Part shown: in pieces, positions 1 to 40,116 of the stretch
How positions within the stretch are numbered: position 1 is the stretch's first letter
Layout of the letters: every line of letters starts with the position of its first letter
Assembly: GCA_038063975.1 (NCBI GenBank)
Contig: JBBTTY010000010.1
Location: 1 to 40,116, forward strand
Length of the DNA: 40,116 nucleotides
Reading direction: 5' to 3'
Origin: Patescibacteria group bacterium
GTDB taxonomy: Bacteria; Patescibacteriota; Minisyncoccia; Phycocordibacterales; UBA6065
Made by a program: the position numbers and the translations under genes
Notes under the pieces: generated by a model
Told to the model about the DNA's origin: nothing
Database searches by the model: none
The model's input: only the letters and a program-made list of their open reading frames with translations

Positions 1-85
1 ATTTTTCCCATATATACCAATTATATGAGTTGCATTTCAAACAAGAATTTTCATTTTTGCGCCCAAAGGTCTAAAAAGCTTTTTC

Positions 86-1672
86 ATGTCTATGCCTCTT
101 TGGATAAAAGAAAAACTATTCATGCGTGGAAATATCTGGAAGGAGCTTGAAAGGGTTAATGGAGGAAAAATTATTAAATATCCGCCACTTCTCTTTACCG
201 AACATCATCTGTCGCACGCGGCGAGTGCTTTCTATCCATCACCATATGAGAAAGCGGCTATTCTCACTGTCGATGGCGTGGGCGAGTGGGCTACGACTAC
301 GATATGCAAAGGAGAGGGAAAGGACATTACCATCCTCAAAGAAATGCATTTTCCGCACTCTCTCGGCCTTCTTTATTCTGCTTTTACCTATTATTGCGGA
401 TTCAAAGTCAACAGTGGTGAATACAAATTGATGGGCCTAGCGCCTTATGGTCACAATGGAAGTGCCAGAGTTTTAGAATTCAAGAAAAAGATTCTTGAAG
501 ACTTGATAAGTCTCAAAGATGACGGTTCTTTGACCTTGAATATGAGTTATTTTACATTTGCCACAGGTGATCGAATGTGTGATGACCGAAAATGGAGCAA
601 TCTTTTTGGTATACCTAGACGTCCAGCCGAAAGTCTCTTGACCCAAGAGCATTCGGATATGGCGCTTGCTATACAGGAAGTGACAGAGGAAGCCATGATC
701 CGTCTCGCAAAAACTGCGAAAAAACTGACGAATACCGATCATCTTGTTATAGCTGGCGGTGTAGCTCTCAATTGTGTGGCTAATGAGAAAGTACGCGAGG
801 CTGGAATATTCAAGGACGTTTGGATCCAACCCGCAGCTGGTGACGCCGGCGGCGCTTTGGGCGCGGCCTTGGCCGGGTATCATATTTGGGCGAACGAAAA
901 GCGTATAGTTTCCAATAAAGGAAGTGACGGTATGCAAGGATCTTATCTCGGTCCTGAATTTTCTGATATAGACACCATGCGTGTCGTGAGGAAATATGAC
1001 GCATCGTTCAAGAAATATGATAATTTTGACGATCTTTTGAATGATGTTGCTGGTTTTCTTTCTATGGGGTCTGTTGTCGCTTGGATGCAGGGAAGAATGG
1101 AGTGGGGTCCTCGCGCTCTCGGTAACAGGAGTATTTTGGGCGATCCACGAAATCCGGATATGCAAAAAAAACTCAATCTAAAGATAAAACAGCGTGAAGG
1201 TTTCAGACCGTTTGCTCCATCAGTGCTCACTGAAGACGTCTCACAATATTTTGAAACAGACAAATTTTCTCCTTACATGCTTTTTACTGCACCTGTCAAA
1301 AAATCCAGAAGGAAGCCCCTTGCTTCAGTTTACAAGCCTCTATTCGAGAGACTTTATACAGAGCGATCTGATCTTCCGTCCGTGACTCACCTCGACTATT
1401 CAGCTCGTATTCAGACTGTTTCGAAAGAAACAAACGAAAAATATTGGAAACTCATACTTGCCTTCAAGAAAAAAACCGACTACAGTGTCATTGTCAATAC
1501 TAGTTTTAATGTACGCAACGAGCCTATTGTCTGTAGTCCGGAAGATGCTTATCGATGTTTTATGTCAACAGAAATAGATTATCTCGTTATCGGTAATTTT
1601 GTTTTTGATAAAAAAACTCAACCGAAGTTTCCAAAAGGTACATTTGATCTGAAATTCAATGAATTGGATTAG
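86..1672 (+). CDS. Carbamoyltransferase (NodU/CmcH/NolO family); this frame lacks roughly the first 90 residues of the family
   Basis: The translation carries family hallmarks: HLSHAASAFYPSP, ILTVDGVGEW, GLAPYG, VIAGGVALNCVAN, WIQPAAGDAGGALGAA, RALGNRSILGDPR, FRPFAPSV, VNTSFNVRNEPIV. The frame is closed by TGA at 26-28, while a different frame is open from the window edge to position 71. Confidence 0.85.
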   Translation: MSMPLWIKEKLFMRGNIWKELERVNGGKIIKYPPLLFTEHHLSHAASAFYPSPYEKAAILTVDGVGEWATTTICKGEGKDITILKEMHFPHSLGLLYSAFTYYCGFKVNSGEYKLMGLAPYGHNGSARVLEFKKKILEDLISLKDDGSLTLNMSYFTFATGDRMCDDRKWSNLFGIPRRPAESLLTQEHSDMALAIQEVTEEAMIRLAKTAKKLTNTDHLVIAGGVALNCVANEKVREAGIFKDVWIQPAAGDAGGALGAALAGYHIWANEKRIVSNKGSDGMQGSYLGPEFSDIDTMRVVRKYDASFKKYDNFDDLLNDVAGFLSMGSVVAWMQGRMEWGPRALGNRSILGDPRNPDMQKKLNLKIKQREGFRPFAPSVLTEDVSQYFETDKFSPYMLFTAPVKKSRRKPLASVYKPLFERLYTERSDLPSVTHLDYSARIQTVSKETNEKYWKLILAFKKKTDYSVIVNTSFNVRNEPIVCSPEDAYRCFMSTEIDYLVIGNFVFDKKTQPKFPKGTFDLKFNELD

Positions 1673-2825
1673 AAAATATATTGCCAATATCGCACTAGTA
1701 GTCGCGAGTATACTCATGACTTTAGTTGTAATTGATTTTGCACTATATTTTACCCAAAAGAGATCATCAATCACCAAACTAGTCTATCCTCGTTTCTATT
1801 TTGTGAAAGATTCGGAGCTTGGACATGACATATCTCCAAATTTTGCCACAACAACTCATTTCTTTGAGGACTTCTCCTATCCTATTTGGTCGAATGATCT
1901 TGGTTGTTTTGATACTGATTATGTTGGCGAAACGCCTTATATATATATGGCTGGCGATAGTCTCACTTGGGGATTTAGCCCTTTTGACGATATGTGGGGG
2001 AAGAGGCTGGAAACATTATTGGGAATGCGGACTGTCAAATGTGGAGTGACTGGAGGCTACGGCACCAAACAAGAACTTATAAAAACAAAGAGAAGTCTCT
2101 CACGTTTACCGTCACCTAATCTCATTATCGTAGGATATTTCGAGGGTAATGATGTCATTGAAGACGCTAATTTTCCCAGCAATACTGTTTACAATGGGTA
2201 CTTAGTCAGAAATCTTGCCAAAGATGGAGTGAGTCAAGCTTTAGCAGAAGAAAAATATGCTCGTTTTGATAAATATTGTACTATAGAAATCTTATTACAT
2301 CCGATTATACAGAGGACGAGATGTTTACTTAGCAATCATTCGGTACTCTACAATCTCGTCAAGAAAGATATTCGTAAGGCACTTATTTCTTTATTTCCAC
2401 AGTCGACACTCATAAATTCAGGTTTGATTGCGCGGGAAATAGTCTTGCCGGATGCGAGATCAGAGACGGAGTATAAAAAACATCTCGATAACGTTTTAGA
2501 TTTCAAAAAATTGGCTGTAGAAGAGAATTCAAAGTTGTTGTTTGTTCTCATGTCCGGTGAAAATGAAAAATTAAAACTTTTTCTCGATAGGGAAGAAATA
2601 TCTTATGTGGATTTCCATCCAATTTTTGAAGAGTACTCAAAAATAAAATCTTTGCGTTGGAAAATAAATGGTCACCACAATATCGATGGTAATCATCTAC
2701 TTGGTTTTGTAGTCTCCAAATTTATTATTGAAAACGACTTAGTTTCAGTCGTCAACAAAACAGAATCCCTTATGATGATAGATAAGGGAATGAAAGAAGA
2801 ATTCAATGTTGCACTCAATAACTAA
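1659..2825 (+). CDS. Membrane-anchored SGNH/GDSL-type hydrolase or acyl-esterase
   Basis: There is an N-terminal hydrophobic helix (IANIALVVASILMTLVVIDFALYF). SGNH blocks are present: block I YMAGDSLTWGF, block III GYFEGNDV and block V-like IDGNHL. The start overlaps the upstream stop by 14 nt. Confidence 0.6.
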   Translation: MNWIRKYIANIALVVASILMTLVVIDFALYFTQKRSSITKLVYPRFYFVKDSELGHDISPNFATTTHFFEDFSYPIWSNDLGCFDTDYVGETPYIYMAGDSLTWGFSPFDDMWGKRLETLLGMRTVKCGVTGGYGTKQELIKTKRSLSRLPSPNLIIVGYFEGNDVIEDANFPSNTVYNGYLVRNLAKDGVSQALAEEKYARFDKYCTIEILLHPIIQRTRCLLSNHSVLYNLVKKDIRKALISLFPQSTLINSGLIAREIVLPDARSETEYKKHLDNVLDFKKLAVEENSKLLFVLMSGENEKLKLFLDREEISYVDFHPIFEEYSKIKSLRWKINGHHNIDGNHLLGFVVSKFIIENDLVSVVNKTESLMMIDKGMKEEFNVALNN

Positions 2826-3087
2826 AAATCATCGTTTACCAGCAATCTCTGCTTGTAGACTTGGGGCTTGTATAGACGACAAGATACTTCTTCTTTTTTA
2901 TTACATGTCAAAAGTGAAATATATTCTTGTCGAAGTTCACACCTATAGCACGGGCAAAACTTTGGACGATTTCATAACTCTCTGTCCGGGCTTTAAGCTC
3001 CTAGAAATTGACAAAAATCCCTATACACCAAAGGTGACCATATTGAAGCTTGTAAATGAAAAAATAAACACTGTATTTCACAAGTGA
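2806..3087 (+). CDS. Hypothetical small ORF, possibly a degenerate FkbM-type methyltransferase fragment or non-coding
   Basis: It is the only ORF in the 287-nt gap between convergent genes. The segment ILVEVHTYSTGKTLDDFITLCPGFKLLEIDKN loosely resembles V.V.T.DEF....I.LLK.DVEG of the FkbM gene at 6000-6752. No clear start context is visible; an internal ATG at 2908 is an alternative start. Confidence 0.2.
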   Translation: MLHSITKNHRLPAISACRLGACIDDKILLLFYYMSKVKYILVEVHTYSTGKTLDDFITLCPGFKLLEIDKNPYTPKVTILKLVNEKINTVFHK

Positions 3088-3112
3088 TCAAATTAGACAT
3101 GTTGGATGAATT

Positions 3113-4015
3113 TCAGGCTATAAAAGAATGAGCTTTCTTTTTTACTGGTACATTATTTTCATCGAAATCGATATATTGTTTATTTCGTGTCATAAATATG
3201 ATCGGATACGTGAACAAAAAGAGTTTATTCCAACTTTCAGGCGTCAATGATTTTAACCAGAAAAAAAGTTTAACTATGGCATTGAGTAATCCTTTTGGTT
3301 TCGATAACATCAATTGCTCTCTTCTATATTCTCCCATAAATCTATTGCTCAACTGCGTCTCGAGAATTCTAAATCTGGCTATTCGCTTGTCTATTGACCA
3401 GAGAGGTGCATGTTTGGCGAATTGTAACCACAGATAATAATCTCCAGCCAGACGCAGGCTCTCATTAATCGGTCCGGCTTTTTTCCAGAGCGATGCCATC
3501 CAAAAAACCGATTCTTGAGGAATAAAAGGAGCATTTCTACCATATATACCACTTTCTATCCACATTTGATTGTATATAAAACAAGGCCAGGTTTCAGTTA
3601 TCTGCGATGTAGCGTCTATGAAAGAATTGTTTCCTTTTAACCACTCTATGTCCGGATATCTTTGAAGCACTTTGGCGATGGTCGCAAATGCTTCTGGTTC
3701 ATATACGTCGTCCGAATTTATATACGCATAAACATCTCCAGTCGCCTTGATGAAACCTTTGTTTATGGCATCATACATACCGTTATCTTTTTCTGAAATC
3801 CAGGCATATGTCAACTTATTACATTTTATCGGATACTTTTTCTCAGCGAGAAGTATTTCATATTTCTTAATAATCGTAAGAGTGTTATCGGTCGATTTTC
3901 CGTCCACAATAATGTATTCAATCTCAAAATCACCCTCCTGTGAAAGGACACTTTCAATTGTTTCGCTTATATATTTTTTACCATTGAATACGGGTGTGAC
4001 AATGCTGAATTTCAT
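3113..4015 (-). CDS. Family 2 glycosyltransferase (WcaA-like)
   Basis: The N-terminus is FSIVTPVFNGKKYISETIESVLSQ...EYIIVDGKSTDNT...DNGMYDAINKG...YINSDD. It is a paralogue of 8834-9562, with long stretches of identity over the first ~110 aa. Confidence 0.85.
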   Translation of the reverse strand: MKFSIVTPVFNGKKYISETIESVLSQEGDFEIEYIIVDGKSTDNTLTIIKKYEILLAEKKYPIKCNKLTYAWISEKDNGMYDAINKGFIKATGDVYAYINSDDVYEPEAFATIAKVLQRYPDIEWLKGNNSFIDATSQITETWPCFIYNQMWIESGIYGRNAPFIPQESVFWMASLWKKAGPINESLRLAGDYYLWLQFAKHAPLWSIDKRIARFRILETQLSNRFMGEYRREQLMLSKPKGLLNAIVKLFFWLKSLTPESWNKLFLFTYPIIFMTRNKQYIDFDENNVPVKKKAHSFIA

Positions 4016-4054
4016 CAGGATATTAGTGTATAATGCAATCTATTATATTTCGGC

Positions 4055-4063
4055 ATTATACCA
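4055..4063 (-). promoter_or_regulatory. Candidate extended -10 promoter (TGgTATAAT on the minus strand) for the GT2 gene starting at 4015
   Basis: The plus strand reads attataCCA, which is TGGTATAAT on the minus strand. It lies about 40 nt upstream of the ATG at 4015. Confidence 0.35.
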
Positions 4064-4248
4064 TGAAGATTTTTGAAAAAGATGGAATACCATTTTGTTA
4101 TGATGCTCTCATTTTTTAGACAGCAACCTAAACCCACGACCGTGAGGTCGGGGAGGTTCACAATGCCTGTGGATGTCTTTATTCTAAGTTTTGCAATCTA
4201 TGGACTTTTCTCTATAAAAAGAGATAATACTGCCATTGCCAAATTGAA

Positions 4249-5805
4249 ATGAAGCTTTCTATCGTTGTCCCCGTATTCAATGAAGAAAAAACGATTGACG
4301 AGATACTCTCGCGTATTTTTGATGTGAAAATCCCGAGCTGGACCACGGAGGTTATTGTTGTAGATGACGCTTCCAGCGACAGGACGTCCCACATACTCAA
4401 AAATTACGCTCATAAAATCAAGGTCATCACTCATGATCAAAACAGAGGCAAGGGCACGGCGGTTACTCACGGCCTGAAAGAAGTTACAGGCGACTACATT
4501 TTGATCCAAGACGCCGATCTCGAATATCATCCGAGAGAAATTTCTTCACTCATTGCGGCGATCGGAAAAAATAACGCTCGTGTAGTCTATGGCTCGCGCA
4601 ATCTCCACCATGAAAAGAGAGAAGGCTTCATATTTCAGAGGCTCGGCGTATGGATCATAACGAAACTAATAAATTGGATGTATGGAGCGCGACTCACAGA
4701 CGTTTGGACTTGTTACAAGCTCTTTCCAAGGGATGTAAAGAAACATTTTGTGTCAGGCAGATTCGAAGCGGAGCTCCTCTTTACTTCCGCTCTCCTGCGA
4801 GGAGGACATATCATAACGGAAGTGCCTATTTCGCATGCTCCTCGCGTTGCGAATGAGGGTAAAAAGATCCGCTATCGCGACGGTTTTCGTGCCATCCGAT
4901 TACTCTTTGCTGACAAGCTCGTCAATTTGCGCAAACCGCAAGCTAGAGAAACAAACGATCACTCTCATATAATTTGTTGCCCATTTTGCAAAGCAGATCT
5001 CCTCAAAAATCCATCTGGTCTCGTATGCAAAACCCATGGGCCTTTCACCATAGACAGTTCGCACCGACCTATTCTCATAGAACGAGAAATCTATGAGCGA
5101 AACAGTTCACAACACGAATCGGGAGTGACATGGCTTAAGTCTTTTTTAAAGCAATGGCCCGATCTCTATCATGCGGTTTGGCACTACGCTTGTCCGGCGA
5201 TGATGCTCGTAAACGGACCGCGCATGATTTTGGATAGAGTCAAAGAGGGAAGCGTCGTCATAGATGTCGGCTCCGGTCCCGAGAGGTTGGGTCGGGAATT
5301 CATAAACATAGACATCTTTCCATTTCCCGAAGTGGATATTGTCTCTGATGCCACGCAATTGCCCTTCAAAAATAATACTCTCGATGGCGCTGTCTCGGAG
5401 TCTCTCTTTGAGCACGTGCCTGATGCACATCTCATCGCTCGCGAAATGGTGCGTGTGGTAAAGCCAGGCGGATACATATATGTGAGCGCACCTTTCATAC
5501 ATCCATATCACACATCTCCAGACGATTTCAATCGCTGGACGCTATCTGGTTTGAAACACATGTTCGAGGACCTAGAGATTGTAGAAGCGGGCGTGCGTTC
5601 CGGCCCTTGGAGCGCTTTTCTCCTCTTTTTTGCGTATTGGCTTGGTGTTATTTTTTCCTTTGGCTCGCGTCGTATTGCGCCTTTTCTCGCTCATATATTC
5701 ATGCTTGTCCTCGGTCCACTCAAATATCTTGACATCATCTTTATCCATATGCCCGGTTCCGAAACTGTGGCCACGCATCTTTATATTTTAGGACGGAAGA
5801 AATAA
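4249..5805 (+). CDS. Fusion protein: polyprenol-phosphate-type GT2 (DPM1/GtrB/ArnC-like) + Cys-rich zinc-ribbon linker + class I SAM methyltransferase + C-terminal TM helices
   Basis: GT2 domain: LSIVVPVFNEEKTI...VIVVDDASSDRT...NRGKGTAV...IQDADLEYHP...VYGSR. Linker: CCPFCKADL...LVCKTHG. Methyltransferase domain (Methyltransf_11-like): VIDVGSGPERLG...DATQLPF...LFEHV...VKPGGYIYVSAP. Hydrophobic tail: WSAFLLFFAYWLGVIFSF and FLAHIFMLVLGPL. Confidence 0.85.
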   Translation: MKLSIVVPVFNEEKTIDEILSRIFDVKIPSWTTEVIVVDDASSDRTSHILKNYAHKIKVITHDQNRGKGTAVTHGLKEVTGDYILIQDADLEYHPREISSLIAAIGKNNARVVYGSRNLHHEKREGFIFQRLGVWIITKLINWMYGARLTDVWTCYKLFPRDVKKHFVSGRFEAELLFTSALLRGGHIITEVPISHAPRVANEGKKIRYRDGFRAIRLLFADKLVNLRKPQARETNDHSHIICCPFCKADLLKNPSGLVCKTHGPFTIDSSHRPILIEREIYERNSSQHESGVTWLKSFLKQWPDLYHAVWHYACPAMMLVNGPRMILDRVKEGSVVIDVGSGPERLGREFINIDIFPFPEVDIVSDATQLPFKNNTLDGAVSESLFEHVPDAHLIAREMVRVVKPGGYIYVSAPFIHPYHTSPDDFNRWTLSGLKHMFEDLEIVEAGVRSGPWSAFLLFFAYWLGVIFSFGSRRIAPFLAHIFMLVLGPLKYLDIIFIHMPGSETVATHLYILGRKK

Positions 5806-5999
5806 AAAACGGCGCCATTTTTCACGTCGGGCATCTCGGGGATAGATGCTGTGTTCAGTATTGGTTTGAATCTTTTTGAACGATTTTGTATAAGTCTCAT
5901 AGACTCATACATTACAGGGGCAAGACCTTTTTGAAAAGTTCTTTCATATAATTAATGTTTTGAAAATTCGTTTTGCTCTGCTATTATAATATCAATTTG

Positions 6000-6752
6000 A
6001 TGTTCAAGCTTGTTAAGTATTTATTTTTTGGAAAAAAAATATTTCAGCCGTTATTCCGGAAATTGTTTTTGGTGTCTCTTGAAGGCATGAATATAGGCAA
6101 AGGAGGAAGTGATATGAATGAAAATGGCGAAAAGTTCGCTATAAAATATACCCTAGGAAATATCACAAATCCAATAATCTTTGATGTAGGAGCGCAGGGA
6201 GGGAATTATTCTAGAGAAGTTCTGTCTTTTACAAAAGGCAAAGCGCAGATTTATGCCTTTGAACCGAATAAAAAAGACTATGAAAAATTGCGAGAGGGTT
6301 TGTGTGAGTGGGTACATTTGATTAATTGTGCTCTCGGAGATTCTATCGGTAGATTGACTTTGTTTTCTCCAGAACATGCGAGAGGACTCAGTTCTTTCCA
6401 TAGAAAAGAGGTGGGTTTTACAGAAAGTGAAGAGGTCAGTGTGCGAACCATTGATGAGTTCTGCCAATCGGGCGAAATAAAGGAGATTACCTTACTTAAA
6501 CTTGATGTTGAGGGTCATGAGCTGATATGTCTCAAAGGCGCCCAGAAAATGCTTCCGAATATCAAATATATCCAATTTGAGATAAGTATCGCCAGTCGAG
6601 ATGCCCGTGTTTACTTCAAAGACATATACAGATTTCTTTCAGACTATAAAATTTTCCGGATTTTGAGAGATGGATTAGTTGAAATAAAAGATCCCGATAA
6701 ATTATCCGAAATTTTATTTACGACTAATTATCTTGCGGTGAGAAAAAATTAG
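6000..6752 (+). CDS. FkbM-family SAM-dependent methyltransferase
   Basis: Motifs: IFDVGAQGGNYS, IYAFEPNKKDYEKL, ALGDSIGRLTLF, VRTIDEF, ITLLKLDVEGHE, IQFE. The ORF track begins at a TTG at 5973; the first ATG in frame is at 6000. Confidence 0.8.
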   Translation: MFKLVKYLFFGKKIFQPLFRKLFLVSLEGMNIGKGGSDMNENGEKFAIKYTLGNITNPIIFDVGAQGGNYSREVLSFTKGKAQIYAFEPNKKDYEKLREGLCEWVHLINCALGDSIGRLTLFSPEHARGLSSFHRKEVGFTESEEVSVRTIDEFCQSGEIKEITLLKLDVEGHELICLKGAQKMLPNIKYIQFEISIASRDARVYFKDIYRFLSDYKIFRILRDGLVEIKDPDKLSEILFTTNYLAVRKN

Positions 6753-6763
6753 AACTTTTTCTC

Positions 6764-6907
6764 TTAAAATGTATATTCCGGGAAGCCCCAATTTTTTGAA
6801 TTTGTCTTGCACGGCACTTTTATGAAGGTGTTTATGCGGTTTATCCAGTTGTCGCCATAATTATCGTTTCGTGCAGTTACTACGAATGAAATATAGAGTT
6901 TTTCCAT
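6764..6907 (-). pseudogene. Possible 47-codon remnant of a glycosyltransferase-like gene
   Basis: The minus-strand ORF MEKLYISFVVTARNDNYGDNWINRINTFIKV... ends after 47 codons. The ISFVVTARNDNYG start resembles the N-termini of some full-length GT-like proteins (recalled from memory). It lies 18 nt downstream of the stop of 6926-7714. Confidence 0.25.
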
Positions 6908-6925
6908 TTTTCATCAAAAAAATTA

Positions 6926-7714
6926 CTATCTAAACTTAAGGGAATTTTCATCTTTTGGTGTAGTCCATTCGCCGGATTCGGGCACGAATTTTACAGGAAC
7001 AGTTTGGCATACAAATACAGTACGGAATTTGAATACATAATGTTCTTTTACTTCAAAACCAGCGACATTGAGCAAAGACTCTATGCAACTCGGTGTCATA
7101 CCCCAGAACCAGTTGGCATAGCCCTCTTCTGGCTCATAAGGGCCCGTAATCGCTCTCTGAGTGCCAATACCCCTAATCCAGATCTTTCTTTGACTTTCAG
7201 ATAAGTAAGGATAGAAAACTGCAACATTCTTCATTCCGGGTATATCCGGTATTGAGGCCGTATTGAGTATTAGTGTTTCTTTGGTGATGGTACGCAATCG
7301 CATGAGCATATGAATAGGGTCTGGAGTGTGGTAGAGAACACCTGAACACAAAACTACATCGCACCGGCCGATTTTTTTTATTGTTTCTCCAGAATTGATA
7401 TCGCCTTGTATGAATTCCGCTTTTAAATTGCGCTTTTCTTTTTCTTCTAAAAATTCTCTGGTCACGGGGTAAACATCAACAGCGACAGATCGTGTTGCGC
7501 CACTTTCCTCTGCGGCAAATGTGTGGAGTCCGTGTGTTCCCCAGAGAGCACCTATATCAGCGAAAGATTTGTTTGGCGTATATTTTTTTACGAGCTGTAT
7601 GTTATCAAAAGAGTCGCTTATAATATCTTTGCCAAAAAAAACTTTGCTAGTTTTGCGGATAATACGTTTGAGTAGTCGATTATTGATGGTTTGAACAAAA
7701 AATTTGTAAAACAT
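6926..7714 (-). CDS. Class I SAM-dependent methyltransferase
   Basis: Motifs: FADIGALWGTHG, SVAVDV, FIQGDI, DVVLCSGVLYHTPDP. The ORF track extends to 7867, but that overlaps the upstream gene that ends at 7737. The ATG at 7714 (MFYKFF...) removes the overlap. Confidence 0.75.
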   Translation of the reverse strand: MFYKFFVQTINNRLLKRIIRKTSKVFFGKDIISDSFDNIQLVKKYTPNKSFADIGALWGTHGLHTFAAEESGATRSVAVDVYPVTREFLEEKEKRNLKAEFIQGDINSGETIKKIGRCDVVLCSGVLYHTPDPIHMLMRLRTITKETLILNTASIPDIPGMKNVAVFYPYLSESQRKIWIRGIGTQRAITGPYEPEEGYANWFWGMTPSCIESLLNVAGFEVKEHYVFKFRTVFVCQTVPVKFVPESGEWTTPKDENSLKFR

Positions 7715-7736
7715 AAAAATTATTATTACATACTCT

Positions 7737-8657
7737 TTAATACTGTGCGAGAGCAGTATATTTATTCTCAAAAAATTTTGTTTTGTCACTGTAATATTGC
7801 CAATCCATGGCTTCATTCTTGAATATGATATGGGGAATGTTCCCATACCACGATGCGAATGATCCAAAACTTGAATCTGACCCGAGTATCACATCGGTTT
7901 GTGATAGAAGGAATAGATCCATAACAGCATTTTCTTTTGAAATGTATATATTCAGGTCTTTATAAAGTGTTTCATTGATTGAACCATCTGATGTTATGAG
8001 AAAAAGTGTTTTATTTATATCGAGTGACTGTTCACGAATATATTCATTAATAATAGTGCGTACACGATCTTGGCCCACAAAGAATTTTCCACTTTTGAAA
8101 ATTTTATAATCTGCCTGGCGAATATGTATACCAATGATCTTTTCATAATTGGTACGTAGGGGAGTTATGATGGTATCAAGCCGTTTTTTTATTTTATAAT
8201 TAGGTGCGAATGCTGTATAAAGTTTATCACGAAATTTTTCAAGACCAGCAGGATTTCTAAAAAGCCAACCACATAAATAGAGTGTATTACAGTTAGCAAA
8301 ACGATCAACTAGAGGTAATATCGGTGAAAGATAAGTCGCTTTATTTAGAGTGTTTTCTGATGAGAATACACATCGTGAATTGATCACAGCGATAACTTTT
8401 GATTTAAAGGCGTATTTAGCACGACCCCATTGATTTATGATGTGTGATCTTCTTCTGGGGGTCTGAAAAAAAAGAGAAAAGAGTCTTGTTGTCAGACTCT
8501 CATTAGGTAGAAACTTAAAAAAAGAGTGATATTCAAAGAACGAAGGATTTTTTACAAGAACTTTTGCTTCAAGACCAAAAGCATATATACTCAAATAATT
8601 CCATAGTTGATTTGCAAGCTCTCCACCACCGTGTTTTAAAATGACTATTTTTTTCAT
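7737..8657 (-). CDS. Divergent fucosyltransferase-superfamily (GT11-like) glycosyltransferase
   Basis: ILKHGGGELANQLWNYLSIYA matches GGLGNQMFQYA of GT11. GIHIRQADY matches HVRRGDY. FLITSDG matches FxFSDD. ILGSDSSFGSFASWYG matches ISNSSFSWWGAWL. Confidence 0.55.
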   Translation of the reverse strand: MKKIVILKHGGGELANQLWNYLSIYAFGLEAKVLVKNPSFFEYHSFFKFLPNESLTTRLFSLFFQTPRRRSHIINQWGRAKYAFKSKVIAVINSRCVFSSENTLNKATYLSPILPLVDRFANCNTLYLCGWLFRNPAGLEKFRDKLYTAFAPNYKIKKRLDTIITPLRTNYEKIIGIHIRQADYKIFKSGKFFVGQDRVRTIINEYIREQSLDINKTLFLITSDGSINETLYKDLNIYISKENAVMDLFLLSQTDVILGSDSSFGSFASWYGNIPHIIFKNEAMDWQYYSDKTKFFENKYTALAQY

Positions 8658-8833
8658 CTAATTTATCTAAAGATTTTTGTAATTCATATTATTTACGAAT
8701 AATATATCAGTAATGAAAAGTATCGAGTATCTTATAAAAATATTTTTTGCAGAAAAAATAGAATTTAGGCATTTTTTTGTTTATATATTGGACTAATTTT
8801 ATTTTTGACTTAAGTCTATAAATAGATCTTTGA

Positions 8834-9562
8834 TCAATTCTTCTGCCCCCCATATCTCTTTAATAATCTTTTTCTTTCTCTCATTAAAAATTTATCAGAA
8901 AGTAAGGTAGATTTAGAATTTTCCCAAACCCTGAAATTGGATAATACATGAGGCACATAAGATGTTTTTCCAATTTTGCTAATTTTAAGCCACAAATCAA
9001 GATCTGCCGCATATTCAAAACTTTCATCTATAAAACCGACTTTATCCAATATTTTTTTTATGAAAAAAGTTGAGGGTGAAAAGATAACATTTTTTATTTT
9101 CAATAAATCAACAAAAGAGGTCTCGGTTGAGTATTTCAGATCTTTTTTATCTTTAGAATAATAAAAGTAGCAATCTCCATGTACTAGAACAATAGAGCTA
9201 TCTTCTTGAAATCTTTTTAAAACTATATCAAAAACATTTGGTTCGTAAAAATCATCAGAAGCGATATAAGCCAAAATATCACCCTTAGCTTCTTTGAATC
9301 CTTTATTAAGTGCATCTACAGTCCCATTGTCTTTCTTTGACCACCATCTGAATTCTATACCCATACATTTTATTGGAAATTGATTTTTCTTCAATATTTG
9401 ATCGTATTTTTTTATTATTTCCACACTTTGATCTTTTGAACCACCGTCCGCTATTATATAGTCAATATAAAAGTTTCCTTTTTGAGAAAGAACGCTTAGA
9501 ATGGTTTCCTCCAAGAAAGGACCTTGATTGTATGAAGGGGTTACTATTGTAATTTTTTGCAT
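8834..9562 (-). CDS. Family 2 glycosyltransferase (WcaA-like), paralogue of 3113-4015
   Basis: Motifs: ITIVTPSYNQGPFLEETILSVLSQ...DYIIADGGSKDQS...DNGTVDALNKG...YIASDD. Confidence 0.85.
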   Translation of the reverse strand: MQKITIVTPSYNQGPFLEETILSVLSQKGNFYIDYIIADGGSKDQSVEIIKKYDQILKKNQFPIKCMGIEFRWWSKKDNGTVDALNKGFKEAKGDILAYIASDDFYEPNVFDIVLKRFQEDSSIVLVHGDCYFYYSKDKKDLKYSTETSFVDLLKIKNVIFSPSTFFIKKILDKVGFIDESFEYAADLDLWLKISKIGKTSYVPHVLSNFRVWENSKSTLLSDKFLMRERKRLLKRYGGQKN

Positions 9563-9590
9563 TATTTTTATATTATGCAGTTAGGTGTCG

Positions 9591-9599
9591 ATTATAGCA
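9591..9599 (-). promoter_or_regulatory. Candidate extended -10 promoter (TGcTATAAT on the minus strand) for the 9562-6926 gene block
   Basis: The plus strand reads attatagca, which is TGCTATAAT on the minus strand. It lies 28 nt upstream of the ATG at 9562. Confidence 0.4.
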
Positions 9600-9614
9600 C
9601 CAAATTTTTTAAAG

Positions 9615-9623
9615 TGTTATAAT
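9615..9623 (+). promoter_or_regulatory. Candidate extended -10 promoter (TGtTATAAT) for the 9679-20603 operon
   Basis: TGTTATAAT lies on the plus strand, 55 nt upstream of the ATG at 9679. It sits back to back with the minus-strand box at 9591-9599. Confidence 0.4.
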
Positions 9624-9678
9624 GAGCCTCTATTACAACGTAGTTTAGGTATTTTTTTGTAAAATTAGCCATCATAAA

Positions 9679-10581
9679 ATGTCGATAATCGTAAGAATTC
9701 AAGGTGGCACAGGGAATCAACTTTTTCAATACGCATTCGCTCGTGGGATTGCGAGTCGTCTCGGAGTTGATTATTTGATAGATAGAAAAGTTTGCGATAA
9801 CGCTTTGTGGGATCCACACAAAATACATAGAAAATATTCTTTAGATTTATTTAACACAAAAATAAAATTTGCCGAGGATAATGATATGTGTGGTTTTATA
9901 TGGCTTAGAAAACATCATAGATTATTTGACAGCTTCCATAGATTAATTAGAGGTAGAAGATTGTTTCTACCTTTCTATTACAAAGAACAAACATTTGCGT
10001 ATAATCCAAATGTGTTAAAAAGGAAAGACAATACGTATTATGATGGTTATTGGCAAACCGAAAAATATTTCAAACATATAGAAGACGAAATCAGAACCGA
10101 AATCACATCCCAAAAACCTCTTTCATTACAAAATAAAGCAATTCTTGAAGAAATTAAAAAAGTAAATGCTGTCTCACTTCATGTGAGGCGAGGAGATTAT
10201 GTTACCGATCCAGTGGCAGTTGTTCATCATGGGGTTTGCTCTCCTGAATATTATAAAAAGGCAATTGCATATATAGAAAAAAATGTTTCTAATCCACATT
10301 TCTTTATATTTTCTGACGATTTTCAGTGGTCGGTCGAAAATTTCAAATCACTCAAACACCCGATTGTATGTGTACGAGGAAATGAAGCAAGCGACTATGA
10401 AGATCTCGCTTTAATAAGAGAGTGTAAACACCACATAATATCAAATTCCAGTTTTGGTTGGTGGGGTGCATGGCTTAATCCCAGTAAGAACAAAATAGTT
10501 ATAGGACCAAAAAAATGGTTCAAAGGTCTTGATAAGGTGGATATAAGTGATATATTTCCAAGTAATTGGATAAAATTTTAG
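9679..10581 (+). CDS. GT11 alpha-1,2-fucosyltransferase-type glycosyltransferase (for fucose or a related 6-deoxyhexose)
   Basis: All canonical GT11 motifs are present: IIVRIQGGTGNQLFQYAFARG, SLHVRRGDY, FFIFSDD, ISNSSFGWWGAWLN. Confidence 0.9.
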   Translation: MSIIVRIQGGTGNQLFQYAFARGIASRLGVDYLIDRKVCDNALWDPHKIHRKYSLDLFNTKIKFAEDNDMCGFIWLRKHHRLFDSFHRLIRGRRLFLPFYYKEQTFAYNPNVLKRKDNTYYDGYWQTEKYFKHIEDEIRTEITSQKPLSLQNKAILEEIKKVNAVSLHVRRGDYVTDPVAVVHHGVCSPEYYKKAIAYIEKNVSNPHFFIFSDDFQWSVENFKSLKHPIVCVRGNEASDYEDLALIRECKHHIISNSSFGWWGAWLNPSKNKIVIGPKKWFKGLDKVDISDIFPSNWIKF

Positions 10582-10586
10582 AAATT

Positions 10587-12344
10587 ATGTGTGGAATAAT
10601 CGTTATTACTGGAAAGAATATTGATAAAATAGAAGATACTGAAATAGGTATTATGCTCTCATGTCTCTCATTACGTGGTCCTGACGAGCGTAATTTTGCT
10701 AGATTTAATGAGTCAATACTCGGACAAACCCGTCTCTCTATTGTTGATATAAAAGAAGGCCATCAACCAATGCGTGATAATGCAGGGGCATTTACTATTG
10801 TTTTTAATGGAGAAATATATGGATATAAGGATTTGCGTGATGATCTTATTAAAAAAGGACATAAATTTAGTACGAATTCCGATACAGAAGTTATTCTCAA
10901 GTCTTATATGGAATATGGAAAGGATTGTATGCGACATATTGATGGTATGTTCGCCTTTGCTCTTTGGAATGATGAAAAAAAAGAACTTTTCGTAGCACGT
11001 GACAGATTTGGTAAGAAACCTTTTTATTACACTTTTATTGATGAAGTTTTTTTTGCTACGTCGGAAATAAAAGCTCTTTTTGCCACTGGTCGCATAAAAG
11101 GTCAAATTGATTGTGATGCGCTTGACGACTATCTACGTCTCACCTATGTTCCGCCAAATAAAACGATATACAAAAATATAAAAACTTTACTTCCAGCTCA
11201 TGCGGGAATAATTAAAGATGGAAAAATAGAAATATGGAAATATTGGGAATTAAAAAAACAAGAACTTGATATTTCATATGAAGAAGCAAAAATCAAAATA
11301 AAAAGTCTTTTTGATGAGGCGGTAAAAAAACGAATGATTGCTGATGTGGAAATTGGATCTCTATTATCCGGTGGTGTTGATTCGACCATAGTTACCCTCT
11401 ATGCTCAAAAATATTCAAAAACTCCGATAAAGACATTTTCAGTTGGGTATGAAGGTATCAAAAACGAACTGCCATTTGCTTTCGAAGCGTCTAAAAAAAT
11501 TGGTACTGATCATTATACTCTCGATATAAAATCAAATTTGATAGACGAGCTTAAAAAAATAATTGAATACATGGATGAACCACATGCTGATTCATCAAAT
11601 TTTCCTCAACATATGATATCCGAGTTGGCATCTTCAAAAGTAAAAGTGGTTCTTTCTGGCGATGGCGCTGACGAACTATTTATGGGTTATGGTTGGTATC
11701 AAAAATATTGGCATACGCCACGTTGGAAAATATCGAGACTTTTTAGTAATTCTTTTAAAGCTCAACAAAAGGAAATAACCGTATTTGATAAAAATAAAAG
11801 ACAAAAACTATTAAAAGAAAAAACATTAGAAAATGAAGCTTTTGAAAATGAGGTTGTAAAAAATATTTCTAATCCTATAGAAAAAATAAACGCTTTTGAC
11901 CTATGTGTATATTTATCTGGTCAACTTCTCACAAAAATAGACAGAACCAGCATGATGCATTCCTTGGAGATTAGATCACCTTTTCTCGATACAGCTCTCG
12001 CAGAATTTGTTTATAATCTCCCCATAGAATTCAAACTTTCTAAAACAAAAAATAAAATTATTCTCAAAGATATCTTGGCTGAGACCTTCTCAAAAGAATT
12101 TGTTTATAGAAGAAAACAAGGTTTTGGGGCACCTATAGAAAAATGGCTCCAAGATGAAAAAATGAAAGTATTTGTTAAAACTATTTTAGAAAGTGAAAAC
12201 AATATGTATCGTTTTATAGACAAAAACCAAACAATAAAAATTTTAAACGATTTTTATTCAAAAAAAATCCGTGATGCGCGGAAAGTTTGGTCACTTCTCT
12301 GTCTAGCTCTCTGGTTTAATGCTCATGGAAAATATCATGAATAA
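10587..12344 (+). CDS. Asparagine synthase (glutamine-hydrolysing)-family amidotransferase, AsnB/WbpS-like
   Basis: The MCGII N-terminal nucleophile Cys follows the ATG at 10587; the ORF track starts 7 codons earlier. Motifs: RGPDE, GEIYGY, SDTEV, the PP-loop SLLSGGVDST and GDGADELFMGY. Confidence 0.9.
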   Translation: MCGIIVITGKNIDKIEDTEIGIMLSCLSLRGPDERNFARFNESILGQTRLSIVDIKEGHQPMRDNAGAFTIVFNGEIYGYKDLRDDLIKKGHKFSTNSDTEVILKSYMEYGKDCMRHIDGMFAFALWNDEKKELFVARDRFGKKPFYYTFIDEVFFATSEIKALFATGRIKGQIDCDALDDYLRLTYVPPNKTIYKNIKTLLPAHAGIIKDGKIEIWKYWELKKQELDISYEEAKIKIKSLFDEAVKKRMIADVEIGSLLSGGVDSTIVTLYAQKYSKTPIKTFSVGYEGIKNELPFAFEASKKIGTDHYTLDIKSNLIDELKKIIEYMDEPHADSSNFPQHMISELASSKVKVVLSGDGADELFMGYGWYQKYWHTPRWKISRLFSNSFKAQQKEITVFDKNKRQKLLKEKTLENEAFENEVVKNISNPIEKINAFDLCVYLSGQLLTKIDRTSMMHSLEIRSPFLDTALAEFVYNLPIEFKLSKTKNKIILKDILAETFSKEFVYRRKQGFGAPIEKWLQDEKMKVFVKTILESENNMYRFIDKNQTIKILNDFYSKKIRDARKVWSLLCLALWFNAHGKYHE

Positions 12345-13509
12345 ATTAGTAGAAATATATTGGGTACTAAAAAATAAAATAACCAATAAGATATGGGGAG
12401 TCGTAAATGTACCGGTATTAAATAAGAAAAAAGGTGATGTTCTCATTTCTTACATAACGGCACCGTTTACGCTTTTTCCATGGGAAAAAAAGACTGACCC
12501 ACATAGTAATTATTGGGAATGCAGAAAAATCGCTCGTTTATTTTCAATCCGTGGTTATTCGGTTGATTGTATAAATGCTGGTGAGCATAGATTTATCCCG
12601 CATAAAAATTATATTGTTTGTGTGGATATTCAACAGGATTTAGAACGTCTCTCGAAATATTTACCCGCTTCATGTAAAAAAGTAATCCATATAGATAATC
12701 CTTATTCCATCTATTACAATAAACAAGAAAGTGAACGTTTAAAGAAACTTCAAGAGCGACGAGGTGCAATATTGAATCCTAAAAGGCAGATAAAACTTTC
12801 ACAAAGCGTTGCTAGAGCTGATTTTTTGGAAGGTTTTGGCAACAAAACTGTTCATAATTCATACAGAGAATTTGGAAAGCCAATATTTCCAATTCCTATT
12901 TCTGTGTCCGAAAAATTTAATTTTCCTGAAAATAAAAATTTTGAGAAGGCGAGAAAACACTTTCTATATTTTGGCGGTGGCGGGGCAGTGTTAAAAGGCC
13001 TGGATTTAGCTGTAGAAGCTTTTGCCCGACTTCCTGATCTTTATCTACATATTGTTGGTCCAGCGCCTTTTGAAAGTGACTTTACGAAAGAATATGAAAA
13101 AGAATTAAAACTCCAAAATATAATTTGTTATGGTAGACCAAAAATAAACGATAATGGTCATATAAATATAGGTGGTAAACCCTTTATGGAGGTAATGAAT
13201 ATGTGCGCGGCTGTTATTTATCCGTCAGCCGCCGAAGGTACTTCTGGTGCGGTAATTCAGGCCATACACGCTGGATTGATACCTATTGTCACCCCAGAAA
13301 CAGGAATTGACCCACAAATAGGTGGAATAATTCTACATAATCCAACTGTGGAGTCTGTTATGAAGACCGTTAAAGATTTCTCTAAGATGCCAGGATCGAT
13401 GTTGAAAAAATATGCTCATGATGCATGGTCGTATGTAAATCAACACCATACAAAAGAAACATTCAGTAATGCATACGCTAAATTCATAGATAATATATTA
13501 AAACTATGA
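12319..13509 (+). CDS. GT-B fold glycosyltransferase (GT4/GT1-like)
   Basis: The C-terminal half reads FLYFGGGGAVLKGLDLAVEAF...LHIVG...YPSAAEGTSGAVIQAIHAGLIPIVTPETG, an EX7E-type region. In-frame ATGs at 12325 and 12337 are alternative starts. Confidence 0.75.
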   Translation: MLMENIMNKLVEIYWVLKNKITNKIWGVVNVPVLNKKKGDVLISYITAPFTLFPWEKKTDPHSNYWECRKIARLFSIRGYSVDCINAGEHRFIPHKNYIVCVDIQQDLERLSKYLPASCKKVIHIDNPYSIYYNKQESERLKKLQERRGAILNPKRQIKLSQSVARADFLEGFGNKTVHNSYREFGKPIFPIPISVSEKFNFPENKNFEKARKHFLYFGGGGAVLKGLDLAVEAFARLPDLYLHIVGPAPFESDFTKEYEKELKLQNIICYGRPKINDNGHINIGGKPFMEVMNMCAAVIYPSAAEGTSGAVIQAIHAGLIPIVTPETGIDPQIGGIILHNPTVESVMKTVKDFSKMPGSMLKKYAHDAWSYVNQHHTKETFSNAYAKFIDNILKL

Positions 13510-14345
13510 CTAAACCCCTCATAAGTGTCATTATTCCTGTTCATAATTGCGAGAAAACAATCGCTATAGCTATAGATTCTATTCTCAACCAAACTTACAA
13601 AAATCTTGAAGTTATTGTAGTGGATGATGGTAGTACTGATGGTACGAGGGCAATAGTGGAACAAATAGTGAAAAAAAATCAAAATATAAAACTTATTACA
13701 GGTTCAGATGATCCATATCGCTTCGACATTAAACTCAATCGCAACGTGAACGCCGGCTATTCTGCTCGTAATACAGGCTTTAAACACGCTCTAGGAGAAT
13801 ACATAACATTCCAGGATGCAGATGACGCTTCTTTTCTCAATCGGATAGAGGTTCAATATGATCTTCTTAAAAAATACAGTTCAACTCATGTCACTTTGGA
13901 TTGGATTCGGTTTAATGAAAAATATCTCGGGAAAAAATTAGATGTATCACAATATTTGCAGAACCTTGAAATGACGGGCCCAGATGAACTCTATAAAATG
14001 TCTCAAAGATCAAAAGGATTTGTCGCCAAAATTTCAAAAACTTTGAACATTGCAATACCTTTCCATATAAAAAGAAAGAAATTTATAAATAAACTATTTT
14101 TCGGCTCGTTGGAAAATTATCCCGGTACAGGAAACTCTCCTCTTTTCAAATGCGAGGTCTTGGAAAAAGTAAAATTCAGAAAACTGGCCGATCGTGTGTG
14201 GCCTTCATTTATGGGTCGAGGTGCCGATAAAGATTTTAATTTTCAAATTGCAGAGACTTTCAAAAATAGTCATGTATTTTTTATTCCTCTCTACATGTGG
14301 CGGGTAAAGAACAAAAATTCACGTTACCTAAATGGAATAGAATAG
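13506..14345 (+). CDS. Family 2 glycosyltransferase
   Basis: Motifs: ISVIIPVHNCEKTIAIAIDSILNQTYKNLEVIVVDDGSTDGT...FQDADD. An ATGA start/stop overlap links it to the upstream gene. Confidence 0.85.
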   Translation: MTKPLISVIIPVHNCEKTIAIAIDSILNQTYKNLEVIVVDDGSTDGTRAIVEQIVKKNQNIKLITGSDDPYRFDIKLNRNVNAGYSARNTGFKHALGEYITFQDADDASFLNRIEVQYDLLKKYSSTHVTLDWIRFNEKYLGKKLDVSQYLQNLEMTGPDELYKMSQRSKGFVAKISKTLNIAIPFHIKRKKFINKLFFGSLENYPGTGNSPLFKCEVLEKVKFRKLADRVWPSFMGRGADKDFNFQIAETFKNSHVFFIPLYMWRVKNKNSRYLNGIE

Positions 14346-14365
14346 TTTATAATGCAGACTACTTT

Positions 14366-15118
14366 ATGAAACATTTGAAGAGAAAAATTTTAGAAATGGC
14401 AGTAAAAGCCGGAGAAGGCCATATACCAAGCGCCTTTTCCGTCCTCGATATACTCTGGGTTCTATATGATAGGGTGCTTGATACAAGACCGCATACTAAA
14501 GGTAATGACCATTTTATATTGAGCAAAGGTCATTCATCAATGGGTTTATATATAGTTCTCGCCGAAAAAGGTTTCATACAAAAAGATATCCTTGAAACTC
14601 TCGGTAAATTTGAAAGTATTTTAGGTGGACATCCAGATAGAACGAAAATGTCGGATATAGAAGCATCAACTGGATCTTTGGGACATGGTCTCCCCATGGC
14701 AGTTGGACTGGCGCTTGGTATGCGTATAAAAAAGGAAATAGGACGAGTCTATACGATAATCGGTGACGGTGAATGTAATGAGGGTACAATTTGGGAATCG
14801 GCACTCTTGGCATCGCATCACAGACTCAATAATCTTTATTGTATTGTTGATTACAATCACTCTGGTGACAGAGCTTTATCACTCGGTGATTTACGAGCAA
14901 AATTTGAATCTTTTGGTTGGGATTCAGTATCAATTGATGGACATAATCATGATGAAATATATAAAATTCTCACTAAAAAAAGTGATGTCAAACCAATGGC
15001 TATAATAGCAAACACTGTAAAAGGTAAAGGTTTAAAAGTAATGGAAAATAATCATGAATGGCATCACAAAACACCAAAATACGAAGAATTAATGGCTTTT
15101 ATGGAAGAACTAAAATAA
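14366..15118 (+). CDS. Transketolase, N-terminal (ThDP pyrophosphate-binding) subunit
   Basis: Motifs: GEGHIPSAFSVLDILWVLY, SKGHSSMGLY, GGHPD, STGSLGHGLPMAVGLA, IIGDGECNEGTIWESA, VDYN. The ATG at 14366 (MKHLKRKILE...) avoids overlap with the upstream GT2; the ORF track starts at 14297. Confidence 0.9.
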   Translation: MKHLKRKILEMAVKAGEGHIPSAFSVLDILWVLYDRVLDTRPHTKGNDHFILSKGHSSMGLYIVLAEKGFIQKDILETLGKFESILGGHPDRTKMSDIEASTGSLGHGLPMAVGLALGMRIKKEIGRVYTIIGDGECNEGTIWESALLASHHRLNNLYCIVDYNHSGDRALSLGDLRAKFESFGWDSVSIDGHNHDEIYKILTKKSDVKPMAIIANTVKGKGLKVMENNHEWHHKTPKYEELMAFMEELK

Positions 15119-15119
15119 T

Positions 15120-16001
15120 ATGCGTAAACAGTTTGTAAAAACAATCGAAGAAATTCTCAGTAAAGACAACAGGCTTGTTGTACTTTTAGGTGATATTGGT
15201 ATATTTGGTTTTAATAATTCTTTTAAAAATTATCCGTCACGTGTTTATAATATAGGAATATTGGAACAATCTACTATAGGTGTAGCTGCGGGACTTTCCA
15301 TGAATGGTCTCGTGCCGGTTGTTCATACAATTGCTCCTTTTATTGTTGAACGTGGGTTTGAACAAATTAAAGATGACTTTGGTTATCAAAAACTCGGTGG
15401 TAATTTCGTGTCTGTAGGAGCATCCTATGATTATGCAGCTCTCGGATGTACCCATCATTGTCCAGCCGATGTGGGGGTTTTGAAAAACATACCCGGAGTT
15501 GAAATAATTGTACCTGGAACAGCTTCTGAGTTTGATCGTCTTTTCAAATCTTCTTATGCGGATGGAAAGCCAACTTATTTTCGATTGAGTGAAAAAAGTA
15601 ATACTCAAAGCTATGATGTTGAATTCGGTAAAGCTTTCATAATAAAAAAAGGCTCAAAAGCTACAGTTATTGCTGTTGGCCCAATGCTCGATATGGTAAA
15701 AGAGGCCTGCAAAGATCTCGATGTCACCATTCTCTATTACACCACTCTCGCACCATTTGACGAAGGGACACTTGCGAATGCGATCTCCGGTAAGACTATT
15801 TTCGTCTGCGAGCCTTTTTATGAAGGCACACTTTCTTTTGATGTGTCAAAAGCTCTTTCAAAAATGAGTATTATGCCACGAATGGTATATATTGGTGTAC
15901 CTAGAGAGTTTATTCATTATTACGGTAAATCTGAAGATATAGATAAACATTTGAAATTAAGGACAGAAGATATCAGAGAGAGAATAGTAAACAATATATA
16001 A
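15120..16001 (+). CDS. Transketolase, C-terminal (pyrimidine-binding) subunit
   Basis: Motifs: VVLLGDIG, NIGILEQSTIGVAAGLSMNGLVPVVHTIAPF, GASYDYAALGCTHHCPADVGVL, IVPGT. It starts 1 nt after the N-subunit stop. Confidence 0.9.
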   Translation: MRKQFVKTIEEILSKDNRLVVLLGDIGIFGFNNSFKNYPSRVYNIGILEQSTIGVAAGLSMNGLVPVVHTIAPFIVERGFEQIKDDFGYQKLGGNFVSVGASYDYAALGCTHHCPADVGVLKNIPGVEIIVPGTASEFDRLFKSSYADGKPTYFRLSEKSNTQSYDVEFGKAFIIKKGSKATVIAVGPMLDMVKEACKDLDVTILYYTTLAPFDEGTLANAISGKTIFVCEPFYEGTLSFDVSKALSKMSIMPRMVYIGVPREFIHYYGKSEDIDKHLKLRTEDIRERIVNNI

Positions 16002-16002
16002 A

Positions 16003-17019
16003 ATGCATAAATTAGCCAAATTCATATACGATGATGTTGAAAAAGTAGTGAATAAAATTGATTTTTCAAAGCTCAATAAGAAAACAGTAATGATTACCGG
16101 TGCGACCGGACTCCTAGGAACATATATGGTAGCGAGTCTAAAACGAGCAAGCGATGAAAAAAAATTCTCTGTGAAAATTGTCGCTTTGGGGCGAAATAAA
16201 CCAGAAGAATATTGGAAAGATCTTTTACCGAAAGGATCAAAATTTATTGAAGGCGACATTACCGACTATAAATTTCTCGAAAATTTGCCCCAAACTGATT
16301 ACATAATTCACGCAGCCGGCTATGGCCAGCCGGGAAAATTTTTAATCGATCCAATCAAAACATTGAAACTTAATACTTTTTCCACGTTTATTATTTTTGA
16401 AAAACTGCGGAAGGGAGGAAAATTTCTATTTATATCAACGAGCGAAATTTATAGCGGTTCAACGTCTCTTCCTTACAAAGAAAATTCAATTGGTATAACC
16501 AACACAACACACAAGAGGGCTTGTTATATTGAAGGTAAGCGCACGGGGGAGGCCATTTCTATGGCATATCGAAGTAAAGGTGTTGATGTTTTTGTTGCCA
16601 GAGTAAGTCTCATATATGGACCTGGTATAAAGAAAGGTGATCAGCGCGTTCTGAATTCGTTTATAGAGAAGGGGCTTAAAGGTGAAATTTCTCTTCTAGA
16701 TAGCGGTGAAGCCAAGCGCACATATTGTTATGTGAATGATGGGATTGAAATGTTGTGGAATATATTATTGGAAGGTCATGACTCCGTATACAATGTCGGC
16801 GGCGAGTCAAAAGTAACCATTGCCGAGCTTGCTCAAAAAATTGGAAAATATTTGGCGGTACCAGTAAAAATTCCCCAAAATGATCATTCGGTTTCAGGTG
16901 CACCGGAAGATGTTTGGCTCGATCTCACTAAAATAAAAAAAGAGTTTAAAAAAACTAATTTCGTTTCACTTGATGAAGGTCTATCAAAGACCATAGAATG
17001 GGTTAAACAGCAAATATAA
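16003..17019 (+). CDS. Extended SDR, NAD-dependent nucleotide-sugar epimerase/dehydratase/reductase
   Basis: Rossmann motif VMITGATGLLGTY. The STSEIYSG serine region is present, as is the YxxxK motif (YIEGKRTGE). Confidence 0.85.
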   Translation: MHKLAKFIYDDVEKVVNKIDFSKLNKKTVMITGATGLLGTYMVASLKRASDEKKFSVKIVALGRNKPEEYWKDLLPKGSKFIEGDITDYKFLENLPQTDYIIHAAGYGQPGKFLIDPIKTLKLNTFSTFIIFEKLRKGGKFLFISTSEIYSGSTSLPYKENSIGITNTTHKRACYIEGKRTGEAISMAYRSKGVDVFVARVSLIYGPGIKKGDQRVLNSFIEKGLKGEISLLDSGEAKRTYCYVNDGIEMLWNILLEGHDSVYNVGGESKVTIAELAQKIGKYLAVPVKIPQNDHSVSGAPEDVWLDLTKIKKEFKKTNFVSLDEGLSKTIEWVKQQI

Positions 17020-17020
17020 A

Positions 17021-18070
17021 ATGGCAAAAATTACCAAAAAAGAAAGATTTTTTATAACTGGTGGAATGGGTTATATAGGTACTGTTTTCGCTAGGGAGGC
17101 CTTAAAAAAAGGGCATGATGTCTGTTTATATGATTCTCTAATATATGAACAGAACCCAACTAGAATCCTAAAAGAAATTTCAAAAAAAGATAAAAATTCT
17201 CAATTAAAATTTATAATAGGCGATACACGCAATAAAAAACTTCTTATATCATCTTTAAAAGATTTTAAACCGACATATGTTTTGCATTTCGGGGAACTTT
17301 CCAGTGTATATGCTTGCAACCATAATCCAACATTAACCGAAAATATAAATTATAAAACATCAAAACAAGTATTAGATATATGCGAAAATCTCAGTTTGAA
17401 GGTTCTCTATAATTCAACATCCAGTGTCTATGGTACGCAAGAAGAGTCAAAATTAATGAAGGAAGAGGATGTTCTACCGGAACCGACAGATTATTATTGT
17501 CGTTATAAATTGCAGATGGAAGATTATATAAAAAATAAAATCAAAAAAAATAAAAACTTTGAAATCATAATTTTTCGGCCTGCAACGGTTTTTGGTTTAT
17601 CTCCACGTTTTAGAATTGAATTATTACCGAATCATTTTACCTATATGGCTGTTTCCAAAAAAAATATCCCGTTGTCTGGGTTAGATTCCTATAGAGCGGC
17701 AATTGGTGTAGATGAATTAGTAGATGGTTATTTTAGAGTTATAGAAAAAGGGAATTGGAAATATTTGTTATATAACATCGGACATCATAATATAAATAAG
17801 AGACAATTTGCTTTAGGTGTGAAAAGTGTCGTACCTTGTAAAATAAGTATAACTCCCGGTATAGGTGACTTACGAAACTTGCAGATTGATTGTTCACGAT
17901 TTAACAAGGAATTTGATTTTAAACCGTCTATTTCTTATGAAGAGAGTATAGGTAAGGTGGCTAAATGGATAAAGGCCAATCTCAATTATATTGAAAACAA
18001 TAATTTTGCTGAACTGCTCAATATGCCAATAGATAAATGGCGACAAATCTGTGGTCAACAAAAAATATAA
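17021..18070 (+). CDS. Extended SDR, NAD-dependent nucleotide-sugar epimerase/dehydratase
   Basis: Motifs: FFITGGMGYIGTVF, STSSVYG and YxxxK (YCRYKLQME). Confidence 0.8.
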   Translation: MAKITKKERFFITGGMGYIGTVFAREALKKGHDVCLYDSLIYEQNPTRILKEISKKDKNSQLKFIIGDTRNKKLLISSLKDFKPTYVLHFGELSSVYACNHNPTLTENINYKTSKQVLDICENLSLKVLYNSTSSVYGTQEESKLMKEEDVLPEPTDYYCRYKLQMEDYIKNKIKKNKNFEIIIFRPATVFGLSPRFRIELLPNHFTYMAVSKKNIPLSGLDSYRAAIGVDELVDGYFRVIEKGNWKYLLYNIGHHNINKRQFALGVKSVVPCKISITPGIGDLRNLQIDCSRFNKEFDFKPSISYEESIGKVAKWIKANLNYIENNNFAELLNMPIDKWRQICGQQKI

Positions 18071-18693
18071 TGATTAAATCAATAGCAAAAATAATACTCG
18101 GTTCAAAATATGAGTTTTTCCGTTATAGATATCAAAAGTATAAAGACGGAATAAAACACTATTTATCAATCAAAAAAAGAAAGAAAAATGATGCAAAAAT
18201 TATTCTTAGCTATAGAGAACGTTTTAATCCAAATATATTCATAGAAACCGGTACATATAAAGGAGATGTGCTTAATTTGGTAAAAAAATCTTTTGATGAA
18301 ATATATTCAATAGAATTAGGAGAAAAATTATATAAAAAAGCTTTACAAAGATTTAGAAAAGATAAACATATTAAACTTTTTTTAGGAGATTCTGGAATTG
18401 TACTTTCTAAAATTCTTGTAGATGTAAATGAATCTGTTCTATTTTGGCTTGACGCACATTATTCAAAAGCTGATACTGTTTGTGGGGATATACCAACACC
18501 TATTGAAAAAGAACTTGAAATAATTTTTTCACATAAGATTAAAAATCATGTAATTCTCATAGACGATGCAAGATGTTTCACAGGAAATGATGGTTATCCA
18601 ACAGTTGAAACTATTAGTAATTTGGCTAATATGAATGGGTATTCATGTGAAGTAAAAGATGATAAATTTCGACTTACCTCCTCTTGTCAATAA
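18070..18693 (+). CDS. Putative class I SAM-dependent methyltransferase-like protein (family uncertain)
   Basis: Motifs: NIFIETGTYKGD, SIELGEKLYKKALQRF, LFLGDS, VLFWLDAHYS, VILIDDARCF. This pattern recurs in small methyltransferase-like proteins of glycan loci (recalled from memory). The ATG at 18070 overlaps the upstream TAA by 1 nt. Confidence 0.5.
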   Translation: MIKSIAKIILGSKYEFFRYRYQKYKDGIKHYLSIKKRKKNDAKIILSYRERFNPNIFIETGTYKGDVLNLVKKSFDEIYSIELGEKLYKKALQRFRKDKHIKLFLGDSGIVLSKILVDVNESVLFWLDAHYSKADTVCGDIPTPIEKELEIIFSHKIKNHVILIDDARCFTGNDGYPTVETISNLANMNGYSCEVKDDKFRLTSSCQ

Positions 18694-18721
18694 GAAATAT
18701 CAATAAGAAATAAAGAAAAGA

Positions 18722-19663
18722 ATGAAAACAAATCTCAAAAACAAGAAGATACTACTTACTGGCGGTGCTGGTTTTTTAGGTAAAGAAGTTTTTAAGAAAC
18801 TCTTGGAAAGAGGAGTAAACAAAAAAGATATTCTGGTGCCTCGTTCAAAAGAATATGATTTAAGAAAAAAAGAAGTTTGTGACGAAATTGTAAAAGGTGT
18901 AGATATTGTAATTCATATTGCGGCTAAAGTTGGCGGTCTTTGGTATCACGTAGGGCGTGAAGCGGATTTCTTTTACGAAAACTCTGTTATAGGTTTACAT
19001 CTTATAGATTCTGCTTACAGAGCTGGGGTTAAAAAATTTGTTGGTTTGGGTTCGGTTTGTGAATATCCTTACAATGCCCCCCTGCCTTTCAAGGAAACCG
19101 ACCTCTGGAACGGATATCCTTCAAAAATAACAGCTCCTTATGGGCTCTCAAAGAGAATGATGCTCGTCGCAAGTCAGGCATACAACGCCCAATACAAATT
19201 CAATGCAATTCATCTCGTGCCTATAAATCTCTACGGTCCGGGAGACAATTTTGACCCTAAATCATCTCACGCTATACCAGCTATTGTGAGGAGAGTATAT
19301 GAAGCAAAGAAAATGAGTAAGAACCATATAAATGTATGGGGTAATGGAACGGCAAGCAGAGAACTTTTTTTTGTGAGAGATGCCGCAGAGGCGATTGTTT
19401 TGGCTACGGAAAATTATGACAAACCAGAGCCCGTAAATTTGGGATCGGGTAGAGAAATTTCAATAAAGAAGTTGGCAGAACTCATATGTAAATTCATGAA
19501 TTTCAAGGGTGAGATCAAATGGGATACGAGCAAAATTGGCGGACAACTCCATCGTAGACTCGATGTGAGCCTCGCCCAAAAAGAGTTCGGTTTCAAGGCA
19601 AAAACAAAATTTGAAGATGGTTTAAAAGAGACAATAGAATGGTTTTTAGAGAATAAAGTATAA
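18722..19663 (+). CDS. fcl: GDP-4-keto-6-deoxymannose epimerase/reductase family: GDP-L-fucose synthase (Fcl/WcaG) or the homologous GDP-L-colitose synthase (ColC)
   Basis: Motifs: ILLTGGAGFLGKEV, YGLSKRM, NLYGPGDNFDPKSSHAIPAIVRR, VWGNGTASRELFFVRDAA, PVNLGSG. The sequence alone cannot separate Fcl from ColC. Confidence 0.85.
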   Translation: MKTNLKNKKILLTGGAGFLGKEVFKKLLERGVNKKDILVPRSKEYDLRKKEVCDEIVKGVDIVIHIAAKVGGLWYHVGREADFFYENSVIGLHLIDSAYRAGVKKFVGLGSVCEYPYNAPLPFKETDLWNGYPSKITAPYGLSKRMMLVASQAYNAQYKFNAIHLVPINLYGPGDNFDPKSSHAIPAIVRRVYEAKKMSKNHINVWGNGTASRELFFVRDAAEAIVLATENYDKPEPVNLGSGREISIKKLAELICKFMNFKGEIKWDTSKIGGQLHRRLDVSLAQKEFGFKAKTKFEDGLKETIEWFLENKV

Positions 19664-19667
19664 ACAC

Positions 19668-20603
19668 ATGAAAGATTCAGGCAAAAATTCAGGTAAAAAA
19701 ACGATACTTTTCGGTCCGAGCGGGTTCCTTGGTCCTGTTATTTTGGAAATGTATCCCGATATCATTTCGGTTGGTCGAACACCGCCTCCCAACTACATAA
19801 AGAATAAACACATACATATAGACGACATAGGCGATTTGAGCGATTTAGATAATCTAGACATAGAAAAGGTTATTTTCATGATAGGAAACTCAAATCACCA
19901 CGAAATAAACACCAAATGCATGATGGGATTTGAATACAATGTTATCCCTATCAAAAAAGCCCTCCATTATTTCCAAAAAAGAAATCTTAAGAAATTTATT
20001 GCCTTCACGACTATTCTTCTCTACGACGTGAATAAGTCCAAGTTGCCCGTATCGGAAGACCAACCAATTAATCCATATATACACGACTATGCATTTAGCA
20101 AATATGTAGCGGAAGAGATTACAAAACTTTATAAAAAAGTACCCGTCATAAATATACGCCTCTCAAATATATACGGTCCGACAAAATTTATTCGTCCTGA
20201 TTTAGTGCCAACCCTGATCCAAAAAGCCTTGTCGCCAAAAGAACCGACTGTCTGGAGCACAAAACCGATTCGTGACTTCATATATGTAAAAGACGCCGCT
20301 CGAGCCATAATCGCTCTTCTCGATACCGATTACATAGGAACTATTAATCTCGGTTCAGGCCAAATGCGTTCAGTGGGGGACATAGTTTCTATAATAGAAA
20401 AAATATCGGGCAAAAAAGTAAAAGTACTCGATATTCCTGTAACTGGTCCTATGAAATTTGTCTACGATATTTCTCTTGTCAAAAAACTAACGGGCTGGAA
20501 ACCAGAATACACCCTTGAGCAGGGTTTGGAAGAAACCTATGATATAATGAAAACCTACGCCAACGAATGTAAATGGTGGGAGAAGCAGGAATTTAAGTGG
20601 TAA
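19668..20603 (+). CDS. Extended SDR, NAD-dependent epimerase/dehydratase family
   Basis: Motifs: ILFGPSGFLGPVI (GxxGxxG), YxxxK (YAFSKYVAEE), RLSNIYGP, INLGSG. Confidence 0.7.
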   Translation: MKDSGKNSGKKTILFGPSGFLGPVILEMYPDIISVGRTPPPNYIKNKHIHIDDIGDLSDLDNLDIEKVIFMIGNSNHHEINTKCMMGFEYNVIPIKKALHYFQKRNLKKFIAFTTILLYDVNKSKLPVSEDQPINPYIHDYAFSKYVAEEITKLYKKVPVINIRLSNIYGPTKFIRPDLVPTLIQKALSPKEPTVWSTKPIRDFIYVKDAARAIIALLDTDYIGTINLGSGQMRSVGDIVSIIEKISGKKVKVLDIPVTGPMKFVYDISLVKKLTGWKPEYTLEQGLEETYDIMKTYANECKWWEKQEFKW

Positions 20604-20611
20604 TAAATAGA

Positions 20612-21568
20612 CTAGACAAGATCCTTTAAATATTTTTCAAAGAAAGCCTTTGTTGTGTATTCACGCATGGTTTTTTGATAAGCATTTTCGATGAGTTTCT
20701 GATATTTGCCAGTGTGCCAGTCAGCGAGGATTTCACGGAGCTTTTCTTCGAGCCTACCCTCGTCATAATAGACAAAATCTACATCAGGCGTGTACCACTT
20801 CTCAATAACGTTCCAAGGATCTCTACGGCAGAGCATAAGCGTCTGAGAAGCGGCTGTTTCGACAGCACGGGTTTTGAATTGTGGAATTATATATTCCTTT
20901 GTTGACACAAAGCTCCAGAGCCAGTTATACCAAGTCCTTTTTGGTAGGGCAGAGAAGGCCTCATTTTCCTCTATATTTGGAGTACTCCAAGCTGCTCGTA
21001 ACCACTTACCGTTGGCTACAAGTAATCCATACACTACTGCAATTTTCGTTTCGGAGAGGAGTTTCATTTTTTCTTTGTATGTTACATCTCGATCTGTCAC
21101 ATATTTATTTTTCGATCGAGCGACAAAACGGTAATTGAATTTGCGAAGTGTACGCAATATTCCACTTATTTCTTTTGAAAATATGCCACCCACATATATT
21201 ACGTCATATTTCTTTTCGGCCTTTGGTGGCACTTTTTCTTCATTGATAGGTCTAAAAACCACCTCCCAACGATTCGTTCCATGTATTTTATTTAGCCATT
21301 TAGCTGTATACGGGCAAATAGTGAGAATCTTATAGAAATAAGTATCATAATTATCTCCGCGAAAATAGGGGTCTGGAGAGAGAAACCGATTTGGTTCTTC
21401 AGCCTGTAAATAAACAATTTTCTTATCTTTTATTTTTTCAAGATGACCAAATGCGACCCTAGCTTCTAATAAATAAAAATCACCAGCTTGATTTTCAAAG
21501 CGATTAAAGTCATATTGTTGCATTGGATCTTCTTTTGAAACCTTTGCTCCAGGATTGAATATTTGCAT
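20612..21568 (-). CDS. Putative glycosyltransferase with a CgeB-like (Glyco_trans_1_2) C-terminal domain
   Basis: The C-terminal part PQFKTRAVETAASQTLMLCRRDPWNVIEKWYTPDVDFVYYDEGRLEEKLREIL...IENAYQKTMREYT resembles the CgeB/DUF3880-type GT-B C-domain (recalled from memory). It is the last gene of the minus-strand export block, and its ATG abuts the wzt stop. Confidence 0.45.
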   Translation of the reverse strand: MQIFNPGAKVSKEDPMQQYDFNRFENQAGDFYLLEARVAFGHLEKIKDKKIVYLQAEEPNRFLSPDPYFRGDNYDTYFYKILTICPYTAKWLNKIHGTNRWEVVFRPINEEKVPPKAEKKYDVIYVGGIFSKEISGILRTLRKFNYRFVARSKNKYVTDRDVTYKEKMKLLSETKIAVVYGLLVANGKWLRAAWSTPNIEENEAFSALPKRTWYNWLWSFVSTKEYIIPQFKTRAVETAASQTLMLCRRDPWNVIEKWYTPDVDFVYYDEGRLEEKLREILADWHTGKYQKLIENAYQKTMREYTTKAFFEKYLKDLV

Positions 21569-22870
21569 TTAATTAGTCGAATTATAACCTCTCCATGGTA
21601 ATACGGGGGCAATTATACCAGACCTCTTGCCTGTCCAATAAGGTGAATCAGAAATCCCTCCTTTTATTGAAATATTTATAGTTGGATTATGTCCACCTGG
21701 AGCGAAAAGCCATGATCTATTCTGTAAACCGCCGATTAATTCTATTCGATAAATGCCTTCGTTGAGGAGTCTTTGGGGAATTTCTGTTTTGAGAGTAAAA
21801 AATCCTCGTTCTATTTTTGGCCAACTATTCTCGTCCGTATCTGTTTGGAAAGACCAGTAGAGGAGCATACCATCTTCTGTATAAATTGCGTAGCCTATAG
21901 TGAGGGCAGGATCACAATTTTTCATGTCTCCTTTTATAACCAATTCAGCTACCTGGTCGTTTCTAATGGAAGTATCATACGGTTTTCCATTTTTATCAGT
22001 TAGATATATATGGAGTGGTTTCCACCATTCATTTTCAAAACGGCCGTTATTTGGGTTTGACCAACTATAATCTTTGATTGTGCTCTCTGTGCCACACAAA
22101 TAATCCTTTATGACATCTCTCACGTCTGTTGAATCTCTTTTTATCTGGCCTTTTTCTATAAGAATACAGCGATTACATATTTTTTCTATAGCCGTCATGT
22201 TGTGACTGACAAAAAGAATTGTTCGACCACGTTTCTTTGTTACTTCTTCCATTTTACCGAGACATTTCTTTTGAAATTCTGCATCACCAACGGCCAAAAC
22301 TTCATCGACGAGTAGAATGTCCGGTTCCATATGTGCGGCCACGGAGAAAGCTAAACGTACATACATGCCACTAGAATAAAATTTGACTGGTGTATCGAGA
22401 AATTTCTCTGTTTCTGCGAATTCGACTATGGAGTCGAAGTTTTTGGCAATTTCACTTTTTTTCATGCCGAGGATGGCACCATTAAGAAATATATTTTCTC
22501 GACCGGTCAGTTCAGGGTGAAAGCCGGTACCAACTTCGAGAAGCGAAGCAACTTTGCCGTGCATGACTATTTCTCCTGTGGTAGGCGGGGTAATTCCTGT
22601 GAGAATTTTAAGTATGGTAGATTTCCCTGCGCCATTTTTACCAATGACACCGATGATTTCACCAGCTTTCACTTCGAAGCTTACACCCCTTAGAGCCCAA
22701 AACTCTTCTTTTGTACCAATTCCTGTTATATTTTTTACTTTTTTCTTTAAGAAACATAAAGGACTTTTGATTATCGTCATAATTACATCACGTAATGCAA
22801 CATAACCACCTTGAAAATGGCGAATACTGTATTTTTTACCGACGTTTTTTACTTTAATTATGGGTCCCAT
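21569..22870 (-). CDS. wzt: Polysaccharide ABC exporter ATP-binding protein (Wzt/TagH type) with a C-terminal extension of about 175 aa
   Basis: Walker A is GKNGAGKST, the signature is YSSGMYVRLAF and Walker B is ILLVDEVLAVGD. Residues after about 265 form a non-ABC, beta-rich domain like Wzt_C. I prefer the ATG at 22870 (MGPIIKVKNVGKKY) over the TTG at 22897 used by the ORF track. Confidence 0.9.
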   Translation of the reverse strand: MGPIIKVKNVGKKYSIRHFQGGYVALRDVIMTIIKSPLCFLKKKVKNITGIGTKEEFWALRGVSFEVKAGEIIGVIGKNGAGKSTILKILTGITPPTTGEIVMHGKVASLLEVGTGFHPELTGRENIFLNGAILGMKKSEIAKNFDSIVEFAETEKFLDTPVKFYSSGMYVRLAFSVAAHMEPDILLVDEVLAVGDAEFQKKCLGKMEEVTKKRGRTILFVSHNMTAIEKICNRCILIEKGQIKRDSTDVRDVIKDYLCGTESTIKDYSWSNPNNGRFENEWWKPLHIYLTDKNGKPYDTSIRNDQVAELVIKGDMKNCDPALTIGYAIYTEDGMLLYWSFQTDTDENSWPKIERGFFTLKTEIPQRLLNEGIYRIELIGGLQNRSWLFAPGGHNPTINISIKGGISDSPYWTGKRSGIIAPVLPWRGYNSTN

Positions 22871-22880
22871 GTGTTTTGAT

Positions 22881-23699
22881 TTATAGAATGTCGGCAAAAT
22901 ACCTTTCGACTTTTTTGAAATAAACTACTCCGATAATCAGTATCATAAAACATGCGGCAAAAGAAATACCAAGAAGTAACCAATTGGTAGGAGTGGTGCC
23001 GAGTAGGGCGGCGCGCGCCGTCTGAATGACGCCGGTCATCGGATTGAGAGCTAGGGCCCAGGAATATTTGCCCGCGATCGAGGCCGGATATATAACCGGA
23101 GTAAGAAATAGAAGTATTTGAATAAAAAAAGGCAAAGCGTAGCGAACGTCGCGATATTTGACATTCACAGAAGCGAGGCAAAGTCCTCCACCGACAGCAA
23201 CCATGAATGTAATTAAAAGAAGGAGCGGTAGAATAAGAAGCCCTATGATATGAGGCATATATCCGTAATAAAACATCATACCGACAAGAATGAGGGAAGC
23301 TATAGTGAAATCGACAAATTTTGTGAGTACCGAAGAGAGAGGTAAAATAAGTCGTGGAAAATAAACTTTGGTTATAATTGCTTGATTCGAAATAAGTATA
23401 TTTGAAGTTTCAGATAATGCGCTTGAAAAAAACTGCCAAAATAAAAGTCCAACATAGACAAAGATAGGGTAAGGTACACCATCTGAAGGCATTTGGGCTA
23501 GTTTCCCAAAAAATACAGTAAAGACAATCATAGTGATAAATGGCTGGAGGATGGCCCAGAGGACACCTATGAATGTTTGCTTATATCGGACTTTGAGATC
23601 ACGCCACGTAAAAAAATATAGAAGCTCACGATAGTTCCAAATCTCTCGAAAATCTCCTAAACTCCACGTCTTTTTCGGTTTTATGATTGTCGTTGTCAT
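22881..23699 (-). CDS. wzm: Polysaccharide ABC exporter permease (ABC-2 type, Wzm/TagG)
   Basis: LLYFFTWRDLKVRYKQTFIGVLWAILQPF is followed by six hydrophobic segments. Its ATG lies directly after the stop of the upstream gene. Confidence 0.9.
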   Translation of the reverse strand: MTTTIIKPKKTWSLGDFREIWNYRELLYFFTWRDLKVRYKQTFIGVLWAILQPFITMIVFTVFFGKLAQMPSDGVPYPIFVYVGLLFWQFFSSALSETSNILISNQAIITKVYFPRLILPLSSVLTKFVDFTIASLILVGMMFYYGYMPHIIGLLILPLLLLITFMVAVGGGLCLASVNVKYRDVRYALPFFIQILLFLTPVIYPASIAGKYSWALALNPMTGVIQTARAALLGTTPTNWLLLGISFAACFMILIIGVVYFKKVERYFADIL

Positions 23700-24917
23700 T
23701 TATTTTTTTGATCCGGCAGGTTTTATACAATCAATTATGATATTGATTTCTTTGTTTGTGTAATCCGGATTGTTACCACAATAGAAGCCGCAATGATGGA
23801 TTATATCGGTTTCTGGCAACTCATGTTGTTTTACTGAATATTTTTTAAAAAAAGGTTGACGCATTATGTTGCCCGCTATGATAGGACGAATTTCAACTCC
23901 GGCTCGTTCAAATTTCTCCGCATAGTGATTTCGGAGTTCTGGGGTTTTAGTTATGAACGGGAAAGCAAAAGACGATACACGTTTTATATGTCCGTGTTCC
24001 AGAGGAATAAAATGCGGATTTTCTCTCACTATTTTTTGTATTTTATGGAATCTCTTTTCACGTATTATAATCGATTTATCCAAATGAGGTAATTGATAGT
24101 GTCCCAAAAAACCGGTAATTTCGGTTGGACGAAGATTATATCCGAGATCGTAAAAAGTATAGCGGGCGTGAAAATCGGAAGCGACACTGTGTTTGGTGCG
24201 CCAATGGTTTTGACGTTCTGGGTGGAGATTCCTGTCCCAGCCGTTTGCTCTAACGATTTTGAGCATTTCCATGAGTTCATGATCATCAGTAGCCACCATT
24301 CCTCCTTCTATGGTTGATAAATGATGCGCCACAAAAAAAGAAAATGTGGAAGCCAAACCGAAATTGCCGGCTTTACCGGTGGGTAATTCGGTGCCAAGCG
24401 ATTCGCAATTGTCTTCTATGAGAATTATTTTTTTCTTTTGGCAGAGTTTTTTCAGTCGTTCCAAGTCTGTTGTCAATCCTAGGACATTGGTCACAAAAAA
24501 AGCTTTGCAGTTATGTTTTTCCAGATATTTGACAGCGCAATCAGCGTCTACATTGAGCGTCTCTCTGCGACAATCGATAGGAATAGCCTCAAAACCTAAT
24601 TGCAGAATTGGCATGACATTGGTTGACCATGTGAGAGCGGAAAAGCCGATAGCGTCGCCTCGTTTTAACCGACCGAGATTTTGCAGTGCTTGAATGAGAG
24701 CGAGATTAGCACTGCTACCACTATTGAAAAGCATGCAGTATTTTCTATTTTGAAGTATGGCGAAGGCTTCCTCAAATTTTTGGCACCACACCCCCATACT
24801 GAATTTGTCTGTTTTTTCTATGAATTTTACCAGAGCCTTCTTTGTGGCTTTTTCATTGAAAAAAGTACTTTTTTCCCCAACCAGAGCCACTTTGTATTTT
24901 TTATCTTCTGGTTTCAT
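23700..24917 (-). CDS. DegT/DnrJ/EryC1-fold PLP/PMP enzyme of the sugar 3-dehydratase type (ColD-like GDP-4-keto-6-deoxymannose 3-dehydratase)
   Basis: Motifs: NSGSSANLAL, FSALTWSTNVMPILQLG, IEDNCESLG, FSFFVAHHLSTIEGGMVATDD, RANGWDRNL. The position normally held by the Schiff-base Lys is His-His (codons CATCAT at 24326-24321). The ATG at 24917 lies 1 nt after the gmd stop; the ORF track start at 24974 would overlap gmd. Confidence 0.8.
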   Translation of the reverse strand: MKPEDKKYKVALVGEKSTFFNEKATKKALVKFIEKTDKFSMGVWCQKFEEAFAILQNRKYCMLFNSGSSANLALIQALQNLGRLKRGDAIGFSALTWSTNVMPILQLGFEAIPIDCRRETLNVDADCAVKYLEKHNCKAFFVTNVLGLTTDLERLKKLCQKKKIILIEDNCESLGTELPTGKAGNFGLASTFSFFVAHHLSTIEGGMVATDDHELMEMLKIVRANGWDRNLHPERQNHWRTKHSVASDFHARYTFYDLGYNLRPTEITGFLGHYQLPHLDKSIIIREKRFHKIQKIVRENPHFIPLEHGHIKRVSSFAFPFITKTPELRNHYAEKFERAGVEIRPIIAGNIMRQPFFKKYSVKQHELPETDIIHHCGFYCGNNPDYTNKEINIIIDCIKPAGSKK

Positions 24918-24918
24918 A

Positions 24919-26016
24919 TTATTTGTGCGACAAATCCTGCTTACTCTGTGTTTCTTCTTCAAGATCATATTCACACATCATTTTCACGAGCTCTTTGAAA
25001 CTGACAGTAGATTTCCAACCGAGTTTCTTTTTTGCTTTTGACGCATCGCCTATGAGTAAATCAACTTCAGTGGGCCTAAAATATCTCGGATCAATTTCTA
25101 TAATTGTCTTACCGGTTTTTTTGTCTATCGCTTTTTCTTTCAAGCCTTTTCCTTTCCATATCAAATCTACACCGAGGCATTTTGCCGATTCCTCCACGAA
25201 TTCGCGAACTGTATGAGTTTCGCCTGTGGCCATGACATAATCGTCGGGTTTTTTTTGCTGAAGAGAGAGCCACATGCCATAGACATAATCTTTTGCATGA
25301 CCCCAGTCACGTTTGGCTTCGAGGTTTCCGAGATACATTTTCTGATCAATGCCGAGCTTTATGCGGGCGAGACCTCTGGTAATCTTTTTTGTCACGAAAG
25401 TTTTGCCCCTACGAGGAGATTCGTGATTAAAGAGAATACCGTTTACAGCGTGTATACCATAGGCCTCTCTGTAATTTTTTGTTATCCAATAGGCGTAGAC
25501 CTTTGCGATGGCGTAGGGTGAGCGGGGATAAAATGGAGTATTTTCGTTTTGAGGAATTTCCGATACTTTGCCGAACATTTCCGATGAGGATGCCTGATAA
25601 AATTTTATTTTTGGATTATTTTCCCTGATGGCTTCGAGGACACGCAGGGTGCCGAGGGCGTCCACATTGGATGTGTATTCCGGCATATCAAATGAGTAAC
25701 GCACATGACTCTGGGCGCCGAGGTTATATATCTCATCAGGTTGAATTTTTTCTATGAGGCGAGAAATGTTTGTGAGGTCCAAGAGGTCGCCATAATGGAG
25801 AATGAGCTTCTTGTGCTTTTCATGTGGATCAACAAATATATGGTCTATTCTGGTTGTATTGAAAGAACTGGCGCGTCTGATGAGCCCGTGCACTTCATAG
25901 CCTTTTTCTATGAGCAGTTCTGCGAGGTATGATCCGTCTTGGCCTGTGATGCCTGTTATAAAAGCGCGTTTCGGAGGTCTCTGCGCAGTTTTTTTTGTTT
26001 TTTTGTTTTTTACCAT
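24919..26016 (-). CDS. gmd: GDP-mannose 4,6-dehydratase
   Basis: Motifs: [95 protein letters not shown]. Confidence 0.95.
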
Positions 26017-26258
26017 TTGTTGATTTTGTTTACGACCTGCTTTTTAACTTTCATGTAGGCTTTTTCAGCTTCTCTTTTGAACTGTGGAGAGACGAGACGT
26101 AAAATTTCTTTGCCGAAGATGCGGTACTGTCCGCCGACTTTGTTTGCGCGGATGAGGCCTCGTTTGAGCATTCTCTTTATGGTACTCTCGCTCACACGCA
26201 GGACAATGCGTGTTTCTTCTGTTGTATATAAGGCATTAGGTTTTATTTCTTCTGTCAT
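26010..26258 (-). CDS. Small excisionase/MerR-type helix-turn-helix DNA-binding protein (HTH_17-like)
   Basis: [47 protein letters not shown] matches the excisionase-family HTH pattern. Its stop overlaps the gmd start by 7 nt, so it is the first gene of the minus-strand block. Confidence 0.75.
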
Positions 26259-26276
26259 AAGAACATTTTACTATAA

Positions 26277-26304
26277 GTGTCAAAAGGTGTCAAAAGGTTT
26301 CAAG
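26277..26304. promoter_or_regulatory. Tandem decamer direct repeats (GTGTCAAAAG x2 plus GTTTCAAG) just upstream of the HTH gene; candidate operator
   Basis: Two perfect 10-nt units lie at 26277-26286 and 26287-26296, with a degenerate third at 26297-26304. They begin 19 nt from the HTH start codon at 26258. Confidence 0.4.
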
Positions 26305-26459
26305 TTTGCTTTTGTTTGTAATTTTAGTTAGAATAATTTTTGGATTAAACCACATGAAGTATCAAAATCTTTATGGGTTTTGATAGCTAAATTTCTTAGC
26401 ATCATATTGAACATTAAACATTAAACAGGCCCAAGGCCTATTTGAAAGGACATTAACTT

Positions 26460-28277
26460 ATGAACACAATGGTAGTTCCCACAGCTACTAGTCAGAATGA
26501 TGAAATGAATATCGGGAAGATTGCGGAGCGTGTCAGAGAGCTCCTTCCCTCGGGATGCCAGAGGATTCTCCTCATCAACATTCCCCAAGTCGGCGAAACA
26601 GATTTCGATATCCCAACCGCTCGTGCTGGGCGATATCCTTGTTTTCCTCCATATGGTCCAGGTCTCCTATCCCATGATTTACGAATCGCGGGCTATGAGA
26701 CCAAGCTCATTGACCTCAATTATGAAATCTTGAGCAAAGTCAAAGAAGAAACCTTCGATTACCATTGCTGGCAGTCTGCGCTCCAATCGATCTTATGGTC
26801 ATTTGAACCAGATCTGGTTTGTGTGAGCTGTATGTTTTCGGCAACGCATGGTTCCATGAAAGCTGTTATCGATCACACACGGGAATGTTCTCCTCCAGTG
26901 GTGATTATGGCTGGAGGGGTCCATGTTACAGGCAACATTCGTCAGGTTTTGGAGGCGTTGCCTAACGTCGATTTGGTCATCGCATATGAAGCCGACGACG
27001 CGTTAGTTGCGTTCGTTGACTTCGTGAATGGTAAGAAAACCGAAAAGGATCTCGCCCAAATCAGCTTGTTTTACAAGGGCGAATTTCTTCAGTTGGAACG
27101 GCGTGCCGTTCCAAACGGTTCAGAGCTCAATTATTCACCTGATTATGATGATCTTCCCATAGGTAATTACGGAAAGGTCGGTGAAATTGGTGTCTATCGT
27201 TGGTTGCGAGGCAGTCCACCTGCCGCTACAATCATTCGAACTCGTGGTTGTCGAGCTCATTGTACGTTCTGTAGTGTTGCGACTTTCAATGGCAGAGGCA
27301 CTCGAAGTCGTGATGTAGTCAAAGTAGTTGATGAAATGGAACGTATGGTCAGACGTTACGGCATTGAGCATTTCATGTGGCTTGATGATGATCTGTTTCG
27401 TCGAGATGCTGCAGAGCTCTTTAGTGAAGTTGCTGATAGGAAACTCGGTATCACATGGGATGCATCTAACGGGGTCATTGCGTCTGCGACGAATCGTGAA
27501 ATTGTCGATGCCGCAGCGAAATCTGGTTGTATTGGGCTCTCATTTGGTATCGAGTCAGGCGATCCGGAAATTCTGGCATCGGTCAAGAAGCCTTCCGGTG
27601 TGAAGCACTTCAGGGCACTTCCAGGTATTCTAAGCAATCATCCAGAAATCTTCAGCAAGGGATTTCTCATGCTTGGGTTTCCTGGCGAGACTGTGGCAAA
27701 GATTTGGAATACCATCAATCTGGCTCGAGAAATTGCGCTAGATTGGTATCCACTCCATGTTCTATCTCCATTCGGGGGAACTGACATGGCAAAAACAATG
27801 ATTGCGTTGGGGTTGACGGATGAGCACACGGTCCTACACTCAAGGTTGGCTGTCGGTCCGGCAGGAGCACAGCGTTTCAAGGAAAGAACTGAAATTACCT
27901 CAAGTACTTTCAATCAAGATGTGATCAATCTGAGAAACCCAGATCGTATTCCTGATCGAAAAGAGTTGTCCGATGTATGGTTTATGATGGAGTGGATGGT
28001 GAATTATGAGAGAATTCTCGGCGAGACTGATCGTCTCAAGCTCGGAATGAAAAGACTTCATCTGCGACACATCATCGCACGATTGCCAAGGCACGTCGCT
28101 TTGGCCGGGCTTTTCCTTGGTATAGTGAACCAGAAGCTCGGAAATGCGGAGGAAGCGCAGATAAACTTCAATGAAACCGATGGGTACCTTGAAGAGTCGG
28201 CTTTCTGGCGAGTCCGTTTCGACGCCCTGGGTCTCAATAATCTTCTTTCCGAGTGGCGGAGGAAAGTTGTTGCATAG
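26460..28277 (+). CDS. B12-binding-domain radical SAM enzyme (class B radical SAM, methyltransferase-like)
   Basis: The N-terminal Rossmann-like B12-binding region reads ILLINIPQ...FPPYGPGLLSHDL...LIDLN...VCVSCMF. The radical SAM motif is RGCRAHCTFCSV (CxxxCxxC; Cys codons at 27249, 27261 and 27270). GIESGD is present. The C-terminal ~170 aa are unassigned. Confidence 0.9.
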   Translation: MNTMVVPTATSQNDEMNIGKIAERVRELLPSGCQRILLINIPQVGETDFDIPTARAGRYPCFPPYGPGLLSHDLRIAGYETKLIDLNYEILSKVKEETFDYHCWQSALQSILWSFEPDLVCVSCMFSATHGSMKAVIDHTRECSPPVVIMAGGVHVTGNIRQVLEALPNVDLVIAYEADDALVAFVDFVNGKKTEKDLAQISLFYKGEFLQLERRAVPNGSELNYSPDYDDLPIGNYGKVGEIGVYRWLRGSPPAATIIRTRGCRAHCTFCSVATFNGRGTRSRDVVKVVDEMERMVRRYGIEHFMWLDDDLFRRDAAELFSEVADRKLGITWDASNGVIASATNREIVDAAAKSGCIGLSFGIESGDPEILASVKKPSGVKHFRALPGILSNHPEIFSKGFLMLGFPGETVAKIWNTINLAREIALDWYPLHVLSPFGGTDMAKTMIALGLTDEHTVLHSRLAVGPAGAQRFKERTEITSSTFNQDVINLRNPDRIPDRKELSDVWFMMEWMVNYERILGETDRLKLGMKRLHLRHIIARLPRHVALAGLFLGIVNQKLGNAEEAQINFNETDGYLEESAFWRVRFDALGLNNLLSEWRRKVVA

Positions 28278-28303
28278 AGTTATTTCTGCCACACGTTTTC
28301 AAG

Positions 28304-28338
28304 GGCGATACTTCTCACGAAGTGTCGCCTTTTTCTTT
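28304..28338 (+). terminator. Rho-independent terminator after the radical SAM gene
   Basis: GGCGATACTTC (tcac) GAAGTGTCGCC forms an 11-bp stem with one G.U pair and a 4-nt loop, followed by TTTTTCTTT. It lies 27 nt after the stop codon. Confidence 0.7.
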
Positions 28339-28364
28339 GCAATATATATGTTATAGTTTCTGCC

Positions 28365-30542
28365 ATGACACTCAATGCATTTCTTAAATGGACAGCTATT
28401 ACAGGGGTTTTTGCGGTGCTTTTTGTGCCGTTTTTGGTTGCTGATTCTATGTTCTTTCCTTTTATATCAGGCAAGAATTTCATGTTCAGGATTTTGGTGG
28501 AGGTCGCTTTTGCAGCGTGGCTTCTCCTCTCTCTGCGTGATACATCTGTACGTCCTCGCAAATCAATCCTACTCTGGGCGTTTGTTGCTTTCGTGGCGAT
28601 CATCGGTCTGGCCGATATTTTCGGTCAGAGTCCATGGAAGAGTTTTTGGTCAAACTTTGAGCGTATGGAGGGTTATATAAGTACGCTTCATCTCTTTGCA
28701 TATTTTCTGGTCGCTTCGAGTATGCTTTCTACGGAAAAATTGGGAAAACGATTTTTGGAATGGTCTCTATGGTCGAGCCTCCTCATGTCTCTCTATGGTT
28801 TGCTTCAGCTCTCTGGCAAGGTGATCATAAATCAAGGTGGTGTGCGTCTCGACGGCAAATTTGGCAATGCTACATATCTGGCTATTTATCTGATTTTCAA
28901 CATTTTCTTTGCTCTCATTCTCATATACAGAGACAAGAAATTATGGAAATCTATTGTTTACGGTTTCATCGCTTTACTTCATTTTATCATCCTATATTAC
29001 ACAGCTACACGTGGAGCTATACTGGGTATTATCGGTGGTATTTTACTATCCTCGCTCATAATTGCTATTTTTGACAAGAATGACAAAAAAATGCGCATTA
29101 TTGCTGGTTCGGTTGCGGGTGCGATTTTTCTAGTGGTGCTTGGTTTCATAATGATTAAAGACACATCATTTGTGCAAGACAGTCCTGTACTTTCTCGACT
29201 TGCCGCTATATCGATTGACGATACCAAAACACAGGCTCGCGCCTATATCTGGCCGATGGCAATTAAAGGTTTCTTAGAGCATCCGATTCTCGGCCGTGGT
29301 CAGGAAAATTTCAATTATGTTTTCAATGCTAATTATGATTCGCGGATGTATGCCCAAGAACAGTGGTTCGATCATACCCATAATCTTTTCCTCGATTGGC
29401 TCATTGCAGGCGGTATACTGGGTCTCCTAGCATACCTCTCACTCTATGTTTCAGCAGTTTATTTGCTTTGGAAAAAAGCTTCTGATGTTTCATTTGTTGA
29501 GAAAACACTCTTTACCGGTCTCGGGGCGGCATATTTTTTCCACAATCTCTTTGTGTTTGACAATATAATGAGTTCCATTCTCTTTGTTTCAGTTCTGGCC
29601 TTTATTCATTTCAAAGGAACGCGATTAGAAAAAGCGATTGGAGGAAAAAAAGAAGAACTGGATGACTTTGACACGCGTATGGCCGGCCCGATTATTTTTA
29701 TACTTCTGATTTTTGTTATCTATTTCTTTAATTGGCGTGGCATTGCTACAGGCAAATCACTCATTACTGCTCTGCAAGCTCTGAATACGACGCCTGTAGC
29801 GGCCCAAATAGCACTCGGCGGTTTTGAAAAGACTTTATCTTATAACACATTAGGTCGTCCTGAAGTAGTCGAGCGGATTATCGAGGTTATACCACGTTTC
29901 GGTGATCAGAGTATTCCGATCGCCACACGACAAAAGTTTTACGAAATTGGAAAAGAAGCGGTAGAAAAGCAATTGTCGCGCTTTCCAGGCGATGCACGTT
30001 ATGAATTATTTGCTGGAAATTTCTATAGTATGTATACCAAGGTGGAAGAAGCCGAAGAGCATTATCTCAAAGCAGTGGAACTTTCTCCGAGAAAGCAATC
30101 CATTCTTTTTCAATTTGGTAATTTCTATGTGACATATAAACAGTATGAAAAAGCAGTGGCTATATATAAAAAAGCCTATGAGCTAGACAAATCTTACGAA
30201 ATCGCTGGACAACTCTATATCACAGCTCTCATATATGCCGGTAAAGAAACAGATGCGAGGCAGTTTATGAAAGAGATGTTTGGCACAGCCGATGTGACAA
30301 ATGATTTATTTCTACAGGCTTATGCAAATCTCGGTTCGTGGCCGAATGTTATAGCTATTTTGCGGGAGAGAGTGGCGAAAAATCCGGAAAATAGAGAAAA
30401 TCGTATGAATCTCGTTTCTGCCTATTATCAATCGGGGAACAAAGTGGCGGCCATAGTAGCTCTGCGAGACTACATTGCTTATGATTCATCCTTTCAGGCG
30501 CAGGGAGAAGATTATATAAAACAAATAGAAGCTGAGAAATAG
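28365..30542 (+). CDS. Polytopic O-antigen ligase/polymerase-family (Wzy_C) membrane protein fused to C-terminal TPR repeats
   Basis: About 12 hydrophobic segments are present. The Wzy_C signature region is YYTATRGAILGIIGGILLS and the periplasmic-loop motif is HTHNLFLDWLIAGGILGL. The C-terminal ~230 aa carry TPR-like repeats (EEAEEHYLKAVELSP, YEKAVAIYKKAYELD). Confidence 0.8.
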   Translation: MTLNAFLKWTAITGVFAVLFVPFLVADSMFFPFISGKNFMFRILVEVAFAAWLLLSLRDTSVRPRKSILLWAFVAFVAIIGLADIFGQSPWKSFWSNFERMEGYISTLHLFAYFLVASSMLSTEKLGKRFLEWSLWSSLLMSLYGLLQLSGKVIINQGGVRLDGKFGNATYLAIYLIFNIFFALILIYRDKKLWKSIVYGFIALLHFIILYYTATRGAILGIIGGILLSSLIIAIFDKNDKKMRIIAGSVAGAIFLVVLGFIMIKDTSFVQDSPVLSRLAAISIDDTKTQARAYIWPMAIKGFLEHPILGRGQENFNYVFNANYDSRMYAQEQWFDHTHNLFLDWLIAGGILGLLAYLSLYVSAVYLLWKKASDVSFVEKTLFTGLGAAYFFHNLFVFDNIMSSILFVSVLAFIHFKGTRLEKAIGGKKEELDDFDTRMAGPIIFILLIFVIYFFNWRGIATGKSLITALQALNTTPVAAQIALGGFEKTLSYNTLGRPEVVERIIEVIPRFGDQSIPIATRQKFYEIGKEAVEKQLSRFPGDARYELFAGNFYSMYTKVEEAEEHYLKAVELSPRKQSILFQFGNFYVTYKQYEKAVAIYKKAYELDKSYEIAGQLYITALIYAGKETDARQFMKEMFGTADVTNDLFLQAYANLGSWPNVIAILRERVAKNPENRENRMNLVSAYYQSGNKVAAIVALRDYIAYDSSFQAQGEDYIKQIEAEK

Positions 30543-30559
30543 ATTCCCATGCAGAGCAC

Positions 30560-30668
30560 GGCTACCGAAACAGTATTCATGGAGCACGGAAGTTTTCTTG
30601 CTAGAAAACTTCCTCGGTTTCGGTGCCGTCGCACCTCAAGCGTCTCCATTCTTACTGTTTCGGTAGCC
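30560..30668. repeat. Palindromic element copy A (intergenic, between the Wzy_C-TPR gene and murB)
   Basis: The outer arms GGCTACCGAAACAGTA (30560-30575) and TACTGTTTCGGTAGCC (30653-30668) are perfect reverse complements. ATGGAG/CTCCAT closes a 71-nt core (30579-30649). The core contains an 11-bp hairpin, GGAAGTTTTCT tgct AGAAAACTTCC. Confidence 0.85.
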
Positions 30669-30695
30669 TAATACAGAACATGATATTCTAATGGT

Positions 30696-31832
30696 ATGAA
30701 GTTTTTGGAGAATATTTCTCTGGCGGAATATACGACATTTAGAATTGGCGGGAAGGCTAGATATTTTTGCGTTGTGAAGAGTGAGGAAGACCTGCGAGAA
30801 GCTCTGGATTTTGCCAAAGGAAATGAGACTGGACACGCTAGTATACCTTTTTTTGTTTTAGGTAGCGGGTCAAATATTTTGGTTTCAGATGAAGGTTTTC
30901 CAGGTTTGGTTATAAAAATGGAAATGATGGGAGTGTCATTTGAAAAGAAAGATGACGGTGTGTTTGTAACAGTATCTGCAGGGCAAGATTGGGATAAATT
31001 GGTGATAAAAACTGTCGGAGAGAGTTTGTGGGGACTTGAAAATCTGTCTGGAATACCTGGGACGGTGGGCGCCGCACCGGTGCAAAATATAGGCGCTTAC
31101 GGCGCCGAAGCGAAAGATGTGATTATCTCGGTGTGTGCCGTTGATACCACGACCAGTGCGGCGCGCATTTTCACAAACACTGAATGTCAATTTTCATACC
31201 GCGAAAGTTTTTTTAAAACCACCGAAGGAAAAAAGTACGTTATAACGAACGTTACATTCAAACTTTCACAAAATCCAAAGCCAAATCTTTCTTATAGAGA
31301 TTTGAAAGAATATTTTGAAAGAAGAGGGCGAGAGAAGAGAGAATTGATGGAGCACGGAAGTTTTCTTGCTAGAAAACTTCCTCGACTTCGTCGCCGTCGC
31401 TCCTCAGGCGTCTCCATCAATTCTCTCTTCTCTCGCCCCCTATCTCTCTCTGAAATCCGCAAGGCTGTCATAGAAATCAGAAAAAGAAAATTCCCAGAGC
31501 TTTCGAAAGTAGGTACCGCAGGCTCATTTTGGAAAAATCCTATCATTTCTCCAGAGCATTTTGCAGAACTGAAAGCCAAGTACCCAAACATCCCTTCTTT
31601 TTCTTTTGACAATCAGGTAAAAGTCCCTTTAGCATGGATTCTCGACAATGTTTGCAAACTCAAAGGCTATACAAAAGGTCCCACAGGTCTCTGGAAAAAT
31701 CAGCCTTTGGTCGTTATAGCAGAAAAAGGTGCTTTTTCAAGCGATATTAAATCATTTGCTATCAAAGTTGCAAACATAGTCAAAGAAAAAACTGATATAG
31801 ACATAGAAAAAGAAGTTCAATATATAGGCTAA
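30696..31832 (+). CDS. murB: UDP-N-acetylenolpyruvoylglucosamine reductase (MurB) carrying a 38-aa in-frame insertion
   Basis: Motifs: LAEYTTFRIGGKARYF, FFVLGSGSNILVSDEGFPGLVI, GLENLSGIPGTVGAAPVQNIGAYGAE, YRES, GSFWKNP. The segment GREKRELMEHGSFLARKLPRLRRRRSSGVSINSLFSRP is encoded by the palindromic element at 31326-31439. Confidence 0.9.
   Translation: MKFLENISLAEYTTFRIGGKARYFCVVKSEEDLREALDFAKGNETGHASIPFFVLGSGSNILVSDEGFPGLVIKMEMMGVSFEKKDDGVFVTVSAGQDWDKLVIKTVGESLWGLENLSGIPGTVGAAPVQNIGAYGAEAKDVIISVCAVDTTTSAARIFTNTECQFSYRESFFKTTEGKKYVITNVTFKLSQNPKPNLSYRDLKEYFERRGREKRELMEHGSFLARKLPRLRRRRSSGVSINSLFSRPLSLSEIRKAVIEIRKRKFPELSKVGTAGSFWKNPIISPEHFAELKAKYPNIPSFSFDNQVKVPLAWILDNVCKLKGYTKGPTGLWKNQPLVVIAEKGAFSSDIKSFAIKVANIVKEKTDIDIEKEVQYIG
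31326..31438. repeat. Palindromic element copy B (inside the murB reading frame)
   Basis: A perfect 27-bp inverted repeat joins 31326-31352 (GGGCGAGAGAAGAGAGAATTGATGGAG) and 31412-31438. The 71-nt core at 31347-31417 is 65/71 identical to 30579-30649 and contains the same 11-bp inner hairpin. Confidence 0.85.
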
Positions 31833-31845
31833 TACACGATGATGT

Positions 31846-31868
31846 AGCTGTGTTCAGCTTGTTTTTTG
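31846..31868 (+). terminator. Weak candidate terminator after murB
   Basis: AGCTG tgtt CAGCT forms only a 5-bp stem, followed by TGTTTTTTG. Confidence 0.3.
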
Positions 31869-31877
31869 TGCTATATT
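31869..31877 (+). promoter_or_regulatory. Candidate extended -10 (TGcTATATT) for secA
   Basis: The box ends 10 nt before the ATG at 31888. No Shine-Dalgarno-like purine run lies in between. Confidence 0.3.
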
Positions 31878-31887
31878 GGCTCTCTGT

Positions 31888-34431
31888 ATGGCTTTTTTAT
31901 CAAAACTATTCGGCGACCAGAACACGAGGGATATCAAGCCTTTTTTGGCTATAGTGCCAAAAATTAACGCTTTAGAATCAGCTATTTCAACTCTTTCGGA
32001 CGCAGATTTGAAGGCCAAGACCACTGAATTTAAAAAGAGACTTTTTAGAAAGAATGGTGAAAATAATGAATCTGGCAAGCAGAATGGCGGCACGAAATCC
32101 GCCGGCGAAACCCTCGATAACATTTTACCCGAAGCTTTTGCCGTCGTGCGTGAGGCAGCCAGGAGAACTCTTGGCCAAAGACATTTTGACGTTCAACTTG
32201 TCGGTGGAGCGATTCTTCATTCTTCGGGTATTGCCGAAATGAGAACTGGTGAAGGAAAAACCCTGGTTGCTACTCTGCCCGCATATCTCAACGCTCTCTC
32301 TGGTCATGGTGTTCATATCATCACCGTAAATGATTATCTCTCCCGTCGAGATGCGGCGTGGATGGGGCAAATTTATGATTTTCTCGGCCTTTCTGTTGGC
32401 GTTATAAATCATGAAATTTCTTTTCTCTATGATCCAAAGCATAAAGAAGCGGACAGAGAACGTGACGAACTAGGATCATTTAAAGTCGTCCACGAATTTT
32501 TGCGACCTGTTTCGAGAAAGGAAGCATATATTGCCGACATTACATACGGCACAAACCAGGAATTTGGTTTTGATTACCTACGTGACAATTTGGAGTATTC
32601 TTCGGAAAATCTCCGCCAGAGAGAATGGAATTATGCCATTGTAGACGAAGTGGATTCTATTCTCATAGACGAGGCGCGCACGCCTCTCATCATTTCTTCA
32701 GCCACATCTGAATCCGAGGATCTCTACAAAATGTTTACAAAAATTGCTGCCAATCTGGTGCCAGAAGAGGATTTTAAAATAGACGAAAAGAGAAAAGCTA
32801 TTCAACTGACAGATTCTGGTATTACAAAAACAGAAAAAACTCTCGGCGTAGACAATATATATACCGACAGAGGTGTGAAATATGTTCATCATCTTGAAAC
32901 AGCCGTGCGCGCCAGAGCGCTTTTTCATAATGATAAAGAATACGTAGTTCGAAATAATGAAATCATCATCGTCGATGAATTCACCGGTCGTCTCCAACCA
33001 GGTAGACGTTGGTCAGAGGGTCTGCATCAAGCAATAGAAGCCAAAGAAAATGTAGCCATCCAAAAAGAATCTAGAACTTTTGCGTCTATCACATACCAAA
33101 ACTTTTTCCGGCTCTACAAAAAACTCGCTGGCATGACAGGCACAGCGCTCACATCCCGTGAAGAATTTTTCAAAGTCTATCATCTCAACACAATCGCCAT
33201 TCCCACAAACAAACCTATTACCCGTTTTGATAAAAATGATCTCATTTTTCAGACAGAAAAAGGCAAGTTCAAAGCTGTGGCCAGAAAAATAAAAGAAATA
33301 AATGTTAAAGGTCAACCTGTGCTCATAGGCACGGTATCCATAGAAAAAAATGAATTGCTCTCCGAGTATTTGAAAAAGGAAGGTATAAAGCACGAGATTT
33401 TAAACGCTAAAAATCATGAGAGGGAAGGCGAGATCATTGCCCAAGCTGGTCGTTTCGCCGCTGTGACAATCGCTACAAACATGGCTGGTCGAGGTGTCGA
33501 CATAAAACTGGGCGGTAATCCTGTAGCAGAGAATGAGATGGAAAAAGTTAGAAATGCTGGCGGACTCTTTGTTCTCGGCACCGAAAGACATGAAGCACGT
33601 CGTATAGACAACCAGCTCCGTGGCCGCTCGGGCAGACAGGGTGATCCAGGCGAAACGCAATTTTTTGTTTCTCTCGAAGACAATCTCATGCGTGTATTCG
33701 CCACCGATATGGTGAAAAAGATGATGGGCAGGTTCGGTATTGCAGAGGACGAGCCGATTGAAAACGGCATGATTACCCGCAGTCTCGAAACTGCCCAGAC
33801 ACGTATAGAAGGTTTCAACTTTGATGCCCGCAAGCACGTTCTCGAATACGACGACGTCATGAATCTCCATAGAAAGACTGTTTATGAACGTCGCAGGAAA
33901 ATGCTTGTTGGTAAAGACGAAGAAGTATTAGCTGAACTCATGAATATTGTCGACCAAAATGATCAGAATATTATGAATTTGATCAAATCCAAAGACGAAA
34001 CATTCGGTAAGGTCGGTTTTGCGGGTGCCTTACGGCGTCTTTTTCTACAAGCTATAGATATGTTCTGGGTGGAGCATCTCGAAGCGATGGATTACTTGCG
34101 TTCGTCTGTAAACCTACGTGCATACGGTCAGAGAGACCCTCTAGTCGAATATAAAAGGGAGGGACTAGAGCTTTTCAAATCAATGCAAATCGCAATCAAC
34201 ACTCAAGTCATAAATACTTTGCCGAATCTCCTCGGCGGAGGCGGGGAAATAAAGCATTTCAACACCATAGAACAAGACGCTAGAGGTATTCTCGGTAGTG
34301 AAAATGTTATCCACGGTGATAAAAGAGGCAGAAATGATAAAATAATTGTCACGAAAGAAGCACAGGAAAAAGAGATAAAAGTAAAGAAATTAGCAGACTA
34401 CCTGAAAAATGGTTGGATAGAGAAAAAATAA
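31888..34431 (+). CDS. secA: Preprotein translocase ATPase SecA
   Basis: The N-terminus MAFLSKLFGDQNTRDIK is typical of SecA; the ORF track starts at a TTG at 31876. Motifs: MRTGEGKTLVATLPAYLNAL, IVDEVDSILIDEARTPLIIS, TGMTGTA, ATNMAGRGVDIKLGG, RIDNQLRGRSGRQGDPG. There is no C-terminal Cys-rich zinc motif. Confidence 0.95.
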   Translation: MAFLSKLFGDQNTRDIKPFLAIVPKINALESAISTLSDADLKAKTTEFKKRLFRKNGENNESGKQNGGTKSAGETLDNILPEAFAVVREAARRTLGQRHFDVQLVGGAILHSSGIAEMRTGEGKTLVATLPAYLNALSGHGVHIITVNDYLSRRDAAWMGQIYDFLGLSVGVINHEISFLYDPKHKEADRERDELGSFKVVHEFLRPVSRKEAYIADITYGTNQEFGFDYLRDNLEYSSENLRQREWNYAIVDEVDSILIDEARTPLIISSATSESEDLYKMFTKIAANLVPEEDFKIDEKRKAIQLTDSGITKTEKTLGVDNIYTDRGVKYVHHLETAVRARALFHNDKEYVVRNNEIIIVDEFTGRLQPGRRWSEGLHQAIEAKENVAIQKESRTFASITYQNFFRLYKKLAGMTGTALTSREEFFKVYHLNTIAIPTNKPITRFDKNDLIFQTEKGKFKAVARKIKEINVKGQPVLIGTVSIEKNELLSEYLKKEGIKHEILNAKNHEREGEIIAQAGRFAAVTIATNMAGRGVDIKLGGNPVAENEMEKVRNAGGLFVLGTERHEARRIDNQLRGRSGRQGDPGETQFFVSLEDNLMRVFATDMVKKMMGRFGIAEDEPIENGMITRSLETAQTRIEGFNFDARKHVLEYDDVMNLHRKTVYERRRKMLVGKDEEVLAELMNIVDQNDQNIMNLIKSKDETFGKVGFAGALRRLFLQAIDMFWVEHLEAMDYLRSSVNLRAYGQRDPLVEYKREGLELFKSMQIAINTQVINTLPNLLGGGGEIKHFNTIEQDARGILGSENVIHGDKRGRNDKIIVTKEAQEKEIKVKKLADYLKNGWIEKK

Positions 34432-34450
34432 AAAGTAGATAATAAAAAAT

Positions 34451-35017
34451 ATGCTTGAAGTCATTATCGCGGAGTATGGTCTAGTAGCTGTATTTTTAGG
34501 AACTTTTCTCGAGGGCGAGATTGTCGTTATAGCCGGAGGTCTGCTCGCCCGTCTCGAATTTCTCTCGCTCACTTGGGTTTTGATAACAGCGTTTGTTGCC
34601 ACATTTGCCGGTGATCAGTTTTTCTTTTATTTGGGTAGGAAAAAAGGTGCGACATTTCTGGAAAAACGTCACCGTCGTCATTGGCGAGCACGCGTGGAAA
34701 AAATTCATAATCTCATTCACAATCATCAAAACAAAATTCTCTTCGGCTATCGTTTTCTCTACGGTCTACGCATACCGACCCTCTTTGCCATAGGCGCGAG
34801 CGAGCTTCCGACCAAAAAATTTGTTTTACTTAATCTCATAAATTCAGCTGGCTGGTCGGTTATTTTCGTCCTCGGCGGTTATTTTTTCGGCGAATTTTTT
34901 GCTCTGCTTGTGGACAACATTAAAAATTATGAAAAAGAAGTATTCATCGGTATTGCCATCATTGCTCTCATCGTCTGGTTGTGGTCTATAGTGAGAAATA
35001 GGGAAGAATACAACTAA
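34451..35017 (+). CDS. dedA: DedA-family (SNARE-associated/VTT domain) membrane protein
   Basis: Motifs: FLGTFLEGEIVVIAGGLLA, FAGDQFFFYLGRKKG, FGYRFLYGLR. Four to five hydrophobic segments are present. Confidence 0.85.
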   Translation: MLEVIIAEYGLVAVFLGTFLEGEIVVIAGGLLARLEFLSLTWVLITAFVATFAGDQFFFYLGRKKGATFLEKRHRRHWRARVEKIHNLIHNHQNKILFGYRFLYGLRIPTLFAIGASELPTKKFVLLNLINSAGWSVIFVLGGYFFGEFFALLVDNIKNYEKEVFIGIAIIALIVWLWSIVRNREEYN

Positions 35018-35034
35018 ATTATTTTTCTGATACA

Positions 35035-35442
35035 ATGAAACACATGAAAAAAATAATTCATTTTTTTGACAAGCTCGAAGACAAAATTCGTGGAAATTTA
35101 AGCCATATTCCTATTCCTTATTCAATCATAGGAGGTGTTTTGGTCGTTTTATTTTGGCGCGGTATCTGGCATACGGCTGATATTCTCATGAGTAAAGGCG
35201 GCATTCTCGGTTTTATTTTCTATGAACCTGTACAGGTTGTAATCACTATGATAGGACTTCTCATGACAGGTCTGGCTGTTTCAGTTTTCATTGGAGACCG
35301 CATTATCATTTCAGGCTTGAGGCATGAGAAAAAAATAGAAGAGAGAACCGAAGAATTGGTCGAGGAAGAGGAAGTAACGCTCATTAGCGTGCGCAATGAA
35401 ATACGCACCTTGCGCAAGCAGATAGAAACGCTCAAAAAGTAA
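35035..35442 (+). CDS. Hypothetical small membrane protein with a charged coiled-coil tail
   Basis: Two hydrophobic segments are present (IPYSIIGGVLVVLFW, VVITMIGLLMTGLAVSVFIG). The tail EKKIEERTEELVEEEE...LRKQIETLKK follows. The ATG at 35044 is an alternative start. Confidence 0.55.
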   Translation: MKHMKKIIHFFDKLEDKIRGNLSHIPIPYSIIGGVLVVLFWRGIWHTADILMSKGGILGFIFYEPVQVVITMIGLLMTGLAVSVFIGDRIIISGLRHEKKIEERTEELVEEEEVTLISVRNEIRTLRKQIETLKK

Positions 35443-35454
35443 AAGAGTTATAAC

Positions 35455-36429
35455 ATGGCATTTATAGACGAAGTGACATTTCATGTGAAGGCCGGTAGCG
35501 GAGGCTCTGGTGTGGTGCGTTGGCTTCATGAAAAAGGCAAAGAGTTCATGGGTCCAGCTGGAGGTAATGGTGGTCGTGGGGGAGATGTATACATCGAGGC
35601 TGTTCGGGATATAAATATATTGGTCAATTATCGCAATACCAAACATATTTCGGCTGAAAATGGTGGTAATGGTGATAAAAAAAGTATGAATGGTAAGGAT
35701 GGCGATGATCTCATAATAAAATTGCCTATGGGCTCGGTCGTTTACAACAAAGACACAGAGCAGTCTTTTGAATTGCTCAAAGAAGGTGAGAGGGTACTCA
35801 TTTTAAAAGGTGGACGATACGGTCTCGGCAATGAACATTTCAAAGCATCAACAAATCAGAGGCCCCTACAAACCACCGATGGCCGTGCGGGTGAAGAAGG
35901 TGATTTTCATATTATTCTCAAGCTCGTAGTAGACGCCGGTTTTGTTGGTTTTCCCAACGCTGGTAAATCATCACTTTTAAACGCTCTGACGAATGCCAAA
36001 TCAAAAGTGGCGGCTTATCAATTCACCACCCTCGAACCAAATCTCGGTGAAATGCATAAATTCATACTTGCGGATATTCCAGGGCTCATCGAGGGTGCTT
36101 CGGCAGGCAAGGGATTGGGCGATAAATTTTTGCGTCATATCTCGCGGACAAAAATGATTCTCCATTGTATTTCACTAGAAAATGACGATATAAAAACTGC
36201 ATATAAAACAATTCGCGGAGAATTGGAGGCATACTCTTTGGACCTCTCCAAAAAACGTGAAATTATACTCCTCACAAAAACTGATTTGATAGACGAAAAA
36301 ACTTTGAAAGCAAAACTCAAGGAAACTAAAAAATTGAATTCAGATGTTTTCTCTGTTTCGGTTTTGGATGATAAACAAGTAAAAGATTTGAAAGACAGTT
36401 TGGTAAAGATTTTACGCGATTTTTTATAA
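35455..36429 (+). CDS. obg: GTPase Obg/CgtA (Obg fold plus G domain, no C-terminal extension)
   Basis: Motifs: FIDEVTFHVKAGSGGSGVV, GPAGGNGGRGGDVY, G1 GFPNAGKSSLLNA, G2 FTTLEP, G3 DIPGLIEGAS, G4 TKTD. Confidence 0.95.
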   Translation: MAFIDEVTFHVKAGSGGSGVVRWLHEKGKEFMGPAGGNGGRGGDVYIEAVRDINILVNYRNTKHISAENGGNGDKKSMNGKDGDDLIIKLPMGSVVYNKDTEQSFELLKEGERVLILKGGRYGLGNEHFKASTNQRPLQTTDGRAGEEGDFHIILKLVVDAGFVGFPNAGKSSLLNALTNAKSKVAAYQFTTLEPNLGEMHKFILADIPGLIEGASAGKGLGDKFLRHISRTKMILHCISLENDDIKTAYKTIRGELEAYSLDLSKKREIILLTKTDLIDEKTLKAKLKETKKLNSDVFSVSVLDDKQVKDLKDSLVKILRDFL

Positions 36430-36537
36430 AGATTATACCGAAACTTTATTTTTTCTTCATAAAAATTTCATAACTTTTCTTTATAAGTGTTGCGCAGTGT
36501 GAAAAAGTCTTTACGTTATAGATAGTAGGTATATAAT

Positions 36538-37008
36538 TTGGCTGTGAAAAAAGTTTCCAAAAAATTAAAAAGAGATACGACACCAGCCACAAAAACCGAT
36601 GTAAAAGAGATTGTTACGAGTATTATCAAAACTCTTGTACCGTCTATGATTAGACTTGGAATAAAAACGCTTGTACCGTCTATGATTAGACTTGGAATAA
36701 AAACGCTTGTACCGTCTATGATTAGACTTGGAATAAAAACGCTTGTACCGTCTATGATTGATACAAAGATTGAAAGATTGGCAATAATGACAAAAAAGGG
36801 TTTTGACGATATTAATGAGCGGATGGCTACCAAAGAAGAGCTTCATGCCTTTCATAATGATATGAATTTCTTTAAAGGTCAGACTGAAACATCTCTCTAT
36901 TATATTCAAACTGATGTAACGGAACTCAAATCAAAAATGACAAATGTCGAATCACGTTTGGATCGCATAGAGCCTAAACTCGATAGTATAGCCATAATGC
37001 AGATTTAA
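36538..37008 (+). CDS. Hypothetical protein with a 12-aa tandem repeat (KTLVPSMIRLGI x3.5) and a coiled-coil-like C-terminus
   Basis: The ORF has only TTG (36538) or GTG (36544) as possible starts. The repeat is in frame. The C-terminal half (TDVTELKSKMTNVESRLDRIEPKLDSI) has a heptad-like character. Confidence 0.5.
   Translation: MAVKKVSKKLKRDTTPATKTDVKEIVTSIIKTLVPSMIRLGIKTLVPSMIRLGIKTLVPSMIRLGIKTLVPSMIDTKIERLAIMTKKGFDDINERMATKEELHAFHNDMNFFKGQTETSLYYIQTDVTELKSKMTNVESRLDRIEPKLDSIAIMQI
36625..36759 (+). repeat. 36-nt perfect tandem repeat: 3 identical units plus an 18-nt partial unit
   Basis: CTTGTACCGTCTATGATTAGACTTGGAATAAAAACG occurs at 36634-36669, 36670-36705 and 36706-36741 with no mismatch. 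The first 18 nt repeat again at 36742-36759. A degenerate half unit precedes the array. Confidence 0.9.
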
Positions 37009-37083
37009 TAATCATATAGTAATTGTAATGATGTGTGAGTATTAAAACTCGAAATGAAAGTAAGCTTGGTGTAGTATTAGACT

Positions 37084-38514
37084 GTGAAAACTTATAGACC
37101 CACTATCGGCCTCGAGATACACGCGGAACTGGCGACACAGACAAAAATGTTTTGTGATTCCAAAAATGATCCGTTCAATGCAGAGCCAAATACTAATGTT
37201 TGTCCCATATGCATGGGTCATCCCGGAACTTTGCCTGTCATAAATAAAAAAGCAGTCGAACATGTCCTACGTGTCGGTGTTGCAGTTGAGGGAAAAATAG
37301 CTGATTTTACTGAATTTGATCGCAAAAATTATTTTTATCCCGATATTCCAAAAGGCTATCAAATATCTCAATACAAATATCCGCTTGTCAGAGGCGGAGA
37401 GCTCGCAGATGTAAAGATTACACGAATACATTTGGAAGAAGATACTGCATCCTCTGGACATGATGAGGGAGATTATTCTCTCATTGATTTCAATCGTGCG
37501 GGAGTACCTCTCATGGAACTGGTCACGGAACCTATTATCCATTCTCCAGAACAAGCAGGAAATTTCGGGCGAGAGCTCCAATTGCTTTTGCGAACCCTCG
37601 GCGTATCAGAGGCAAACATGGAAAAAGGTGAGATGCGTGTCGAGGCGAATATTTCTGTTTCGGATACGGATAAACTCGGTACAAAAGTCGAAGTAAAAAA
37701 TCTGAACTCTTTTAAATCTGTTGAAAAGGCTATTGCATATGAGATTGAACGTCATACCGCTTTGCTTGAATCTGGCAAAAAAATAGAACAAGAAACCCGT
37801 GGTTGGGATGACACCAAAGGCAAGACTTTTAGCCAGAGAAAGAAGGAGGATTCTCATGATTATCGTTATTTCCCGGATCCTGACCTGCCAAAAATGAAGA
37901 TCTCGGAAATAGCTGAATTTTCAAGAGAAAATTTAGCTAAGACAATGCCTGAATTGCCATGGGAGAAGCGCAAAAGATATGCAAAAATCGGGCTTAAACC
38001 GACTGATATCCATATATACGTTACTATTCCTGAGATAGGCGCTTTTTTTGATTTGGCGGTGGCAGGAATATCTAAAAAAGAATCAATTCTCCTCATGTCG
38101 AACTATATATCGAGCGATATATTAGGATTGATAAAGAAAAAGCACGGCGAAGGTAGAGAAAATGAAATTGCAAAACCGCCATTTGATCCAAAAGAATTCG
38201 CCAGACTCATTGCCCTCATAGAAAATAAAATTATTTTTTCACGTGGAGCAAAAGATATTTTGGCGATTATGTTCGATAGAGGTGGTGATCCAGAAATAAT
38301 TGCCAATAAAAACGGACTGATACAAAAGAGCGATCAAAGCGTTGTGAAAAAGATTGCGAAAGAGGTTATAAATGAAAATCAAAAAGTTGTGGCAGAGTAT
38401 AAAAAAGGGAAACTCACCTCTCTTCAGTTTCTCATAGGTCAAGGCATGAAAAAATCAAAAGGCTCAGTCAATCCGGAAATTTTGAAAACAGTCATTGTCT
38501 CCCTCCTATCGTAA
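37084..38514 (+). CDS. gatB: Asp-tRNA(Asn)/Glu-tRNA(Gln) amidotransferase subunit B
   Basis: Motifs: TIGLEIHAEL, KMFC, NVCPICMGHPGTLPV, FDRKNYFYPDIPKGYQISQ, IHLEEDT, NRAGVPLMELVTEP, RVEANIS, VEVKNLNSF, the C-terminal GatB/YqeY region and LIGQGMK. The start codon is GTG. Confidence 0.95.
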   Translation: MKTYRPTIGLEIHAELATQTKMFCDSKNDPFNAEPNTNVCPICMGHPGTLPVINKKAVEHVLRVGVAVEGKIADFTEFDRKNYFYPDIPKGYQISQYKYPLVRGGELADVKITRIHLEEDTASSGHDEGDYSLIDFNRAGVPLMELVTEPIIHSPEQAGNFGRELQLLLRTLGVSEANMEKGEMRVEANISVSDTDKLGTKVEVKNLNSFKSVEKAIAYEIERHTALLESGKKIEQETRGWDDTKGKTFSQRKKEDSHDYRYFPDPDLPKMKISEIAEFSRENLAKTMPELPWEKRKRYAKIGLKPTDIHIYVTIPEIGAFFDLAVAGISKKESILLMSNYISSDILGLIKKKHGEGRENEIAKPPFDPKEFARLIALIENKIIFSRGAKDILAIMFDRGGDPEIIANKNGLIQKSDQSVVKKIAKEVINENQKVVAEYKKGKLTSLQFLIGQGMKKSKGSVNPEILKTVIVSLLS

Positions 38515-39002
38515 TGAAAAAAGGTTTTTTATTTATTTTTATTTTCATTGTGTTCGTCACACTGGTTGTTTTCATTTACCAGACAAATTTTCAGACAGAG
38601 AAAAAATTTGAAATGCCGGTGGCGAACGATCCTTACAAACATGCCGAAGTGACGATAAACGGAAAGGTTTTTGATGCTTATGTTTCTGATACAGAAAAAC
38701 TCCGAGAAAAAGGGTTGTCTGGATTATCTAGTATAGAAAATAACGAAGTCATGCTCTTTGTTTTGCCAAATTCAGATATGTATGGCTTTTGGATGAAAGA
38801 TATGTTTTTTGCCATAGATATTCTCTGGCTCGATGATAATTTTGAAGTAGTTTCTTTCAAAAAAAATGTCTCTCCGGATACTTTTCCAAAGATTTTCTTT
38901 CCAAAGAAACCAGCGAAATATGTCATTGAATTAAAATCAGGTACCCTCACAAAATTGGTCCTGAAAGATCATGACAAAATCTCTATCACCGGTGGGAAAT
39001 AA
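38514..39002 (+). CDS. DUF192 (COG1430) domain protein with an N-terminal signal/anchor
   Basis: An N-terminal hydrophobic helix is present. Motifs: GLSG...MLFV...FWMKDMFFAIDILWLD...PAKYVIELKSG. The ATG overlaps the gatB TAA by 1 nt. Confidence 0.8.
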   Translation: MKKGFLFIFIFIVFVTLVVFIYQTNFQTEKKFEMPVANDPYKHAEVTINGKVFDAYVSDTEKLREKGLSGLSSIENNEVMLFVLPNSDMYGFWMKDMFFAIDILWLDDNFEVVSFKKNVSPDTFPKIFFPKKPAKYVIELKSGTLTKLVLKDHDKISITGGK

Positions 39003-39267
39003 GATTTTTACAAATTTTTCAGTGGGAAATTCTTTATTTTTCTTCTTTTTCCTTTATGTCGTATTTTTTTGCTACACAACTCAAAAAAACTAGTAAATAA
39101 ATTTTGAAACTAGTTCCAATCTAGACTGATTTTAGGGCGTACAGAGAATAAGGCTATTTTCGTTTCTTTACAAAAAATTATGACTGTTCTCTAAAGAAAA
39201 AAATCGAACGATAAATATTTTTTTTACATTAAAGCTCGTGTAAAATAGACAGACATATAAAAACATC

Positions 39268-40116
39268 ATGAATATTTTCATCACTCATCGAGACGGCACC
39301 AAAGAACTCTTTAATGCCGATAAAATAAATCGCTCGATTGAACGCGCAACTAAAAGCTTGACTGATCCTATATCAATGGTTACGCAAATTGCCACCGATA
39401 CTAGGCTCACTCTCTATGATGGTATGACGACAGAGGAATTAGACAAGGCTACCATCAATGCAGCCATTCAAAATATCCAATACGATACTGATTTTGACAA
39501 AGTTGCCACCCGTCTCTTGCTCAAAACAATATATAAAAAGGTCTTAGGGGATTATGATACAGACAATCAATCTGATCTAGCTTTAAAACATCGCCAAAAT
39601 TTTGTTTCTTATGTGCAAAATGGCGTCGCTCTAAATCGTCTTCATCCAAATATGGTAGAAAAATATGATCTCGACAAATTAGCCTCTGTTTTAGATATCT
39701 CTCGTGATGATATTTTTTTATATTCTGGACTCGATGGTTTGATGAATCGTTATTCGATAAAAAATATAAAACAAGAACAAACAGAGACTCCTCAGTATCT
39801 CTTTATGCGTATCGCTATGGGATTGTCATACAATGAAACGAATCCGACTGAATGGGCGATCAAGTTTTACGACAAGATGTCTCGCCACGAATTCATTGCC
39901 GGCGGTTCGACCAATCTGGCCTCTGGAACAAACAGACCTTCTCTCGCGAATTGTTTTTTGCTCGAGATTCATGATGATATGATTCATATAGCCAAATCGG
40001 TTTCTGATGTCATGCTCCTCTCCAAAGGTTCTGGTGGTATCGGTGCTTCTATTACCAAACTACGAGCATCAGGATCACCTCTCAAGTCAAACTCCGGCGG
40101 AGTGTCCACTGGCCCG
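39268..40116 (+). CDS. Ribonucleotide reductase catalytic (alpha) subunit, 5' part only; runs off the window end
   Basis: This ORF is not in the ORF track because no stop is reached. The ATG at 39268 opens a frame that stays open for 283 codons. An N-terminal ATP-cone is present (ITHRDGTKELFNADKINRSIERA). Motifs: PQYLFMRIAMGL, the active-site region SLANCFLLEIHDDM and LSKGSGGIGASITKLRASGSPL. The ending SNSGGVSTGP resembles class II NrdJ (..GGTASGP), but the class is not certain. Confidence 0.9.
   Translation, partial: MNIFITHRDGTKELFNADKINRSIERATKSLTDPISMVTQIATDTRLTLYDGMTTEELDKATINAAIQNIQYDTDFDKVATRLLLKTIYKKVLGDYDTDNQSDLALKHRQNFVSYVQNGVALNRLHPNMVEKYDLDKLASVLDISRDDIFLYSGLDGLMNRYSIKNIKQEQTETPQYLFMRIAMGLSYNETNPTEWAIKFYDKMSRHEFIAGGSTNLASGTNRPSLANCFLLEIHDDMIHIAKSVSDVMLLSKGSGGIGASITKLRASGSPLKSNSGGVSTGP

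Follow-up and report, generated by a model that had tools for sequence, protein, structure and literature searches.

The window is the whole stretch of 40,116 nucleotides analysed here, and it carries two copies of a palindromic element close to the gene murB. The upstream gene (28365..30542, plus strand) has Pfam Wzy_C (O-antigen ligase-like) and TPR domains, and its stop codon precedes copy A (30560..30668, plus strand; inverted repeat I3). This copy lies in the spacer between the Wzy_C/TPR gene and murB, starting 17 nt past the stop codon and ending 27 nt ahead of the murB ATG. The murB gene (30696..31832, plus strand) encodes the UDP-N-acetylenolpyruvoylglucosamine reductase, with the Pfam domains PF01565 (FAD_binding_4) and PF02873 (MurB_C) and PDB MurB matches at E=3e-53; it is the host of copy B (31323..31441, plus strand; inverted repeat I1). 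The gene order wzy-murB-secA is kept in the sequences L030, L033, L035 and L038, and the arms of copy A are orthologous in the first three of these, with compensated changes.

The two copies are by far the strongest inverted repeats of the whole window. They also form a direct repeat of 78 nt with 90% identity (30572-30649 / 31340-31417), and their 67-nt cores (GGAG...CTCC) share 61/67 positions. With the identical AT on both flanks, this gives the 65/71 identity that the first-pass annotation had reported for a 71-nt core. A 26-nt hairpin within the core, GGAAGTTTTCT-tgct-AGAAAACTTCC, is found in the 40 kb at these two places only, whereas none is expected (100 shuffles). The arms of copy A (30560-30584 / 30644-30668) are 88% complementary over 25 nt, and the outermost 16 nt pair perfectly; those of copy B (31323-31352 / 31412-31441) are 97% complementary over 30 nt, including a perfect 27 bp (31326-31352 / 31412-31438). 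The 71-nt core, the 11-bp hairpin, the 16-nt and 27-bp arms and the in-frame insertion described in that annotation were all reproduced.

The element consists of two inverted arms around an asymmetric 67-nt core, which folds into P2 and P3a/P3. Since the core folds into two small hairpins, one strand forms a T- or Y-shaped three-way junction. In copy A the left arm (30560..30580, plus strand) has a 3-nt bubble next to its perfect outer 16 nt, the core occupies 30581..30647 (plus strand; alignment A2 columns 15-81, with pair counts), and the right arm follows at 30648..30668 (plus strand). The helices of this core in alignment A2 are P2 (30588-30613), P3a (30617-20/30638-41) and P3 (30622-30635), all on the plus strand. 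The core of copy B lies at 31349..31415 (plus strand), with P2 at 31356-31381; its P3 region (31390-31403) is the variant GTCGCCGTCGCTCC, common to L004, L021 and L028, which belong to other arm clusters. Both copies form long hairpins when folded, as had been proposed, with z ~ -10 on either strand, as RNA and likewise as DNA; the minus strand folds at least as stably as the plus strand. The fold of copy A reaches -61.3 kcal/mol as RNA (z=-10.6) and -38.3 kcal/mol as DNA, and that of copy B -75.8 kcal/mol (z=-10.5). A covariance model of the family matches copy A at 30567-30665 (102.5 bits, E=5e-22) and copy B at 31335-31433 (100.1 bits).

Copy B is an insertion into the normally short interdomain linker of MurB. 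The ORF translation places 38 inserted codons at residues 211-248 (31326..31439, plus strand), reading GREKRELMEHGSFLARKLPRLRRRRSSGVSINSLFSRP, in frame (+0 of the element) and free of stops. They map to the 7-residue interdomain linker 206-212 of the P. aeruginosa MurB (7orz). The corresponding loop (F207-R255) has 11-13 aa in 79/108 homologues, which lack the 38-aa segment as the first-pass annotation had anticipated; the loop has 30-56 aa in 13/108, and the empty site in L035 reads YFSSSSPSLSEIR. The AF2 model of the protein with the segment has a pLDDT of 90.7 overall and a low one, 56-62, for residues 221-240; in this prediction the insert appears as a helix extension plus loop and the fold is retained undisturbed. 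The consensus core contains stops in 4/6 frames, and the murB copies use an open frame. This preservation of frame and avoidance of stop codons suggest that the insert is translated. In an orthologous murB copy, compensated substitutions in P2 changed three amino acids (LAR -> STE); here the pairing was preserved and the peptide was not.

Long inserts at this loop are varied in form. All 8 examined, of 13, are encoded by palindromes and are in frame, although these were found through full-length protein matches and the in-frame evidence is therefore partly biased. They fall into six unrelated arm/core groups. At this loop L036 has its element reversed in orientation, L033 has a type-2 core, and L030 and L037 have arms only; both arms-only palindromes are perfect, and L030 has the same arms as the window. 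A further murB orthologue, P0110, is truncated inside P2. A six-frame peptide probe of 5.8 billion proteins returned 18 candidates and one tiny ORF, and gave no evidence for an element within the ORF of any host protein other than MurB.

The element in murB might alternatively be removed before translation, by an intron-like RNA excision or a programmed DNA excision, which would yield a MurB without the 38 residues. The 33-bp perfect stem would juxtapose the flanks, and CPR bacteria are known for insertions in their rRNA genes. However, the eight examined inserts of six unrelated groups are all stop-free and a multiple of 3 in length, which excised DNA would not need to be; no group I/II intron, ribozyme or bulge-helix-bulge signature is present, and the AF2 model accommodates the segment. 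Excision is thus very improbable. There is hardly any probability left for a misassembly or chimera, or for murB having received its element as a purely local duplicate of copy A. Repeats can cause mis-joins, and P0110 is truncated exactly within the repeat; however, the exact 378-aa MurB occurs on four contigs, two of which are from different assembly records (the NCBI MAG GCA_964361125.1 and a separate ENA Hainich H51 replicate assembly), and this makes an artefact unlikely. Moreover, orthologous in-frame copies occur in different species and metagenomes (L031 and L032, from separate JGI and ENA assemblies, and P0110), and the reading frame is preserved. As for local duplication, the two copies of the window differ in their arms (57% of the 28 core-adjacent arm positions are in common) and in the P3 variant, and neither was therefore recently copied from the other.

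Copies A and B are members of a genuine repeat family, restricted to one clade, whose hairpin-forming elements had not been described before; its hosts are ultra-small groundwater Paceibacteria/CPR. The search with the core and the covariance model extended the family beyond the window: 10 true copies were found in 3 of 185,579 species-representative genomes and 13 additional ones in groundwater metagenomes, and with the diverged and variant-core members added by the covariance model there are 31 distinct copies in all. They come from three Patescibacteria species representatives, related MAGs and groundwater metagenomes, with 3-4 exact-core copies per representative genome. The elements are 105-159 nt in size, and their arms (the terminal inverted repeats) are 19-46 bp long. 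As described earlier, the element is indeed structured, palindromic and repeated, and is not just duplicated locally. Three pattern scans of viral contigs gave 0 matches, and a viral or phage origin was dropped.

The copies are found mostly just 3' of stop codons, in either orientation. Of 29 copies, 25 are intergenic, and 19 of these 25 lie <=38 nt from a stop codon; relative to the upstream gene, 9 are co-directional, 5 are anti-directional and 5 lie between convergent genes. Some copies have outer arms of A-runs and T-runs resembling bidirectional terminators, and such family members may terminate transcription. The suggestion that copy A could terminate the upstream transcript agrees with this post-stop position of the family, but not with the mixed orientation; moreover, neither window copy was called as an intrinsic terminator, and no T-run or U-tract follows their arms. 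A role of copy A as a putative transcript-end or processing hairpin may still be considered.

No gene for a transposase, integrase, Rep, RT, Y1/HUH or RAYT protein was found within the window. Flanking direct repeats, in the 16/24 copies whose ends could be delimited, are 0-5 nt long, inconsistent in length, AT-rich and at chance level, and do not amount to a target-site duplication. No presence/absence polymorphism was seen between close strains; mobility is therefore indicated by multiplicity only. The low copy number is also unlike that of a proliferating MITE.

The arms diverge fast as subfamilies, with mirrored substitutions and indels, and cores and arms reassort. Across 24-31 copies the arms follow a loose common consensus (..GCGAAAGAAGTGTTCTTGT|GGAG) with subfamilies, and in some copies the outer arms agree over 35-40 bp; yet the mean pairwise identity of the arms is 55%, versus 90.6% for the core. 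The first-pass annotation held that structure was conserved while the arms were unrelated between copies: the former part is confirmed by two-sided covariation, whereas the latter gives way to these subfamilies. Its contrast with families that share their terminal repeats was accordingly overstated. Eleven distinct copies from several species have an identical 67-nt core, and such 67/67-identical cores are flanked by arms with as few as 5/14 positions in common (5/14 to 10/14 per arm). One multi-substitution P3 variant is present in four arm clusters. In the wzy-murB spacer, orthologous arms carry a core of type 1, in either orientation (+ or -), or one of type 2, depending on the genome. A solo arm-like sequence adjoins the spacer element in L031, L033 and L035.

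Orthologous cores are 75-87% identical (58/67, 53/67 and 50/67; the first value is that of copy A against its orthologue in L035), and the arms share up to 16/17 positions; 4-fold sites of the flanking genes are only 38-51% identical, with 27% expected by chance. This excess over the 4-fold sites, together with the eleven identical cores, indicates purifying selection or continuing conversion or re-insertion. A neutrally decaying, purely selfish element does not predict such conservation of the core.

These patterns could also be read in two layers, in which only the 67-nt core is mobile and enters or leaves the apex of pre-existing hairpins as folded ssDNA, handled by a structure-specific enzyme, and the arms belong to the target. 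The identical cores in very different arms, the alternative cores in the same orthologous arms, the perfect arms-only palindromes at murB in L030 and L037 and the lack of a TSD outside the arms are all consistent with it, and hairpin targeting has a precedent in IS1111 of Coxiella, whose target is a REP-like palindrome (PMC5896051). Against it, nearly all arms share the family consensus and subfamilies, as if they were part of the element. Arm-like core-less hairpins are rare in ~230 kb, and one of them (L010:4775-4814) keeps the ...CTCGTGGAG junction and is clearly a core-deletion product, not a virgin target; the entry of cores into naive hairpins was rejected on these grounds. Moreover, the nearest relatives of L030 (the window, L031 and P0110) hold a core, which makes loss more parsimonious; a ready-made 16-27-bp perfect palindrome would not be expected in the MurB linker, and the reassortment of the P3 variant is explicable by short-patch gene conversion. 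The two-layer reading is improbable on balance. An origin of the arms as an inverted duplication of the flanking target was likewise dropped as a general rule: the arms share a family consensus, and the native MurB sequence restarts only after the right arm.

The architecture is conserved through two-sided base changes. In the 24-copy alignment, 95.9% of the pair cells are standard pairs, compared with 42-57% with a slid partner, and 22/39 pairs are altered on both sides. With 31 copies, including four core variants, in an alignment fitted to the covariance model, 95.0% are paired and 35/39 pairs are altered on both sides; P2 is 99.7% paired across these copies, and 10/11 of its pairs covary. 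G.U intermediates are almost absent among ~1,200 pair cells, whereas transversion pairs (for example AU<->UA) are frequent; outside two inherited columns the mismatches comprise 13 A.C and 7 G.T. Indels are mirrored as well: the orthologous murB copy in L031 has a 4-nt ATGG in each arm, and L010, compared with L008, has ~14 nt duplicated in each arm. The strict Watson-Crick pairs with few G.U, the excess of A.C over G.T, the folding of both strands and the mirrored indels argue for a strand-symmetric DNA palindrome with templated arm-to-arm copying. The idea of selection on a hairpin, when taken as an RNA hairpin, is thus not the best reading, and the pattern points to a DNA palindrome.

A functional structured RNA is nevertheless an alternative to be weighed, either as a cis-acting 3'-end, terminator or processing module or as a small RNA bound by a conserved host protein at its three-way-junction core, with each locus under selection to keep its copy; in murB it would then serve as a regulatory hairpin of the transcript, such as an RNase III site that tunes the expression of murB-secA. 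Such a function could account for cores conserved far above 4-fold sites or even identical in eleven copies, for the covarying helices, for the position directly after stops and the terminator-like arms, and for P2 pairing being preserved over the peptide in murB; besides, RNase III or RNase E acts on the known MITEs Correia and ERIC (PMC10969869). However, copies run both with and against the transcribed gene (9 co, 5 anti), wobble pairs are nearly nil without an excess of G.U over A.C, the minus strand is at least as stable, and the window copies have no U-tract. Identity at 67/67 positions including the loops resembles recency or conversion more than RNA constraint, and selection alone cannot make mirrored indels. 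The RNA reading is therefore considered unlikely.

Known RNA families gave no support to it either. Rfam 15 had no match anywhere in the window at the gathering score (including ribozymes, introns and riboswitches), and a sensitive search of the element region at permissive E-values returned only plant miRNA-precursor models at <=39 bits, compared with thresholds of >=60; a known RNA family was thus rejected. No tRNA or tmRNA was found. A hammerhead-like reading of the minus strand (CUGACGA-GGC..GCC-GAG) was also discarded: the motif lies within the P3 hairpin and is missing from other P3 variants, and by inspection A14 of the hammerhead core would be G.

The best explanation is that copies A and B belong to a low-copy, clade-restricted, non-autonomous family of DNA palindromes, which is translated and tolerated in MurB; a probability of roughly 60% is assigned to it. 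The element would act and evolve as a DNA palindrome and not at the level of a strand-specific RNA. Perfect Watson-Crick pairing of the arms, P2 and P3 might be maintained by templated copying from arm to arm, through quasipalindrome template switching or repair of an extruded hairpin; because such copying mirrors indels, the arms could drift fast and remain complementary. Cores may be exchanged or renewed between copies by gene conversion, horizontal spread or movement of the core, which would account for divergent arms that enclose identical cores. Within murB, the element would stay in the mRNA and be translated, and probably only in-frame, stop-free insertions at a permissive surface linker survive selection on this essential gene; such selection would explain why related lineages show several palindromic inserts and arms-only decay products at one loop. 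Copy A would be an old, orthologously retained copy 3' of the wzy-like gene, the typical niche of the family.

A bolder version, rather unlikely at present, is that the 67-nt core is an independently mobile or convertible DNA module, with arms regenerated by template switching and a structure-specific enzyme (HUH/Rep-like or recombinase-like) handling the folded single strand. If true, the streamlined CPR genomes would harbour a mobile DNA of a new class, carried in hairpins; a constraint would keep its core the same from species to species, and it would repeatedly remodel a single linker of an essential cell-wall enzyme.

By analogy, the element is best compared with the Rickettsia palindromic elements (RPEs), the MITEs and the REPINs. 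The RPEs are the closest precedent for in-frame insertion, as had been noted; their interpretation as surface loops is reportedly that of Ogata and Claverie. They are palindromes of ~100-150 bp inserted in frame in coding genes, including housekeeping genes, with no recognised transposase (PMC10969869). The two systems share an in-frame palindromic insertion in a functional ORF, which is missing from the orthologues and, in MurB by prediction, is tolerated by the fold. However, the host here is of the Paceibacteria, an unrelated phylum, and no sequence relationship is expected; the RPEs occupy dozens of ORFs, whereas among proteins the present element was found in one loop of MurB. RPE families are also defined by the encoded peptide, whereas here pairing is conserved at the cost of the peptide.

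Like MITEs such as Correia/NEMIS, ERIC, Coxiella QMITE2 and SPRITE, the element is small (<~500 bp), non-coding and multi-copy and forms long stem-loops; a preference for intergenic or 3'-UTR sites, occasional in-frame presence in ORFs and some in-place inversion are also common to both. It differs in the absence of a consistent TSD and a related IS, in the very low copy number, in the nearly invariant centre with variable terminal repeats, and in the conserved central three-way junction. The REPINs are said to have arms with compensated changes, as described by Bertels & Rainey in 2011. REP/REPIN-RAYT systems, which RAYT (HUH Y1) transposases mobilise, resemble the element as folded-ssDNA hairpin repeats with compensated arms that lie 3' of genes and lack a TSD. 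However, the GTAG/CGTC tags of REP/REPIN sequences (PMC3733652) are not found in the present arms, which are variable around a conserved centre; whereas in REPINs the arms are conserved and the spacer is variable.

The other resemblances are partial. Quasipalindrome template switching (Ripley, Lovett) is reportedly a replication error that perfects inverted repeats by copying substitutions and indels between arms. It matches the mirrored changes in the arms, P2 and P3; however, it is a mutational process and not a family, and it accounts for the perfect pairing, though for neither the multiple copies nor the conserved core. The T-shaped terminal hairpins of parvoviruses (AAV ITR), attC, the CTX attP and ssDNA origins are similar in shape only, with a long stem around two small palindromes, an inner part in flip/flop states and arms regenerated by copying. 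These belong to defined replicons, as their ends or recombination sites, and their enzymes are known, whereas the element has no comparable enzyme or replicon setting; in integron attC the outer R/L boxes are conserved and the centre is variable, the reverse of the present element, and no integrase lies in the window. The resemblance may serve as a lead, not as a classification.

The genomes of CPR/Patescibacteria are ~1 Mb in size, streamlined and thought to be repeat-poor, and the searchable literature reports no RPE-like repeats in this radiation; a hairpin family that several species retain would be the first known example. The 67-nt core is kept identical while the flanking synonymous sites are saturated, which hints at a trans-acting partner. 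The same linker of an essential enzyme has been colonised at least six times in different forms, and the series from the full element to an arms-only palindrome and to an ordinary loop offers a natural experiment on how palindromic DNA makes protein segments. It may also provide a clean example of strictly Watson-Crick, mirrored evolution of a DNA palindrome, also within coding sequence. In practice, assemblies of CPR MAGs break at such elements (P0110), and gene calls there become too long or are split; for example, an apparent second ORF insertion in L011 is an ORF call stretched through an upstream copy.

Two structured palindromic copies of one element lie in the window, copy A (30560-30668) in the wzy-murB spacer and copy B (31323-31441) inside murB. 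A direct repeat of 78 nt with 90% identity (30572-30649 and 31340-31417) links them, and each repeat has its own enclosing inverted repeat. The arms of copy A (30560-30584/30644-30668) are 25 nt long and 88% complementary; those of copy B (31323-31352/31412-31441) are 30 nt long and 97% complementary. By a wide margin, these are the strongest inverted repeats of the 40 kb. The perfect 26-nt hairpin GGAAGTTTTCT-tgct-AGAAAACTTCC, with its 11-bp stem, occurs in the window at these two sites only, and 0 were expected from shuffles. Either element is predicted to fold into a three-way junction closed by a long stem. The folding energies of copies A and B are -61.3 and -75.8 kcal/mol as RNA (z about -10.5), and -38.3 and -46.3 kcal/mol as DNA (z about -9.8); the opposite strands fold at least as well. 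The first-pass annotation had described both palindromes, the shared hairpin and the long foldable stem, and all three were confirmed.

Copy A follows the stop codon of the Wzy_C/TPR gene (28365-30542) and precedes murB (30696-31832). Copy B supplies codons 211-248 of murB and keeps the frame, as had been claimed. The remainder of the window is ordinary chromosome, with a glycan-biosynthesis cluster followed by secA, obg and gatB; no transposase, integrase, Rep, RT or tRNA genes were found in it. The window matches the Hainich groundwater MAG GCA_964361125.1. Four contigs encode the identical 378-aa MurB, and separate assembly records underlie the two that were shown; an assembly artefact is therefore unlikely.

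Further copies were sought by pattern scans and a covariance model. When one genome per species (185,579 species) was scanned for the exact pattern, 10 true copies of the hairpin emerged from three Patescibacteria MAGs (3-4 per genome), and one additional match was a chance terminator of a Firmicutes MAG. A looser pattern, with the P2 interior free, gave 13 further copies in groundwater metagenomes and five chance GC-rich matches; three pattern scans of viral contigs gave 0 matches. The covariance model, trained on 24 distinct copies, detected only copies A and B in the window, also with filters off. In the loci fetched from related genomes and groundwater metagenomes (L-numbers below) it revealed additional copies that have diverged further, together with at least three other core variants, in which the P2 and P3 sequences differ and the layout (P1 - YAC - P2 - UCG.. 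- P3a/P3 - ..CUCC) is kept. The family comprises 31 distinct copies with several core types, an extent beyond that seen in the first-pass annotation. No Rfam family matched, and the plant miRNA-precursor models of a permissive Rfam search, which fit any long purine-rich stem, were sub-threshold and rejected. No description of such elements in Patescibacteria was found in the searchable literature. Two related genomes (L005:2403-2435 and L017:592-620) also contain another palindromic repeat of simpler build (..AAAACCAAAG-tta-CTTTGGTTTT..).

In the ungapped alignment of 24 copies, standard pairs make up 95.9% of the pair cells, versus 42-57% with slid partners, and 22 of the 39 pairs have changed on both sides. 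In the alignment of 31 copies, which was fitted to the model, 35/39 pairs covary; P2 is 99.7% paired, with 10 of its 11 pairs changed on both sides. Nearly all substitutions lead from one Watson-Crick pair to another, transversions included, and G.U intermediates are almost absent. With two inherited wobble columns set aside, A.C mismatches (13) exceed G.T mismatches (7). Indels are also mirrored: each arm of the orthologous murB copy in L031 contains an ATGG of 4 nt, and both arms of L010 carry a duplication of ~14 nt relative to L008. These changes point to a DNA palindrome rather than an RNA under strand-specific selection. Moreover, mirrored indels are beyond the reach of selection alone, whereas templated arm-to-arm copying can produce them. 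Such copying is established for quasipalindrome template switching, by which one arm may have been copied from the other.

The arms had been regarded as unrelated between copies; this does not hold, since they form subfamilies with a loose common consensus, some with 35-40 bp in common. The arms diverge far faster than the cores (mean pairwise identity 55% versus 90.6%). The 67-nt core is identical in 11 distinct copies, among which sharing falls to 5/14 positions per arm. The multi-substitution P3 variant GTCGCCGTCGCTCC carried by copy B (31390-31403) is present unchanged in four different arm clusters (also L004, L021 and L028); it is a tandem CGTCGC hexamer, not a hairpin, with 2/5 pairs broken. 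The histories of cores and arms are partly separate. A two-layer model, with cores inserting into hairpins, is attractive; however, it is weakened by the consensus common to the arms, by the rarity of core-less arm-type hairpins, and by the core-less example at L010:4775-4814, which retains the CTCGTGGAG junction and hence would be a deletion product. This hairpin (GGCGGAAAGGAAGTCT-gctcgtgg-AGACTTCCTTTTCGCC) has family-type arms, lies ~500 nt from a full element, and appears to be a core-deletion derivative. No consistent target-site duplication (TSD) was found flanking the arms.

The best-supported reading of the analysis is a non-autonomous palindromic repeat element. Like the Rickettsia palindromic elements (RPEs), it is inserted in frame in a housekeeping gene, an analogy already drawn in the first-pass annotation, and it resembles the hairpin MITEs and the REPINs in size, multiplicity and the niche downstream of genes (PMC10969869, PMC5896051). 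Unlike in these systems, conservation is concentrated in an almost invariant centre and the arms vary, the core has a T shape, TSD and terminal tag are absent, and the copy number is very low. The element falls outside the strict definitions of MITEs and REPINs and is therefore placed as a separate variant among palindromic repeats, a known phenomenon in a new form and no new category.

Among 29 family copies examined, 25 are clearly intergenic. A stop codon lies within 38 nt of 19 of these 25, five of them between convergent genes. Relative to a single assignable upstream gene, 9 copies are co-oriented and 5 anti-oriented. Several have A-run/T-run outer arms resembling bidirectional terminators. 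The proposal that copy A acts as a terminator is consistent with this proximity to stops; however, the T-tract is absent from both window copies, and neither was called as a terminator. An apparent second ORF insertion, in L011, was rejected because the ORF call merely extended through the open frame of an upstream copy. There (L011:1618-1731) ORF callers can run on through the open +0 frame and lengthen a TPM-domain gene by ~40 codons (MQNSEKNVLLEHGSFLARKLPRFRRRRVSSVST..), and a Met with signal-peptide-like sequence follows the element. Such extension is an annotation hazard for CPR MAGs.

The wzy-murB-secA synteny is kept in relatives. Their proteins are 67-89% identical to those of the window, and four-fold sites are 38-51% identical versus 27% by chance, near saturation. 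The spacers of four genomes contain the element with recognisably orthologous arms and compensated arm changes: the window (GGCTACCGAAACAGTA; type-1 core, plus orientation), L033 (GGCTTCCGAAACAGTAT; type 1, minus), L030 (GGCTTCCGAACAATGCTG; type 2) and L035 (CAGACTTCTGAAATAGCAC; type 1, plus). Three other relatives have a spacer without it. The orthologous cores are 79-87% identical, far above neutral sites, so the element is either constrained in place or renewed repeatedly. Copy A is old. Conservation in place favours a structured-RNA function, which stays a live rival to the palindromic-repeat reading. An identical core also persists across species with saturated synonymous sites; possible explanations are selection through a putative trans-acting partner, gene conversion coupled with horizontal spread between CPR bacteria that co-occur in aquifers, and mobility of the core itself.

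Other features were seen around murB. Additional arm-like sequence flanks the spacer element in two genomes: in L033 (2831-2850) a solo GCTTTCGAACAGTGCCG resembling the left arm of L030 immediately follows the wzy stop, and in L035 (2838-2878) the outer left arm is part of a 20-nt stretch duplicated in tandem (CTAACTCGTCAGACTTCTGA x2). Earlier elements may have left these sequences behind, or they may be insertion by-products. The murB ATG is preceded at 7-15 nt by a TGATA(A/T)TCT box (30681-30689) that resembles an extended -10 element; the box is kept at the same position in L030, L031, L033 and L035, and is not accompanied by a Shine-Dalgarno sequence. murB may have its own promoter, with copy A just upstream of it, and its mRNA may be leaderless or nearly so. 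Synteny is broken 3' of murB in two loci: in L031 (4548-5111) a gene for a Bsp6I-type restriction endonuclease stands in the place of secA, and in L037 (4129-5676) ~1.5 kb with a 104-aa ORF lies between murB and secA.

Residues 3-211 and 253-373 of the window MurB align with the closest solved structure (P. aeruginosa 7orz), and the 41 intervening residues stand in place of a 7-residue linker. Of 108 homologues, 79 have an F207-R255 loop of 11-13 residues and 13 have one of 30-56 residues; the site is empty (YFSSSSPSLSEIR) in the L035 MurB (67% identity). AlphaFold2, run with the 108-sequence alignment, gave a confident MurB fold (mean pLDDT 90.7), in which the insert extends the preceding helix and continues as coil (pLDDT 56-62 at residues 221-240). 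Inverted repeats encode all eight long inserts with readable DNA, and every one of these inserts keeps the frame. A type-1 core within orthologous arms is common to the window and L031, and compensated substitutions in their P2 replace three amino acids; in L030 the same arms form a perfect palindrome of 16 bp without the core. L033 has a type-2 core and L036 a type-1 core in the opposite orientation, both with other arms. L037 has an arms-only palindrome of 27 bp, which contains AAAACCAA, also part of the simpler repeat; a related palindrome with a short core is common to L038 and L040, and L039 has 18-bp arms around a centre of roughly 65 nt. One further orthologue, P0110, breaks off inside P2, probably at a contig break.

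The consensus core is open in only 2/6 frames, and the window and L031 copies use one of these (+0). The six unrelated arm/core groups in the loop are all stop-free and a multiple of three in length, as selection on an essential gene is expected to leave them if the insert is translated; this argues against removal of the element before translation. The inserts were discovered via full-length proteins, an ascertainment bias that somewhat affects the frame and stop evidence. One MurB linker is recurrently remodelled by palindromes, and the six groups may have entered a permissive loop independently, or they may have replaced one ancient copy in place.

MurB also varies elsewhere (alignment A1 columns 88-115 and 150-165). 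Near residue 45 (30813-30842, residues ~40-50), the window protein and P0002 have GNETGHASIP as a short additional segment; P0003 has a different 10-residue insert just ahead of that position, and the loop after FEKK/FED varies in length among relatives. In more distant orthologues, perfect 12-14-bp GC-rich palindromes (L038:2756-2785, L039:2262-2288, L039:2870-2900 and L040:3349-3379) lie within the native coding sequence of murB; they encode GGADVFVRAA and DTPFFAAKNGV, and compensated changes preserve them as palindromes between orthologues. They suggest that these genomes tend in general to perfect palindromes, or that mRNA/DNA hairpins are selected for.
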